The notes: generated by a model not told the origin, from the sequence alone. A stretch of 64,000 bases of DNA from an uncultured bacterium (GCA_964448115.1 CAYUVA010000003.1:1-64000), one strand, 5' to 3'; shown: positions 1-64,000, counted from the first letter of the stretch. A program made the numbers and translations.

Positions 1-2829
1 GAGAACCTATATTCACACCAGGGAGAGCTTTTCAATGCAGTGGTGAACGAAAAGCAAAATGCGGTAATAAGTACGCCTTTAGGCAGTGGCAAATCGACTA
101 TGGTAAATCTGCTCGCCCTGGCAAATATCATCACCGAGAATAAAAATGTGCTGTTTATCTTTGCTAGAGAATCAAAAGCAAAGCAAAGGTATCAGCAGCT
201 CCTGGACTGGATAAAGAATGCAAACTGGGGATGGCGAATCTCCATAGATTTTTTAAGCAAAGAGCTTAGCGAGCTTGATCGGCAAAGATTGGGATCGACC
301 TCGGACATAATGGTCGCATCATGGGAATCCTTGGATAATAACCTCGATTTTTTTATCCATGAAATTGGCGAGGAATATCTAGGTAATCTCGATTTGATCG
401 TTCTTGAGGATGTTGATTTTGGTGCTCTAAGTGAATCCGCCCATCTTTGCTTTATGCTAAAAAATATCTTGGTTGCAGCAGATGCCTTCAGAGCAACACC
501 AAAGACGATAATCACCACTAGAGGAATAAGTCATCTCCAGGAGATTATCCCTCGAATTATCGGCACCTCAAATTTTAAGGCTATCGAAAGCGATGGCAGC
601 CCAAGCAATGTAACCAAAACAGTCTTGTGGATGCCACCATTGGAGGACGACCCTTCAACAGATCTTCTAAGCGATTATCTTTATAAAAGAAAAGACTACA
701 TAGAGGAAGCGATATTATTAACCTCCGCATTTATCGTGGAGCAACATCTAAAGGTCGGTCTATACTTTACATCAGCCAAGTTCACCGAATCAGTGGTGAA
801 TCAAATTAAGCACCGGGCTATAGAATACATAAGAAAGATATCCCCTGGTGAACAGGCAATCGAGGCTAGGAAATTGAGCATTATTACCGATCTAAATGAG
901 CTTACTACTGAAGAATTAGGCAGCTTCGATTGCATTGTAATGACCGGTGTCCCCTTTGGATATGTCAATACACACAATGAAATGAATAAGATCCTGAAAA
1001 ATGGCGGCATCGCTATATGGTTACTCAGAAACGAAGCATTGTCTAACCTGATATTTAGACATCCTGAAATCTATAGAACAGAAATAAAGCAAAAGGCTTC
1101 ATTCCTGTTCGAGCATCCATACTTTAGACAGGAATATTTGAAAAAGATTTTCAACTCTCTGGGGAAAAGCAGATTTATAAAAAAAGACATTCTTTATCAA
1201 CTTTATGGAAAAGAATCTACCGATAACTCCTTAAATAAATCCTTGAAAGACGGCTTAATATTTTCCGATTCAAAAATCGATGATAATGTTGATGTCTATT
1301 ATCTCGCTGAGGATAAGCAATTTCCTCTACCAGACCTCGATCTTAATTGTGCTACTTTACAACATATCGAGCTTGTTGATGAGGCTAATAATCCAATCCT
1401 TAAATGTGATAAGCATCTGCTCTATTGGACTATTTTTGAAAATGCACTGGTTAATGATGACCAAAGAATATACCAGGTAGATAAAATAAATAAAGATAGG
1501 GTAGTACTTCGTGCTCAGACTGGTAATGATTTTATCGATACCCATGAGTTCTTCGATTGCTCCATAACCCTCAAGAGCATACAAAAAGCCATAACCAGAA
1601 CATCCCCACAAGATAACATCAGGTTCACCTTTTGCCTGGGGACAGCGGTAGTTAAAATCACCAATAAAGGTTACATAAATGTACCTAAAAACGAGGAACT
1701 CTGGGATGCCCATAAATTCAGTCGCCAACTTCCCACGCTTGAGATCGATACCAATATTTTGTGCCTGAAATTCGAGAATACCTCCTTCGGGGTGCTCCAC
1801 AGCTTCGCACACCTGCTCTCCATCCTTTTACCCACATTTATCCTTGGTACACAGCAGGCTATAAAAGTGAAGGTGGTCGATATAACCAGCTCTGCCACCG
1901 AGCAGAACGAACAAGGTAAAATATCAGGCGACCATATCTGTATCATCCCATTGGATCCACAAGCCACCAACCTGCTTAGGGATATCGCTGAACTTTTCGA
2001 GGGGGACAGCATATTTAAGGATGCTTATGATATCCTGACCAGTTGCTCTTGCAGAGATGGTTGCCATTTCTGCCTTCATACCTTCAAATGCTCACAGACC
2101 GATAGCTGCAATGAAAAACTGGATAAGAACGAATTGATAGAAATCCTAGGGCAATTTACAAATATGGAGCTTGAAGATACCGTCTATGCGCTTACTGACC
2201 CCAACCTACTGGTCAAAGAAGGGAATGAGGAGTTTTTAGGGGAGCTTAAGAAAATAATGACCGATAAAGAAACGGGCTTATATAAAAAGATATTTGGCAA
2301 TATCGGGATCATCGATAAGCCAGTCAAGGTGGTGTTCATGAGCCAGGAAAACAAGAAAAGATATGCTGCTAGGGGATTATTTACCGGACATCAAGTGGAG
2401 ATCGCAAAGAATATGAGCAGAAGAAGCTGCCTGTCAGTAGTGGCTCACGAGTACATGCACAACTGGCAAAACGAAAAGATGGCAAGAGAACTAATGCCTG
2501 CACCTCATATTCCATTCGATGGAAAACTGTATATAGAGGGTCATGCGTCCTGGGGTGCTTTTAAGATTGATGAATTCTATGACCTTCGAGGATACATGTA
2601 CTCAATGGAGATCTATAAAGACGACGAGTACGGCGAGGGCTTCGACACTTTTCGATGGCTGGAGAAGAACTATGGAATGGCAGCCGTGCTTCGATTCGCA
2701 AGCAGCAATCAGCTTCCCAAAGGTTTGAATGAAGAGAAGCTACTCGAGGAATCTGGCACCACGGCTGCTGTACAAAGATGGGAGCAAAAGAAAAAGGAAC
2801 AAAGTCCGCCATCAGATGAAAGTGATTAA
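1..2829 (+). CDS. 5'-truncated MrfA/Hrq1-like SF2 helicase-fold protein (degenerate motifs) with DUF1998 Zn domain and C-terminal DA1-like HEXXH metallopeptidase
   Basis: Frame is open from base 1 (ENLYSHQGELF..., the LYSHQ Q-motif). Walker A TPLGSGKS, DGSP motif, DUF1998 LHSFAHLL and CSCRDGCHFC, then AHEYMH...EGHASW...YGEGF. Confidence 0.75.
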   Translation, partial: ENLYSHQGELFNAVVNEKQNAVISTPLGSGKSTMVNLLALANIITENKNVLFIFARESKAKQRYQQLLDWIKNANWGWRISIDFLSKELSELDRQRLGSTSDIMVASWESLDNNLDFFIHEIGEEYLGNLDLIVLEDVDFGALSESAHLCFMLKNILVAADAFRATPKTIITTRGISHLQEIIPRIIGTSNFKAIESDGSPSNVTKTVLWMPPLEDDPSTDLLSDYLYKRKDYIEEAILLTSAFIVEQHLKVGLYFTSAKFTESVVNQIKHRAIEYIRKISPGEQAIEARKLSIITDLNELTTEELGSFDCIVMTGVPFGYVNTHNEMNKILKNGGIAIWLLRNEALSNLIFRHPEIYRTEIKQKASFLFEHPYFRQEYLKKIFNSLGKSRFIKKDILYQLYGKESTDNSLNKSLKDGLIFSDSKIDDNVDVYYLAEDKQFPLPDLDLNCATLQHIELVDEANNPILKCDKHLLYWTIFENALVNDDQRIYQVDKINKDRVVLRAQTGNDFIDTHEFFDCSITLKSIQKAITRTSPQDNIRFTFCLGTAVVKITNKGYINVPKNEELWDAHKFSRQLPTLEIDTNILCLKFENTSFGVLHSFAHLLSILLPTFILGTQQAIKVKVVDITSSATEQNEQGKISGDHICIIPLDPQATNLLRDIAELFEGDSIFKDAYDILTSCSCRDGCHFCLHTFKCSQTDSCNEKLDKNELIEILGQFTNMELEDTVYALTDPNLLVKEGNEEFLGELKKIMTDKETGLYKKIFGNIGIIDKPVKVVFMSQENKKRYAARGLFTGHQVEIAKNMSRRSCLSVVAHEYMHNWQNEKMARELMPAPHIPFDGKLYIEGHASWGAFKIDEFYDLRGYMYSMEIYKDDEYGEGFDTFRWLEKNYGMAAVLRFASSNQLPKGLNEEKLLEESGTTAAVQRWEQKKKEQSPPSDESD

Positions 2830-3073
2830 ATTATCGAGTTATAAAGCGATAAAAGGGCGGTAACCCTGCTAATCAACTCAAGGAAGTACACGATCTACTG
2901 ATAAAATAGGGACCACGAATAGATTCGCCACTGCCTGGCTGTTTATCCCCCTTCATCGCCTTAAGCACTAACTGTATGTGATTAAACTGAAGATATTTTA
3001 ATTTGATATTAATATAAGATATTACTTTGTAATGACTGTGGCCGTTAATAACCTTCTCCCCATTACCCGGACC

Positions 3074-3093
3074 CTTCCCCAAGTTTGGGGAAG
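3074..3093. repeat. Intergenic palindrome (REP-like hairpin)
   Basis: CTTCCCCAA-GT-TTGGGGAAG perfect 9-bp inverted repeat in non-coding DNA. Confidence 0.45.
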
Positions 3094-3185
3094 AGGAGTC
3101 TTGGGTTAGGTCTATCAGGCGACCTATTATTCCAGCTAACTTGATCTTTTATGTTCTCGCTGCTAGCTTGCTTTGGCGAGTAGTT

Positions 3186-4151
3186 ATGTTCGACGAGTTG
3201 ACTAATAGACGACTGATCTTCGTTATGGGAAAAGGTGGAGTGGGTAAATCTACCATTGCATCAGCTATCTCCAAGCGGGCTGCCAAGCGCGGGAAGCGGG
3301 TGCTTCTGGTCGGGATTGACTCCACACGCCAGATTGAGACCTTCTTCAACTCGCCGATCATTACCAGGGAGATATCGCAGCTCAAAGAAAGGCTTTTTGG
3401 GGTGTATCTTGATCGACAGCAGGTGTTAGACCAATGGGTGAAACGAATAATCAAGCTTAAACCGCTTTATAATCAGATTATGCAAAGCATGCCCTACAAG
3501 TATGTGAGCGCGGTAGCTCCCGGCTTCAGGGAGCTTCTTATATTCAATGCAATCTTCGAGTACGAGAAAGATACCCTGCGAGGAAAAAAAAGCCCCCGTT
3601 TCGATCTGATCGTGGTCGATTGTCCAGCAACCGGGCATGGCATGAGCTTTCTGGAGATCCCGAGAACTGCTATCAAGGGCTTCACCTTCGGACCGATGAA
3701 TAAACTTGCAAGGCAAATAGATTCGATGCTCAGCGATCACAAAAAGACCGCTGTTTTATTGGTCTCGCTTGCCGAGGAGATGCCAGCGAACGAAACCGTT
3801 ATGTTATACAACAAAATGGTATCCAGGCTCGAATTCGATATCGGTGCGGTAGTGATAAACTGCGTCTATCCAAGACTGTTTTCTGACCATAAAATAGCAG
3901 AGATGCATGACTCGATGGATGAAAATAAGCTGCACGGGACCATAGAGACGGTGTTGGGTGATCATGTCCCTCCTAGGGTTGCTGAGCTGCTGATGAACTC
4001 AGCTTCCTTCCAACTCAGTCGCCAGGGTCTGAACGATAAGTACTTGAATATGATTAAGAAACATATTTCAACCCCAAGTAGAGTAATCCCATTCATACCC
4101 AAATTGCGTGATGACGAGAAGTTTCTAAACTTGGTTGCAAAGTATCTGTGA
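3186..4151 (+). CDS. ArsA/Get3-family ATPase (single domain)
   Basis: GKGGVGKST deviant Walker A, APGFREL, DCPATGH (DTAPTGH-like), LAEEMP. Start moved to ATG 3186 (MFDELTNRR). Confidence 0.85.
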   Translation: MFDELTNRRLIFVMGKGGVGKSTIASAISKRAAKRGKRVLLVGIDSTRQIETFFNSPIITREISQLKERLFGVYLDRQQVLDQWVKRIIKLKPLYNQIMQSMPYKYVSAVAPGFRELLIFNAIFEYEKDTLRGKKSPRFDLIVVDCPATGHGMSFLEIPRTAIKGFTFGPMNKLARQIDSMLSDHKKTAVLLVSLAEEMPANETVMLYNKMVSRLEFDIGAVVINCVYPRLFSDHKIAEMHDSMDENKLHGTIETVLGDHVPPRVAELLMNSASFQLSRQGLNDKYLNMIKKHISTPSRVIPFIPKLRDDEKFLNLVAKYL

Positions 4152-4460
4152 ACTTGAAAATGTATCTTACATCAAACAATATCTATAATAACAGCAAAAA
4201 AACTAGAAATTATAAATATTGAAACACTAAAACTAGAAACTAAACAACTAACAACTAAGGCAGCGTAGCCGCAACCAAATCTTGAAGGTTGTTTGAGGAT
4301 CCACTATTTCAGTGGCTTGACTAATCAAGGGGATATACCATCCCTCATTGTTAGACTTTTCTTGGGCTAGTCGATTGCATATTTTATGTAGCTTGGGTAA
4401 AATCGCATTTTGATTTTTGAATGGGAATAATGTTACCTTAAGAATTAGACACAAGGAGGC

Positions 4461-5321
4461 ATGATGAATAAAGCATTGGTTGGGATTATAGGTGGCAGTG
4501 GCCTTTATGAGATGGAAGGGATCCACAACATGCAGGAGCACCAAATAGAGACCCCCTTCGGTAGCCCATCAGAGGTGATCGTAACCGGCGAGCTTGCTGA
4601 TAAACCGGTAGCCTTCTTAGCTCGCCACGGCAGGGGACATCGAATACTTCCCAGCGAGATAAACTACCAGGCGAATATCTGCGCGCTCAAGATGCTTGGC
4701 GTGGAGTATATCATCGCCGTCGGCGCCTGTGGCAGCCTTAAGGAAGAGTTGAAACCGGGTGATCTTGTGCTGGTGGATCAATTCTTTGACCGAACCAGGG
4801 CGCGAGGGAAGGGAACATTTTTCGGCGATGGAATCGTGGCTCACATCCAGTTCGGCAACCCAATATGTCCTAACCTTCAAGGAGTGCTTTATGATGCTGC
4901 CTGCCAGGTGGGTGTTACCGTGCACAACGGCGGAACATACATCAACATGGAGGGACCCCAATTTTCGACCAAGGCTGAGTCAAACCTGTATCGCTCTTGG
5001 GGCATGGATGTCATCGGCATGACCAACCTTTATGAGGCTAAACTTGCCCGCGAGGCGGAGATCTGCTATGCAACACTTGCCTTTGTTACAGATTACGATT
5101 GCTGGCACGAAGAAGAGGTAACCATCGCTATGGTAATCGAGTATCTCAACCGAAACATCGTAAATGCCAAGCGGATCATCAAAAAATCCCTGAGCAGCAT
5201 CCCTTATGATCGTAACTGCCAGTGCCCCAAAGCTCTCGAGAACGCGATCATCACCCAAAAGGAGCGTATCCCACAACAGACCAAGGACAAGCTAAAGGTG
5301 ATCGCAGGTAAGTACCTGTAA
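4461..5321 (+). CDS. mtnP: S-methyl-5'-thioadenosine phosphorylase
   Basis: [55 protein letters not shown] upstream. Confidence 0.95.
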
Positions 5322-5329
5322 GCAAAAAT

Positions 5330-6247
5330 ATGGAGAAAAATATGAAACTACTTGTGGTAGGTTCAATAGCCTTTGATTCAATCACCACCCCGCACGGGGA
5401 GGTTGAAGCAATCCAGGGAGGCTCCGCAACATACTTTTCAATATCTGCCAGCTATTTCTGGCCAGTGCGAGTAGTCGCAGTCGTTGGCGAGGATTTCTTG
5501 ACCGAACATTACAATATCTTCAAGGGCAGACGGATAGATACCCGTGGGATCTACCAGGCAAAAGGTGATACATTCTTCTGGCGAGGAAGGTATGTGGACG
5601 ACATGAACGAGGCTCAGACACTTGAAACAAGACTCAATGTGTTCGAGGACTTCAAGCCCGACATCCCCGATAGTTACCAGGACAGCGATATCATCTTTTT
5701 AGCCAATATTGACCCCGATCTTCAGCTTGAGGTGCTTAGACAAATGTCAAAAGCGGAGATCGTCTGCATGGATACGATGGATTTCTGGATCAAGAGCAAA
5801 TCTAAACAGGTTAAAAAGGTGATCTCCAAGTCGCATATCCTGATCTTCAATCACGGCGAGGCGAGGTTGCTAACCAACAAGAGAAACATGCTGCTCGCTG
5901 CCAAACAGCTTCTAGGGATGGGTCCTGATACGGTTATCATTAAGAGGGGTGAGTTCGGCGCCCTGATGGTGCGCAAAAATAGCATCTTCTGGACCCCAGG
6001 ATATCCACTCGAAGAGATCGTAGATCCCACCGGAGCCGGGGATACCTTTGCCGGAGGCGTGGTCGGATACATCGCCCAAAAAGGGAATCTGGATGATAAG
6101 ACCCTGCGCAAAGCGATGTATTTCGGCAGCGTAATGGCTTCTTATGATGTCGGGAACTTCGGGATGCGAGGCATACTTTGGCTAACAGAGGAGGATATAA
6201 ATAACCGCTTCAAGGAGTTCATCCGCCTGACCCACATAGAATTCTAA
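5330..6247 (+). CDS. PfkB-family carbohydrate/nucleoside kinase
   Basis: VGSIAFD, GGSATY, DPTGAGDTFAGG signature; directly follows mtnP. Confidence 0.9.
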   Translation: MEKNMKLLVVGSIAFDSITTPHGEVEAIQGGSATYFSISASYFWPVRVVAVVGEDFLTEHYNIFKGRRIDTRGIYQAKGDTFFWRGRYVDDMNEAQTLETRLNVFEDFKPDIPDSYQDSDIIFLANIDPDLQLEVLRQMSKAEIVCMDTMDFWIKSKSKQVKKVISKSHILIFNHGEARLLTNKRNMLLAAKQLLGMGPDTVIIKRGEFGALMVRKNSIFWTPGYPLEEIVDPTGAGDTFAGGVVGYIAQKGNLDDKTLRKAMYFGSVMASYDVGNFGMRGILWLTEEDINNRFKEFIRLTHIEF

Positions 6248-6259
6248 GGGCATAGCCAG

Positions 6260-7672
6260 ATGGAAAAGCTCAGATGGAGGCTTACGACAACTGTACATCT
6301 GCTATGTTCGACTTTCATCTTGCTTCATGCCTTGGTGCCTTATGTCCCTGATGGCGGTGGACTGTGGGGGGCGAATTACTTCAGGGATCTCTCTAAACCG
6401 ATATTCGTGCTGCTCATAACCTTGTGGTGTGTCTGTGCCATACCGCCTCTGGGAAGGCTTTTCCTTGATCTGAAAGTGCGCTTTTCCATTGCCACCAGCC
6501 ATATCTGGGAGCGCAGCCCATCTTGGAAGTTCCTTGCTGCCATAGTCAGTTTCTTTGCCTTCTGGATTCTGGGTGCATATCGAGTCTATGGAGACGGAAC
6601 CTCCATCGCCTCCAATATCGAACATGGATATTGGTTCGATGTGAAGAATCCGCTATATCGCGGGATAAATGTCGCCCTGCACCAGTTGATCAGCCTGTTT
6701 CGCACCTGGCATGGAGACTGGACACTCAGCCTGGTTAGTTGCCTTGCTGGAGTAATCTACATTTATATTGTAATCGAGACCGCAGCGGAGCTGGGGAATG
6801 ATGTCAAGCAGCGCTGGATAGCCTTTGGCATCCTGATAAGTCCCGGCTATATGCAGCTATTTTTCGGGCATATAGAAAATTATGCCCTATCGACCGCCTT
6901 ATTGTCCCTCGCCCTTTATTCATCAATAAAGTTCATGCGGGGTGCAGCCACGCCGTTTAGCCTTGGATTGGCTTATTCGCTTGCCGTAACCGCACATTTG
7001 TCAGCGGTCTGGATATTGCCCGGATTTGTTTACCTGGTTTGCAAAAATACCGACAAGCTTAATAAAAAAGCATTATTTCAACTGATTATTGGGGCATCGA
7101 TCCCTTTGCTTCTTTGCCTGGTTTTCTTCTTTCTAGGACACCAGAAATTAAAGACCGGCTTTATTGATGAGCTGGGCGGAGATGATGCCTCGATGTTCGT
7201 GCCGCTTGCCAGGCTGGATTCCCCAAAGGAACATTATACTCTATTCTCCTCGGACCATATCATTGCCATGATAAACGAACATCTCTTGATCGGCGGAATA
7301 TTACTCCCCCTAGCGGTGATATTGATCATTTTGCGATTCAAACAACTGGTTAAGGATCGAGTATTTATTTTCCTAGCTTTGACCTCGCTAGGATACCTGG
7401 CATACTCCATATTATTTAACCCTGATTTAGGTCCGTTTTGGGACTGGGACATGTTTGCAGCCAGCGCTTTACCATATACTTTCCTGTGCGCACACATCTT
7501 AAGCCGGCATTTAAATATTCATGAAGCCCAAACTATTGCTCCAGCAATTATCATTAGCGGAATAGTGCACTGGCTAGGGTTCGTATTATTTAACAACCTC
7601 AACTTCGAGCCTATCAGGGAACAGCAGATGGAGGATATCTTGCGGAGGTTTAAATTACCTAATCAACATTAA
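6260..7672 (+). CDS. Polytopic membrane protein, GT-C-fold glycosyltransferase-like
   Basis: About 12 hydrophobic segments; loop motifs YGDG, LFFGHIENYA, DWDMFA. Confidence 0.6.
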   Translation: MEKLRWRLTTTVHLLCSTFILLHALVPYVPDGGGLWGANYFRDLSKPIFVLLITLWCVCAIPPLGRLFLDLKVRFSIATSHIWERSPSWKFLAAIVSFFAFWILGAYRVYGDGTSIASNIEHGYWFDVKNPLYRGINVALHQLISLFRTWHGDWTLSLVSCLAGVIYIYIVIETAAELGNDVKQRWIAFGILISPGYMQLFFGHIENYALSTALLSLALYSSIKFMRGAATPFSLGLAYSLAVTAHLSAVWILPGFVYLVCKNTDKLNKKALFQLIIGASIPLLLCLVFFFLGHQKLKTGFIDELGGDDASMFVPLARLDSPKEHYTLFSSDHIIAMINEHLLIGGILLPLAVILIILRFKQLVKDRVFIFLALTSLGYLAYSILFNPDLGPFWDWDMFAASALPYTFLCAHILSRHLNIHEAQTIAPAIIISGIVHWLGFVLFNNLNFEPIREQQMEDILRRFKLPNQH

Positions 7673-8085
7673 ATGAATAGAAAAAACATTTTTGAACGAC
7701 GAGGAGTTGGTGGTGTGAGTCGTTGCTGTAAAGCTCGGCTTTGATCATATAGTTCCCCGGCTCATCCTTCCCATCCCAGCATTCTAATATACCTGATCTT
7801 CCTCTCATTGATATTGAAACATAACTTATTTTTAATCTGTGCATTTCAGCCCTCCCGCCTTTATGATAGCAGAAGGACGCTTTATGCAAAAATTATTATG
7901 ATGCCATGTATATTATAATATCTCAAAGAATTTCTGTTCTAACTTTAGGTAAACAGTCTTTTAATTTTTACTCAGACTCGGAAGTGAAGTTTATTAATCC
8001 TAGTCTAGATGAGAAAAGACGGAAGGATTATGGAGAATGAGATTTAGGTGTAAAAACGAGAGATAGTACTGTATTATATCAACTA

Positions 8086-11000
8086 ATGATACTAGGTGCT
8101 TTTGATATCATCTGGCTTCTAATACTTTTGTTTTTAGCTCTCCTTGCGTCGTATCTGCTGCTTAGGCATGGCAGTAGATCTATACCCTTAGTGATCTTCA
8201 TAGTCGGGCTGTTTGTCAGCTATGTGGGGCAGGCTTACCTGCAGGTGGATCAGGTCAGGCTAGGCTACATTATTTACATTCCTGCGGTCTTTTTTGCCTT
8301 GATTGCCTTTTACCTCCAAAACAAGAAACAGTTTCATCATGTTGAGATAATCTTCCCCCCCCGGTTGGAGCTTCTTATGGCAGCTCTGGCTATCGGAGTA
8401 GGCATCTTCTTTAAGCTGTATAAGGTAACAACCTTGCCAGCCTCGCCTGGTACCGAAGAATGTGTTCATGGGATGCATGCCCTGTGGGTTCTCGATTACG
8501 GGTGGAGATACCCTATCCAGGTTCAGGGAGTTACCTGGTCTATCGGAATTTATATCTGGGCATTGAGTCTTCATTTACTCGGCGTGAGCTTATTTAACTT
8601 GAGACTCCCTATCATCATTTTGAACATGGTTGCTCTATTCCTTTATTATTTTACCTTTCGTCGCTTGTTCAACAATCGAGTAGCCTTCGTGGCTTGTACC
8701 CTGTTCTCCATAATGCTTTGGAATAATGCCATCACCAGAGTCCCTCAAAAGGAGTGCTTTGTACCATTTTTCACCATCGCATCTTTATTTTTCCTGGTTA
8801 GAGCCATAGATATGAACAAGCTACTGGATTATATTCTCGCCTCATTGTTCATCGTTTTGGGCAACTACACCTTTCAGGGCTTTCGCACAGCAGATCTGAT
8901 GCTAGCTGCTGCCTTCATGTATAGCGTCGTATTCAAGAAGCGATACTTCAGATGTAACTGGTGGCGAATCGTGGTGATGCTGATAGCCATGGCAGCCTTC
9001 TTTTATCCATTCATCAAGCTCAAGGGGATAGTTTATCTCTTGCCAGATCACGGGGTTGCGGTTATGGGCGAGCATACCTCTGAACAAAAGATGAAAGAGT
9101 CAGCGTTATTTGCTCTCCAGATGTACAATTACAAGGTCTTCGGGCAGCAGCCATTCAACTATACGGATAGGCGATACAAAGATACTATACTACAATGGGG
9201 AAGGGATTTGGGCAACATACTTATTAACAAGACTCAATATACTTCGAATAAGACCATGAGATGGATTTTAGCCACCCTTGGTCAAGCCTCCCGCGCCCTT
9301 GTCCTCCGTCCTAACAAGGTTGATATTATGAATATCTACCTGAAGGTCTTCTTCACCTTTGGATGGATATTGTGTTTGATACGCTTCACTCGGCATGGAT
9401 ATGGCTTCTGTTTCACCTACCTGTTATTCGGCACACTTGGTGCAATGGTGCTTGAGGGAATTTTACGGCGTTTCAATGCCATACAGGTGATAATCCCGGT
9501 TATGAGTGCAATCGGGCTTGATTGGGGGCTATGTGCACTGGCAAAGCTGAAAAGAGGGGGATGGCGAAGGAGATATGCTACATTCGCCCTAATACTTTTA
9601 GCGGTGTTCTCCATGTCCAATTTCTACATATACAAGGTGCATATCCTGCAGCACTACAACCTTATGGGGTGGGTTGATCTGATTGTCGATTATTTCAAGC
9701 GCGATTTCAAGGACTACGATATGGTTCCTCGAACCGGCACCCCTGATTACATGAGTTTCTTGACCTGGGAGGTTACTCGAAATCTCGATTATTACCTGCA
9801 TCCCGAGCTTGCCTGGGAGCAGGTCTTTCCACCGCATCATAAGTACTTCAAGCCATACAAGGGCGTTGCCTATATCTTTGATTATCAGAATATTAATTTC
9901 CGAGAGTTCAACATGGTCATGCAATACTGCCCTAACACCACCTTCAAGGTATTGAAAGATGGTAACAAGCCAATCCACCTGGTATTGAAAGTGCCACGAG
10001 GCGACCTGGATAGAATCTTTGGGTTAAATACATGCTTCTATCGCTCACGAAGCGACCTGAACCAAGATCTTGCTTTTAAGAGGGGCAATTACTTTAGGGC
10101 TAAGGATTTCGAGCTCATAGGCGATGTTAATTTAAGCTTTCCCGTTTACTGCAAATGGGAGGGATCGATCTTGGTGTCGAAAGGTGATGAATATCATGTC
10201 TGCATCGATTCTGAGGGCTTTGGAGAGCTTTATATAGATGACCACTTGATGTATAAGCAGGGAGCTGATAACCAGGTTAAATTCATTGAAAAACAATACC
10301 TCTTAAAGGGTTTGCACAAGTTGGTGATTCTCGATGAGATCTCCCATAAAAACGACCGAGTCGAGCTTTCATGGTGGATAAGCGAACATCATTACTACCG
10401 TACTCCGCGTAAGGTGGATGACTTCAGGATTCTAACCGTCTCTGCTGAGGGGAATCCGCTCAGTGCGCCCAAGGTTAATACGAGACTACCCAAGGCGAAG
10501 CTTTTGACACACAAGAAAGGGATCCTCTCGGATTACCTGGAAAGGGCGAACACCAGCGAGCTTAACATGGTGGCTGACCGATGGGATAATCTATATATCT
10601 TCAACCACAACTCCCATTACCCGCTTCAGATTACAGCAAATTATGAGCTTAATCCCATAAGAAAGGAGGGGTACTCTAAGACTTTATCCAAGATTTTCGA
10701 TGTGGAGTTCGATTCCTCAGGCAGAATATTGATCGTATCATGGGATAAATTCTCTGCACTTATATCCAAACAGGAGTCCTCAACATTATTACGACTTTTT
10801 GACCAAGACCTTAACTTGCTGCGGGAAGAGGATGTCTTCGTTTGGTATGTGGATGGTGCCCTTGATTCGCAAAACAACCTGTGGGTTAGAACCGGCTATC
10901 CAGAACACCTTTATTTAAGTAAATTCAATGATCGACTGCTGCATGTCAAGGAGTGGAGCTTTAAGCACCTGGTAAATCATCAACTCACCCATATTTCGAG

Positions 11001-11394
11001 AATGGACATAGACTCTGATGATATTATTTACCTGCTCGATATAAAGAACAACCTGGTCGCCAAGTGCGATCTGAACATGACATACCGGGGCAGTATTCGA
11101 ACAATTGACTACGATGAGCAAGGCTACTACATACTCAAGGTTGACCAGCTAGGGAATATCTTTATCTTGCAGCCGGCCAAGAACTATGTCCATCTATACA
11201 GCCCGAATGGCGAGGTGCACATGAGAAAAATGGAACAGATTCCCTTTGATATTGATGGTCTTGACACTTCGGGGATGAAGCCATTGATGATAGCTCCTGG
11301 ACCAAAAGGCATTTACCATATCCTAACCGATACCGGTGATATAATAAAGATCAAGGCTTACTGGTTTCCCTATCCGGTAAGGGGGATTGATTAA
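8086..11394 (+). CDS. ArnT/PMT-like (GT-C) glycosyltransferase fused to PA14 domain and NHL-type beta-propeller
   Basis: N-terminal multi-TM region with acidic first loop (GTEE) and LGVSLFNLRLP; PA14-like WEGSILVSKGDEY..IDSEGFGELYIDD..KGLHKL..LSW; C-terminal repeats FDSSGRILI, LDSQNNLWV, IDSDDIIYL, VDQLGNIFI. Confidence 0.7.
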   Translation: MILGAFDIIWLLILLFLALLASYLLLRHGSRSIPLVIFIVGLFVSYVGQAYLQVDQVRLGYIIYIPAVFFALIAFYLQNKKQFHHVEIIFPPRLELLMAALAIGVGIFFKLYKVTTLPASPGTEECVHGMHALWVLDYGWRYPIQVQGVTWSIGIYIWALSLHLLGVSLFNLRLPIIILNMVALFLYYFTFRRLFNNRVAFVACTLFSIMLWNNAITRVPQKECFVPFFTIASLFFLVRAIDMNKLLDYILASLFIVLGNYTFQGFRTADLMLAAAFMYSVVFKKRYFRCNWWRIVVMLIAMAAFFYPFIKLKGIVYLLPDHGVAVMGEHTSEQKMKESALFALQMYNYKVFGQQPFNYTDRRYKDTILQWGRDLGNILINKTQYTSNKTMRWILATLGQASRALVLRPNKVDIMNIYLKVFFTFGWILCLIRFTRHGYGFCFTYLLFGTLGAMVLEGILRRFNAIQVIIPVMSAIGLDWGLCALAKLKRGGWRRRYATFALILLAVFSMSNFYIYKVHILQHYNLMGWVDLIVDYFKRDFKDYDMVPRTGTPDYMSFLTWEVTRNLDYYLHPELAWEQVFPPHHKYFKPYKGVAYIFDYQNINFREFNMVMQYCPNTTFKVLKDGNKPIHLVLKVPRGDLDRIFGLNTCFYRSRSDLNQDLAFKRGNYFRAKDFELIGDVNLSFPVYCKWEGSILVSKGDEYHVCIDSEGFGELYIDDHLMYKQGADNQVKFIEKQYLLKGLHKLVILDEISHKNDRVELSWWISEHHYYRTPRKVDDFRILTVSAEGNPLSAPKVNTRLPKAKLLTHKKGILSDYLERANTSELNMVADRWDNLYIFNHNSHYPLQITANYELNPIRKEGYSKTLSKIFDVEFDSSGRILIVSWDKFSALISKQESSTLLRLFDQDLNLLREEDVFVWYVDGALDSQNNLWVRTGYPEHLYLSKFNDRLLHVKEWSFKHLVNHQLTHISRMDIDSDDIIYLLDIKNNLVAKCDLNMTYRGSIRTIDYDEQGYYILKVDQLGNIFILQPAKNYVHLYSPNGEVHMRKMEQIPFDIDGLDTSGMKPLMIAPGPKGIYHILTDTGDIIKIKAYWFPYPVRGID

Positions 11395-11409
11395 GTAGAT
11401 ATTAGTTTT

Positions 11410-12369
11410 TTATCTTAAATATCCTAGATGTCTTAAGAAAACCTCATTTTCAGACCATTTTTGCCTGACCTTGACATGTAGTTCGATATAGAACCGGGCA
11501 TCGAATAAGAATTCCAGCTCCTTTCGAGCCTCGCTTCCGATGCGCTTCAAAAAACTTCCCCCCTTGCCGACAATCATCCCCTTATGCGAATTCTTCTGGA
11601 CATATATTACCGCATAAGCCTTATATAGATTCTTCGATTCATCATACTCGTTATGTTCCACAGCTACGGCGACCGAGTAAGGTATCTCCTGCCTGGTATG
11701 AATGAAGACTTTTTCACGCAGGAGCTCGGCGATGAATGCCTCAATCGGCTGATCGGTAACCATATCTGGCGGGAAATGGGGGGGATCGATAGGCAGAACT
11801 GCGGTTATTGTCTTGAGCAGCTCTTCGAGGTTGGTCAGCTTGATAGCGCTAACCGGAACTATCTGATCAAAGCCATACAGCTTGTTTATCTTATCTATTA
11901 CCTCCAATACATCGCCCTTTGTGGTGAGATCGATCTTATTAAGCGCTACGATCAGGGGCTTATTGCTGGATTGTAGATCCTCAAGCACCCAGCCGAGCTT
12001 TTCCGGCTCCTGTCTTTTGATATCGACCACTAACAATATGACATCCGCCTCCTCCATGCTGCCTAGGGCGCTTTGCAACATGCCTCGGTTGAGCAATGAT
12101 TTACCCTTGTAAAGCCCCGGGGTATCGACAAAGATTACCTGGAAGTCCTTTCTGGTCAGGATGCCCCTGATGTTTGTCCTGGTGGTCTGTGGCTTTGGCG
12201 AGGTGATGGCAATTTTCTGCCCCACCATAGCGTTGATCAAGGTGGACTTGCCGACATTGGGCAAGCCGAGCACTGCCACGAAACCGGATCGATGATCTGA
12301 TGCACCGTTCGGAATTAGCTCCCCATCGCTCGCTTCTTGCTGGTCATTATCCATGAACTTATCGTTCAT
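11410..12369 (-). CDS. era: GTPase Era
   Basis: GLPNVGKSTL, KPQTTR, DTPG, NKID, EIPYS and KH domain. Confidence 0.97.
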   Translation of the reverse strand: MNDKFMDNDQQEASDGELIPNGASDHRSGFVAVLGLPNVGKSTLINAMVGQKIAITSPKPQTTRTNIRGILTRKDFQVIFVDTPGLYKGKSLLNRGMLQSALGSMEEADVILLVVDIKRQEPEKLGWVLEDLQSSNKPLIVALNKIDLTTKGDVLEVIDKINKLYGFDQIVPVSAIKLTNLEELLKTITAVLPIDPPHFPPDMVTDQPIEAFIAELLREKVFIHTRQEIPYSVAVAVEHNEYDESKNLYKAYAVIYVQKNSHKGMIVGKGGSFLKRIGSEARKELEFLFDARFYIELHVKVRQKWSENEVFLRHLGYLR

Positions 12370-12436
12370 AATCCATTTTTCTTACTAAAGAATATGTGGT
12401 TAGGGAATTAAGTGTGCTCAAATGCTCCAAGTGATC

Positions 12437-13765
12437 TTATTCGGACTTATTCCCATCATTATCTTTCTTGTCTTTCTGGTCTTTTGGGGGTAGCGATTCA
12501 GGTGTCGTTTTTATCCCTACCTTGTGTATCCTTCTTGAATCCGCCTCGATGATGATAAACTTAAGCCCGTTGAATAGAAGCTCCTCACCTTTTTGTGGGA
12601 TGTGCTCCATCTGTTGGAACAGGAAACCACCCAAAGTATCGAAGTCTCCTTCGGGAAACTCGATATTCAGTAGATCTCCTAGTTCATCTATGGATATCTT
12701 AGCGTCCGCCTGATAGGAGCCATCTCCATTGGAGATGAATTCCGCCTCCTCTTCGTCATACTCGTCCTGTATCTCTCCGACTATCTCTTCGAGAAGATCC
12801 TCGATGGTAACCAATCCAGCGATACCGCCGTATTCATCGACTATCATCGCTATATGAATCTTTTCTCTCTGGAACTCGAACAGCAGGTCCTTTACCTTCT
12901 TTGTCTCTGGAACGAAGTGAGCCTGGCGCAGGATGCCCTCCAGCTCCAGTTTCTCATCTGCCTTTAGCAATTTTTGAATAATGTCTCTGATATAAAGTAT
13001 GCCGACGATATTGTCTATCTTACCCTGGTAAACCGGTATCCTCGAATAGCTCGAATCCTTTATCAGTTGGTAGATCTCCTCTTTGGGCAGGTCGAGGTTA
13101 ATACAATACATGTCAATCCTCGGCGTCATGACCTCCCTTACCACCAGGTCTCTGAGTTCAAGCACGCTGGTCAGTATCCTTCTTTCCCCCTCGGCGAATA
13201 GACCCTCTTTAGCGCCAGCTTCGATCATCGCCTGTATCTCGACCTCAGCCATAGCAGACTTATCCTCGCCATTCTCCATATCCCTCGATTTTACAAGCAG
13301 GTTGTTCAACTTCACCAAAAGCGCGGAAAATGGAAATAACAAGATAAAGAAAAGCAGCAGAATGGGAAGGTAATAGGGCATGGCTGACTGTAGATTGTTA
13401 GGATAGAACTTTGAAACAAAAGTAATGCTGACCACGGTTAATATAAGCCATGCAGCGACTAAACCAAGCAGATAAATCCAGGGATGCTCATAGCCGAGGC
13501 TGTCAAGCAACCATAGTATGGAGAAAGCGAATACGAGTGTGCATAGTAATCGCCCTGCCATCACGGTGTTGGTTAGATATGCCGGCGAGCGATGCCATAG
13601 GCTTACATACCAGCGTCCTTCTAAGCTCTTGTGGGCTAATATGCCTCTTAAGCGCGAGATGCTTAAACCGCTTAGTACTTTCTCGTACAGGGCGAAAAGA
13701 GCCGAAAAGATAAGGGTTATGATGCCTGCCATCATGGCAAGCCACGAGTTGGGATCGCTATCCAA
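12437..13765 (-). CDS. CNNM/CorC-HlyC hemolysin-family protein (DUF21 + CBS pair + CorC_HlyC)
   Basis: N-terminal TMs, VREVMTPR, SRIPVY, VDEYGGIAGLVTIEDLLEEIVGEIQDEYD, DTLGG. Confidence 0.92.
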   Translation of the reverse strand: MDSDPNSWLAMMAGIITLIFSALFALYEKVLSGLSISRLRGILAHKSLEGRWYVSLWHRSPAYLTNTVMAGRLLCTLVFAFSILWLLDSLGYEHPWIYLLGLVAAWLILTVVSITFVSKFYPNNLQSAMPYYLPILLLFFILLFPFSALLVKLNNLLVKSRDMENGEDKSAMAEVEIQAMIEAGAKEGLFAEGERRILTSVLELRDLVVREVMTPRIDMYCINLDLPKEEIYQLIKDSSYSRIPVYQGKIDNIVGILYIRDIIQKLLKADEKLELEGILRQAHFVPETKKVKDLLFEFQREKIHIAMIVDEYGGIAGLVTIEDLLEEIVGEIQDEYDEEEAEFISNGDGSYQADAKISIDELGDLLNIEFPEGDFDTLGGFLFQQMEHIPQKGEELLFNGLKFIIIEADSRRIHKVGIKTTPESLPPKDQKDKKDNDGNKSE

Positions 13766-14255
13766 CTATAACTCCTTGCTCTATGTTCAGGTTTTCCACC
13801 AGGCTTTCGAGCCTACCTAAAACCGATTCCTCCATGCCCGGTTGATCATGATGAATACCGATAAGGTGAAAGATTCCATGAACGATCAAGATGAGCATTT
13901 CTTTGTCAATACTGTGTCCTAACTCCTTTGCCTGTTCTTTTGCCCTATCCAATGAGACGATAATATCCCCTAGAGGTATCGGTATCTTCGGATCCCTTTG
14001 GTGTATCTCGCCCAGGGCATCCTCGAAACTGTCAGCAGACAATTCCATCTGCGGAAAGGAAAGGCAATCCGTAACCTTATCGACATTCCTTAGCCTTTTA
14101 TTATATCTACGAATGCTCAAATTATCAACTAGCAATATACTGACCTGGCTTGTGCCTGGCAATCCGAGGATCCGCATGACAGCCGAGATATTCTCGATGA
14201 GTTTTTGCTGATTGACCCTCATTACAGGGTGTTCGATATCTATTAATATTTCCAT
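13758..14255 (-). CDS. ybeY: rRNA maturation endoribonuclease YbeY
   Basis: TDCLSFP, LGDIIVS, HGIFHLIGIHH (H3xH5xH); phoH-era operon context. Confidence 0.92.
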   Translation of the reverse strand: MEILIDIEHPVMRVNQQKLIENISAVMRILGLPGTSQVSILLVDNLSIRRYNKRLRNVDKVTDCLSFPQMELSADSFEDALGEIHQRDPKIPIPLGDIIVSLDRAKEQAKELGHSIDKEMLILIVHGIFHLIGIHHDQPGMEESVLGRLESLVENLNIEQGVIVG

Positions 14256-14338
14256 CAGTGGCGTAACTCAATCCTCCATCAGGGTAATTTTAACAATACA
14301 AAGTGTAGCAATAACTATACTCGATGGTTTCAATCATC

Positions 14339-16837
14339 TCAAAGAACATCCTTCAATGAAGGGATTTCTAAGGTTTTGGAGCTGTTTCGTGAGTCCTCTT
14401 TCCTTTGCTGTTCCTTGCTTTGCTTATGGGGGTATTCGATGCGGGTATGGTACATGCTTATCAGTATTTTAACGAAGCTGTTGATGATGATGGTCAGCTC
14501 GTGAAATGTGAGGTTGCAGTGATCGAACTGTCCGTCTCTGAACTTGTCGAGCGATATTTCGCGTACTCGTTGTTTTATATTTGAGGATGTCGGGTTAGGC
14601 AGTGCACGAACAGCAGCCTCCACGCAATCGGCTAAAAGCACTATGGCAGCCTCTTTGGTGCGCGGCCTTGGCCCCGGGTAGCGAAAATCAGCCTGTGATA
14701 CCTCGCAGCCTTGATCTGCGACCTTCAGTGCCTTATCATAGAAGTAATAAATCAGCCCGGTGCCATGGTGCTGTTGTAGTATATCTATGATCGGCTTGCC
14801 GAGTTTATATCTTTTGGCCATCTCTATGCCTTCCTTGACATGCGACTTTATGATCAGGGCGCTCATATTTGGCTTTAGTTGATCGTGCTTGTTATAGCCG
14901 CTCTGGTTCTCTGAGAAATACTCCGGCTTGTTTATTTTGCCGATGTCGTGAAAGAGCGCAGCCACTCGCACCAGCACAGCATTTACCTTTATGTCCTCGG
15001 CAGCAGATTCAGCAAGATTAGCGACGATCTGGCTGTGCTGAAAGGTGCCTGGAGCCTTGGTCAGAAGCTCCTTGAGCAATGGATGGCGAGTGGTCCCAAT
15101 CTCTAAAAGTCGAATGACCGTGGTTACATTGAATAACGCCTCCAGAACCGGCAAAAAGGCAGAGGCTAGAACCGAGACCAATAATCCACCAATGAATGCG
15201 CAGAACAAGGCGAGAAGTGCCTCGGAGCTAAAAAATATGCCATTTTTCATATTGAGCGCAAGGACAGCAGCAACATTGACCACGCTTATTGCTAGACCAG
15301 AGTACCAGATCACCGCGCGTCGCTTGATGTCCTCTGAGGAGAGGATCGCTACCAATCCACCTAGAAATGAGTAAATGGCATACTCGAAGGAAAGTCCGGG
15401 TATCATGCCGATAAATATGCTGGATAGGATGACAAAGGAAAAGGCTGTCTTGCGAAACAACAGCAATGTAGCCATCAGAGAGCCAAGCGCAAAGGGAACT
15501 GCATAATAATAGCCCTTCACATAGTTGAAGGGGCGCGAGGCAATGGAGTTACCCAACACATCGAACAGGGCGATAAAACCGCGCGATAACAGGATATTGA
15601 GGACTAATAGAACCACCAGGAGCAGGAAGTTCTTTTTATCATCCCTAATCATGCGATCAAATCTGGATAGAAAGATATATGTTACAGCCAATAGGACAAT
15701 AATCTGCAATAACATGCCCAGCCAGTTGGTGAAGATGCCATGCGTGGAGCGCAACTCCTTCAGCGCTTGCAGCTTCATTAGCTGAACCTTGTTTATCCTC
15801 TCCCCTTCTCTGACGATCATTTCACCCTTTTTTACCTTGAAATATGCGAGATCGACCGCCTCGACTGCCTCTTGTTTTCGCCTTTGGGTCTCCAGTTTAT
15901 CTATGGTCAGGGTTGGCTTGATCAGTTTACCCAAAAATCTCTCCAGAGCCTGTTGCATAACCTGATCTGCCGGGTAGTATTCGATGATGCTGCTCTTGAT
16001 AAGCTCCTTGCACTGGGATAGATCCATGATCCTGGAGATGTCCTTTATCAAGGTCTCCATTCCAGTGCCCAGATCCCTCAATTGTAAACCCTTATCCTTC
16101 GCTTCCTCCAAGCTATTAAGATCGCTTACGACATACTTGTTGAAGACATTGTCGATGATGCGAAGTATCCTTGCCTCCAATGTCTCATTGAAACCGACCG
16201 AGTTGAACACCTCGAAGGTTTGTTGCGACATATCAATTTGATATCTTTGGATCAGGTTCTGGTATCTTTGCCCTGGGGTGAGTATCGGATATAGCTCTAT
16301 TGTCGCTGAATTGTCGGCATCGGTATCCTGGCTTTGATTGTCCAGGTCGGTGGGCACCTCGATCTTAACATCGTCAATAGTTACAGTCAGCTTCTCACTT
16401 TTCTTAGTTTTCTCCTTTTCAGGCATAGCGGTGGGAGTCAATTGGTACATCTTCTGGTTTCTGGCTATGATCTGTCGCTGCTCGTTGAAGATGTCTTCTA
16501 TTGTTTTGCGAAGCTTTTTGGCGTAAAGCGAATCGAAATCATAAACCGAGGATGTGGATGCGATAGCCTGCTGGCGTCTTTTCTCGGTGGTCTCCACATC
16601 CTCTACGCTGAATTCCCTGGTTGCCTTTATGTCTCTATCTGCGATCTCATCCAGGGAATAATCATAAGTATAGCGAGGTCTATGCAGATTTGGGGTCAAT
16701 AAAAATGACAAAAGCAGTACAAGAAGGATCGCGCAACCCAAAAAGATGACTTTCGGCGTATATTCACGGATATAGCTATAAAGCCTTTTTGTCTTCAAAG
16801 GGCTATGATTGCTTTTCTTTGGCTTTTTTTCTTTCAT
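14339..16837 (-). CDS. 7TM-HD phosphohydrolase (PgpH/YqfF-like, putative cyclic-dinucleotide phosphodiesterase)
   Basis: Extracellular domain (GEMIVREGE), 7 TMs, APGTFQHS, HDIGK, HHGT, FRYPGPRP, LADCVEAA. Start moved to ATG 16837 (MKEKKP), overlapping the phoH end. Confidence 0.9.
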   Translation of the reverse strand: MKEKKPKKSNHSPLKTKRLYSYIREYTPKVIFLGCAILLVLLLSFLLTPNLHRPRYTYDYSLDEIADRDIKATREFSVEDVETTEKRRQQAIASTSSVYDFDSLYAKKLRKTIEDIFNEQRQIIARNQKMYQLTPTAMPEKEKTKKSEKLTVTIDDVKIEVPTDLDNQSQDTDADNSATIELYPILTPGQRYQNLIQRYQIDMSQQTFEVFNSVGFNETLEARILRIIDNVFNKYVVSDLNSLEEAKDKGLQLRDLGTGMETLIKDISRIMDLSQCKELIKSSIIEYYPADQVMQQALERFLGKLIKPTLTIDKLETQRRKQEAVEAVDLAYFKVKKGEMIVREGERINKVQLMKLQALKELRSTHGIFTNWLGMLLQIIVLLAVTYIFLSRFDRMIRDDKKNFLLLVVLLVLNILLSRGFIALFDVLGNSIASRPFNYVKGYYYAVPFALGSLMATLLLFRKTAFSFVILSSIFIGMIPGLSFEYAIYSFLGGLVAILSSEDIKRRAVIWYSGLAISVVNVAAVLALNMKNGIFFSSEALLALFCAFIGGLLVSVLASAFLPVLEALFNVTTVIRLLEIGTTRHPLLKELLTKAPGTFQHSQIVANLAESAAEDIKVNAVLVRVAALFHDIGKINKPEYFSENQSGYNKHDQLKPNMSALIIKSHVKEGIEMAKRYKLGKPIIDILQQHHGTGLIYYFYDKALKVADQGCEVSQADFRYPGPRPRTKEAAIVLLADCVEAAVRALPNPTSSNIKQRVREISLDKFRDGQFDHCNLTFHELTIIINSFVKILISMYHTRIEYPHKQSKEQQRKEDSRNSSKTLEIPSLKDVL

Positions 16838-17789
16838 AAGCCTCAATGATCTTTTGCACCAGGCTATGGCGAACCACATCCCTTGGACCAAAGCGGATGA
16901 TTCCGATATCTTCGATATCTGCAAGCAGATCGATTGCTTGTATGAGTCCGGATTCTCTGTTGCTTGGCAGATCTACCTGGGTTATATCGCCGGTAATTAT
17001 AGCCTTGGAGTTTATCCCCATGCGAGTGAGGAACATCTTCATCTGCTCAGCGGTGCTGTTTTGCGCCTCGTCAAGGATGATGAAGCAGTTATTCAGCGTT
17101 CTTCCCCGCATATAAGCCAAGGGAGCTATCTCGATCAAGCCCCGCTCGGTATATTTTGCAACCTTCTCCACGCCTAAAAGCTCATATAGTGCATCGTACA
17201 AGGGGCGCAAGTAGGGATTTACCTTCTGGTACATATCTCCGGGCAGGTAACCGAGCTTCTCTCCAGCCTCCAGGGCAGGTCGAGTAAGGATTATTCTGTC
17301 GAGCAGATGCTCCTGGATATAGAATATCGCCATCGCCACCGCCAGGTAGGTCTTGCCGGTGCCGGCTGGACCAACCGAGAAGACCATGTCCTTCTCCTTC
17401 ATCAGCTCGATGTAGTCCTTTTGCGTCCTGCTTTTTGCCTTGACCGTCCTTCGGGGCAGGATGATAGCCTGCTCGTTGAAATCGCCCAGCTTGACCCTGG
17501 AACCCTGCGAGATCTGACGCACTGCAACTCTAAAATCCTCGTACCTGATCGATCTTTGAGCCTGTTGCATCCTTAATAGCTCTGTAAGGATCTCTTTGAC
17601 CTTTGCCACATCCTGGTGCTCACCCTCCAATATAAGCTCGGAAGCATTACCCTTTATCTTGACGAAGAAGGAGTGCTCCAGCAGCTTGATATTCCTGTCC
17701 ATAGTGCCGAAGAATGAACGATAATCAATGGAGGGATCGAGAGGGAATATTACCCTCCGGTAGTTGGTCGTTTTTTCCATATTCTGCAT
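16803..17789 (-). CDS. phoH: PhoH-family ATPase
   Basis: GPAGTGKTYLA, TRPALEAGEKLGYLPG, PLAYMRGRT, DEAQN, GDITQVDLP, DVVRH. Confidence 0.95.
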   Translation of the reverse strand: MQNMEKTTNYRRVIFPLDPSIDYRSFFGTMDRNIKLLEHSFFVKIKGNASELILEGEHQDVAKVKEILTELLRMQQAQRSIRYEDFRVAVRQISQGSRVKLGDFNEQAIILPRRTVKAKSRTQKDYIELMKEKDMVFSVGPAGTGKTYLAVAMAIFYIQEHLLDRIILTRPALEAGEKLGYLPGDMYQKVNPYLRPLYDALYELLGVEKVAKYTERGLIEIAPLAYMRGRTLNNCFIILDEAQNSTAEQMKMFLTRMGINSKAIITGDITQVDLPSNRESGLIQAIDLLADIEDIGIIRFGPRDVVRHSLVQKIIEAYERKKAKEKQS

Positions 17790-18023
17790 AACCGGTTTTT
17801 ATGCCCTATATCTTCCACCTTACACTAAAGGTTATTATACTCGCATATTCATGTTTCGTCCAAAATATACCACAGCCTTTAGACAATAGAATTGGGCGCA
17901 TTTGGTATGGTATCAATAAACTATTACCCCCTGGCTATTATTATGCTTTAGCCAACCTACACTGTATAAAGAAAGACTATATCGTTTTAGATATTCCTTT
18001 ACTGCTCATACGATCAAAGTAAG

Positions 18024-19052
18024 CTATCTTCTCCTTGCGATCTCTTTTTCCCGCATGATCTCCTCGGTGAGCTTCCCGAAGATCATCCTACCGGCAGTGG
18101 TCTGCAAAACAGAGGTAACGGTAACCTTTACATTCTGTCCGATGTATTCCTGCCCGTGATCGACCACAACCATAGTTCCGTCATCGAGGTAAGCTACTCC
18201 CTGGCTTGCTTCCTTTCCTTCCTTGAGTATAAAGACCTTCATCTCCTCGCCGGGAAGCACTACCGGCTTTACCGCATTGGCAAGCTCATTGATATTGAGC
18301 ACGGTAACTCCATGCAGCTCGCTGACTTTATTGAGATTATAGTCGTTGGTTATTAGCTTACCGCCGTAGAACTTAGCCAGCTCGACCAGCTTAAGATCGA
18401 CCTCCTTTACATTAGGGAAGTCCTTATCAACGATCTCGACCTCGATCTCGGTAAACTTCTGAACCTTTCTTAGTATATCCAGTCCTCTTCTTCCTCGGTT
18501 TCTTTTAAGAGTGTCCGAGGAGTCGGCAATGTGCTGGAGTTCGGTGAGAACGAATTGGGGAATGATCAAAACGCCCTCCAAGAAGCCAGACTCGCAGATA
18601 TCAGCGATCCTGCCATCTATGATTACGCTCGTATCCAGTATCTTGTAATCCTTGAAGCCTTCCTTCTCCTGGAAGAATCTCCTTAGATTATAGATATCAA
18701 AGGCTCCAATCTTCTTAACGCCGATAAGAACGCCCAGAATACTAAAAAAGACAAGGATTACAAACTCGATGAAACCCCTTATCTCGTCTAATGGCAAGGG
18801 ATTTATCACTAGCTTTACCATATAGCCGGTAGCTATCCCGATGAGCAGACCAAAGAAGCCGCCGATACTAATCTTCAAGGGCGCTGCCAATAAAGTTGGT
18901 GTTATCACCAGGAATATAATCGCCATGATGGCACCGATTCCAGCACCGATGAGATATCGCTCGCTGCCTTGGAAAAAACCATTGGCTGCTAATATACCGA
19001 AGATCATACCCAGGATTACTATAAGCGCGCCTCGTATCGTCTTGTAGATCAT
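18024..19052 (-). CDS. PIN/TRAM domain membrane protein (YacL-like)
   Basis: 4 N-terminal TMs, LDTSVIIDGRI, RGRRGLD, TNDYNLNKV, GVAYLDDGTMVVV, QTTAGRMIF. Confidence 0.93.
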   Translation of the reverse strand: MIYKTIRGALIVILGMIFGILAANGFFQGSERYLIGAGIGAIMAIIFLVITPTLLAAPLKISIGGFFGLLIGIATGYMVKLVINPLPLDEIRGFIEFVILVFFSILGVLIGVKKIGAFDIYNLRRFFQEKEGFKDYKILDTSVIIDGRIADICESGFLEGVLIIPQFVLTELQHIADSSDTLKRNRGRRGLDILRKVQKFTEIEVEIVDKDFPNVKEVDLKLVELAKFYGGKLITNDYNLNKVSELHGVTVLNINELANAVKPVVLPGEEMKVFILKEGKEASQGVAYLDDGTMVVVDHGQEYIGQNVKVTVTSVLQTTAGRMIFGKLTEEIMREKEIARRR

Positions 19053-19278
19053 ATAGTACCTTCACCCCCTTTCGTACTTGCTAGTATGCTAATTACATAC
19101 CTATTCCTTACTGTCTTTATGATTGCATTGGTAATATTGTATTCACCAATGATACCGCTATTATACAAGCTATTCATAAAAACAATTCTACCTTGCTTTT
19201 GTTCCCTTATCTGGATCTTGAACAAGGAATAGCCAGCTGGTGTTTATCATGCGAAAACACAAGAGATGACTATCATCA

Positions 19279-20355
19279 TTACAGCACCTTTTCCAAGCCA
19301 GCCACCAGCCTGGCATTTTGTTGCATGGTGCCGATGGTGATTCTAAGATAGTCTCCCAGGATAGGACGCACGATGACCCCCTCCCTGAGAAGCCTTTCAT
19401 AAAGCTCCTCTGCCTTTCCCGTGCATTCGATCAATACAAAGTTTGCCTGGCTCTCAAAGTACCTGATCCCCAAGCGCTCGAATTGATCGTAGAAATACTC
19501 CCTGCCCTGCTGGTTCAGTTTCTGTGATGCCTTGAGATGCTCGAAGTCATCCAGGGCAGCAATAGCTGCCTGCTGCGCTAACAGGGTAGGGGTAAAAACC
19601 GGCTTGAGCTTTGTCATTAGATCCACGATGGCTGGCTTGGTGATAGCATATCCTATTCGTAAACCAGCCAGACCATACGCCTTGGAGAAGGTACGCAGCA
19701 TGATCAGGTTACGACCCTGTTTGATATACTCCAGGGCATCTGGATAGTCCACCAGGTCAACGAAGTCATAGTAAGCCTCATCATGGACGACCACTATATC
19801 AGGGTCGATATTGTCCATGAACTTAGCAAAATCAGCCTGATTGAAGACAGTGCCAGTAGGATTATTCGGATTTGCCAGGTAAATCAGCCTCGTCCTGTCG
19901 GTTATCATCTCTGCCAGCTTCCCTAGATCCAGGGTCATGTTCTCATCAAGTTGGCAGTAAACCATCTCTCCCTGGGCGCTATAGCCGGCTATGGTAAAGA
20001 TGGGGAAGCTGGGGTGGAAGGTGAGCACCTGATCCCCTGGTGCCACGAAAATTTGAGCCATGATCCTAAGAAGCGGATCTCCCCCGTGGTCGAGGACAAA
20101 GTGATTCGGTGACAGGTTGAATCGCTCAGCCAACTTCTCGACCAGGTAGTATGAACCTGGATCCGGGTATAGATGCACTTGACTGGCAGCTCGCATGATC
20201 GCCTCTATTGCCTTGGGAGAGGGACCGAGCGGGTTCTCATTGGAGGCTAGCTTGACTACATCGGAAATGCCAAGCTCTCGCTCAAGCTCCTCGACCGGCT
20301 TGCCGTGTCTGTATAGCATCACCTTATCCAAAAACTGATTATACTTTAATGTCAT
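19279..20355 (-). CDS. hisC: Histidinol-phosphate aminotransferase
   Basis: KLASNENPLGPS, NPNNPTG, DEAY, RTFSKAYGLAGLRIGY, RITIG. Confidence 0.9.
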   Translation of the reverse strand: MTLKYNQFLDKVMLYRHGKPVEELERELGISDVVKLASNENPLGPSPKAIEAIMRAASQVHLYPDPGSYYLVEKLAERFNLSPNHFVLDHGGDPLLRIMAQIFVAPGDQVLTFHPSFPIFTIAGYSAQGEMVYCQLDENMTLDLGKLAEMITDRTRLIYLANPNNPTGTVFNQADFAKFMDNIDPDIVVVHDEAYYDFVDLVDYPDALEYIKQGRNLIMLRTFSKAYGLAGLRIGYAITKPAIVDLMTKLKPVFTPTLLAQQAAIAALDDFEHLKASQKLNQQGREYFYDQFERLGIRYFESQANFVLIECTGKAEELYERLLREGVIVRPILGDYLRITIGTMQQNARLVAGLEKVL

Positions 20356-20419
20356 CTGAAGCTATTCCTCCTGCTTGAAAAGGTTATCTTGCATAGGTAT
20401 TACTGCTTGAGCATCTATG

Positions 20420-20977
20420 TCAGCCTTCAACTCCGAGATCGATCCTTGTAAAGACACTATAATACGGATACATTTCCTTGAGTACCTCGCTTCCACCTTC
20501 CAGTCTATCGACCAGGGCGACTATGGCGGAGATCTCAAGAGCGTGATCCTTTGCTGCCTCGATAGCCTTCATGGTGGAACCGCCGGTTGTAACTACATCC
20601 TCGATTATTATGGCCTTTTTACCAGCAGCGACCAATCCCTCGATAGCTCGCTTTGTCCCGTGCCCCTTGGTCTCCTTGCGAACTATAAATGCATCGATTG
20701 CCTCCCCCTCGAGGTGGCTTACCAGTGCTACTGCGGTTACAATCGGATCCGCACCAAGGGTTATACCACCTACATAATCAGCTTCGATGTTATGCTCTTT
20801 TATCAGATCGAAGATCACCTTGCCGATGAGGTAACTCCCCTCAGCGCTCAGCGAGGTCAGCTTGGAGTCGAAGTAGTAATTGCTCTTTTTACCGGATACA
20901 AGGGTGAACTCACCGAACTTCAACGAGCGTTCCTTGAGCAGCTCTCTCAGCCTTTGCTTATAGTCAGCGACCTTCAC
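20420..20977 (-). CDS. pyrE: Orotate phosphoribosyltransferase
   Basis: GEFTLVSGKKSNYYFD, RKETKGHG, IIEDVVTTGGS (PRPP loop), VDR. GTG start. Confidence 0.95.
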   Translation of the reverse strand: MKVADYKQRLRELLKERSLKFGEFTLVSGKKSNYYFDSKLTSLSAEGSYLIGKVIFDLIKEHNIEADYVGGITLGADPIVTAVALVSHLEGEAIDAFIVRKETKGHGTKRAIEGLVAAGKKAIIIEDVVTTGGSTMKAIEAAKDHALEISAIVALVDRLEGGSEVLKEMYPYYSVFTRIDLGVEG

Positions 20978-21022
20978 TTGCTTCTCCCTTACATCTTCAA
21001 GTTATTCTTATTAACAGTGAAA

Positions 21023-22552
21023 TCAGCCTTTCTCCCTGTCCTTGAGCCAGTTCTCGAATGATGGGAGATCGAGCGATTCCCTAAGCTCCTTCAGTAAAGC
21101 CTTCTTGGCATATTGCTTAATATCCCCAGCCGGTCGGCTTTGTGGACTTAACTTCATAAACGATTCCACTTTCTTGGCGATAAGCTCCTTTTGTTCGTGT
21201 GGCGAGTACCGGCGGTGGAACTCGGCAAGCACAGCCATCTGCACCTCTTGTTCATAAAGCTCCAGCGCTCTATCCCTTTCGACGAGCTGTTCTCTTTTTT
21301 GCTTGAGATCCTCAAGGTTTTGTTTATATGCCAGATACTGCGGCAGGTATAAGCTCAGTATCATTAAGGATCTCGGCTTGAAATCAGTTCGTTTTGCCTC
21401 CTCAAGGGAAAAATCGATTAGCTCCTCGACTGCCTGTTTCCCATGCTCATCGAGCAACTGCCTAGCATATTCAAGCTCATTTTTGCTCGGATTTCTATGG
21501 TGATAATCCCCCCTCAAGCCGTGCAATTTTCGATAAAACAGGCTGATAAGCTCCATGCAGACATCCTCAGAGTCAGCATAGATCATCCCGGTCAGAGCCT
21601 GATTACTCGTACTGGTTTGCAAAAGGTCTTGTTCTTCGGACTCAGGTAGGATCCTTTGCTCGAAGATGCGGACACCTGGATAAAAATAGAACAGCCAGTC
21701 GTTATCCTTAGAGGATTCCTCGTGCTCGACACGCTCCAGGAATCGAGTCTTGATAAGCTCATCGAAGGCTGGAAAAAGCTGCTGCTTGACATCCGCGAAG
21801 TATTTGCGCCTGGTAACCGGCAGAACCTCGGTCAAAGTCGAGTAAAGATAGTTACGATACTCACCCTTTTTAATGTTATAGAACTTCAAGCCCAGCAGCT
21901 CATATAATCGCTTGGAGATCTCGTTCCTTAGCGAGCACCAGTAGCTATAATCGATGTATCGTATATAGAAACTATTCAGGTTATTCAAGTACCACTCGGA
22001 AAGGAAGATATAGTTGGTCTCAGCCACCTTGCCTTCGGGGAGCTTCTCGCCTAGAAAGACCACGCTATCGTAAAGATGAAATGCCTTCTCAAGCCACTGC
22101 ATCTTGTCCTTGGAGAAAAAAGTCCCCTTGCTTTCAATGGATGTTACCACTAGCCTGATAAGGGACTTCTTAATAGCTAGCTTGTTTTTTCCGCTGTTAT
22201 TTATGCCCAGAATCTTGCTGAGTTTATACAATGAACCTACTGGCACTGGATTTGAGACCGGGAACCCCATCTTGCTGATCATGTTCTCGATAGCTCGAAA
22301 GACCTTGCGATCAAAAGGTCCCGGGAATCCATGTTCCGAGTTTGCGGTTACCTTCCAGTGGATGCTGAAGGTATTACCATCCCTCTTGATCTCCTCGTAG
22401 TATTCGATCTTGGTCTTTTGGCGTAAGCCCTTGGTTGACAGATTGAAGATCGGATAGCGCAAAAAATTGATCTCCGCCTTGGAGATCTCCGTCCTGGAGG
22501 CAGATATACTCCTGGCTGGTATGATCCTCATGTCCGATCTATGTTCATCCAT
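21023..22552 (-). CDS. Plasmid-type replication initiator protein A (RepA/RPA-like)
   Basis: EINFLRYPIFNLS, GFPGPFDRKVFRAI, SLYKLSKILG..SGKN..IKKSLIRL, SKRLYELL resemble the winged-helix RepA/TrfA-type initiator family; helical C-terminal extension. Confidence 0.65.
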   Translation of the reverse strand: MDEHRSDMRIIPARSISASRTEISKAEINFLRYPIFNLSTKGLRQKTKIEYYEEIKRDGNTFSIHWKVTANSEHGFPGPFDRKVFRAIENMISKMGFPVSNPVPVGSLYKLSKILGINNSGKNKLAIKKSLIRLVVTSIESKGTFFSKDKMQWLEKAFHLYDSVVFLGEKLPEGKVAETNYIFLSEWYLNNLNSFYIRYIDYSYWCSLRNEISKRLYELLGLKFYNIKKGEYRNYLYSTLTEVLPVTRRKYFADVKQQLFPAFDELIKTRFLERVEHEESSKDNDWLFYFYPGVRIFEQRILPESEEQDLLQTSTSNQALTGMIYADSEDVCMELISLFYRKLHGLRGDYHHRNPSKNELEYARQLLDEHGKQAVEELIDFSLEEAKRTDFKPRSLMILSLYLPQYLAYKQNLEDLKQKREQLVERDRALELYEQEVQMAVLAEFHRRYSPHEQKELIAKKVESFMKLSPQSRPAGDIKQYAKKALLKELRESLDLPSFENWLKDREKG

Positions 22553-22887
22553 TATGAGGCTTGTAAGAAGGCGTTTCTGTTACCTTTGCTAAATTATATA
22601 CCAATGCTAGCATATACGAAGTATATATTGAACGATGAAAAAGGCTTGGAGTTTTTTTAGCTACAAGGATATCTAGACCTTGGAGGGGTATTAAGTGAAA
22701 ATGATATGTGATAAACTATAAAGTAATGCTCTGCTATCAACCCGATTTTATTGCAACATCAAGGTATCACTTCAATTATTATCAGAGCATCAATTAAAGA
22801 ATTCCTGCATGGCGGTGTATGTCCTTGACAATCTTTTGGCAAATCTATGCTGGCGAGCTTCATATTAAACCCTGTTTCCTTTATCCA

Positions 22888-24828
22888 TCAATCGACACAA
22901 AGATGGGGCCACAAATTGGTCTTTGCTGTTGTTGCAGCGTCTTCAGCTAATAGCTCCAGCCCATAATGCCCTTGTGGTACTCCTGGTCCGAGCAAGGCTG
23001 TAAAGGTGAACAATATGGGTGATTGTCGAGTAAGGAATATGCCGGTGGGAATTCCGCCGTAATACATCTGAACCGAGTCAACCTGTTGTTCTCCAAGATA
23101 GTCAACCACCGCATATAGATTGAGCCAGCCGCCGCCTGCGCTGGAGAGATATGTATCCCAATATCCGCCCAGAATATTCCTGGTTGTCAATCCCTCCGGA
23201 ACTAGGTAATAATCGGTAAGTTTGTGCCTGGTCAGGGTTACCGAATCATTTTGTTTTACCTCATCGTAGATCAAGCCGATGCCTGGTCGCCACCAGATAT
23301 CGTGGGTGATAAACCCACTGGCGAGATTCTCGTAAACCTTGTATCTGTAGCAATGTTCGATAGTACCTGCCGGGACGGTGATATTCTCATCTGTTCCGAC
23401 TAAACGGATGCGGTCAAAGTTTGCGTTTTGAAAGAAAACAAGCGTCTCATCGCCGACATCACCTGGATACTTGTACATAAGGGACTCAACCTCGCCTACA
23501 GCCTGTCCATGGGCGATAAGCCCCTGATAGGTATTCCTGAAGTAGATGTTTACCCCGCCATTTAAGACATTATTAACGACATAATAGTTGATTCCATCGA
23601 GTGTCTGTGTACCTGTAACTTTGGTCTGGTAGTTTATGCTTCCTATCTCTTCAATGTAAGACCATCGATTTCCCACCTTCAAGGGCAGAATGTTCCCCGC
23701 AACCGGCGGTTGCATGGTCGGTGTCGGGGTTGGGGTTTTTACGGTTGAGAGTGAAAAACTAGTGAGCCTGTGTTGTTGCTTTATATGTTCCCGGTTAAGC
23801 CAGTTTATATCGTAAACCAATCCTACTGACGGACACAAGCAGAGGTAATGGAAAGTATAATCGCCTTGTACATGTTCTTCCACCTTGTAAACATAGCAGC
23901 CGGAGAATTCGCCGATATCGGTAACTAAGAAGGTGTTGGTTGAGATAATCTCCACGGAATCATAGTTGCCAGGCAGGTAGTTTATGACCCATTTGTCTCC
24001 GACCTCACCTGGGTATTTGTATAACATCGCCAGGTTGTTTGGTTGTCCCAGCGAGTACATGGTAAGCCCATAATAGAAATTCAGCATATAGACAACAGAC
24101 TGGGTATTAAAGATATTTGCCACATCGTAAAATTCCATACCTCCATGGTTCGATTTGCCAGTAACAGATGTGGTGTAGCTTTCGGTAGAGCTTGTATTGA
24201 AGTCGGTTACCTCGTAGTTCCACATATTACCGACCGATAGCGGCCAGATCTGGTCTTGGACATTTAGTGTGGGAGTGCTTGTAGGTATGGGAGTGGCAGT
24301 CGGCGTGGTGGTCGGCGTTCCCTCGTAATAGCTGACAACAACCAACACCTCGGAGTAAACGCTCTCAGTGCCGTCCATATCAAATGCAGTAACGGTAACA
24401 TAATAGCTTAGTCCTATCTGAAGATTGGTTAAATCAATGGAAGTGTTAGTACCGACATCAATAGGGGATGAACCTTGATCTAGTCCAGTACCTTGATAAG
24501 GAGGATTCGGTGAATCTGTATCGTAATAAACATAGTACTTCAGTGTCTCCACCCGTCTCGGATTCCAGCTCAGATGGCAGATATTATTCTCGAAGTAATA
24601 ATCCAATCCATTGGGCGCCAACACTACACGTGAGTTTCTATAGGGATTATATTGGATCTCCCCCATGGATGAATTGTCGTGAATATCGTAAATCTTGGCA
24701 TCAATTGTTGCGCTATCGGTGGTTCCCCAGTAGTTATTGATGAATTGGAAGTTTTTTCTGGAACTATTATAGACGATGTAACCAGCTCCAGCCCTCTGCA
24801 AGTTACAGTTTGTTGCAGTGCTGTTCAT
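22888..24828 (-). CDS. C-terminal part of an interrupted secreted protein: end of beta-helix, FN3, PT linker, two tandem 'PLxVGNxWxY' domains, GYWDT..WPxL C-terminal domain
   Basis: NNYWGTTD, LSWNP..YYVYY..YYVTVTAFD (FN3), TPTTTPTATP, duplicated domain; in frame with 24877-25980 across a single TAA. Confidence 0.7.
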   Translation of the reverse strand: MNSTATNCNLQRAGAGYIVYNSSRKNFQFINNYWGTTDSATIDAKIYDIHDNSSMGEIQYNPYRNSRVVLAPNGLDYYFENNICHLSWNPRRVETLKYYVYYDTDSPNPPYQGTGLDQGSSPIDVGTNTSIDLTNLQIGLSYYVTVTAFDMDGTESVYSEVLVVVSYYEGTPTTTPTATPIPTSTPTLNVQDQIWPLSVGNMWNYEVTDFNTSSTESYTTSVTGKSNHGGMEFYDVANIFNTQSVVYMLNFYYGLTMYSLGQPNNLAMLYKYPGEVGDKWVINYLPGNYDSVEIISTNTFLVTDIGEFSGCYVYKVEEHVQGDYTFHYLCLCPSVGLVYDINWLNREHIKQQHRLTSFSLSTVKTPTPTPTMQPPVAGNILPLKVGNRWSYIEEIGSINYQTKVTGTQTLDGINYYVVNNVLNGGVNIYFRNTYQGLIAHGQAVGEVESLMYKYPGDVGDETLVFFQNANFDRIRLVGTDENITVPAGTIEHCYRYKVYENLASGFITHDIWWRPGIGLIYDEVKQNDSVTLTRHKLTDYYLVPEGLTTRNILGGYWDTYLSSAGGGWLNLYAVVDYLGEQQVDSVQMYYGGIPTGIFLTRQSPILFTFTALLGPGVPQGHYGLELLAEDAATTAKTNLWPHLCVD

Positions 24829-24876
24829 CGCAGTTGAAGTGCTAAAGTTTTCCAGGTAAATATCATGTCCTGTGTT

Positions 24877-25980
24877 TTAAGCAACTATCGAACTGAAAAG
24901 ATTAAATTTTGTGTCATAGAATGCCAATCCTACTCCGGTATTATTCTGCACCATGGACCCTGCTATATGCAGGTCAACATCTCCAGTCTGTATGGCAGCA
25001 AACTGGTTAGGGCAATTATTCCCTTGTACAAGGCAGTTTTCTAAAACAAGGTTGCCCTTTCTGCTTAGGATCGCGCTCCCACGACCAGTGGCATAGTTGT
25101 TGTTGATGACACAGTTATTCATACTCAGGTTATCGTAATAAGTAGTTAAGCCTATGCCTCCCCCATGCCCCAGGTGTCCGTACTTGCTATTGCAGACATT
25201 ATTCGTGATATCCGAGTTATTGAACAGCAATCTAGAACTGCTACTCCAGACGCCACCGCCAATTAATTCATAGCTGCTCAACGCGACATTTTCGGTGATA
25301 ATTGAATGTTTGACCTCAAGATCATCGCAATCATCAAACCGGATTCCGGCACCACCCCTACCTTTATTTTGCCGAAATGTTGTATATAAAATAGTGCCAC
25401 TTACATTGCAAAATAATGCTCCAGTATTGTTTGATATATCAACTGTTCCGTTATTCTCGATTAGCGATTGAACCAAGGCTAATCTGATATTATCCATATT
25501 CAATCCCTGTTCTCTACACTTGGATATTGTAGTATTTTTAATAAGTAAATTAGTGTATCTGTTTTTTACTCCAGTGATTGCATATTCGATGTCGCAATAG
25601 ATGAGTACACAGCCATCAAGATAATTGTAACTACTATCCCAGGACGAATCGGTAGCAGAGCTAAAATACAACTGCTTCCAGAAACCAGGACCAGGATTCT
25701 CTGAGTTTGCTGTGAAGGTGATATGTTGGCTCTCTGTACCGATGGCTTTGAGTGTGCCATCAATATAGATCTCAACATTGAAGTTTAACTTGACAACAAC
25801 CCCTGGTTGGATGGTAAGGGTTACCCCATCAAGAATTGTCAGGTGATCGGTAACAATCACCGGTGAATCTGCCAAGGTCCAGATCGTGTCGCTATCGATC
25901 TGACCGGAAACATTCAATGCATAACTATTAGTAGTTAGCATTAAGATTACTCCCAATAACAATAAGTTTCTTGCCTTCAT
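24877..25980 (-). CDS. N-terminal part of the same interrupted secreted protein: signal peptide + right-handed parallel beta-helix
   Basis: MKARNLLLLGVILMLTTNSYA signal; WTLADSP..GVTLTIQPGV..GTLKAIGT..ITFT; GGG/N-ladder repeats; ends at in-frame TAA 24877-24879. Confidence 0.75.
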   Translation of the reverse strand: MKARNLLLLGVILMLTTNSYALNVSGQIDSDTIWTLADSPVIVTDHLTILDGVTLTIQPGVVVKLNFNVEIYIDGTLKAIGTESQHITFTANSENPGPGFWKQLYFSSATDSSWDSSYNYLDGCVLIYCDIEYAITGVKNRYTNLLIKNTTISKCREQGLNMDNIRLALVQSLIENNGTVDISNNTGALFCNVSGTILYTTFRQNKGRGGAGIRFDDCDDLEVKHSIITENVALSSYELIGGGVWSSSSRLLFNNSDITNNVCNSKYGHLGHGGGIGLTTYYDNLSMNNCVINNNYATGRGSAILSRKGNLVLENCLVQGNNCPNQFAAIQTGDVDLHIAGSMVQNNTGVGLAFYDTKFNLFSSIVA

Positions 25981-26040
25981 AATTTTATCCCCTTCTTAAG
26001 GTTACTATCTTCAAACACCGTATTATCAACTTATGATAAT

Positions 26041-26069
26041 TTTATAACAAATGATTTTATAGATGTCAA
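26041..26069 (-). promoter_or_regulatory. Sigma70-type promoter for the 25980 secreted-protein gene
   Basis: Minus strand TTGACA-17 nt-TATAAA with TG extended -10. Confidence 0.55.
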
Positions 26070-26080
26070 ATAAAATTTAT

Positions 26081-26520
26081 CTACCTCTCCAGCCAGTGGC
26101 CGATGACCTGCTTGACCACTTCCTTGAACTTGGCAAAATCGAGCGGCTTGGTGATGAAGCCGTTGGCGCCTGCCTTGTATGCTGTGGAAGCCTCCAAGGG
26201 GCTATGCTCGCTGGTGAAGACCACAATGGGCATATCATCCAGGGTGCGATCNNNNNNNNNNCCTCTCGTATCTTGCGCAGGATCTCCATTCCATCCACCC
26301 CAGGGAGATGCAGATCAAGCAAAAGCAAATCAGGTAACCCTAAAGGATTCCGAGTTGCACCCCAGTCTCGCTTATCGATAATCTGCAGGGCTTCGTTACC
26401 ATCCTTTGCCCAACTGATATTCTCCACACCGCCGATATCGTCCAAAGCCTTTTTTATCAAGTATGCATGGTCTGGGTTGTCCTCGACCAGGAAGATCACT
26501 AATTTTCGTTTCTTCGACAT
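26081..26520 (-). CDS. Single-domain response regulator (Rcp1/CheY-like), spanning an assembly gap
   Basis: LVEDN, LLDLHLPGVDG; after the Ns the true frame reads DRTLDDMPIVVFTS..AGANGFITKPLDF..HWLER-TAG (26081-26083). The ORF-track C-terminus is a gap-induced frameshift. Confidence 0.88.
26252..26261. other. Assembly gap (10 N)
   Basis: Run of N inside the response regulator; the flanks join in frame if they overlap by one G (GAG G|GAT). Confidence 0.95.
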
Positions 26521-26529
26521 TTGAATACA

Positions 26530-26558
26530 ATTATATTTAAAAACTCTTGTGAAGTCAA
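26530..26558 (-). promoter_or_regulatory. Sigma70-type promoter, near-leaderless, for the response regulator
   Basis: Minus strand TTGACT-17 nt-TATAAT with 9 nt between the -10 and ATG 26520; no SD. Confidence 0.6.
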
Positions 26559-26587
26559 ATCGAGCTATCTAGTGCATAGTATGCTCA

Positions 26588-27082
26588 TCATTGGAGCGAT
26601 TCTGCTGTCTGGCGTTTGAGCTTTCTTCTCCTTCTTAGCCACCTCAAGACAGTAAAATAGGATACCAAGCCGAAGAAAATGCCCTCGATGGTCGTCCCGA
26701 TAAGAAATGGTATTAGTGTTTTATCGCTAAAAAAGATCCCTATAATCTCCTTCAGGTTGTTCCAATCGATGTTCAGGTCGATATAATGATATGGCGTGAT
26801 AGCCACCCCGATGAAATAGCCTGCAATATAAACCAACGGCGTGAGTGGAGCATTCAAGCCGGAGGCTAATATCGTAACCATAATGTTCAGGCGAAATACC
26901 ATTGAGAAAAGGATGCTTAATGGGGTGTGAATGCCATAAGTGGGACCGAAGCTGATGCCGAGACCTACCGCAAATGATGCGGCGAGCTTTTCGGGTGGAT
27001 CGTCAAGGCTTAGTATCCTTTTAGGTATTTCCCTTAGGTTGACTTTTTTAGCTGCAAGATAGCGCTTTATCCTCAAGAACAT
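26588..27082 (-). CDS. DUF2062 family membrane protein
   Basis: DPPEKLAASFAVG..FGPTYGIHT..FRLN..NAPLT pattern. Confidence 0.8.
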   Translation of the reverse strand: MFLRIKRYLAAKKVNLREIPKRILSLDDPPEKLAASFAVGLGISFGPTYGIHTPLSILFSMVFRLNIMVTILASGLNAPLTPLVYIAGYFIGVAITPYHYIDLNIDWNNLKEIIGIFFSDKTLIPFLIGTTIEGIFFGLVSYFTVLRWLRRRRKLKRQTAESLQ

Positions 27083-27135
27083 TCTATAAGCTGTATCCGA
27101 TCCATTCGGTTAACATGGTTGTTACCTTTGGTAAG

Positions 27136-29160
27136 CTATTGTAACCTGAAGATATATACCCCATCGCTGGCATAAATCAAGGGGATGCTTTGATGCATCT
27201 GTCTGACCTTATCCGGGAAGCGTTCCCGCTCCACCCTGCTGATAAGAAGGTACTTGATTCCGAGTTCCCTTGCGGCGGCGGTTGATTCCTCGATGCTTTC
27301 AGCATGGAATATCCTTGCCACCATATCTTTTCTTTGCTCAAAAGGCTCAGCTTTGACTTGGAATATCCTTGAGTGCATCTCATCCCCCATGCAGATCCTC
27401 CTTTGGGCAAATGTGGGGATCAGCGAGTAAAACCCGCGCCGGTTGTAATCGAACCATCTTTGCACTACGGAAGACCTGTCGGTATTGGCATTCAGCCATT
27501 GGCACGCCTTCATATCCGGATAGCTGATATAGCTAGTGTATGTCGGGTGGTAGATATACCCTGAATTGAGCGCATCAAAGGCGGTTGTCAACAGGGCTGG
27601 GGTGCATAAGATCAATAATATCATCGTCAAGACTAGCCTGCCAAATCGTTTGTATATCCACAAGACAGCATATCCACTGTAAAAAGCAGCACAGAGGTTC
27701 AAAATAAGCGATGCCTTTAAGCCCACATCCGAGGGGAAGCTCGATATCACCACAAAGAAAATAAAGAAAAATGAGATAGCCGAAGCCTCGATGAATGCAC
27801 GATTGGTGTTTATTTTGTCCTTCAAGGCGATCAAAAAGCCAATGATGCCGAGAAAAAACATCGCACCATAGTTGAAAAACATGATGGGGATTATATTTCT
27901 CAATGCCTTCCAGTTCGCCGATACCTGGGGCGCCTCGCTCCCCCCTTTGAGCATGCCGAAGAGCCGATAATATAATAGCCACCCAATTATCAGCATTAGG
28001 GGCAACAAGACTTTATCTATCAGCTTCTTAAGCCTTGCCTTATCATCCAAAAGCCAGCTCAAGCACTGGTGAGCTAAAAACCAGCTAATGATTACAATTC
28101 CCACGAATGCCGAGAATGCGAGGCTCATCCCAAGCAGGAAGCCACAAATTAGATGATCAGCCAGCTGGCGCCCTGAATTCGACCTGGTGGCGATAATCCA
28201 TAGGCAATGGATCATGATGATTAGCGCCAAAAGGTGCTGTGGCGTGTAGATAAGCGACCTGTAGAAGCCATCGATCTGCGGGTGGCAGATGAACCACCTG
28301 GTGGCGCCATCAAAGTTGTAATTAAAGAAGTTGTGCAGCACGCCAAGCCCCTTTTTCAGGCTATGATGGCGAACATACCAGAACTCGTAGCTATAGGCGG
28401 TGAAGCTGATCAAGACGCCGAAAAATGCAGCCAGCCCATGCGAAAATAGCCCCTTGAAAACGAGATAAAGCGCTCTTATAAACCACCTGGCAACCAGAAG
28501 ACATAAGAAAAGAAAGGCTTTTTGCGCGGCTAAGGCTCCGCCACCCAGTGCAAGTGATAGATAACTGCTGAAAATATATATAAACCAGTAATAGTGCAGA
28601 CGAGCTGGGTGAAAATATGGATTAAATGGAGGAAAATCACCCTTGGCAACCTCGCCGGTCAAGGCGACATGCTTCAGGAAATCGCCGTTGAAATAGGCTC
28701 GGTAAGCATAACCGGCATCCATAGGTTCTCCAACCTGGCTGAAAGGATAGAACATGGCCAGATATGCGCAAGAGAGGAGAATTCCTATGTAAAGCCAGTC
28801 GCTATTGTTACTAGCATTATCTCTTGTGCGAGGTCTAGATGCTAAAAGGGCAAAATATGCCAATGCTCCGCTTACTACCAGGCATAAGAAGCTCAATGAA
28901 AGTAACGAATATATACCCGCCATCAGGCAACCCAAGCCTAAAAGCGTGGAAAGTAAAAAACCGTAAAACCCGCCCAGCCCCTTTAGATAACGCAAACCTA
29001 GTTTATCCATGATAAAGCTTATGGGCGCACCTGGCAGCAGAAATACCCCAGCGCACAAACAAAGAAGAATCGACTCTGAAAGCCCAAACAGGATTGCCGA
29101 GACAAGAAAAAGAAGAAATATATCGAGATTATTTAAAAGTATCTTGGGCTTCATTCTCAC
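27136..29160 (-). CDS. Polytopic membrane protein, GT-C-like, with soluble C-terminal domain
   Basis: Many TMs; GDFLKH..PPFNPYF..LHYYW loop; C-terminal ACQWLNANT..IPTFAQRR..GIKYLLI..ERE. Confidence 0.6.
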   Translation of the reverse strand: MRMKPKILLNNLDIFLLFLVSAILFGLSESILLCLCAGVFLLPGAPISFIMDKLGLRYLKGLGGFYGFLLSTLLGLGCLMAGIYSLLSLSFLCLVVSGALAYFALLASRPRTRDNASNNSDWLYIGILLSCAYLAMFYPFSQVGEPMDAGYAYRAYFNGDFLKHVALTGEVAKGDFPPFNPYFHPARLHYYWFIYIFSSYLSLALGGGALAAQKAFLFLCLLVARWFIRALYLVFKGLFSHGLAAFFGVLISFTAYSYEFWYVRHHSLKKGLGVLHNFFNYNFDGATRWFICHPQIDGFYRSLIYTPQHLLALIIMIHCLWIIATRSNSGRQLADHLICGFLLGMSLAFSAFVGIVIISWFLAHQCLSWLLDDKARLKKLIDKVLLPLMLIIGWLLYYRLFGMLKGGSEAPQVSANWKALRNIIPIMFFNYGAMFFLGIIGFLIALKDKINTNRAFIEASAISFFFIFFVVISSFPSDVGLKASLILNLCAAFYSGYAVLWIYKRFGRLVLTMILLILCTPALLTTAFDALNSGYIYHPTYTSYISYPDMKACQWLNANTDRSSVVQRWFDYNRRGFYSLIPTFAQRRICMGDEMHSRIFQVKAEPFEQRKDMVARIFHAESIEESTAAARELGIKYLLISRVERERFPDKVRQMHQSIPLIYASDGVYIFRLQ

Positions 29161-29314
29161 AGGCTTATATTGCCATATAGAAAGAAGAATGCAAAGGAAA
29201 GCAGGTTCATGGCGCCAAGAAAGTCAACTTGACATAAGGTGCATAGAGGGATAATAATCTACACCTGGCTATTGAGGGAGATTCTTTGCACAGATTAAGT
29301 CTCGAAAGGAAACG

Positions 29315-30268
29315 ATGATGCTAAGAAAGTTTCTTATACTGCTTCTTACCGTGTTGCTGGCTGCATCCTGCACCGATAGCGTTGACAAGAAGATACAACA
29401 TGGCAATACACTAATGCAGCTCAAGGAATACGAGCTTGCCGAGACCGAGTTCAAGGAAGCTATCAAACTAGCGCCGGATAGTTTCAAAGCACATAATAAC
29501 CTTGGCAACCTTTATCGAGAGATGGGTGAGGTCGAGAAAGCCCTTGAATTGTTTAATAAATCATTGGAGTTAGCAAACGATAACTCCCAAAAGGCGCTGG
29601 TTTATAACAACATGGCGCTAACCATCGATTCGGTGGGTGATTACAACCAGGCGGTAGTTTACCTGGATAAAGCCATTGAACTGATGCCAGAAGAAGCGCT
29701 GTATTACAACAACCTGGCCATGGAATACCATGTACAGAACCGCTTCGATGAGGCTATCGAATACTACAAGAAGGCTCTTGAGCTTAATGCTGGATTCACC
29801 CAGTCAGTGCTGAACCTCGCCGATGCGTACCTGAGAAGCGAGGATTGGGATAACGCAATAACCTACTTCAGGAAGCTCGCTGAGCAAAGCCCACCTCATG
29901 CATCTTATGCCTTTGCCAACATCGGTTATGCGAATCTGATGAAAGAGAAGTACATGGATGCAAAGAAATTCTACCAGATGGCGCTAGGCATGTCTCCCGA
30001 CTCGGTTATTGCCCTAGCTGGACTGTCATTCGCTTGTCATAAACTGGGGGAACAGGAGAATGCACAGAAATACATGGAAAAAGCAATGGAGATAAATCCT
30101 AACTCCGTGCTTGCCAACAAATTTCTTGGGATTATTTTAGGTGATTTGGGTAACAGCGACGGTGCTAAACAAGCTTTTGCCCGCGCCATGCAACTTCAGC
30201 CTAATGACCCTGAGCTGATTGCACTGATGGCTGATGTAAATCAAACGACCACCCAAGCAGATAAATGA
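29315..30268 (+). CDS. TPR-repeat lipoprotein
   Basis: Lipobox LLAASC; about 8 TPR repeats (AHNNLGNLY, YNNMA, YNNLA...). Confidence 0.88.
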   Translation: MMLRKFLILLLTVLLAASCTDSVDKKIQHGNTLMQLKEYELAETEFKEAIKLAPDSFKAHNNLGNLYREMGEVEKALELFNKSLELANDNSQKALVYNNMALTIDSVGDYNQAVVYLDKAIELMPEEALYYNNLAMEYHVQNRFDEAIEYYKKALELNAGFTQSVLNLADAYLRSEDWDNAITYFRKLAEQSPPHASYAFANIGYANLMKEKYMDAKKFYQMALGMSPDSVIALAGLSFACHKLGEQENAQKYMEKAMEINPNSVLANKFLGIILGDLGNSDGAKQAFARAMQLQPNDPELIALMADVNQTTTQADK

Positions 30269-30314
30269 TCGAGGACATGGAGTAGAAGAGGAACCAACCG
30301 AAGCTTGTCCACCC

Positions 30315-31748
30315 CTACTTGACATATCCAAGGTTTCTGAGGAGTTCTATTGCGCTTGGGCTTTGATCTCGATGTTTTTGCGGGGGTAATTGGAGGCTAT
30401 TCATCCAGGCTTCCAATTCCTTTACTAACCTCTCATCCTGTTTTCCGGTCGCTTTCCTGCGGGGGCGTTTTTCCTGGGCATCCTTTTTTAGATTATAGAT
30501 CCTTTGTTGAGAGCCGACCAGTATGGTTTCCAGTTGATCAAAAGTTGGTATGCACCTGCCCTTTATTATCTTGAGATTCTCATTCCTGACCGACACCATG
30601 CCTTCGCCTGTATCAGAGAAAGCCAGAAGATCGTCTGGTATATTATCAAGATTCAAAAGGTCCAAAGAAATACCTCTCATATTAGTCCCTTCATGCTCGA
30701 TACCCAAGTAATGCAAGACGGTAGGCATGATATCCATTGATCGAACCAAACGATTGCAGAGGCGACCACCAGGTAACCGGGACGGGAAATAGAACACAAG
30801 AGGGACATGTATGACCTCGTCATACAAAAAAGAGCGGTGCTCAAAGGCGCGCTCATGATTTGCAAGATTCTCGCCGTGATCCGAAGTAAGCACTACCAGC
30901 GTGTTATCCAAGTACCCTTGTCTCTTTAAGAAGCGAAACAAGCGGCTTAGGTGGTAATCGGTGAAGTTGACCTCATCGGCATACAGGGTTCTTTGTTTTT
31001 CTATCTCCTTGTTTGGAGAGAAAAAGCGGGGCTGATCGGTAAGCCTGATATTCTCGAATTCAAGGCTTTGGATATGCCTTCGCGGTGCGTAAGGCTTGTG
31101 GGGGTCGAAGTAATGCAACCACAGAAAGAAGCGATCCTTGTTCTGCCTTGGGAAATGATCTTGCAGCCATCTGATGCCCTGATCGGTTACCTCGGATGCT
31201 TCTTTATGATCAAATCCCTTGGGCACATTATCTTCCCGGTCAACCAACATAAACTCGGAGGTGCTATAGACCGGCGTCGCGAAGACCTCATCTATTTGCT
31301 CGTCGGTTATGGGAGCGTTGTAAAACTCGAATCCCTGGATCAGTCCGCTTAAATGTCGATGGGAAAGGATTGCAGTGGTAACTGCTGCGGTCGCATAACC
31401 ATTGGAGTGCAATATCTCAGCCAGGGTTAAGCACTGTTCGTTCATGCGATAGATATTATGCGGAGCGCCATGTTCCTGCGGGTACAGAGAGGTGAATATG
31501 GTACCATGCGAGGGTATGGTGATGCAGGACTGGCTAAAGGTATTGGTGAAAACAATCCCGCGCCGGCACAGCTCATCCAGCGTGGGTGTATAAATATCCC
31601 GTTTTCCGTAGTAGCCAATGTGATCTGCGCGCAAGGTATCAATGGTTATGACCAGAAGATTTGGCTCGGAGTTTATGTTCATCGCCAGGGAGGCAAGCAT
31701 TGTTATCAAAATGATAGGCAGCAAGGCTTTTATGAACTTACTTGACAT
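30315..31748 (-). CDS. Sulfatase-like alkaline-phosphatase-superfamily protein (Thr at nucleophile position)
   Basis: NLLVITIDTLRADH, TIPSHGTIFTSLYP, HYFDPH, TSDHGE, LRNLGY; N-terminal signal/anchor. Confidence 0.85.
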   Translation of the reverse strand: MSSKFIKALLPIILITMLASLAMNINSEPNLLVITIDTLRADHIGYYGKRDIYTPTLDELCRRGIVFTNTFSQSCITIPSHGTIFTSLYPQEHGAPHNIYRMNEQCLTLAEILHSNGYATAAVTTAILSHRHLSGLIQGFEFYNAPITDEQIDEVFATPVYSTSEFMLVDREDNVPKGFDHKEASEVTDQGIRWLQDHFPRQNKDRFFLWLHYFDPHKPYAPRRHIQSLEFENIRLTDQPRFFSPNKEIEKQRTLYADEVNFTDYHLSRLFRFLKRQGYLDNTLVVLTSDHGENLANHERAFEHRSFLYDEVIHVPLVFYFPSRLPGGRLCNRLVRSMDIMPTVLHYLGIEHEGTNMRGISLDLLNLDNIPDDLLAFSDTGEGMVSVRNENLKIIKGRCIPTFDQLETILVGSQQRIYNLKKDAQEKRPRRKATGKQDERLVKELEAWMNSLQLPPQKHRDQSPSAIELLRNLGYVK

Positions 31749-31809
31749 AACTTTAATATCCTTACCTTAAACAAGTAGGCAATGCAAACTAGCTAGCTGG
31801 TTCGCTTAT

Positions 31810-33024
31810 TTACCCTAGCGCCTGGCTCATCTGAAGCAGCGGAAGTAAAACCGAGATCACGACAAAGCCTACAATCAAGCCCATCAGCAGGATCATAACC
31901 GGCTCAATGAGGGAAGTGAGCATGGACAGATTATTGTCAAGATCTCCCTCGAATATGCTTGCAGTCTCAAGCAGCATGTCTCCCAGATTTCCTCCCTGTT
32001 CGCCGATATCCACTACATGAATGAGAAGCGAAGGGAAGTACTTGCTGGTTCTCATCGCATCTGCCAGGGACTTTCCACTTATAACCTGTTCCTTGATCCT
32101 GGAAAGTTCATCACGAATAACCATGTTACCGATGACCGCCCGACTGATCTCCAGTGCCGTGGAGAGTGGTATCCCGCTGTTTAACAGCATCCCCAAAGAG
32201 CGACAAAATCGACTGAAATAAAGGTTACCGAGGTAAGCCCTGAGCAGCCTGAAGCTCAGCTTAGCCTTGTCAAGCCTTTTCCTCCCGGCGCCGGTCTTGC
32301 TGTAGCGCTTTAATAAGTAAATCAGTGCTGACAAGATGATAATCAGCACAAACCATGTCTTTTTCAGGAAGCTGCTTATACCGATAAGTATTAGCGTAGG
32401 CAGAGGCAGTTGTAGCTGGGATTCATTGAAGATGCTCACCACGGAGGGTATTACATGAATAAATAAAAATCCGACGACTAACAGCCCTACGATGGCGACC
32501 AATATCGGATATGCCATGGCGCTCCTGATCTTGCTTTTCAGCTCGATTCCCTGCCTGAGAACCTCGGATAGCCTGATGAGAACAATATCGAGTGCACCGC
32601 TGCTCTCCCCTGCCTTGACCATGTTGATATAAAAATCGCTGAAGAGGCTTTTGTGCTTGATCAGCGCCTCGGAGAGGGATTTGCCCCTTTCGATATCCTG
32701 CTTGACCTCTGCTAGCACGCCCTTTAGCTGTTCCGAGATCTCGCCATCTATCATGGCAGAAAGGGATCGAGTTACTGAGAAGCCTGATTTTATAAGCATA
32801 CCCATCTGGCTGGTGATCACGAAAAGTTCGCGTTCTTTGCTGGAGCGACTGGAAAGAAATCCAACGCCAGGCTTGGTCTTTGAGGGTGTATCCTCGAAGA
32901 TATCGGTTAGTGTGACCCCCATCTTCCTTACCTTTTCCCTTGCCGCCGGCATGGAATCAGCATCCACAATCCCTTTTTCGATCTTACCGCTAGGGGAAAT
33001 ACCTTGATATCTGAAGATTGGCAT
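31810..33024 (-). CDS. gspF: Type II secretion / type IV pilus inner-membrane platform protein (GspF/PilC)
   Basis: MPIFRYQG..G, GKSLSEAL, NMVKAGESSGALD, SAMAYP, IGEQGGNL, LIEPVMI. Confidence 0.9.
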   Translation of the reverse strand: MPIFRYQGISPSGKIEKGIVDADSMPAAREKVRKMGVTLTDIFEDTPSKTKPGVGFLSSRSSKERELFVITSQMGMLIKSGFSVTRSLSAMIDGEISEQLKGVLAEVKQDIERGKSLSEALIKHKSLFSDFYINMVKAGESSGALDIVLIRLSEVLRQGIELKSKIRSAMAYPILVAIVGLLVVGFLFIHVIPSVVSIFNESQLQLPLPTLILIGISSFLKKTWFVLIIILSALIYLLKRYSKTGAGRKRLDKAKLSFRLLRAYLGNLYFSRFCRSLGMLLNSGIPLSTALEISRAVIGNMVIRDELSRIKEQVISGKSLADAMRTSKYFPSLLIHVVDIGEQGGNLGDMLLETASIFEGDLDNNLSMLTSLIEPVMILLMGLIVGFVVISVLLPLLQMSQALG

Positions 33025-33039
33025 ATTGACTAGGTGGGG

Positions 33040-33765
33040 TTAGTTGTTCTTGCCTCGCTTGTATAGCCCCAATCGCAATCTCCAACAGATAAGCAGAGCC
33101 TCCCAGACGATGTTGCGTTCCAGTTTGGAGGTGCCGGCGTGGCGATCTACGAATATGATTGGGATCTCTATAAACCTGAAGCCGAGACGGCTGGCTCTAA
33201 AGTTCATCTCAACCTGGAATGCATACCCATTGGAATGTATAGAATCTAGATCGATCGTCTCCAGGACATGGCGCCGGAAACACTTGAAGCCAGAGGTTAC
33301 ATCCTGCAAGGGAACGCCGGTTACCCACCTGGCGTAAAAGTTCGCCGAGTAGCTTAGGATAAGGCGCCTTAGCGGCCAGTTAACTACGCTGATGCCATTT
33401 ATGTAGCGGGAGCCGACTACGATATCGCAGTGTTGTATCTTGTCCAGCATTTCTGGTATCCGCTGTGGATTATGTGAAAAATCCGCATCCATCTCGATGA
33501 TATACTTGACATCAGGATTAGCAAGTGCGTGCTTGAAGGCGGTGATATAGGCAGTTCCCAATCCCATCTTGGCTGGGCGATGTATTACCTGTATGCGCTC
33601 ATCGGTACGAGCCATCTCCTCGACCAGCTTGCCGGTGCCATCCGGCGAGTTATCATCGATAACGATAATTGTAAAAGGCATATCGATAGGCTGCTGCATT
33701 ATCTCAGGAATTATCTTGGTTATGTTGTCCGCCTCGTTGTAGGTCGGTATGACAATTGCGAGCAT
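33040..33765 (-). CDS. Polyprenol monophosphomannose synthase (DPM1/Ppm1-like GT2)
   Basis: IPTYNEADN, DDNSPDGTG, GLGTAY, EMDADFSH, GSRY, DVTSGFKCF, GYAFQVE. Confidence 0.9.
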   Translation of the reverse strand: MLAIVIPTYNEADNITKIIPEIMQQPIDMPFTIIVIDDNSPDGTGKLVEEMARTDERIQVIHRPAKMGLGTAYITAFKHALANPDVKYIIEMDADFSHNPQRIPEMLDKIQHCDIVVGSRYINGISVVNWPLRRLILSYSANFYARWVTGVPLQDVTSGFKCFRRHVLETIDLDSIHSNGYAFQVEMNFRASRLGFRFIEIPIIFVDRHAGTSKLERNIVWEALLICWRLRLGLYKRGKNN

Positions 33766-33768
33766 GGC

Positions 33769-36315
33769 TCAATCTCTTCCTTTGATAGTAGTTATGACAG
33801 TCAAGGAAACTATTATTACCAGCGCGACAACAGTCAAGCACCAGCCTATCTTCGCATCCAGCGGCTCAAAGACCATCTCGATCCGGTGATCGCCAGGTGG
33901 CAGGTTCAGGGCGCGAAGCGCATAATTCACCCGATAGATCGGCCTCTTGCTGCCGTTTACATAAGCCTTCCATCCCGGATACCAGATCTCGGAGAATACA
34001 ACCAGTCCGTGATCTTGCAGTTGCGCCCGTGCAGTCAACCTGTCTGGCTCAAAGCTGGTAATTTCAGCTCTGCCGTTAAGCTGTGCTCCCCGCCTAGGAT
34101 CGGGCAATCTTAGGCTGGCAGGAAATCGATCATGAAACACGACCACCTCTTCAGGATCATAATCCGGATGGGATAGCACCTTGAGCGCCGAGTCCTTGTC
34201 GGTTGCGTTGTAGGCATTGTAGCATACCCAAACCCGCGGCTGGTAGGCGGTATTATAATAGATCAAGAAATTCCTCTCCAAGATCAATCGATATTTCCTC
34301 AGATATTTATACTCCTTCTTGCCCTTGTAGTACTCATGGAAGATATTGGTCGCCGTGTTGGGCAGCACCAGGTATTTGCAGTTCAGCATTTCACCAACCG
34401 AATTGAACTGGCTGAAGCTGGAGATCAGGTCTTTATAGTAACTAAGGAAAGCTGCATGATAACCGGTAAGGCTGTGGATGCCGTGAAGCATATACTCGTT
34501 GGGGTAACGCTCCACGCGACTGGAAAATACCCTGAAAAGCTCCTCGTTGTCCTTAAGCAGTATGGGGATGGCATTGGTCGGTTGATAATACTCCTTCAAG
34601 TCCTTCTTATCCACCGCAATAATGAACTGGCTATTCAGACTCCAAAGGTCGATAATCATAAACAGGATGACAGCTATCTGCAGCCCTATACTCGCATTTT
34701 TAGCTTTATCTTTATCAATTAGCAATCCACGAACCAATATGATCAATGTTGCAAGCGATAAAAGCAGCAAAGCTAAAAATGCTTTTGAAAGAAAATAGCT
34801 GATTCGATGGGGAAGCTCCTGCACCTGCCCCTGTATCATCTTCAATATTAAAGGCGATTGTCGCCATAGAATCACCAGGTTATCCCGAGCAAGCCATAGA
34901 ATCCCAAAGATTACAAACAACAAGGCAATGCCAACGAACATATACTTGCAAAAGCGAAGCAGCCTTGTTTTATCTTCTTTACTTGCCATGTAAAACAGGC
35001 TCTCGAAGCCAAGCCCGACAAGGCAGGCGGTGGCAAACACTGCCATGGTAAAGATCATAAGCGGTACCCGGAACATCGAGAATCCGGGTATCAACCAATA
35101 GACAAGCTTATATATCGGAGTGTACTTGCCCATTGCTAGGATTATTATCCCCATAGTGGTCCAAGAGAAAAATCTTACATAATAGGAACGCTTGAAAAAT
35201 ATGGAGAACAATATTAAAACAACCGGCATCGCTCCCAGGTACTCCAGTGCCTGGCGCAATCCCATTCGCCCCCTGTAGGGCAGCACCCGTTTTGTATCCT
35301 GTCCGAAGGACTCCTCCATCTTCCAACCAAACGGATTGCGTATGAACAAACCGAGCAGCTCTTCTGGGGGCAGAGACCAAGAGGTGGCGAACTTCCATTT
35401 ATCCGCCGAGTCTTTGGCATCCTTATCACCACCGCGAATACTGTAGTTCTTGTAAACATAGTTAGGCAGGAAAGTGTTGGCAGCCAGCATCCCGCCCAAT
35501 ATCAGCGCACCGACGAAGAAGGCAGCTAAAATTAAAGCATTTCGCCTTTGCTTGATATCTAGTGCTTGGGGCAGAAGCCTGTATATCAGGTAAAAGCCGT
35601 ATAGTAAAAGACTGTAGTAAAGCACCTGAGGATGCCTGTTTAGATATTGCAGTCCGATAACCACTCCGAACCATACGAAGTAGATTGGCTTTCTGGTATC
35701 CAATCCCCGGCTCAAGAAAAAGAAGCCAAAGGGGACATGGCAGGCGACCACGATCTTGGAGCCATGCCCAGGATATACCCGGCTGATAAGAAAATTGGAG
35801 AAAGCGAAGCTGATGGCTCCTGCAAATGCCGATAGCCTGGCGCAACCGATGCCCTTGAGAAAAACATATATGCCAAGACCGCCTAGCATAAGATAAAAAA
35901 TAAGGTAGGAGCTGGAGGGCAGCTTGATATCGAGAATCCTGAAAGGATATATCAACATGTCAAAAGGGGTGATGTTCAGTGAAAATGATGCCTTGAAGGG
36001 CATTCCGCTGAAGATGTAAGGATTCCAGCCGGGGAGTCTAAAATGCTGGTTGAAATAACTCCAGCCAAAGCGACTGAAGATGGAAGCCTGGGAAAAAGTA
36101 TCGGTGCCGAAAAGGGTCTTGTTTGTGGGCATGGTCTCCCAAAACAACAGTATCATTAGCACAAGAAGGATAGCAACCAGCAGCCAGTCCTTCTTGGAGA
36201 ACCTCACCGGGTATGATGGGGAGCAGGTGGCAAACTGCTGTTCTCTGCGCATTTTTCCCTTTTTTACTGCCGCTTTCCGCCCTGACTGTTGCTTCTTTGT
36301 CTTTCCTCTGGTCAA
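33769..36315 (-). CDS. YfhO-family GT-C membrane glycosyltransferase
   Basis: PGWNPYIFSGMPF, multi-TM core, FRVP, C-terminal SEIWYPGWKAYVNG..NYALRAL.LPPGDHRIEMVFEP; 3 bp upstream of the Ppm synthase. Confidence 0.85.
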   Translation of the reverse strand: MTRGKTKKQQSGRKAAVKKGKMRREQQFATCSPSYPVRFSKKDWLLVAILLVLMILLFWETMPTNKTLFGTDTFSQASIFSRFGWSYFNQHFRLPGWNPYIFSGMPFKASFSLNITPFDMLIYPFRILDIKLPSSSYLIFYLMLGGLGIYVFLKGIGCARLSAFAGAISFAFSNFLISRVYPGHGSKIVVACHVPFGFFFLSRGLDTRKPIYFVWFGVVIGLQYLNRHPQVLYYSLLLYGFYLIYRLLPQALDIKQRRNALILAAFFVGALILGGMLAANTFLPNYVYKNYSIRGGDKDAKDSADKWKFATSWSLPPEELLGLFIRNPFGWKMEESFGQDTKRVLPYRGRMGLRQALEYLGAMPVVLILFSIFFKRSYYVRFFSWTTMGIIILAMGKYTPIYKLVYWLIPGFSMFRVPLMIFTMAVFATACLVGLGFESLFYMASKEDKTRLLRFCKYMFVGIALLFVIFGILWLARDNLVILWRQSPLILKMIQGQVQELPHRISYFLSKAFLALLLLSLATLIILVRGLLIDKDKAKNASIGLQIAVILFMIIDLWSLNSQFIIAVDKKDLKEYYQPTNAIPILLKDNEELFRVFSSRVERYPNEYMLHGIHSLTGYHAAFLSYYKDLISSFSQFNSVGEMLNCKYLVLPNTATNIFHEYYKGKKEYKYLRKYRLILERNFLIYYNTAYQPRVWVCYNAYNATDKDSALKVLSHPDYDPEEVVVFHDRFPASLRLPDPRRGAQLNGRAEITSFEPDRLTARAQLQDHGLVVFSEIWYPGWKAYVNGSKRPIYRVNYALRALNLPPGDHRIEMVFEPLDAKIGWCLTVVALVIIVSLTVITTIKGRD

Positions 36316-36490
36316 GCGCTCAAAGTTCCTTTTAATGATTTCAAGTTTAATATATCATAGACCAAGTTTTATTGTCAGCGATTTTTGATAATGAGTCGAA
36401 GTTATACGAAACAAAGGGCGGGGAAAGAGGGCATTTTAGTGCCTCTATGAATAGCAAAAGAATATTAAATAAGGTCTAAAGTATTCTCTC

Positions 36491-38671
36491 ATGTCTCGGT
36501 GGGAAATTATAATACCAGCCATCCTATTCGCACTGATTTTCTATTCTCTTTTCGTGCCTAAGTTCACCAGCGACGGAAATGCATACTACCAGTACCTTCG
36601 TACAGTCGCCCTGGATGGCGATTTGAACTTCTACAATGATCGATTCTATGGTGAGAAGCCTGATATCGCCATACTCGATGTAGCTGCCGCTGAGACCAGC
36701 AAGGCGGTTACCGGATACGCACCCAATGCCTTTGCTATGGGCACCTCTATCTCCTGGATCCCGTTTTTCTCCGTAGTCCATCTGTTTATCAATATGCTAA
36801 ACATCTTGGATATTCAGATAGTGGCAGATGGTTACTCTTATCCTTATCTTTTGTTTCTTTGTTGGGGTTCTGCAACCTACGCACTGATTGGTATAATCTT
36901 ATTATACTGCCTGTTAAGGAGATATTTCACTCTTGGCGCAAGTCTATTCGCAATAATTTGCATTCTGTATGGCACACAGTTAAGCGGTGCTGTCCTTCTC
37001 GACACAACGCTATCACACTGCTTTTCATTCTTCTCGGTTGTTTTGTTTTTTTATCTTTGGCTCACCTTAAGGGATGATCTCAGGGTAACTAGTTACATGC
37101 TCATCGGAATTGCTGCTGGTCTCATGGTTATCGCCAGGTGGCAGAATTCGGTCTTTTTGCTGATCGTGTTGCTGTATGCGATAAAGCAAGTTCCTTCGGC
37201 TATAAATCAGGGATCTTTCCCCCTCAAGCGTTTAGTATTTTCTTACCTGTGGTTTGGCATAGCCCTGGTAATCATATTTTCTCCCAACATGCTCTACTGG
37301 CTGCATATCTATGGTAGTGCATTAACTATTCCACAGGGCGGAGGCTCTCTGCTTTGGTTTAAGCCGGCAATATATAAGGTGCTTTTTAGCGGCGACCACG
37401 GCTTGTTCAGTTGGCATCCAATCAACATTCTCGGCTTGGCTGGATTGCTGTTAATGATAAAGCGCCGAACCTTTCTGGCAGCTACATTTCTGCTTTGTTT
37501 CCTGATGCAGTTGGAGATCAATGGTGCTTATTATCATTGGGGAGGTGGCAAGGGATTTGGCATGCGACGATTCATCAATACATTGCCATTCATCAGCTTT
37601 GGACTCGCCTCAGCTTACCAGAGTGCATTAGCTTTGGCTAAATCAAGCACGATTTGGCTGCAAAGAGCTAACAAAGATGGCTTTACAATGGTCAAAACTT
37701 GCTTGTCTCATGCACCCTTAGCATTGCTTATCATGGCAGCGATAGTCCTTATTGCCTGGAACATCCTGGTGCTCGGCGAATACTATGCCGGAACCCTGGC
37801 AGGTGATATCCGCGAACAGGAATATAACCACCTGCTGAACAAGCCATGGGAAATCTCGGTAAAACCACTAATAGCTTTATTGGATAACAGCCTCGTACTC
37901 GGTGGATATGCCAGATCCTTTACCGCTGCCTATCGTTTCCCCGTACCTTTCAGGGTGCTATTGAGCATCGGCTTGCTCGCCTGGATACTTGCCATCGTGG
38001 TGACGGTGTGGAACGGATTTGTTAATGAAAAAATACTCAATAGCAAGATATTGAAAATAGTCATTCCAATAGTCATCGGTTTCTTTTTTTTCATAGATGC
38101 AAGTATTATCAAGGCAGGTAGTAACACGCGACTGATATATGAATTCAAGCTCCCCGAATGGCAGCGCGCCGGCTACAAGAATACTGCGCTGTATAAAAAA
38201 CCGCTTACCCTAAGACCATTACGGATCGGCAGAAACTCACCATATCAAGGACGAACCGGAACCGTTGAGATCATCGAAATGGGCAAGCCGATAACTTTCA
38301 ATATTTCCAATGATATGAACTTCAGCTACCTTGAGATTTGCAGTCATCTATGGCCAGATGCCAAGCTAGCACATCACCAGAGGGTCGCAACCGCGAGGAT
38401 AAAGACAGTAGAGCACCAATACCTGGACATTCCGATTCTATATGGCAAGCACACCTATCGGATGCTAACAGTGGATGAACTTGGGAACAAGCCTTCCCAG
38501 CCAGCGGTTGCTCGTATAAAGACCTATGATAATGGCAAGGCTTATGCATACTATAACGCCAGATTATACTTCCCTGAGCCTATTCGTATTAGATCGATAA
38601 CCTTTGAGAATCAAACAGGCGGATGGCACTTCAACCTGGTCGGTTTCGCATTAGGGAGAGAAAGTCTTTAG
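36491..38671 (+). CDS. GT-C-like polytopic membrane protein
   Basis: SDGNAYYQYLRT..DGDLNFYN first loop, LFSGDHGLFSWHP, WGGGKGFGMRRF; soluble C-terminal beta domain. Confidence 0.7.
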   Translation: MSRWEIIIPAILFALIFYSLFVPKFTSDGNAYYQYLRTVALDGDLNFYNDRFYGEKPDIAILDVAAAETSKAVTGYAPNAFAMGTSISWIPFFSVVHLFINMLNILDIQIVADGYSYPYLLFLCWGSATYALIGIILLYCLLRRYFTLGASLFAIICILYGTQLSGAVLLDTTLSHCFSFFSVVLFFYLWLTLRDDLRVTSYMLIGIAAGLMVIARWQNSVFLLIVLLYAIKQVPSAINQGSFPLKRLVFSYLWFGIALVIIFSPNMLYWLHIYGSALTIPQGGGSLLWFKPAIYKVLFSGDHGLFSWHPINILGLAGLLLMIKRRTFLAATFLLCFLMQLEINGAYYHWGGGKGFGMRRFINTLPFISFGLASAYQSALALAKSSTIWLQRANKDGFTMVKTCLSHAPLALLIMAAIVLIAWNILVLGEYYAGTLAGDIREQEYNHLLNKPWEISVKPLIALLDNSLVLGGYARSFTAAYRFPVPFRVLLSIGLLAWILAIVVTVWNGFVNEKILNSKILKIVIPIVIGFFFFIDASIIKAGSNTRLIYEFKLPEWQRAGYKNTALYKKPLTLRPLRIGRNSPYQGRTGTVEIIEMGKPITFNISNDMNFSYLEICSHLWPDAKLAHHQRVATARIKTVEHQYLDIPILYGKHTYRMLTVDELGNKPSQPAVARIKTYDNGKAYAYYNARLYFPEPIRIRSITFENQTGGWHFNLVGFALGRESL

Positions 38672-38684
38672 GTTATATCTTTTA

Positions 38685-38766
38685 CTGGATTCCCGCCTTC
38701 GTGGGAACGACAGTTGGAGGGAAATGCCCGCCCCTTATTTGTCATTCCTGCGCAGGCGGGAATCCA
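38685..38766. repeat. Inverted pair of GGATTCCCGC..GGAATGACA palindromic elements (REP/dRS3-like)
   Basis: CTGGATTCCCGCCTTCGTGGGAACGACA (38685-38712) and TGTCATTCCTGCGCAGGCGGGAATCCA (38740-38766); near-identical copy at 60131. Confidence 0.8.
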
Positions 38767-38841
38767 TCTTGCAACGATAAAATAAGCCAAAGTGAACAGT
38801 ATTAGGCTTGAGGATTGAGGGTTTTTTAACCATCCCGACAA

Positions 38842-38915
38842 GGTCGTGGCTCGGATAGGAGCTGGTCGTGGCTTATATAATCCGAGCCACGACAATCCCT
38901 ATCCGAGCCACGACC
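38842..38915. repeat. Nested inverted repeat (GTCGTGGCT family)
   Basis: GGTCGTGGCTCGGATAGG (38842-38859) / CCTATCCGAGCCACGACC (38898-38915) perfect 18-bp IR enclosing an inner GTCGTGGCT/AGCCACGAC pair. Confidence 0.8.
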
Positions 38916-39095
38916 ATTAGGGAGTGGCCAAAAAAGACCGCTCGCTTACGTTCACTCGCTCGGGAAATAGGGAGTCATTGCTAGGTTTATATATGACACA
39001 CTCTCTCGCCTGCATCGGGACTCGCAGCCACCTATCTCGAAAGGGGATTTTCCCTCACCCCCTCGATAAACTCGGGGCAAGCTCTGAGCCTCTCC

Positions 39096-42000
39096 TCATG
39101 GATAGAATAACAGGTCAGGCCAGATGCCAAAGTTCCCGGCAGCGTCGAAAGCCACCAACTCAAGAAGCACTTCCATATCCTCGGTAATCGATGGCTCAGG
39201 ATTCAAGGGAGCATATAGCGTATATAATCCATCGCCAGCCACCCAGTCGCCGCCAGCCCCGTTGTCAAGCAGTAACACGCCGGTTGGCTGCCAGCCAAAG
39301 TAGAGCTGCACCTCGGTAACATCAGTATCAGCAAGGTATGCCAGCATGATGAAATGACCACCCTCATCGGCAACGAAGTAGGTATCCCAGTAGCCAGCTA
39401 TCATGATCAGCGGCTTAACACTTTTATCCGCATAACCCGTGTAGTCATAGCGCAGCAGATCCTCTTGCAGTCGGGTCATTATGCTGGTTAACGCCTTTGC
39501 ATCCTGGTCGCTTATCGCTGGCTTTTCATCTAGGCTGCCAGTTTTCCCTTTGCTCGAATCTCCCTTTGGTCCATAAAGGGTTAGGTATGGCCAGATATCG
39601 CAGTTTCCTGCATGATCGCAAGCCCTAATCTCAATCAGGAACATAGAGTAGGGAGGAATCCCGGGACCAACCGGTGCGGAGAGCATGTAGATCTTGTCAT
39701 TCGGCGCCCAGTCCCCCTGTGAACCGTCATCCTTTAGGAACACGCCAGTGGGTGAGCCAGCATAGAACAGCTCAGCAGATACCACATCATCATCCGGTAT
39801 GTAAGCCAACATGGTGAACTGCCCGCCGAGCGTGCTCGATATATCCGTATCCCAGTAGCCAGCCAGCATTATCACCGGCTCTTTTTTATCCACCTTGACA
39901 TTAACCGCATCGCTTGCAGTTCCCTCATTTCCAGCAGTATCGTAAGCCTTGCAGAGCAGTGAATAATTTCCATCAGCGCCCGTGTGCCAGTCGTAACTCC
40001 AGTTAGTTGTTCCTTCAGCATCGACCCAGCTTGAGCCACCATCCGTGGAGACCTTTACATAATCGATAGCAGAAAGGTTATCCGAGGCTGTGCCGCTTAT
40101 GGTGTAAACATCTTCATTTATGAACTCGCCATCGGCCGGTGCAGTGATCTCGGCAGTGGGACCGCTATGGTCAACATATACCCTCACCGAGCTAGGCGAG
40201 CCTTGCTCGTTGCCCACATTGTCGAACGCCTTTGCCCAGATGCGGTATCCACCATCTTCATCGGGCAGCGTCCAGGTATAGCTCCAGTTTGTGGTCCCGC
40301 TGGCAGGCGTGTAGTTGGTTCCATCCGTGGAGACCTCGACCCTGGCGATGCCGGAGCCGCCTTGATTGTCCGAGGCAGTGCCGCTAACCACCACCGACTC
40401 GCCGCCCAAGACCTGGTCAGCGATCGGATAGGTGATCTCGCACAAGGGCTTGATATTATCCACCGTAACTGCCTGCGGACTGGAGTTGCCCACCAAGCCG
40501 CCATTATCGGTCGCCCGTGCTATGAGCGTGTAAGTTCCATGAGTAGGCAAGGTCCACTGATAACTCCATGATTCCAAAGGCGGGGTTACATCGTTCCAGT
40601 CATCTCCGCCGTTCATGGAGACCTGAACCGATGATAAGCCGGAGAGGTTATCCGAGGCGGTGCCTGTAATATCGAAGCTGTTGCCGCCGATGTAGCTTCC
40701 CGGCGCCGGGGAGGTTATCGATGCCGAAGGCAGGGTGTTGTCAACCACCACACCGACATACGATGAGGGTATCTCCTGCGAGCCTAGCGCATTGGTGGCG
40801 CGAGATACTAGAGTGTAGCGACCATCAGCAGGCAGGCTCCACAGGTAGCTCCAGGAGACATTGCCATCAGCCTCCTGCCAGCTTTGTCCGTTATCCGTGG
40901 ATACCTCGACCAGGCTGATCCCCAGGCTCTCGCTCCCCTCAGCGCTGCCTTGAATGAGATACTCATCGCCATTTAGCACCTGATTTATTGCTGGATCGGT
41001 AATGATCGACGAGGGGAGCGACTTGTCGATGGTTACTTTTATCTGGGAAGGAGGATCCTGCTCGTTGAATACATTGTCATAAGCCTTGGACTTGATTGTG
41101 TAGGTGCCGTCATCGGGGAGGGTCCAGGTATAGCTCCACTGCCCCTTGCCGGCTGTAGGAGTCATTCGAGTCCATGTATGTCCGGCATCGGTGGAGACGA
41201 GCACCTGGTTCACATCAGCCAGGTTGTCATTGGCTTCAACGATTATATCTCGATATGTACCTGCGATTATAGCGCCATCCTGTGGGCTAAGAATCTCGCT
41301 TTGCGGCGGCGTGTTATCGACAAAGATGCTGATCTGGTTATAGCTCGTTTGTTTGTTGCCGGCTGCATCGGTGGCTATTGACCAAATCGAGTATTCTCCG
41401 TCATCTGGGAGCGGCTGCCAGCGATACATCCAGCCCCCGCTGTACTGCGCCCAGCGACAGGTGTAGCCATCGGTTGCGCAGAACTGCACATCGGCTATCT
41501 CGCTCAAACCGCCCTGATCGTAGGCGGTGATGCGCACATCATAGTAATCGCCGCAGATGATTTCGCCAGGCGCCGGATCATAGATGAGGCTGACCGGCGG
41601 GTTGTTATCCACCACAACCGGAACGCTTAGGATCGTACTTTTATTTGAGGCGTTATCCAGTGCATAAGCATCTATTGTGTATCTTCCATCAGCGGGTAGA
41701 TACCATCGGTAGCTCCAGCTCTGGGCTCCATCTGCCGGCACCCAGTACTGCGGATTGCTTGAGAACCGCAGATCCACTCGGTAAATACCGGTGTCGCTAT
41801 CAAGGGCGCTCCCATGTACCATGTGGTATCGACCGCGTATAGAGTCCCCAGGCATCGGATCTGTGATCTGAAGATCCGGGGCGGTAGTATCGAAGTAATC
41901 CCCGATGGTGAACGAGTATGTCTCCACAACGCTGTTGAATATGGGATCCTGGTTCTCATCCCTGGAATTGTCATGTGCCTTGACATATATCCCAACCCGC

Positions 42001-43988
42001 TGATCGGCGGTAAAGTTGAAGTCTGGGTCATAGTGCACTAGAAAGCCGTGGTCTATAAGCCTCAGCTCCTCGGATACCTGTAGATCGTCGATCATGAGCA
42101 CAATGCTGTTCATATCGACCCCGGTGAAGTCATCGCGCACCTTGAAGGTTATATTAGTGTTCTTGGGCACGCCGATCTCCTCCGGCTGCGGCAGTTGGTC
42201 AAAGACATAAGGCGCTTCCAGGTCGAGCGATATGGTGAACGAGTAGTGCTGGGTCATCATTACATTGGGGGGCAACGCCAGGTCATAAGCCTCAACCAGC
42301 ACATCTACTACATCCCCGGCGCCGAAGCGTGGGGTCAGATGGATATACTCGAACTTGTAATTGGTGCGATCCCCGTTCAACCGAGCCTGGGTCGGATTCT
42401 GAGACACGCCGTTTACTACCTGGGGCATTCCATCAACGGAGATATTAAGGCTATAGCGGTCAGTGCCCAGCATATCATCCTTCACTCTAAGCGAACAGAG
42501 TGGTTTGCCGATCGGGGTAGGTGCTGGAGTGCCTCCCGGAGCAGGCTCCATATCGCTTAAATATGGTGGCTCACTATCGGTCCCCTCGCCGATGTTGAAC
42601 TGGTACTCCTCGGTCTCCATAACATTAGTTACCGAGTAAGTATCGTTGGCGTCTATGCGAACCTGCACGCTGGTCTTGCTCTCCCATCCACCAGGCGGGT
42701 CGTAGCGGATATAGACATTCTTGGGATCAGAATCATCGATGGTTACATTGCCCACCATGTCAACCCCGCCATAAACGATAAGCTCATTGGCAAAGACATC
42801 GATCGAGTTGCGATCCACCCCGCTATCCTTATCGTGTATCCATGCCACCATGGCAGTATTGGCGGCGGCGCTGGTGCCGCTGCGCGGGGGATAGACCTCG
42901 CCAACATAAGGCGGCCAGATATCAGCGACCGTCTTGAAAGAATAGACAAAGGTTTCCATGCAGTTCGGCGAGTATATGGAGCGATCGCAGGCATCGATGG
43001 TTACCGTGATCCACTCATCGACCGGCCAAGGAAGCAGCCCGTAAGAATATTTTAGTTCCCAATCGTAGTTTGTTCCGCTGTAATTGGTGAAGGTTGCCAG
43101 GTCTCCGTTCACTGTAACCTGTATATCGCTAAGCTCAAGCCCGGCACCGTCATCGGCGACATGGAACCTTATCTGGCGATTCAGATCAACATCGATCTCG
43201 CCGGGGTACGGATTGAGTCCATACACATAAGGCGGTGTCTCATCGCGCTGAGTGGTAAAAGACCAGTAAGCGTTCATCAGGTTGCCGGTCGGGGTTGCGT
43301 GATCCCGCGCAGTAACCTTGACGGTTATGACCTCTTCCTCGTTCCAAGGGTCGGTATTGTGGGGGTAGGTAACCTGGCAGTCGTAGGCTGCTGTCGGTGG
43401 TGCTGGAATTATGACCGTGGAGACCTCGACATCGTTTATAAACATCTGCACCGTGGAGGTATCGACGCTCTCCTCGTTGTCTATGATATGTACATCGACT
43501 GCTCGCCAGATATCGACATCGGTTGAGTTTGGCACTGGCTTGGGATTCTCTATGTGCGGAGCGGTGGTATCAATAGCGCGGACAAGTAATTTATCATTGT
43601 TGTTCTCCCGGTTAGGGGGCTCGGCACTATCCTGGGCGCGCACTCCGACATAGTAAAGGCTGTTCAAGGTTAAGCCCTCTATGCGATACTCACGATCATA
43701 GACCGGATGACCGGTATCTCCATCCACAATTATGGGGGTTTGGTCAAATAGACCGTTACCGCCGGGGCAGTCATCCTGGTGGCATACGAAAACCGCATAC
43801 TGTACTGGTGGACTTTCCGCGTCAATTGCCTCGTCCCAGCGTACAATAACCGCAGCGGTGGCTCCGACAGCCTCATCGACTCCATCGCCATCGCTCCATA
43901 CTGGTGGTGTCGTATCCGCAGCAAGCTGTGGAACTGAAAGGCATGTTATTGCAACAAGAATCAAGATCATAATCAGGCTTTTATGCAT
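39096..43988 (-). CDS. Large secreted Ig-like-repeat surface protein with two tandem GYWDT..WPxL C-terminal domains
   Basis: Start moved to ATG 43988 (AAGGAG RBS, signal MHKSLIMILILVAITCLSVPQLAA). FN3-like unit, about 5 SbsA-type Ig units (DxxPPY..P), about 7 Big-type units (VSTDGG..W..WSY.W.LP.DG.Y), then two CTD copies. Confidence 0.85.
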   Translation of the reverse strand: MHKSLIMILILVAITCLSVPQLAADTTPPVWSDGDGVDEAVGATAAVIVRWDEAIDAESPPVQYAVFVCHQDDCPGGNGLFDQTPIIVDGDTGHPVYDREYRIEGLTLNSLYYVGVRAQDSAEPPNRENNNDKLLVRAIDTTAPHIENPKPVPNSTDVDIWRAVDVHIIDNEESVDTSTVQMFINDVEVSTVIIPAPPTAAYDCQVTYPHNTDPWNEEEVITVKVTARDHATPTGNLMNAYWSFTTQRDETPPYVYGLNPYPGEIDVDLNRQIRFHVADDGAGLELSDIQVTVNGDLATFTNYSGTNYDWELKYSYGLLPWPVDEWITVTIDACDRSIYSPNCMETFVYSFKTVADIWPPYVGEVYPPRSGTSAAANTAMVAWIHDKDSGVDRNSIDVFANELIVYGGVDMVGNVTIDDSDPKNVYIRYDPPGGWESKTSVQVRIDANDTYSVTNVMETEEYQFNIGEGTDSEPPYLSDMEPAPGGTPAPTPIGKPLCSLRVKDDMLGTDRYSLNISVDGMPQVVNGVSQNPTQARLNGDRTNYKFEYIHLTPRFGAGDVVDVLVEAYDLALPPNVMMTQHYSFTISLDLEAPYVFDQLPQPEEIGVPKNTNITFKVRDDFTGVDMNSIVLMIDDLQVSEELRLIDHGFLVHYDPDFNFTADQRVGIYVKAHDNSRDENQDPIFNSVVETYSFTIGDYFDTTAPDLQITDPMPGDSIRGRYHMVHGSALDSDTGIYRVDLRFSSNPQYWVPADGAQSWSYRWYLPADGRYTIDAYALDNASNKSTILSVPVVVDNNPPVSLIYDPAPGEIICGDYYDVRITAYDQGGLSEIADVQFCATDGYTCRWAQYSGGWMYRWQPLPDDGEYSIWSIATDAAGNKQTSYNQISIFVDNTPPQSEILSPQDGAIIAGTYRDIIVEANDNLADVNQVLVSTDAGHTWTRMTPTAGKGQWSYTWTLPDDGTYTIKSKAYDNVFNEQDPPSQIKVTIDKSLPSSIITDPAINQVLNGDEYLIQGSAEGSESLGISLVEVSTDNGQSWQEADGNVSWSYLWSLPADGRYTLVSRATNALGSQEIPSSYVGVVVDNTLPSASITSPAPGSYIGGNSFDITGTASDNLSGLSSVQVSMNGGDDWNDVTPPLESWSYQWTLPTHGTYTLIARATDNGGLVGNSSPQAVTVDNIKPLCEITYPIADQVLGGESVVVSGTASDNQGGSGIARVEVSTDGTNYTPASGTTNWSYTWTLPDEDGGYRIWAKAFDNVGNEQGSPSSVRVYVDHSGPTAEITAPADGEFINEDVYTISGTASDNLSAIDYVKVSTDGGSSWVDAEGTTNWSYDWHTGADGNYSLLCKAYDTAGNEGTASDAVNVKVDKKEPVIMLAGYWDTDISSTLGGQFTMLAYIPDDDVVSAELFYAGSPTGVFLKDDGSQGDWAPNDKIYMLSAPVGPGIPPYSMFLIEIRACDHAGNCDIWPYLTLYGPKGDSSKGKTGSLDEKPAISDQDAKALTSIMTRLQEDLLRYDYTGYADKSVKPLIMIAGYWDTYFVADEGGHFIMLAYLADTDVTEVQLYFGWQPTGVLLLDNGAGGDWVAGDGLYTLYAPLNPEPSITEDMEVLLELVAFDAAGNFGIWPDLLFYP

Positions 43989-44197
43989 CGACTTCTTCTC
44001 CTTAAGCTCGGTGATGAATTCCAACATCTTTATTATAGTGCAAAAAAATGGATCCTTCAAAATAATGGGCAAAGTAATGCAAGATACTGATTGAATAAGA
44101 TCCAATTTCATCCTAAGTCCAAAACCTAAGCATTCTGCTTAACAATTAATTCATCTCCGAGAATGCTTAGCCTCTACAAGACCAGTCAGGTTACAGT

Positions 44198-44226
44198 TTG
44201 ACCTTATGAAGGATAAATATTATAGT
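44198..44226 (+). promoter_or_regulatory. Sigma70-type promoter of the xseB operon
   Basis: TTGACC-17 nt-TATAGT. Confidence 0.55.
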
Positions 44227-44273
44227 GATGACTATCAGGGAAAGCGAATAAGGGCAAGGGAAAAAACAAGACA

Positions 44274-44537
44274 ATGAGTGAAAAACAGAAAAATAAGCAG
44301 ATGAAATTCGAGGATGCGCTAAAACGCCTTGAAGAGATAGTCGATGTCATGGAAAAAGGGGAACTATCCCTGGATGAGACCGTCTCAATGTTCGAGGAAG
44401 GTATCGAGCTGTCTCAGTTGTGTCAAAAGAAGCTCGATGAGGCGGAAAAAAAGGTGCAGATACTCTTGAATGCTGGTAAGAAGGATGAGAAGGCGGTTGA
44501 CTTCGGGGATGAAAGCAGCGAAGATGTTCCCTTCTGA
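44274..44537 (+). CDS. xseB: Exodeoxyribonuclease VII small subunit
   Basis: FEDALKRLEEIV..MEKGELSLDE..FEEG..CQKKLDEAEKKV. Confidence 0.95.
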   Translation: MSEKQKNKQMKFEDALKRLEEIVDVMEKGELSLDETVSMFEEGIELSQLCQKKLDEAEKKVQILLNAGKKDEKAVDFGDESSEDVPF

Positions 44538-44558
44538 ATCGAAAACCGGGTTACTTGG

Positions 44559-45293
44559 GTGAGTACAAGGAAACAACGATTGGACCTGTTGGTCATGGAG
44601 CGATTCTCCATGGAGAGTAGAGTAAAGGCTGCCAGGGCAATCGAAGCCGGCATGGTTCGAGTCGATGATGCGGTGGCTGATAAGCCAGGTGCCCTGTACA
44701 AGCCAGAGGCTGAGATACAATTGCTTGAAGATCCAAGTATGTTTGTCAGCCGTGGCGGGGATAAGCTCAAGGCAGCACTTGACCATTTCAGGTTAAATGT
44801 TGAAGGCAAAAACGCCATGGATATTGGGGCTTCGACAGGTGGCTTTACCGATTGCCTGCTCAAGCATGGCGCTGATAATGTACTCGCCGTCGATGTCGGC
44901 TATGGTCTCATCCACGAGACCCTGCGCCAGGATGCTAGAGTACACCTGTTAGAGAGACAAAATGCCAGATACCTTGAACCTAAGCAGATCCCCTTCAAGA
45001 TCGACCTGGTTACCATCGATGTCTCCTTCATCTCCCTGCGCATCATATTAGCCCGGTTGTTCGAAATCTTGCCCAAATTTGTGGAATACTTGACTTTAGT
45101 AAAACCACAATTCGAGGCTGGCAAGAAAGAGGTGCCTAAAAGTGGCGTTATTAAAGACCCCTCGATTCACAAAAGGGTACTGACCGAGATTAGTGATTAT
45201 ATCATCGAACAAGGGCATAATATCATCGGAAGCATGCAATCACCGATCAGGGGTGCAAAGGGAAACATCGAGTTCTTCTTGTATTTCAGGTGA
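44559..45293 (+). CDS. tlyA: TlyA-family rRNA 2'-O-methyltransferase
   Basis: S4 domain RLDLLV, FVSRGGDKL, DIGASTGGFTD, DVSFISL, KPQFE, GAKGNIEF. Confidence 0.95.
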   Translation: MSTRKQRLDLLVMERFSMESRVKAARAIEAGMVRVDDAVADKPGALYKPEAEIQLLEDPSMFVSRGGDKLKAALDHFRLNVEGKNAMDIGASTGGFTDCLLKHGADNVLAVDVGYGLIHETLRQDARVHLLERQNARYLEPKQIPFKIDLVTIDVSFISLRIILARLFEILPKFVEYLTLVKPQFEAGKKEVPKSGVIKDPSIHKRVLTEISDYIIEQGHNIIGSMQSPIRGAKGNIEFFLYFR

Positions 45294-45312
45294 GAATATC
45301 GGGGAGTAGCTT

Positions 45313-46209
45313 TTGAAAAACGGCTGCAAAAACAGCAAGGATGATGGCGAATTCAAGAATATCGGTCTTTATGTTAAGCGCGGGTGCCAGGCATTCAAGC
45401 GAGAGGTAACCGAGCTGCATGACTGGCTTCATGGTCGTGGCTTGAATGTTTTCATCGACCAGGTAACCTCCCAGGCAGTCGGCATAAACAAGAATGTCTT
45501 CCCCCGAGAACATATCCCTGAATTTCTTGATATGCTTATAGTGATGGGGGGAGATGGTACAATAATCTCAGCGATTCGTCGCGTGGGAAGGATGGATATC
45601 CCTATCTTCACTATAAACCTGGGCAGCCTCGGCTTCTTGGCTGATACCACCCTCGAGGAGATGTTTGCCTCTTTATCGAGCATACTTCAAAGCAATTATG
45701 TGATCGAGGAGCGAATGATGCTCAAGTCGAGGCTTTATCGGGATAATGAATTAGTCTCCGAGAACAGGGTGCTCAATGATGTGGTGATCAATAAAGCCGC
45801 TGTAGCCCGAATTATTACCCTGCAAACCTATATAAACGATCAATACCTGGCTTCGTTCAAGGCTGATGGCATTATCGTTTCGACCCCGACCGGCTCAACA
45901 GCCTATTCCCTGGCTGCCGGAGGTCCCATCCTGTATCCTAACATGGATAACATAATTATTAACCCGATCTGTCCCCACATGCTGACCAACCGTCCCTTGG
46001 TGATCCCTGATGATTCGGTGATAAAACTTATTCTCGATACGGCAAGGGAGGAGGTGTTCCTCTCCCTTGACGGTCAGATAGGGATCCCCATGAAGTACAG
46101 GGATGTTGTGCTTGTAACCAGTGCTCAATGTAAGATAAAGCTTATCAAACGCCCCGGCTTCGATCACTTCGAGGTGCTTCGGATGAAGCTGAAATGGGGT
46201 GAGAGGTAA
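45313..46209 (+). CDS. nadK: NAD(+) kinase
   Basis: GGDGT, NLGSLGFL, LNDVV, DGIIVSTPTGSTAYSLAAGGP, PICPH. Confidence 0.95.
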   Translation: MKNGCKNSKDDGEFKNIGLYVKRGCQAFKREVTELHDWLHGRGLNVFIDQVTSQAVGINKNVFPREHIPEFLDMLIVMGGDGTIISAIRRVGRMDIPIFTINLGSLGFLADTTLEEMFASLSSILQSNYVIEERMMLKSRLYRDNELVSENRVLNDVVINKAAVARIITLQTYINDQYLASFKADGIIVSTPTGSTAYSLAAGGPILYPNMDNIIINPICPHMLTNRPLVIPDDSVIKLILDTAREEVFLSLDGQIGIPMKYRDVVLVTSAQCKIKLIKRPGFDHFEVLRMKLKWGER

Positions 46210-46218
46210 ATAGCCGGA

Positions 46219-47073
46219 TTGGCGCTTGATGATCGTTTAACTACCAGAGCTTCAAGCCCCAAAGAAAACATGCACACCAACAATAAACCAGGCGATCCAC
46301 ATAAGAAACACAAGCTCTCTGTGCAGGTGTTGACCCAAAATAGCGAGCGACTCCTCGAAAAAACGCTGGATAGTATAAGCTGGGCCGATGAAATACAGGT
46401 CATCGATGGAGGCAGCAGCGACTCAACCCTCAAGATATGCTCTCGGTACGATAACCTAAAGGTGCTCCATCACCCTTACGAGAACTACGGCGCACAGCAC
46501 AACTGGGGGTTACCGCAACTATGCAATGATTGGGTCTTGATCATCGATTCCGATGAATGGCTATCCTTTGAGTTGCAAGAGGAGATAAAAGGAATCCTGG
46601 CATGCGAGCAACCATCCCATGATGGATATGTGCTCATGCGGCGATCATATTTTTTGGGCAGGCTGATACGCTATTCAGGCTGGCAGAGAGACAAGGAGTT
46701 GCGCTTGTTTCGGCGTTCCAAGGGCAGACTGAAGGATCAGCAGGTGCACTCCAGTGTAACCATGTCCGACGGAACGGTTGGAAGATTGAACGGCTTTTTA
46801 TATCACGATCCCTATAGCTCTCTCGATGATTATTTGAATAAGATGCAGCGCTATACGAGTTGGGGAGCCAATGAATTCATCAAGACGGGAAAGCGTTTCA
46901 AGCCCTGGATGGTGCTGCTCAATCCTTTGGGGAGATTCCTTCGCAGCTATGTGCTCTATCAGGGTTTTCGCGATGGCTTGCACGGTCTTATCCTATGCCT
47001 ATTGTCCATGTACTATGTTATGGTCAAATATGCTAAGGTATGGATCATGCAAAAGAATAATGGCAGTAAATAA
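46219..47073 (+). CDS. GT2 glycosyltransferase (WaaE/KdtX-like beta-glucosyltransferase)
   Basis: WADEIQVIDGGSSDST, WVLIIDSDE, LRLFRR, VH, GFRDGLHG. True start may be downstream of 46219. Confidence 0.88.
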   Translation: MALDDRLTTRASSPKENMHTNNKPGDPHKKHKLSVQVLTQNSERLLEKTLDSISWADEIQVIDGGSSDSTLKICSRYDNLKVLHHPYENYGAQHNWGLPQLCNDWVLIIDSDEWLSFELQEEIKGILACEQPSHDGYVLMRRSYFLGRLIRYSGWQRDKELRLFRRSKGRLKDQQVHSSVTMSDGTVGRLNGFLYHDPYSSLDDYLNKMQRYTSWGANEFIKTGKRFKPWMVLLNPLGRFLRSYVLYQGFRDGLHGLILCLLSMYYVMVKYAKVWIMQKNNGSK

Positions 47074-47090
47074 AATGGAGTTGACGGGCT

Positions 47091-48212
47091 TTGAAGCCGA
47101 TTAAGATACTATACACCTCCCCTAGCGTTCGTATGTGGGGTTCTCGAATCAGCCTTCTTGAGCTTGTCAAGGGCTTGAACAAGGAGACCTTTTTCCCTAT
47201 CGTAGCCGTTCCCGGTAAGGGGGGCTTGGAGGGATATCTGAAGGAAAACATGATCGATGTTCGCATCCTGCCACTCAAGCCGTATCGCAAGCTGAAATAC
47301 ATGCCTCTTCGACCTTATACTAAATACATGCTGCATAGAATAATGAAAGATGAGGGGATCCAGTTGGTGCACAACAACGAGTTCTGGTCAAATCCCTATG
47401 GGGTAGATCCTGCCAAATCGCTAGGAATTCCGGTGATATGCCATGTTAGGGGGGCACTTACCTCAAGGCAGATAGTTAATTATAAATTGGAGAAGGCTGA
47501 CAAGATCATCTGTGTAAGCAACGATGTTGCATTACAGTTCAAGGATGATCCCCATCTATCATTCAAGATCGAGGTCATCTATAACGGGCTTAACTTGGAG
47601 ACTTTTACCGCCAATGCCACCCCCTCTGCTCTTCGCCGTGAGTTCAATATTGCCGATGACGAGATTGTAATCTGCCAGATAGGAAAACTGGTGCCGCGCA
47701 AGGCGCAGGAGGTTACCATCAAGGCAGCAAAGATCGTGCATGAGAAGAAAAAGAATGTTCGCTTCTTCATCGTGGGAAAGGGCTGGGAAAAGGAACAGGA
47801 ATATGTTACGCACCTGTTCGAGCTGGTCAGGCAGCTTGACCTGGAGGGGGTGATCACCTTCACCGGCTACCGCACCGATATACCCTCATGGTGCGCGCTT
47901 ATGGATATGCTGGTAATCCCCAGTTATTCAGAGGGATTCGGAAGGGTGAACATCGAGGCTATGGCTTTCGGTAAGCCTGTTATCGGCTCCGATGCAGAGG
48001 GTATCTCCGAGGTGGTACATAACAACATCACCGGCAGCATCTTTGCCAAGGGAGACCATGTTGCCCTGGCAGAGGCTATACTAAGATATATAGCTGACCC
48101 CGAATTGAGAAAACAGGACGGACTCAGGGGAAGAAAGAGGGTCGAGGAGAACTTCACCATGCAACACCATATAAGGCAGGTGGAGGAATTATATCTTAAT
48201 CTTCTTAAATGA
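47091..48212 (+). CDS. GT4 glycosyltransferase
   Basis: VIYNG, FTGYRTD, PSYSEGFGRVNIEAMAFGKPVI (E-x7-E). Confidence 0.92.
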   Translation: MKPIKILYTSPSVRMWGSRISLLELVKGLNKETFFPIVAVPGKGGLEGYLKENMIDVRILPLKPYRKLKYMPLRPYTKYMLHRIMKDEGIQLVHNNEFWSNPYGVDPAKSLGIPVICHVRGALTSRQIVNYKLEKADKIICVSNDVALQFKDDPHLSFKIEVIYNGLNLETFTANATPSALRREFNIADDEIVICQIGKLVPRKAQEVTIKAAKIVHEKKKNVRFFIVGKGWEKEQEYVTHLFELVRQLDLEGVITFTGYRTDIPSWCALMDMLVIPSYSEGFGRVNIEAMAFGKPVIGSDAEGISEVVHNNITGSIFAKGDHVALAEAILRYIADPELRKQDGLRGRKRVEENFTMQHHIRQVEELYLNLLK

Positions 48213-49282
48213 AAGAACGGTCAACTCATGATCACAGGGTTAACAACATGGATAATATGGAGCAAAAAAAGATCTTCATCTCGGAGTTTACCGAGGGTAA
48301 AAGGGTAGTAACCTTCCTTAATGTGGCAAATAAGACAGTGCTTCAAAAAAAGGATGGCAGCCCGTTTCTGCGTATATTATTCAGCGATTCCAGCGGAGAG
48401 ATCCAGGCTGTCTTGTGGGACAATGTCCAGTATGTGCTCGAAAATGTAAAGAAAAATACGATCGTCAAGGTACAAGGCTTGGTGCACAAGTACAACCAGA
48501 AACCGCAACTGCGTATCGAGAAGATACGCCCAGCCAGGGAGGAAGAGTACGATCTCGCTGATTTCTTACGCCCCGCTAAGAGCGATCCCCAGGAAGATTT
48601 AAGGCAGTTATCCGAATTCGCCGAGACCATCGAGGACGGATACCTAAAAAGCCTGGTATTCTATTTCCTGGAGGACACATCGTTGATGGATCGCTTCATT
48701 GCAGCCCCTGGCGGTAAGAAAATGCATCATAACTATGTGGGCGGCTTGATCGAGCATACTGTGGCAGTGTGCAAGATATGCGATTACCTATGTCAACTCT
48801 ATGCGGATTTGGATCGCGACCTCTTGCTCTCGGCAGCGATACTGCATGACCTGGGAAAAATCGAGGAGCTATCATGCTCCACAAGCATCGAATATACCGA
48901 TAAGGGAAGGTTGTTGGGACATATCGTTACTACGGTAGTAACGCTTGAAAAAGCCATGGATAGCATCGAGGGATTCCCCGAAGATACTCGCATGTTGCTA
49001 TTGCATATCATCATCAGCCACCATGGCGAGTATGAGTACGGCTCCCCCAAGCGCCCCAAGATCTTGGAGGCAATGGCGCTTCATCATGCGGATAATGTTG
49101 ATGCCAAGCTGAATGCAATGAGGATCTTCGCCGAAGAGCAAGCAGATCCCGACCTGCCAGGATGGACGCAGTACTGGTACCCAGGAGATAGGTATCTGTA
49201 TTTCAGGAAAAGGGACGACTTCGAGGATCCCTACCAGGACCTAGATGTCGGACAATTTACCGATGATAAACAGGAGTTATAA
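48209..49282 (+). CDS. yhaM: YhaM/Cbf1-family 3'-5' exoribonuclease (OB + HD)
   Basis: OB fold (SDSSGEIQAVLW), HHNYVGGLIEH, LHDLGKIEE, GHI, SHHGEYEYGSP, ADNVDAK. Confidence 0.88.
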   Translation: MKERSTHDHRVNNMDNMEQKKIFISEFTEGKRVVTFLNVANKTVLQKKDGSPFLRILFSDSSGEIQAVLWDNVQYVLENVKKNTIVKVQGLVHKYNQKPQLRIEKIRPAREEEYDLADFLRPAKSDPQEDLRQLSEFAETIEDGYLKSLVFYFLEDTSLMDRFIAAPGGKKMHHNYVGGLIEHTVAVCKICDYLCQLYADLDRDLLLSAAILHDLGKIEELSCSTSIEYTDKGRLLGHIVTTVVTLEKAMDSIEGFPEDTRMLLLHIIISHHGEYEYGSPKRPKILEAMALHHADNVDAKLNAMRIFAEEQADPDLPGWTQYWYPGDRYLYFRKRDDFEDPYQDLDVGQFTDDKQEL

Positions 49283-49317
49283 ACAAGTTATTTGATCATA
49301 GACTGATTTACTCTCCC

Positions 49318-50127
49318 ATGAGCAGCGAGGCAAAAAGGAAGGTCGCACTTTACCTGGAGACGCTATACAACCTGATCATCAAGGACCTTAAGATCAAGTA
49401 TAAAAGCTCGATTTTGGGCTACTTCTGGTCTTTGATAAATCCTCTGATGATGGTCATAGTGCTAACCTTCGTCTTCACGGTGGTAATAAACATAAAAAAT
49501 ATAGGTGGTATCGAAAACTTTGCGTTATTTATGCTCTGCGGCATCATCCCCTGGACCTACCTGTCGGCAGCGCTCTACCAATCAGTGGTCTCGATAACCT
49601 CCAACACCAGCTTCGTCAAGAATATCCCCTTCTCGCCGATCGTATTTCCGGTCTCCATCTCGATCACCAATTTTCTTACCATGATCCTAACCACGATAAT
49701 TTTCGCCCTTGTGCTTGCCGTGTTGTCTTTGTTTGGCACCATCCAGTTGTATCCTGGTGTTTATGTAATCTGGTTGCCACCGTTATTTTTAATCATGCTA
49801 GTTTTTGTGACCGGCTTTTCGCTTTTCTTTTCTGCGCTGAATGTGCTCTATCGCGATGCAGAGCACCTGTTGCATACGATATTGATGATCTGGTTCTACT
49901 TAACCCCTGTGTTCTATACCAGGGAGATGTTGCCACCGCTTTTTAGAGCGCTTTATTATATGAATCCGATGGCATTTATCGTGGAGAGCTACCGTTCGGT
50001 GATGCTGTATGGGATCTCTCCGCAACCCTGGGCGCTTCTTGGCAACATGTTTTTCGCCCTGCTTGTGCTTTGTGCTGGCTTTTTATTCTTCCATGGACGA
50101 TCCTGGCGATTCATTGAGCTTCTATGA
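49318..50127 (+). CDS. wzm: ABC-2 polysaccharide export permease (Wzm/TagG-like)
   Basis: DLKIKYKSSILGYFWSLINPL, YRDAEH, LTPVFY, NPMAFIVESYR. Confidence 0.88.
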   Translation: MSSEAKRKVALYLETLYNLIIKDLKIKYKSSILGYFWSLINPLMMVIVLTFVFTVVINIKNIGGIENFALFMLCGIIPWTYLSAALYQSVVSITSNTSFVKNIPFSPIVFPVSISITNFLTMILTTIIFALVLAVLSLFGTIQLYPGVYVIWLPPLFLIMLVFVTGFSLFFSALNVLYRDAEHLLHTILMIWFYLTPVFYTREMLPPLFRALYYMNPMAFIVESYRSVMLYGISPQPWALLGNMFFALLVLCAGFLFFHGRSWRFIELL

Positions 50128-50314
50128 GTTTAAGTTTCTTTGGAAGAAATTTTTAGTTTATCAATGGCGAGAGTTGGGAGAAATTTTTTATTTATAAAAC
50201 AATATCTGCATGGTATGATCCATTGAGAATTTTTGACAGACCCGATATAAATAAAAGGTAATCATCTCGTTATATTTGTTTTTACAAAACGCAGTTATAT
50301 AGGGGAGAATAACC

Positions 50315-51748
50315 ATGGATCCCAAAAAAGATCTCGAACACCAGCCCCCTCCGCACAGCATTGAGGCTGAGCGGTCGGTGCTAGGTTCCATATTGCTTAA
50401 AAGCGATTCCTTGAACCAGGTGCGGGATATGCTGACCAAGGATGACTTCTATCTGGAGCGACACGGAAAGATATATTCGATGATGTGCCTTCTCTATGAC
50501 AAACATCAGGAGGTGGATATTGTTTCCTTATGCGACCTGCTGGCAAAGAACAACCAACTGGAGGAAGTAGGGAATGCTGATTATATAACTGGTTTGTACA
50601 CGAGCATCCCAACCTCGGCTAATATTCGCCAGCACGCACAGATAGTCAAGGAGAAATCGCATATCAGGCAACTAATCGACATGACCATCAAGCTGAAGGC
50701 GATCTCCATGAGTGAAAATAAGGAGCTGCACGAGCTTCTCTCCCTTGCCCAGGAGTACATAACCAACCTTACCGAGGCGAGCATGAAGGGGGACATTGAG
50801 GTTCTTGGAGATATCCTGAACATCACCTGCGAGCAGTTGAGCGAGGTATTTCGAGATCCAGAGGCACACACTGGCTTGATGACCCATTTCCCCAACCTGG
50901 ACAAGATAACCGGCGGATTAAGGGGCGGTAATCTAATCATCATTGCCGGCAGACCGAGCACTGGAAAAACGACCTTTGCTATGAATATAGCTTACAACAT
51001 CGCCCTGTATAGCCGATTGCCGGTCGGAATATTCAGCCTTGAGATGGCAAAAAAAGAGATCGCCTTCAAGTTCCTTAGTCGCGAGGCTCAGGTCGATTCG
51101 TTGAAGATACAAAGGGGCGAGTTGACCGATAAAGAATGGAACAAGATAATCGAGGCTGCGGATACATTGAAATCCATGCGCGTATATATCGATGATACCT
51201 CCGCTATCCCCCTTTCGGAGATTCGCGCCAAGGCAAAAAGGATGACAGAAACTATGGGAGTTAAGCTGATTATCATCGACTATTTGCAGCTTATCGGCTC
51301 TCCACCCCGATGGGATACCGGCTATCGCTTGGAAAATAGGCAGGAGGTGATCGCGGAGTTCTCCAGGGGCTTGAAAGCGCTGGCAAAGGACCTCGCTATT
51401 CCCATCATCGCCTTGTCGCAGCTCAACAGGGAGATCGAAAAGAGGACCGATCCCACCCCTAAGCTATCTGACTTGAGGGAATCCGGTGCAATCGAGCAGG
51501 ATGCAGATTTGATCGCATTTCTATATTCGCGAAACACCAAAAAGAAGGAAGAAAAGGAGACTACAAACCCCAAGGAAGAACCGATCATCATGGTCGATAT
51601 AAAAAAGCATAGAAATGGTCCCACTGGTAAGGTCGCCATGGTCTTCAACAAGGCTTTCAGCCTGGTCGGTGAGCCGGCTGATGATATGATCGAGAACTTC
51701 GACAAGGCTACTGCTGAACAACTTGACACTTCGGTAGATGATAACTAA
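50315..51748 (+). CDS. dnaB: Replicative DNA helicase
   Basis: PPHSIEAERSVLG, AGRPSTGKT, FSLEM, IIDYLQL, LSQLNR, SDLRESGAIEQDAD, KHRNGPTG; no intein. Confidence 0.97.
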   Translation: MDPKKDLEHQPPPHSIEAERSVLGSILLKSDSLNQVRDMLTKDDFYLERHGKIYSMMCLLYDKHQEVDIVSLCDLLAKNNQLEEVGNADYITGLYTSIPTSANIRQHAQIVKEKSHIRQLIDMTIKLKAISMSENKELHELLSLAQEYITNLTEASMKGDIEVLGDILNITCEQLSEVFRDPEAHTGLMTHFPNLDKITGGLRGGNLIIIAGRPSTGKTTFAMNIAYNIALYSRLPVGIFSLEMAKKEIAFKFLSREAQVDSLKIQRGELTDKEWNKIIEAADTLKSMRVYIDDTSAIPLSEIRAKAKRMTETMGVKLIIIDYLQLIGSPPRWDTGYRLENRQEVIAEFSRGLKALAKDLAIPIIALSQLNREIEKRTDPTPKLSDLRESGAIEQDADLIAFLYSRNTKKKEEKETTNPKEEPIIMVDIKKHRNGPTGKVAMVFNKAFSLVGEPADDMIENFDKATAEQLDTSVDDN

Positions 51749-51759
51749 AGTACCCATGC

Positions 51760-52527
51760 ATGAGAATCTTTTCCTCTATCGGTAGGGTCTTCTCCAGGCT
51801 TTTAGAGGGAACGGGTGAACTATCTATATTGACCGGCAAGACCCTCGCCTGGACTTTCCGTCCTCCCTATCGGCTCAAGCTGATCCTGGAACAGATGGAG
51901 GAGATAGGGGTGAACTCGATGCCGGTGGTCTTTTTTACCTCAATGTTCACCGGCATGGCATTGGCATTACAGTCCTACACCGTCTTCAAGCGCTTCAACG
52001 CCGAGAGCCTAATCGGCACCGCCATAGCATTCTCCATGGTCAGGGAGCTTGGTCCGGTGCTCACTGGCATCATTGTCGCCGGCAGGGCTGGATCGGCTAT
52101 GGCTGCCGAGCTGGGCACCATGCGAGTAACCGAGCAGATAGACGCCATGGAGACCATTGCGGTTAACCCGATACAATACCTGGTGGTGCCTCGCTTCATC
52201 GGCGCCTTGATCATGCTGCCGATAATGACTTGCGTATGCGATATAATCGGCATGATAGGAGGTTACCTGGTGGCGGTTCAAGGCTTGGGGGTAAACGGCA
52301 CCATATATCTAAGGGCTTCTTTCCAGTTCATGGATATACACGACATTGCAAGCGGATTATATAAAGCGGTCGTCTTCGGAGCCATTATTGCATTGGTAGG
52401 TTGTTACAAGGGGTTCTTCGCTGCCGGTGGTGCAGAAGGAGTGGGTAGAGCTACAACAGGCTCGGTGGTGATTGCATCAATGCTCATACTACTATTCGAT
52501 GTAATATTGACCGCTATATTGTTCTAG
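51760..52527 (+). CDS. mlaE: MlaE-family lipid ABC transporter permease
   Basis: RELGPVLTG..AGRAGSAMAAELGTMRVTEQIDA, YLVVPR, GAEGVGRATT. Confidence 0.92.
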   Translation: MRIFSSIGRVFSRLLEGTGELSILTGKTLAWTFRPPYRLKLILEQMEEIGVNSMPVVFFTSMFTGMALALQSYTVFKRFNAESLIGTAIAFSMVRELGPVLTGIIVAGRAGSAMAAELGTMRVTEQIDAMETIAVNPIQYLVVPRFIGALIMLPIMTCVCDIIGMIGGYLVAVQGLGVNGTIYLRASFQFMDIHDIASGLYKAVVFGAIIALVGCYKGFFAAGGAEGVGRATTGSVVIASMLILLFDVILTAILF

Positions 52528-52557
52528 CCCAAGGTATAAAAGAAATATGAAGCCAGC

Positions 52558-54078
52558 ATGAGCCAGAAGATACCACGAATCCTTCAATTTACAGCAATTG
52601 CCCTTTTGATTTACCTTTGTATCGCCTTTCTGTATATCATCACGCAAAGAGTAAACTACCCTTATGTCCTGGAGTGGATGGAGAGCCTGGTATTTCAGCA
52701 CTCCATGCGTTCAGCACAGGGGATGCCCGATTATGTTAGACCCAGCGCCGAATTTGTTCCTTCGGTATATTCCCCGATGTATTTTTGGATCGGCGGTTAC
52801 TTCATTGAATTCCTGGGAATGGATATCCCAAGCCTGCGCATGCTGTCAGTGCTGTGTACTTTGCTATCCGCTTCTCTCATTCTCGCAATGGCTGTAAAAT
52901 GCACCCGCAGCCTTCTCTTTGGCTTGTTCGGCGCCATGCTATTTATTGCTACCTTTAAGCTGGGTGGCTTCTGGTTCGACCTTGCCAGGGTCGATGCCAT
53001 GGCTATTCTCTGGTTGCTTTGTATCCCAGCCTCGATGTTACTGGCGCCAAGGCGGAGTCAGCCGATACTGCTTGGCGTATTTTTTGCCCTGGCAGTAATG
53101 ACAAAGCAGATCTGCGCTTTATTCCTCCTGCTTCCCCTAATCCAATACAGGAAACAGAGGGCAAGGCTGAGCATTCTTCTGGCAACCAGCGGCATTCTAC
53201 TCGCTGGTGGCTTTATCTACATGGCAGCGACTTCGGGAATCTGGGCGTTTTATACCACCATATACCTTCCTATAAAGTCCCCCTTTCTGCTGCACAAGTT
53301 CATGATATTGATAAAACATCACCTGGCTACAGGGCTTTTTCCCTTGCTAGTTTTTAACCTGTGGGCGTGGATATATCTTTGGCGCCGGGATTACCACGAT
53401 GATGGTACAAGGCTATTTGCTGGAATGAGCGTACTTGGCGCCATAGCGATGATAGCCTTATACTCGCATCCCGGCGGGTACAGAAACGATATCCTCTATT
53501 TCTCCACCTTCCTGGTTGGACTGGCTGCATTGCAATTGCACAAGGTAATCAGCCATATTCCTTCGTACTCTGTTGCCAGGTGGTGGAAGCTATCCATTAT
53601 CTGGGGGCTGATGCTTGTGCAGCTTGCATTCTGGTCATATCATCCAGTCAAACAGGTTCCAGCCGCGAAGGATAGGGAATATCATGAGAGCCTGGTGCAA
53701 ATGCTGCGCACACACGACCGGGTATGGGCGCCTTATCACACCATGTTTAGCTTCAAGGCAGGCAAAGAGATGGGTGCATTCCTGGTCGCTCTTGATGAGG
53801 TATATCACCTGGACAAGAAGCGCTTCCCCAATGAACTACTGGATAGGATTAAAGCTAAAGAGTATGATCTGATCATATTCGACCGTACAAGGGGTTATGG
53901 GCATCAGCACTGGTTGCTTGACTACATGCTTCAATACTATGATAAAAGGCAATATCCGCTCTTCTCAGGGGAGGATGGCTTACCCCAGTATGGCTGGACA
54001 CTTGCTGGCATGGCTTGCGTGCCGGACCTGCTGCTAACACCGATTATTGAAGAAAAGAGGCTGCCTGATGAGCGCTAA
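52558..54078 (+). CDS. GT-C/ArnT-like polytopic membrane glycosyltransferase
   Basis: YPYVLEWME, YSPMYF, LRMLS, WFDLARVD, TKQ; multi-TM. Confidence 0.7.
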   Translation: MSQKIPRILQFTAIALLIYLCIAFLYIITQRVNYPYVLEWMESLVFQHSMRSAQGMPDYVRPSAEFVPSVYSPMYFWIGGYFIEFLGMDIPSLRMLSVLCTLLSASLILAMAVKCTRSLLFGLFGAMLFIATFKLGGFWFDLARVDAMAILWLLCIPASMLLAPRRSQPILLGVFFALAVMTKQICALFLLLPLIQYRKQRARLSILLATSGILLAGGFIYMAATSGIWAFYTTIYLPIKSPFLLHKFMILIKHHLATGLFPLLVFNLWAWIYLWRRDYHDDGTRLFAGMSVLGAIAMIALYSHPGGYRNDILYFSTFLVGLAALQLHKVISHIPSYSVARWWKLSIIWGLMLVQLAFWSYHPVKQVPAAKDREYHESLVQMLRTHDRVWAPYHTMFSFKAGKEMGAFLVALDEVYHLDKKRFPNELLDRIKAKEYDLIIFDRTRGYGHQHWLLDYMLQYYDKRQYPLFSGEDGLPQYGWTLAGMACVPDLLLTPIIEEKRLPDER

Positions 54079-55042
54079 GCCGCTGGTGTCGGTCAACATC
54101 CTGAACACTAATGAGAGACAGTATCTGGCAAAGTGCCTCGATTGCGTGCTCGGGCAGGACTACGAGCCGCTGGAGATAACACTTATCGATAACGCCTCCA
54201 GCGACGGCTCTGTTGAGTTGGTTCGCAAAGCTTATCCGAACGTGCGCATCATCGAGAACAAAAGCAACCTGTGGTATTGCGCTGGGCATAATGTCGGCAT
54301 CAGGGCAGCTAGAGGCGATTTTATACAAGTGCTCAATGTCGATGTCTTCATCCAGCCCGATTTTATCAGCAAAATGATGGAGACCATGCTCGCTGATGAG
54401 ACCTGCGCTGCCGTGCAGGGAAAGATCTGGCAGTACCGCGGGGAAGATGCTTCATTGCCTGAGATCATCGATACTGTGGGCGCCAGGGTAACTAGGAGCC
54501 GACGCAACTTCGACAAGGGACAAGGAGAACTGGATACGGGGCAGTATGATCGAGTCGAGGAGATCTTCGGAGCTGACGGGGTTGCACCGCTGTATCGAAA
54601 AAAGGCGCTAGATGACATCGAGATCATGGGGGAATACTTCGACGAAGATTTCCTCATCTACCGCGAGATCATAGATCTCTCATGGAGACTAAGGCTAAGG
54701 GGCTGGAAAACGCTGTACACTCCCGATGCCGTGGCTTATCATGTGCGAGGGTTCTCGCCAGAGAAGCGCTCGCAGGTATCGCCATTCAAGCGAAGGCTGT
54801 CGTATCGAAATCGCCTGCTTACCATGATCAAAAACGAATCGCTGCTCGGATATCTAAGGCATGGCTACCGGATAATCCCCTTCGATATAGCTATGCTTGG
54901 GCACATCATCCTTCGCGAGCAGCATCTGTTAAAAGCGATACTGGACTTTTTTCGCTTACTCCCCAGCGCGCGTAGAAAAAGGAAGATAATAAGAACGATG
55001 CGTTTAGTTGATGATAGGGAAATCCTCAAGTGGTTCGAATGA
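54068..55042 (+). CDS. GT2 glycosyltransferase (WbbL-like)
   Basis: DNASSDGS, GHNVG, LNVD, FDEDF, DLSWRLRLRGW, RNR. Start moved to ATG 54068. Confidence 0.9.
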   Translation: MSAKPLVSVNILNTNERQYLAKCLDCVLGQDYEPLEITLIDNASSDGSVELVRKAYPNVRIIENKSNLWYCAGHNVGIRAARGDFIQVLNVDVFIQPDFISKMMETMLADETCAAVQGKIWQYRGEDASLPEIIDTVGARVTRSRRNFDKGQGELDTGQYDRVEEIFGADGVAPLYRKKALDDIEIMGEYFDEDFLIYREIIDLSWRLRLRGWKTLYTPDAVAYHVRGFSPEKRSQVSPFKRRLSYRNRLLTMIKNESLLGYLRHGYRIIPFDIAMLGHIILREQHLLKAILDFFRLLPSARRKRKIIRTMRLVDDREILKWFE

Positions 55043-55076
55043 AAGTGCATCGCTCAATCCCATAGCTGAATAAGTA

Positions 55077-55105
55077 TTGACATTGAATTGTTATATTGCT
55101 ATGAA
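55077..55105 (+). promoter_or_regulatory. Putative sigma70 promoter of ferredoxin
   Basis: TTGACA-17 nt-TATGAA with TG extended -10; AGGAGG RBS before ATG 55151. Confidence 0.45.
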
Positions 55106-55150
55106 GCACTCGCTGAAATTAACTGCCTTTGTAGCTAAAGGAGGTGCCAA

Positions 55151-55336
55151 ATGGCATACAAGATTACTGAAGAGTGTATTAACTGCGTAGTCTGCGTTGA
55201 TGAATGCGAGCAAGGTGCTATCCACTATGACGAGAGCATTGATCTCCATGTCATCGATCCTGACAAGTGCGACGACTGCGGATCCTGTGCCGAAGTATGT
55301 CCCGTCGATTGCTGCGTTCCGATCGAAGAAGAATAA
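55151..55336 (+). CDS. 2[4Fe-4S] ferredoxin
   Basis: CINCVVCVDEC and CDDCGSCAEVCP. Confidence 0.93.
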   Translation: MAYKITEECINCVVCVDECEQGAIHYDESIDLHVIDPDKCDDCGSCAEVCPVDCCVPIEEE

Positions 55337-55370
55337 TCAAATCCAAGGCAACCAAAACATACCCTATATG

Positions 55371-55395
55371 ACCCCGTCTTCGAAGAAGACGGGGT
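55371..55395 (+). terminator. Putative intrinsic terminator after ferredoxin
   Basis: ACCCCGTCTTC-GAA-GAAGACGGGGT 11-bp stem followed by TTCATTT. Confidence 0.7.
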
Positions 55396-55655
55396 TTCAT
55401 TTGGCATTAGATCACTAGTTGAATATGTATACTTAGGAATACTAGTTGTTATCCAAGACTTCCCGCACCTTGGAAAGCAACTTGATAGCCGAAAAAGTTT
55501 TCTGCAAGAAATGAGTGCCCCTTTCGAGAACATTATGATGGGCGATGACATTATCGGTATAGCCTGACATAAAAAGCACTCTAATACTGAAAGTTTTAGG
55601 TTTTATGCTCTCTATTGACTTTATGTTGAGTATTCTCTATCACTTCTCATAGTCT

Positions 55656-56480
55656 ATGCAGACGATTGTAAACATCTTAGCTAGCGCCTTTGATCTGCTC
55701 CTGGTACCGTTCAGGAGCCTTCCGCCACTGGTGGGACTCACCTTTATCTCTCTGGTTACTGGCATCATTATGCTGATCATCTATAAGCTTGTGAGCAACC
55801 AGCAGGGGATAACCGCCGCGAAGGATAAGATCAAGGCATACCTGCTCGAGGTAGTCCTGTTTCGGGATGACCTTGGCGTGTTTCTGCGCACTCAGAAGAA
55901 TATCCTGCTAGCGAACCTTCGATACTTGAAATACGCCATAGTCCCCCTATTGGTAATAATCATCCCGGTTATCTTCATCATCATCCAGCTCAACTTCTGG
56001 TACGGCTATCGTCCCTTGAAGGTAGGCGAAAAGACCATCCTCAAGGTCTATTTCGAGGATAAGGCGAGCCTGATGTCGCCAGATGTCAAGGTCATTCTCC
56101 CCGATGGTCTTAGTCAGGCTTCCAAGCCGTTGCGGATTAAAAGCGAGCTGGAGATGGATATGCTCATCGAGGTTACAAAGCCGGGATCCCACGAGATTAT
56201 CGTTAAATACGAAGAGCAAGGTTTTAACAAGAGGCTCTATGCCGGGGATTCGCTTAAAAGACTGACCCCACGACGGCACAGTCCGAGCTTCTGGGAGGCG
56301 ATCCTCTATCCCGGGGAGCCACCACTGCCTTCTGACAAACCGATAAAAGCGATCGCGATATCGTATCCATCGACTCTGGTCAGCTTCTTCGGATACTCGA
56401 TCCACTGGATAATCATCTACTTCGCTTTGTCCATAATCTTCGGCTTCGGTCTAAAAGGCGTCTTCAAGGTCGATATCTAG
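55656..56480 (+). CDS. Membrane protein resembling the DUF106/EMC3/TMCO1 (Oxa1 superfamily) topology, with an inserted soluble domain
   Basis: Amphipathic helix, TM1, helical hairpin (NQQGITAAKDKIK..), TM2 (VPLLVIIIP), soluble insert, TM3 HWIIIYFALSIIF..LKGVF. Confidence 0.5.
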   Translation: MQTIVNILASAFDLLLVPFRSLPPLVGLTFISLVTGIIMLIIYKLVSNQQGITAAKDKIKAYLLEVVLFRDDLGVFLRTQKNILLANLRYLKYAIVPLLVIIIPVIFIIIQLNFWYGYRPLKVGEKTILKVYFEDKASLMSPDVKVILPDGLSQASKPLRIKSELEMDMLIEVTKPGSHEIIVKYEEQGFNKRLYAGDSLKRLTPRRHSPSFWEAILYPGEPPLPSDKPIKAIAISYPSTLVSFFGYSIHWIIIYFALSIIFGFGLKGVFKVDI

Positions 56481-56484
56481 CCCT

Positions 56485-59400
56485 CTAATCCCCGCTGGTA
56501 AGGTAGGGCCAGTGGTAACTCAATGCGCCGAGATTATCCTTGGCAACCAGCTCAAGCAGCACCGATAGCGGTTCTCCGACGGTAACATCCGGGATGCTGA
56601 GCCAATAGACACCATCGACAACGCTATCCGGAGATAGTGGCACACCAGTCGGGATCCCCTCGAAGTAGATCTCAACTTGTTGCACCGATCCGTCAGAATC
56701 AAGCGCATAGCCGAACATGGTCAGCCGAGCCGGCACGCCATGAACCAGCTTCGTATCCCAGTATCCACCAACCCATACCTCTGGGATCCTATTCGGCTCT
56801 GGCTCAATCGTGAAGCTATAGGCAGTCTCTAAAAGGTTGCCCTGGTTATCATTGATGGAGAACTCGACCTCTATGGTTTGACCGTAAGCAAATGGGCTGT
56901 CAGGCGTATAAGTGAATGTAGATCTCTTGGCATCACCCCAGATATCTGGAGAAACAGCATTACCCTCCACAATCAATAGCGCACTACCGATGTTCAATCC
57001 GCTGCATCGGTCGGCAACTACGATTCTCAGGGTGATATCCCTGGGCACATCAGTTACCCCATGCTCCGGGACGCGGAGTAGAAGCTCTGGTGCTGCTGTA
57101 TCCAATGGAGTTATCGATATCCTCTGCTGGTTGTCCTCGTAGTTGTATCCTGCTCCCATTCCGCCGAGTCCGTACCAGGAGTCCCTGGCATTGACCTGGT
57201 AGGTAAGCTCACCATAGGGGATATCATCCAGTTGGTCTATATAATATGTCTTATATGTACCTCCGATAACCACCGGGTCTTGCAAGCTGTCCGGTGGCGG
57301 ATAGCGGCTTATGTCGTAAAAGACCGGTGGGCTATGGAAGTCTATGGCGGGGTTCCAGGTCAATAGCACCTCGCAATCGCCGGTGTCCTCGACTCCCTGA
57401 AGTCCGACCGTGCTCTCCCATGTTGGTGGCAAAAGGTCAGTATTGAAGCCATCGAGGTAGAACACGCCTCCGCTCGGCGAATCAGACGGCATGTAGAAAT
57501 AGACCTGGTCGTACTGGCAGTAGCCATCCTCGCTATAGACCAGTTCCATCTGTCCAAGATAGCCAAGATAAATCTCCAGGAAGCACTCTTTTCCGCGCTG
57601 TCCGAAGCTGAACTCGCCGAAGTGCCAGCCCTCTCCGCGAGCAAAGCCGGTGTCTCCCCATCCGCTGCTTCCATTGAAGGAGTAGTTGCTCGGGCTTACC
57701 CCGAAGTTAACCCCGATCTCACGCTCACCACCGACCTTGATGTCCGAGGAGCGGATGCCGGCAAGAAAGCTGGCTGCATCCATATTATCGTAGAAGTAGA
57801 AATAGATCGAGTCGGACCAATCTTCACCGAGGGTAAGCTGCATTCCCTGCCCTGGTGCATTGAATATAACGCTCTGCTCGCCATCGTAGGCAACATCGTT
57901 GCTCACATCGGGTAGATCTTTGCTGTTACCCAAGCCTTCCCATTGGCTCAGGTCATCCTCGAAATCATCCATAGGCGGAGCGATGATGGTAACCTGGTCA
58001 TCGAAGGCTTCCGGGTGTGCTTCGATATTTCCAGCAGCATCGGTCGCCACCGAGTAGAACTGCACCAGTCCCTCAACGCCAGCAACTGTGGCATAAAAGG
58101 GTATTGGTGCATTATCGTAGATGCCAGGATAGCGAAGCCAGCCCCCCTTGCTTCCAACAGAACGATAGTACAAGGCGATATCGACCGTATAGCTCGTCTC
58201 TTCCACTACTCGAACCGGTATCCATAAGAATCGGCTGTTGACCATCGTCTCCGGGATATCGATCCTGCTATCCGGCGCTATGGCGTCCTGGGTGGAGCTT
58301 TCCTGGTTTGACCAAGCCGAGTAGTTCCCGTTGGGCAATAGGCTGCGCACTCGATAATAATAAGTAGTGCCATGACTCAAGTCGGTGAATGTATGCTGGG
58401 TGTCGGCGGTAAATTCGTCTGCCATAGGCTGCTCGAAGCTGGAATCATCAGCGCTCTGCACATTGTAGCCCTGCACCAGGTAGCCAGCCATATCGCTCCA
58501 GTAAACCGTGTTTTGGTAGCCTCTTGTGAAAGGTGGCTCTTTATAGAGTTGAGGCACCGCCGGCACTGTCGGGGTTAGTGTGGGAGTCGAGGTCCTGGTT
58601 GGTGTATCGGTCGGTATGCTGGTGGCGGTGGCGGTAGGGGTCATTGTATGGGGAGTAGGCATCATGGTCTCTGTCGGCGTTTCGGTCGCTGTCGGAGTAT
58701 CGGTAGGAAGATTTGTCGGCGTTGGAGTAACCGTTGGAGTGCTCGATGGCACTGGTGTCGGGGTCGCATAGTAGTATTCATCGGCTCCGATATCGACTAT
58801 GGCTGGCGCTTGGGGATTGGGGCGCGTCTGTCCATCAATATCATCACCAGGTGCTCCATCATTCAAACCCGTATCTTTGCACGGTGAACTGGAGAGTATA
58901 TGGAAATCCTCCCCTGGAATGACGAACTGGGGATCGGCATCGAAGTTGCCCACATCATCCCAACCACCCTCGATATCACAGTAGGTTATTGAGGGATAGG
59001 AGTTGTATCCATCAAAGGAATCGGGGTCGTTGCCGTAGATGATGCAATTGAGGATGCTGGGGCTGGTTTCTTCTCCGTAGATCCCTCCACCGCTCCAGTT
59101 GCTTGTATTGCCGTAGAGAGTGCAGTTTATCATGTTAAAAACGCTATCGTATCCAGTGATATAGACCGCCCCTCCGTTTCCATCGCTACAGGTGTTCTGG
59201 TTGATCAAGCAGTTAGTTAGGGTTGGACTGGAATAGTAGGAATAGACGCCGCCTCCTGACCAGCGGGCATTGTTGCCGGAGATGTTGCACTTATCCACTG
59301 TAACATTAGCGCCATTTAGCAAAGCCAATCCACCCCCTGAATCCGGGCATAGATTATGATGAATAAAACAGTTGCGAATGGTTAGATTACTGTAGCCAGT

Positions 59401-59979
59401 AGCGTATATTCCGGCACCATAGCAGGAGTAGTATTTTTTCCCTATATCCGCTTCGAGGATGTTATCATTTATCTCACTATCGCTGATAGCCACATTGCTG
59501 CGTTCTACATACAACGCTCCCCCCTTTGCCACCGCCTTGTTCTCGTAGATGATACACTCGGCGACGGTCAGATTGCTGTCAACGATATAGAATGCCCCGC
59601 CATAATGATCTGGTGTATGGATAGCTCCATCACCGCCTTTGATACGAAAGCCTGCAATGCGTGAATCGCCAACCGCACCGCTCAGGTTCAGGCAATTGAA
59701 TACCCTGGAGCCATAACCGGCATCGATCTTAGGATAACCGCCTTCCCCCATCTTGGATAGATTTACTCCACTGCGCATATTTATGGGGAAGGTCTCGCCA
59801 TTGGCGGTCGTATAGTTCCCATCGGCGACCAGAATGGTGTCTCCGGGATAGGCTATCTCCATCGCAGCGGTTATGCTTTGGTAATCATATCCTCCACCGT
59901 GCCCCACTGTGTAAACATTGGCTGTGGCGTTAACAGAAACTATGATTAGAAGTAACAGGCATAAAGAGAACTTTTTCAT
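56485..59979 (-). CDS. Large secreted protein: DUF1565/beta-helix, long PT linker, FN3 and Ig-like domains, GYWDT..WPYL C-terminal domain
   Basis: Signal [50 protein letters not shown] repeats; DIGADE; ~70-aa PT tract; YYYRVRS FN3; terminal CTD. Confidence 0.85.
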
Positions 59980-60130
59980 TACTATAAACCCCTTATCTGA
60001 AGATTATTCATCTAAAAGCTCCTTCAGTTTATATCCTAGTTTAAGGACAGCATTTAGTCAATTTTACAGTAAATCCAACAGCCCTGGAAAATTGATCTAG
60101 TTTGAGTCTTTATTCCTGTGTGTCTCCACC

Positions 60131-60250
60131 GGATTCCCGCCTGCGCGGGAATGACAGAGGGGGGAAGACGCCTAACCCCCTTTGTCATGCCCGCCCCACT
60201 TTCGACATTGCTGCCTCCCCTTTTTTCATGCTCGCGCGAGCAGGCATCCA
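60131..60250. repeat. Second cluster of GGATTCCCGC..GGAATGACA palindromic elements
   Basis: GGATTCCCGCCTGCGCGGGAATGACA (60131-60156), inverted degenerate copies TGTCATGCCCGC (60183) and TCATGCTCGCGCGAGCAGGCATCCA (60226-60250). Confidence 0.75.
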
Positions 60251-60300
60251 GTATTCCTTTCACCAGGTGAACATTATTACAGATTCAAGCAATTATCTCC

Positions 60301-61599
60301 TTGCGGAAAAAAGACCCATTGGCTATAAAGATCGAAGTTAATACTTCGGATAACATGGCAAGAAAGACAGAAAATAAAAGGTCTTATCTGGGTGATGGGA
60401 TGTCCTTCGGCAGGATGAGACCGCTGCTAGGAGCTAGAACTACCGAATATTACAGCATCTTCGCATCATCGAGGCGTGCTTGCGTTGTCGATTCGCAAGG
60501 GGTTGCGCTCTGGAACCTGCCCAAGCCGAGGCTGGCACGGATAACCGCTATGGAGATCAATCCTGGGCAGAACCGTTGTTTTCTAGGTTATTCAAATCGC
60601 TGCCTGGCAATCATCGATTACAAGACCGGGGGGCAGATAAACTCATTCCGAATCCCTTTTGTTCCTCTGCTCATAATCCCGGCGCGCAGCCAGGAGCTTA
60701 TCCTTTGCGGTAACAGATCGCTCCATGTCTTGAATATCGATTCCGGTGAGTTGCGAATGATGACCAGGATAGAACAACCGTTCGGGCAGATGGTTTATAA
60801 CTCACAGGGCGATATCTTCTATCAGCAAAAAAACGGAGCCCTGGTATCCATCGAGACCGACTCCACCAGGATCAATACCGATAGCAGCAACTCAACTCGC
60901 TTTGAGCGGATGTTCACCAGTAACGATGGAAGGCTGCTCATGGGCTATCATGTTGACATGGGGAGCAGCACCATCGAGTGGCGGGATTGCATATCGCTTC
61001 GCTATTTCGGCAAGCTGCGCCTGGATGGCAAGGTAAGCGCTGCCGCACCTTATGGTAGATCCCACTTTCTGATCAATGTCGGAAAGGAGCTATTGATTAT
61101 CAATCCAGTTGAGCCGGAGCATATTCTGCCTCGATTTACCCTGAAGCACCCGGTGCGATTCATTTACAACTACCAGGATCGCTATCTTTTCACTCAAGAG
61201 GCATCTGGCAAGATTGTAAGATACCTTTTACCTAAGCAAAATGTGGATGATATAATCATCTCTTTTAAGGCTGATATTAGCATCCCAACAAGTAAGGATC
61301 TCGAAGGGATTGTGCTCGGTTATCTAAAGGACATTCTGTCCATAATAGGCTTGAAGTACGAGTCAGCGATAGCCCTCGCAGGCTCCAGGCGGCTTATCGA
61401 GGAATGCGAGAGAGATTATTTCAATGACACAGCCAATGCGCTGATAAGGCTGCGCGAGGTGCTTCGAGAGAATGGCTTGGCATCCTCTGAGCTGGATGAT
61501 TTTATGAACCAGCACTTTAATAGGATAACCAGCCTATTCCTGGAGAATCTGGCTCTCATTCGCCGCCAGCGGGGCTACTGGCAGAGTTACAATAATTAG
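60301..61599 (+). CDS. Hypothetical protein, probable WD40-like beta-propeller plus helical C-terminus
   Basis: Long ORF with repeated beta-strand units (ITAMEINPGQNRCFLG..LAIIDYKTG; LHVLNIDSG; FTSNDGRLLMG); start uncertain (TTG 60301 or a downstream ATG). Confidence 0.55.
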   Translation: MRKKDPLAIKIEVNTSDNMARKTENKRSYLGDGMSFGRMRPLLGARTTEYYSIFASSRRACVVDSQGVALWNLPKPRLARITAMEINPGQNRCFLGYSNRCLAIIDYKTGGQINSFRIPFVPLLIIPARSQELILCGNRSLHVLNIDSGELRMMTRIEQPFGQMVYNSQGDIFYQQKNGALVSIETDSTRINTDSSNSTRFERMFTSNDGRLLMGYHVDMGSSTIEWRDCISLRYFGKLRLDGKVSAAAPYGRSHFLINVGKELLIINPVEPEHILPRFTLKHPVRFIYNYQDRYLFTQEASGKIVRYLLPKQNVDDIIISFKADISIPTSKDLEGIVLGYLKDILSIIGLKYESAIALAGSRRLIEECERDYFNDTANALIRLREVLRENGLASSELDDFMNQHFNRITSLFLENLALIRRQRGYWQSYNN

Positions 61600-61618
61600 G
61601 CTTGAGGCTATTAGCCTC

Positions 61619-61833
61619 TCATTCGACATCCTCCCAGCATGGCGATCCGAAAACACCATCCTCGGCCAGGCGTACCGGCACCCCTCTTGAAATTCGTATC
61701 TTTTATATATCGCTAGCGTAGTTATAGGTGAGGATATCATTGATGTTGAGCCGAGAACTATTCGAGGTGATCACCGTATAGACGACCCACTCCCTATCAG
61801 AAGAGAAATCAGCCTCGATAGCGGGAATTACTG
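61619..61833 (-). pseudogene. Remnant of a TolB/PD40-like beta-propeller C-terminus
   Basis: Reads VIPAIEADFSSDREWVVY..YASDI*KIRISRGVPVRLAEDGVFGSPCWEDVE*; internal TAA at 61703-61705, no start. Confidence 0.4.
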
Positions 61834-62457
61834 CTATGGAATGACTAATTTATCGACCATCTCGTGGAACAGCTCGAATTCTGATTCCCCTATGTAAGGT
61901 TTACATATTGATAATACCTGCTCGATATCATCGGGAACCGCTCCAGCACGCAAGGCTCCCTTGAGGTGCGAGGAAAGCTGCCTGGGGAGATTAAGCACTA
62001 TTATTTGGGCTATTACACATAGTTCCTTGAGTATTAATGGGCAAAAGGGACGGGAGAAGACCTTGCCATAAGCATCAGTCAGTATCCACTCGATGAACTG
62101 GGGATGAGTAGAGGCGATCTTCTCAATCACTAAATTTGCATTATCTTGATAAATAAACTCGAACAGTTTCCTGCCACGCTCGGCGTATCCTTCCATGACA
62201 TCATTTTCATGCTCGATGAAACAAAACTCTCCTCGATAATTCGGATCAAGCTCAATCAATGTCTCTTTCATCGTATGCAGCGCATTTATTGCCCTCGGAA
62301 AGCCTGAGAATAGAAAGCTCTGCAGGATAACCTCGTTTATCATTGTCGCCTCGATGCCTTGCTTGAGCGCTTTTTTTATTGCCTCGCTGAGCTTATCCTG
62401 CAATCCGAGCGAGGAGGCTATGGAGATCTCCACGAGCATTCTATCTTTACCATCCAT
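61834..62457 (-). CDS. Carboxymuconolactone decarboxylase/AhpD-like protein
   Basis: EVILQSFLFSGFPRAINA, RGRKLF, DAYGKVFSRP, KELC, QLSSHLKGALRAG. Start moved to ATG 62457. Confidence 0.85.
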   Translation of the reverse strand: MDGKDRMLVEISIASSLGLQDKLSEAIKKALKQGIEATMINEVILQSFLFSGFPRAINALHTMKETLIELDPNYRGEFCFIEHENDVMEGYAERGRKLFEFIYQDNANLVIEKIASTHPQFIEWILTDAYGKVFSRPFCPLILKELCVIAQIIVLNLPRQLSSHLKGALRAGAVPDDIEQVLSICKPYIGESEFELFHEMVDKLVIP

Positions 62458-62577
62458 AGTAATACTCAATACTAGCCAGGCTTGATGTTTGTCAACCGGG
62501 TAATGCTGATTTGGGCTTAATTTGATAATTCCATAGAAAAAGCGATATACTACTTGTTTGTAGAAGGAGTATTGGTC

Positions 62578-63255
62578 ATGAGAATAAATATGGCTTCGAT
62601 AACTGTGATTGCGCTGATTGCGGTATTCGGCACGAGCCACGCCGGCTGGCGACTGGCATACCAACTCCCTTCTGATGATTTATCCTGGGGCATAAGCGCC
62701 CCGGATGCAACCCATGTCTATGTTGCCGGTATGAGCGACTCGCCGCCCTGCAATATGGGCTGCGTGATGGGCACCAGAGACGGCGAGAGCTGGAACTTCG
62801 ATGAGAGCTACTCTGCCAATCACATGATAATGCAGTGCGACTTCGTAAATGAGAATCTCGGTTATGCCTGCGGCACCGAGACCATCATACTTAAATACGA
62901 GGGTGAGGGACAGGAAGACACCCCGACCGCCACGGCAACAGATTCCACTCCCCCGCGCATCCTGGTGGCTGGCTACATGCATACCCGCCTCACCTCCAGG
63001 AACGGCGGCACATTCACCATGATGGCGGTATGCCGCGACCCGCTGATGGCGGTGTATGGCTATGTGGGACTGTATTTCAATCATACTTATACAGGTGTGG
63101 ATCTTGCTCTGGTCGATCCAACTAGCCTGGTTTACTCCTTCCCGGAGACGAACCTGGGGGCTGGCTTGGGAAGTGACAGGCTTATATTAGGCTTGAAAGC
63201 GCATCGGAGCTTATACACCAGCGCTGAGTGGCCCTGGCTTGAGGTGCCAGAATAG
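62578..63255 (+). CDS. Small secreted protein: partial YCF48/BNR-like blades, PT linker, GY(M)HT..WPWL C-terminal domain
   Basis: GAAGGAG RBS before ATG 62578; signal to ..GTSHA; TRDGESW, FVNENLGYACG..ILKY; TPTATAT; terminal CTD. Confidence 0.75.
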   Translation: MRINMASITVIALIAVFGTSHAGWRLAYQLPSDDLSWGISAPDATHVYVAGMSDSPPCNMGCVMGTRDGESWNFDESYSANHMIMQCDFVNENLGYACGTETIILKYEGEGQEDTPTATATDSTPPRILVAGYMHTRLTSRNGGTFTMMAVCRDPLMAVYGYVGLYFNHTYTGVDLALVDPTSLVYSFPETNLGAGLGSDRLILGLKAHRSLYTSAEWPWLEVPE

Positions 63256-63288
63256 GCTTGAGGCTCGAGTATATATGCTTAGTTTAAT

Positions 63289-64000
63289 ATGGGTGATACA
63301 GATAAAATAAGGGCTTCCATCATCATAATCACCTCCGGGATGCACTCCTACCTTGAGGAATGCGTTGAAAAGTGCCTAGAGATCCCTGCCCATGATTACG
63401 AGATCATAATTGTCCCCGACCAGCCTTTGCAGTTTGATGATCCCAAGATCAGGGTGATCCCGTCAGGTGATGCCGGTCCCTCCAAGAAAAAGAACATCGG
63501 CGCTATTCACGCCAAGGGGGAGGTTCTCGCCTTCATCGACTCCGATGCTTATCCTGCTGAAAAATGGCTACAGAACGGGTTGAAATACTTTGATGATCCC
63601 CAGGTCGCCGTGGTTGGTGGACCCAACCTGACGCCTAAGGATGACTCGCTTCTCCAGCAGGCAAATGGCATAATCCTGGGTTCATCGCTCGGCTCTGGAC
63701 CCTTTGCAGCTCGCTATGATCAAAGGAGCCTGCGCGAGGGGCACGAGCTTCCCTCGTGCAATCTGTTCATCAGGAAATCTGCCTGGGAGAAGATAGGAGG
63801 CTTCCAACTCGATCTCTGGCCTGGCGAGGATGCCAAGTTCTGCTTCCAGGTCATGGATGAGCTTGGAATGCGGGTCATCTACGCGCCGGAGGTGGTCGTC
63901 TATCATCATCGAAGAAAGCTGTATCTGCCATACTTGAAGCAGATCTGGGGATACGGTTACACCAAGGGTAAGATCATAACTGGCTTCTCCAAGCTGCATC
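63289..64000 (+). CDS. GT2 glycosyltransferase, 3'-truncated by the window edge (absent from the ORF track)
   Basis: MGDTDKIRASIIIIT..DYEIIIVPD..GPSKKKNIG..GEVLAFIDSDAYP..VGGP..SCNLFIRK..GGF..GED; open to 64000. Confidence 0.9.
   Translation, partial: MGDTDKIRASIIIITSGMHSYLEECVEKCLEIPAHDYEIIIVPDQPLQFDDPKIRVIPSGDAGPSKKKNIGAIHAKGEVLAFIDSDAYPAEKWLQNGLKYFDDPQVAVVGGPNLTPKDDSLLQQANGIILGSSLGSGPFAARYDQRSLREGHELPSCNLFIRKSAWEKIGGFQLDLWPGEDAKFCFQVMDELGMRVIYAPEVVVYHHRRKLYLPYLKQIWGYGYTKGKIITGFSKLH

Follow-up and report, generated by a model that had tools for sequence, protein, structure and literature searches.

The reading frame P0001, which opens the window (the whole 64 kb stretch of DNA from an uncultured bacterium analysed here), very probably encodes a degenerate helicase body joined to a gluzincin peptidase, and is the fixed fourth and last member of a cassette that also comprises a vWA protein, an FtsZl1/Tubulin_2 GTPase and a protein termed B5. 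We propose, with a probability of roughly 0.45, that in the product a pseudo-helicase scaffold carries a latent protease, working within a membrane-bound vWA–tubulin sensing or conflict system. All of the motifs named in a preliminary description of this DNA were located in frame 1 of the + strand, and the features of the gene are as follows (nucleotide positions in the window).

1–2829, + strand: whole reading frame P0001, 942 codons plus stop, truncated at the 5′ end; pseudo-helicase–MZB–zincin protein of the 'B12' family of FtsZl1 operons
1–645, + strand: RecA1-like lobe, residues 1–215 (Pfam DEAD, E = 8.3e-10 at residues 5–139; motif alignment with 12 canonical helicases; family statistics)
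7–21, + strand: Q motif LYSHQ, residues 3–7 (this and the next five motifs from the frame-1 translation)
82–96, + strand: P-loop GSGKS, residues 28–32
163–180, + strand: degenerate motif Ia, ARESKA, residues 55–60
403–417, + strand: Walker B remnant LEDVD in place of DExH, residues 135–139
514–522, + strand: TTR in place of SAT (motif III), residues 172–174
592–603, + strand: DGSP, residues 198–201
628–639, + strand: WMPP in the RecA1-like lobe
646–1110, + strand: RecA2-like lobe, approximately residues 216–370, boundary approximate (alignment columns of motifs IV–VI; collinear match to MrfA)
1111–1785, + strand: connecting region, residues 371–595 (collinear with the middle domains of MrfA; spanned by the profile match to 6znp_A)
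1786–2160, + strand: MZB (DUF1998) domain, residues 596–720 (AlphaFold pLDDT 91.7; VIA-align to MrfA; Pfam MZB)
2044–2073, + strand: CSCRDGCHFC, residues 682–691, four-Cys zinc knuckle C682/C684/C688/C691
2215–2784, + strand: gluzincin peptidase domain of the DA1-like clade, approximately residues 739–928 (VIA-align to M1 domains; invariant residues; hhalign)
2443–2460, + strand: AHEYMH, residues 815–820, with HEYMH (816–820) at 2446–2460
2536–2541, + strand: third ligand E846–G847, within EGHASW (residues 846–851)
2629–2643, + strand: YGEGF, residues 877–881, including Y877

The frame is real: it is open from base 1 and ends with a stop codon at 2827–2829. Contig C3 begins at base 1 too, so the assembly has removed the N-terminus, which had been placed beyond the window; by comparison with P0002, some 55 residues are lost. 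The full-length protein would be around 1000 residues long and, from its hydropathy, soluble and free of transmembrane helices. No 21-mer from the first 200 nucleotides recurs in the genome, and a search of the other contigs for the missing N-terminus gave a weak match on C5 (E = 0.12). A contig-end reading frame on C78 (MAINPISY…) was dropped as a candidate, being unlike the N-terminus of P0002, and the GTG at position 40 is not the start codon. The suspected AT-richness of the 5′ half was borne out: the first half of the gene has a GC content of 39.4%, the minimum of 90 windows, and the whole gene (41.4%) is the lowest of the 123 windows of 2829 nucleotides in the 64 kb stretch (mean 47.2%, s.d. 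2.7%), compared with 48.1% for the genome and 31.1% for its own tubulin gene. An exhaustive HMMER search of the protein library gave 908 matches at E ≤ 1e-3 and 70 at E ≤ 1e-30, whereas a word-indexed search returned only three proteins. A genome search at the level of the phylum for close relatives returned only the genome itself.

The helicase-derived body is recognizable along its whole length. The family profile matched MrfA/YprA from Bacillus subtilis (PDB code 6znp, chain A) with an E value of 4e-43, profile positions 25–714 aligning with chain residues 23–732, and an SF2 core followed by MZB is present in P0001 in the same collinear order, from the Q motif to the zinc knuckle, as in the DUF1998 helicases of MrfA/Hrq1 type; Pfam WHD_HRQ1 matches were also obtained for some relatives. 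Judged from its sequence, P0001 comprises a complete MrfA/YprA-type SF2 helicase body (two RecA-like lobes, connecting domains and MZB) from which the residues for ATP hydrolysis and translocation have been lost. Like MrfA it keeps the Q motif, DGSP and the four cysteines, but unlike MrfA and Hrq1 the family has lost motifs Ia, II (DExH), III and VI. The canonical set of motifs I, II, III and VI is thus incomplete: GSGKS is kept, while the others read LEDVD, TTR and NEMNKILK. Motifs IV, V and VI are unrecognizable, HNEMNKILKNGG occupying the QRxGRxGR position in the alignment with canonical helicases, and the same alignment revealed no intact copies of motifs Ia, II, III or VI elsewhere in P0001. 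Pfam Helicase_C matched neither P0001 nor any of 45 relatives. Among the 90 relatives that possess both the helicase and the protease halves, DExH occurs in none, D-E in three and GK[ST] in 21; GK[ST] and DExH are both kept in all 25 canonical MrfA-like controls. In the motif VI columns of the family, Gln is found in at most 6/90 sequences and the two arginines in 6/90 and 18/90. Both the descent from MrfA and the loss of the catalytic motifs that had been described for P0001 therefore extend to the family as a whole.

Some of the nucleotide-binding apparatus has nevertheless been spared. The Q-motif Gln is kept in 76 of the 90 relatives, and the site of the P-loop Lys in the GSG[KR][ST] loop is Lys in 28 and Arg in 37 (either residue in 65), which hints at a possible nucleotide pocket and lends a little weight to the idea that the dead helicase might gate a protease. 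Sensing of nucleic acid by P0001 is doubtful, because the DNA-contacting motif Ia is gone, together with motifs III and VI.

The C-terminal part was modelled with AlphaFold (residues 596–942 with an alignment of 81 sequences) with a pLDDT of 91.7; the whole of P0001, predicted without an alignment, reached only 32.7. The MZB model superimposes on residues 643–749 of MrfA (6znp_A) with a VIA-align Z score of 9.9 (r.m.s.d. of 2.4 Å over 105 aligned residues), and the Pfam MZB match to P0001 (E = 1.2e-4, 23.1 bits) falls slightly below the cutoff of 24.2. The MZB fold and the four-cysteine site of the MrfA/Hrq1-type helicases, the latter noted previously as the DUF1998 site, are hence both present, and the four cysteines recur in 80 of the 90 relatives.

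Unlike MrfA, P0001 carries a peptidase domain after MZB. Superposition with VIA-align gave Z scores of 12.1–10.5 to M1 aminopeptidases over model residues 144–333 and of 9.4 to thermolysin, the best match being the catalytic domain of the M1 peptidase F3 (Z = 12.1, r.m.s.d. of 3.0 Å over 165 residues). The likeness to these gluzincins (PDB codes 1z1w, 5fwq and 4m65) extends to HExxH with a downstream Glu and Tyr, but only the catalytic core is in common with the M1 enzymes, at 9–18% identity, and their N-terminal exopeptidase domain has no counterpart in the matching part of the model. Foldseek retrieved nothing from the PDB at E ≤ 1e-3, and the ESM Atlas gave only weak MA-clan leads (0.88) for residues 700–942. 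E846, an invariant residue, lies 26 positions after H820, giving the HExxH+E arrangement of the gluzincins (clan MA) on a thermolysin-like fold. HExxH is present in 88 of the 90 relatives, having been lost in two, and EG and the Tyr are present in all 90; the H/E/H/E/G/Y set is invariant across the 81 aligned sequences, although part of the HExxH conservation is by selection, because the family profile includes the HExxH region and the 81 sequences were picked with a regular expression for HExxH.

The series HExxH.W…EG…YGxGF is typical of DA1, and P0001 shows it at residues 816–822, 846–851 and 877–881, the succession of motifs (HExxH.W, then EG..W/V, then YG.GF) being that of plant DA1/DAR and of PF12315. 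Comparison of the family peptidase with bacterial LIM/DA1-like proteins using hhalign (alignments A3 and A4) gave a probability of 99.6% (E = 9.5e-24, 146 columns). In 14 stand-alone bacterial relatives of the latter kind, the PF12315 cutoff is passed by four (25.2–33.1 bits) and a Pfam LIM match at E ≤ 0.01 is found in seven, three of them above the LIM cutoff. P0001 itself scores 12.5 bits (E = 0.094) against the PF12315 gathering threshold of 25 bits, in a match that covers the YGEGF stretch only, and none of 45 family members matched PF12315 at E ≤ 0.01. The earlier assignment as a DA1-like peptidase thus holds through the profile comparison and the motif series, although not by the Pfam threshold. 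DA1 is activated in a ubiquitin-dependent manner, and this has no counterpart in P0001; nor, unlike plant DA1/DAR, does P0001 contain LIM or UIM (Pfam gave no LIM match); its MZB knuckle, some 125 residues ahead of HExxH, occupies the LIM position. We conclude that the C-terminus is a predicted gluzincin of the DA1-like clade in which no catalytic residue is missing, and that the protease looks active.

Gene neighbourhoods place this protein in a fixed setting. The loci of relatives were gathered with a 12-row alignment. Sixteen of them include 6 kb or more upstream of a full-length relative, and all 16 show the order vWA, Tubulin_2, a third gene and the P0001 homolog on one strand; another nine are interrupted by a contig end. 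Pfam detects Tubulin_2 (1e-36 to 1e-39) and also vWA in the upstream genes, and the spacing between B5 and the P0001 homolog is mostly small, with an overlap of 1–19 nucleotides in 9/16 complete cassettes and a gap of at most 27 nucleotides in 14/16. The members of the cassette and their counterparts in the P0001 genome are as follows.

Cassette gene 1: vWA protein, exported, with one late transmembrane helix and a cytoplasmic tail of about 100 residues
Cassette gene 2: FtsZl1/Tubulin_2 GTPase, cytoplasmic, about 1040 residues
Cassette gene 3: B5, about 650 residues, fast-evolving, with a central membrane hairpin
Cassette gene 4, the last: B12, the P0001 family, pseudo-helicase plus zincin
C59:1–2067, − strand: Tubulin_2 gene of the P0001 genome, first 689 codons (Pfam, 3.2e-36), running off the contig
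C59:2085–4634, − strand: vWA gene of the P0001 genome (Pfam)

The vWA gene and the 689 tubulin codons lie at the end of contig C59 and point off it, so that an assembly gap of about 3 kb would precede base 1 of the window; we infer this link between C59 and C3 from orientation, composition and synteny rather than from sequence across the gap. A tblastn search of the binned genome with the B5 proteins of loci L002 and L003 gave no B5 homolog. The names B5 and B12 are those of Makarova & Koonin (2010; Biol. Direct 5:33, PMC2875224, Additional file 5), who listed B12 (BACCAP_04121 and RUMLAC_01526) in the same slot of operons with the order vWA, FtsZl1, B5 (∼660 residues) and B12. The P0001 family is assigned to B12 by gene order, read for its own genome from the end of C59 that faces the gap, and by the published description, the zinc finger of which is the MZB knuckle. 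The listed members are 1418–1435 residues long and were called membrane-associated, whereas P0001 (∼1000 residues) represents a short soluble form; longer members of the family have three or four N-terminal transmembrane helices. A partner combining zincin and zinc finger was already recorded in that supplement and the protein is not wholly new; the word 'helicase' does not occur in the main text, from which the helicase-derived body and the link to DA1 are thus absent.

Several other features of these loci may be recorded. MlaD-like genes recur by the cassette (C59:4684–5439 in the P0001 genome; loci L025, L026, L027, L030, L054, L049 and L002), as do CvpA and M48 peptidase genes upstream of it. 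A giant protein with an adenosine-deaminase domain adjoins the P0001 homolog in four loci, and vWA genes follow the stand-alone LIM/DA1-like genes of L005, L006, L013, L059 and L067. Otherwise the cassette is flanked mainly by ordinary genes, for instance those for ABC transporters or sigma-54 regulators, and housekeeping genes lie downstream of P0001 in the window. The cytoplasmic tails of the vWA proteins appeared FHA-like by eye, an impression for which Pfam gave no match at E ≤ 1. B5 falls into unnamed clusters only in the ESM Atlas. Complex prediction for B5 with residues 1–340 of the family protein from locus L046 gave a median ipSAE of 0.36 (runs of 0.36, 0.57 and 0.01; best control 0.01), with at least 3% of contacts agreeing between runs and a partner pLDDT of at least 68, hinting at a contact between the two; in calibration, 116 of 157 solved complexes attain the ipSAE mark as against 2 of 215 mismatched pairs, although only 18 of the 157 and both of the mismatched pairs do so at values of 0.60 or below.

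In the reading that we favour, the surface vWA domain would bind a ligand and the signal would pass across the membrane to prompt GTP-dependent assembly of the tubulin-like protein, which would switch on the latent protease to cut partner or cellular proteins. The pseudo-helicase would act as a scaffold or regulatory body without movement on DNA, docking the protease onto the membrane complex, probably via B5, and may still bind nucleotide without hydrolysing it. The cassette might then be a horizontally moving, defence-like sensing or conflict system with the protease as its output. This reading is favoured by the AT-rich composition of the cassette, its patchy distribution, the very fast divergence of B5 and the adenosine-deaminase neighbour, and also because Kaur et al. 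(2020; eLife 9:e52696, PMC7159879) class sets of tubulin, vWA and GTPase genes as conflict systems, proposing NTP-dependent assembly as a threshold switch. Those systems likewise combine tubulin homologs, membrane vWA proteins and a changing set of enzymes, but centre on GAP1-type GTPases and HSP70; the accessible text describes no pseudo-helicase–zincin partner (seven mentions of 'helicase', none of DUF1998). The conflict reading is weakened because the recurrent neighbours (MlaD-like, CvpA and M48) suggest a link with the cell envelope more than with immunity, and because the flanks are ordinary and PADLOC gave no match.

In the strongest competitor, possible but less probable, the cassette would build or reshape a membrane or surface structure, and the zincin would mature or turn over its partners instead of serving as an immune output. 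Three of the four cassette proteins are membrane-bound or exported, the recurring neighbours and mostly housekeeping flanks accord with such a role, and it is the published hypothesis for FtsZl1 operons (PMC2875224). However, a cassette that is AT-rich and patchily distributed looks like a mobile accessory module, the B5 and vWA proteins diverge very fast, and the retained helicase body is left unexplained.

DUF1998/MZB helicases occur in DISARM and Druantia. Taken literally, the reading of the preliminary description would make P0001 an autonomous sensor of nucleic acid or nucleotide, of MrfA/DISARM/Druantia type, that gates its own protease alone or with other partners, independent of the tubulin cassette. 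The MZB domain is indeed shared with DrmB (PDB code 7s9w, chain B; Z = 6.7) and DruE (DruE1, 6.3e-6 over about 40 residues at the zinc knuckle), the gene is AT-rich, and the Q motif and P-loop are retained in part. DrmB and DruE are taken to be active helicases, however, and P0001 has neither a full-length match to them nor DISARM or Druantia partner genes. The PADLOC matches to P0001 are short and partial, no PADLOC-DB v2 system model fits P0001 or the cassette proteins, and 10 of 11 proteins of the cassette region gave no match, the exception being the adjoining adenosine-deaminase protein. With the loss of motifs Ia, III and VI and a position behind vWA, Tubulin_2 and B5 in 16/16 informative loci, such autonomy is improbable; the domain reading of the preliminary description holds across the family, with both halves found together in 90 relatives, and a free-standing module gives way to the cassette. 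Of the three findings that the description named as refuting it (intact motifs II and VI elsewhere, no zincin fold, HExxH unconserved in homologs), none was obtained.

It is very unlikely that P0001 is a decaying relic, its degenerate motifs reflecting drift without function: many motifs are lost and its identity to every relative is low (20–23%), but 942 codons are open without a stop, the zincin catalytic residues and zinc knuckle are invariant or nearly so across some 90 distant relatives, gene order is kept in 16/16 loci and the fold is predicted with confidence. Least likely of all is a helicase-guided protease for DNA–protein crosslinks or mitomycin-type lesions, combining the logic of MrfA, which acts in mitomycin C repair (PMC7797055), with an SPRTN/Wss1-like protease: the SPRTN protease domain (6mdx_A) matches with a Z score of 7.0, inside the stated background range of VIA-align, the ATPase and translocation motifs are lost, an intact canonical MrfA with every motif is kept on contig C17 of the same genome, and the partners are constantly membrane and tubulin-like proteins. 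MrfA is paired with the MrfB exonuclease, whereas the P0001 gene lies in a membrane/tubulin cassette and adjoins no MrfB-type gene.

A bolder version of the reading that we favour, to which we give a rather low likelihood, is an outside-in immune or sensing device in which a surface vWA receptor acts through GTP-dependent assembly of a tubulin-like polymer at the membrane on a DA1-type protease, carried by a helicase turned into a non-hydrolysing nucleotide-binding switch. Were this true, the plant LIM–DA1 unit would descend from a bacterial module already working with vWA partners, as the stand-alone LIM/DA1-like genes preceding vWA genes suggest.

A search of the literature outside subscription-only papers found no dead-helicase/zincin reading, and only comparative-genomic treatments of the FtsZl1/Tubulin_2–vWA operons. 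These operons are widespread, and P0001 offers a useful handle on them: it provides an assayable candidate output enzyme, a zincin for which an E-to-A mutant is the obvious control, and its short soluble form should be easier to express than any other in the family. It also poses a pseudo-enzyme question, namely whether nucleotide is bound by a body without DExH and motif VI but with the Q motif and a GSG[KR][ST] loop and whether this controls the protease, and connects DA1, a regulator of plant growth, with a clade of bacterial peptidases that repeatedly adjoin vWA proteins.

The open reading frame at positions 1–2829 (forward strand, frame 1) is open from base 1, has its stop codon at 2827–2829 and encodes P0001, a protein of 942 residues. 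The first base of the window is also the first base of contig C3 (CAYUVA010000003.1), one of 86 contigs in the genome, so the gene is cut by the assembly and not by biology. Residue 57 of the nearest full-length relative, P0002, aligns with residue 2 of P0001, indicating that ∼55 residues are lost from the N-terminus, which the preliminary description had rightly placed outside the window; the GTG at position 40 is internal and is not the start codon. The AT-rich character suspected for the 5′ half is real: this half has 39.4% GC, the lowest of 90 windows, and the whole gene 41.4%, the lowest among 123 same-size windows of the 64 kb (mean 47.2%; genome 48.1%). The genes 3′ of it, judged by eye from their translations, are ordinary ones (ArsA-like ATPase, methylthioadenosine phosphorylase-like, PfkB-type kinase, era and ybeY). 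The motifs from which the protein had been described as a degenerate MrfA/DUF1998 helicase fused to a DA1-like peptidase were all recovered in their places in the translation.

Motifs of P0001 (residue numbers)
3–7: LYSHQ, Q-motif
28–32: GSGKS, Walker A
55–60: ARESKA, at motif Ia
135–139: LEDVD, at Walker B
172–174: TTR, at motif III
198–201: DGSP
682–691: CSCRDGCHFC, four-Cys site
815–820: AHEYMH, containing HExxH
846–851: EGHASW, containing EG
877–881: YGEGF, matching YGxGF

A Pfam scan of P0001 gave DEAD (8.3e-10), MZB (1.2e-4; 23.1 bits against a cut-off of 24.2) and faint zincin matches only, at the HExxH. The NCBIfam match, to a DEAH-helicase model, was partial and fell far short of the cut-off, and PADLOC gave short partial matches only, the best being DruE1 (6.3e-6) over the zinc-knuckle stretch. 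A word-indexed homologue search returned three proteins, one of which, P0002 (929 residues), shares the architecture of P0001, and an exhaustive HMMER search with a profile of P0001 and P0002, run against 1.84 billion representatives, returned 908 proteins at E ≤ 1e-3, of which 255 reached ≤ 1e-10 and 70 reached ≤ 1e-30. Sequences were taken for the best 150 of the 908 matches; 154 proteins were aligned to a 12-sequence family profile and classed by the share of P0001 covered. Ninety span the N-terminal 200 positions as well as positions 800–899 (the family), 29 the N-terminal part only and 30 the C-terminal part only; five fell in no class and were excluded. P0001 shares 20–23% identity with family members and is about equally distant from all of them, and a phylum-level search of species-representative genomes for close relatives of its genome gave that genome only.

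The helicase half keeps its body and has lost most of its catalytic motifs. Among PDB chains, MrfA/YprA of B. subtilis (PDB code 6znp_A) is matched with an E value of 4e-43, profile positions 25–714 of the family running collinearly with chain residues 23–732 of 751; the other PDB matches involve the first RecA lobe only. As controls we used the 25 truly canonical MrfA-like members of the N-terminal-only class, the remaining four resembling fragments or peptidase-less family relatives. DExH is present in none of the 90 family members against 25/25 controls, D-E at Walker B in 3/90 against 25/25 and GK[ST] at Walker A in 21/90 against 25/25, the Walker A lysine site holding Lys in 28 and Arg in 37 of the 90. 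At the motif VI columns the N-terminal-only proteins have Gln in 24/29 and Arg in 23/29 and 21/29, compared with Gln in at most 6/90 and Arg in 6/90 and 18/90 of the family. In an L-INS-i alignment that combines 36 family members and 12 canonical helicases, motifs Ia, II, III, IV, V and VI are likewise seen by eye to be lost, and a Pfam scan of 45 members found DEAD in 29 and MZB in 23 (both at E ≤ 0.01) and Helicase_C in none. The same genome encodes, at 57883–60159 of contig C17 (forward strand; L024:1360–3636), a canonical helicase of the MrfA/YprA type that retains all its motifs (TASGKT, DELH, SAT, QRSGRVGR and CDCEVGCPAC) and so provides a control from within the genome for the loss of motifs from P0001. 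Degeneration of an MrfA-type helicase is thus borne out.

The structure of residues 596–942 was predicted from an 81-row alignment (mean pLDDT of 91.7, pTM of 0.85); these rows had been selected by a regular expression for HExxH, so that the 'invariant' H/E/H within them is partly a selection effect. Foldseek found no PDB match at E ≤ 1e-3; M1 peptidases, peptidase domains of clostridial collagenases and MrfA headed its weak hits. VIA-align was run against 48 161 chains.

VIA-align matches of the model (by the tool's own note, Z below ∼8 can be background)
Residues 739–928 (model 144–333): M1 aminopeptidase catalytic domains, Z = 12.1 to 10.5; 1z1w_A, r.m.s.d. of 3.0 Å over 165 residues
Residues 596–720 (model 1–125): MrfA, 6znp_A 643–749, Z = 9.9, r.m.s.d. 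of 2.4 Å over 105 residues
Thermolysin: Z = 9.4
SPRTN, 6mdx_A: Z = 7.0
DrmB, 7s9w_B: Z = 6.7

The matches to the M1 catalytic domains and to MrfA 643–749 identify the C-terminal half as an MZB domain with a gluzincin catalytic domain behind it, in agreement with the zinc peptidase of the preliminary description. H816, E817 and H820 of the zincin site are present, E846 is its third ligand, and the invariance of Tyr877 fits a catalytic tyrosine. HExxH is kept in 88/90 family members, EG and the tyrosine of YGxGF in 90/90 each and the four cysteines in 80/90, in a family gathered with a profile that includes the peptidase region; the corresponding counts for the C-terminal-only class are 30/30, 30/30, 30/30 and 22/30.

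The DA1-like label stands as homology and falls as Pfam membership. With 12.5 bits for its C-terminus against a cut-off of 25, P0001 is not a DA1-like member under Pfam's rule, and the model matched 0/45 relatives at E ≤ 0.01. The family profile matches stand-alone bacterial proteins of 200–385 residues (E values of 1e-13 to 1e-18); among 14 of these that were scanned, four lie above the DA1-like cut-off (25.2–33.1 bits) and seven match Pfam LIM at E ≤ 0.01, three of them exceeding the LIM cut-off. In plant DA1, LIM occurs together with a DA1-like peptidase. Profile–profile comparison of the family with ten of these stand-alone proteins gave a probability of 99.6% and an E value of 9.5e-24 over 146 columns, the whole peptidase domain. 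The family is a separate branch, with the MZB zinc knuckle in the place of LIM. One long member, P0036 (1473 residues), has an extra C-terminal transglutaminase-like domain (DUF553, 2.2e-5).

Genomic context was obtained by pattern scans with the family alignment, which gave 20 loci from species-representative genomes and 47 from metagenomes (L numbers, each with its own coordinates). Open reading frames were called with a simple script and labelled with HMMs built from the window's relatives, representatives being confirmed by Pfam. A relative covering more than 700 profile positions is present in 25 loci. Upstream sequence amounts to at least 6 kb in 16 of them, and all 16 show the same order on one strand: a vWA gene, a Tubulin_2 gene, an unnamed gene of 632–808 codons and the family gene. 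The other nine end at contig edges, one of them (L036) retaining a tubulin fragment and the unnamed gene. Since some loci are near-duplicates (L025/L026, L049/L050, L003/L033/L040 and L038/L039), independent cases of this order are fewer than 16. The unnamed gene and the family gene overlap by 1–19 nt in nine of the 16 complete cassettes and are separated by at most 27 nt in 14 (range −19 to +80).

Among cassette representatives, Pfam confirmed vWA and Tubulin_2 (PF13809, 1e-36 to 1e-39) and gave no family for the unnamed gene, which falls only in unnamed clusters of the ESM Atlas and diverges very fast, 22 copies splitting into nine phmmer groups. Hydropathy analysis predicts, for the vWA proteins, a signal or anchor at the N-terminus and a single transmembrane helix 82–142 residues from the C-terminus; for the tubulin-like proteins, no transmembrane helix; and for the unnamed protein, one or two central hydrophobic helices. 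Short forms of the family protein (920–965 residues) have none and long forms (1200–1470 residues) three or four, N-terminal. The cytoplasmic vWA tails of 82–142 residues (L022:2088–2414, reverse strand, and 14 other loci) have in common a β-rich pattern, FHA-like by eye; Pfam gave nothing for them at E ≤ 1.

At L005, L006, L013, L059 and L067, in Chloroflexia and metagenomes, a stand-alone bacterial LIM/DA1-like peptidase gene has one or two vWA genes behind it, so peptidase and vWA are paired again where helicase body and tubulin gene are both absent. A 507-residue protein that matches the peptidase profile weakly and in part lies in four near-identical loci (L018, L066, L068 and L069, 10001–10992) downstream of proteins of 749–758 residues, one of them vWA, and may represent another such arrangement.

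In the genome of P0001 a vWA and a Tubulin_2 gene, its probable upstream partners, lie at the end of another contig, C59.

Genes on contig C59
4684–5439, reverse strand: MlaD-like gene
2085–4634, reverse strand: vWA gene, whose product has a signal-like N-terminus, keeps the DxSxS-type motif intact and carries a transmembrane helix late in the chain
1–2067, reverse strand: Tubulin_2 gene (Pfam 3.2e-36), leaving the contig after 689 codons

This tubulin gene came to light through matches to C59 at 2049–1090 (reverse strand) of the L002 and L003 tubulin-like proteins (E values of 5e-13 and 3e-17). Reverse-complemented C59, a gap and C3 together reproduce the order and strand of the 16 complete loci. 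From partner sizes (∼350 tubulin codons, ∼650 codons of the unnamed gene and ∼55 of P0001), ∼3 kb would be absent between the contigs. The tubulin gene at the C59 end has 31.1% GC and the vWA gene 43.9%, the ends of C59 and C3 both being AT-rich; order, strand and composition suggest that the two contigs are linked. A tblastn search with the L002 and L003 copies of the unnamed protein found no homologue in this genome bin. Contig C78 (5322 nt) encodes a 947-residue protein that by eye is an AAA_30/RecD-like P-loop protein, a 593-residue helical protein and, at its extreme end, another helicase-like gene of which only the first 39 codons are present (MAINPISY...) and which is not related to the P0001 gene.

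A MlaD/MCE-like membrane-anchored protein recurs directly beside the cassette, upstream or just 3′ of the family gene, as on C59 (L022:4684–5439, reverse strand) and at L025:12050–13429, L027:11146–12417, L030:11515–12795, L049:2943–3392 and L002:12842–13474; this protein, which points to the cell envelope, may be a fifth component. Two long-form loci, L025 (13524–13838) and L026 (∼5400–8500), have a second Tubulin_2 gene (1017 residues) after the family and MlaD-like genes, and beyond it lie a TPR protein and a 1023-residue protein without a family.

FtsZl1 and its vWA operons were defined by Makarova & Koonin (2010; PMC2875224), whose Additional file 5 lists for Bacteroides capillosus BACCAP_04124 (vWA), 04123 (FtsZl1), 04122 (B5, 658 residues) and 04121 (B12, 1435 residues), and a second set for Ruminococcus lactaris, with RUMLAC_01526 as B12. 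The two B5/B12 gene sets there equal the long forms found here in layout and sizes, and by this match in layout and size we assign the unnamed gene to B5 and P0001 to B12. Neither the main text nor the six supplementary files searched contain the word 'helicase'. Tubulin–vWA–GTPase conflict systems were described by Kaur et al. (2020; PMC7159879), the passages there on these systems naming no helicase-derived zincin partner. The literature searched, with most subscription journals outside its scope, yielded neither a functional study of FtsZl1 operons nor a dead-helicase reading.

Beyond the anatomy, motif loss, conserved zincin site, gene order and predicted topology of the family, we infer a mechanism in which the helicase body would be a scaffold or switch and not a motor. 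It may still hold nucleotide, given that the Q-motif glutamine is kept in 76/90 members and Lys or Arg at the P-loop lysine site in 65/90. The protease would act at the cytoplasmic face of the membrane together with B5, the vWA tail and the tubulin-like protein. Complex prediction for B5 and family residues 1–340, both from L046 and each with an alignment of our own making, gave a median ipSAE of 0.36 (0.36, 0.57 and 0.01; best control 0.01), with contact agreement of at least 3% and partner pLDDT of at least 68, and weakly suggests contact between them: the ipSAE mark was reached by 116/157 solved complexes and 2/215 mismatches, values up to 0.60 comprise only 18 of those 157 and both passing mismatches, and by the tool's own account such a pass is false in most cases where the pair was not already a likely one.

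We tentatively read the cassette as a conflict or sensing system, with a probability of roughly 0.45. Its AT-richness, its patchy distribution and the very fast divergence of B5 favour this reading, as does an adenosine-deaminase-domain neighbour in one subgroup of four loci. These neighbours have 1069–1210 residues, with a C-terminal deaminase domain and a large N-terminal part without a family; Pfam was run on those of L003 and L045.

Deaminase neighbours
L003:12695–15904, forward strand: A_deaminase 8e-44; PADLOC CARF_ADA 9e-84, deaminase part only
L033:12749–16147, forward strand
L040:12742–16074, forward strand
L045:12545–16177, reverse strand: A_deaminase 1.5e-37

However, short partial hits of P0001 aside, neither it nor the cassette proteins have a PADLOC match, the flanks are mostly housekeeping, and envelope-type neighbours recur (MlaD-like, CvpA and M48). 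A role in envelope remodelling, with which such neighbours would agree, is possible, if somewhat doubtful. The autonomous sensor of the preliminary description, in which the dead helicase would gate the protease, we consider unlikely given the cassette context; a decaying relic is highly improbable, and a role in DNA repair scarcely credible.

In the literature searched, a supplementary table is the sole source on the B12 family, whose nature as an inactivated MrfA-type helicase with a DA1-related protease had not previously been recognised. The domain-level reading of P0001 is real and correct, and the cassette context alters its meaning: on our assignment, P0001 is the B12 partner of vWA–FtsZl1 cassettes in its short, soluble form.
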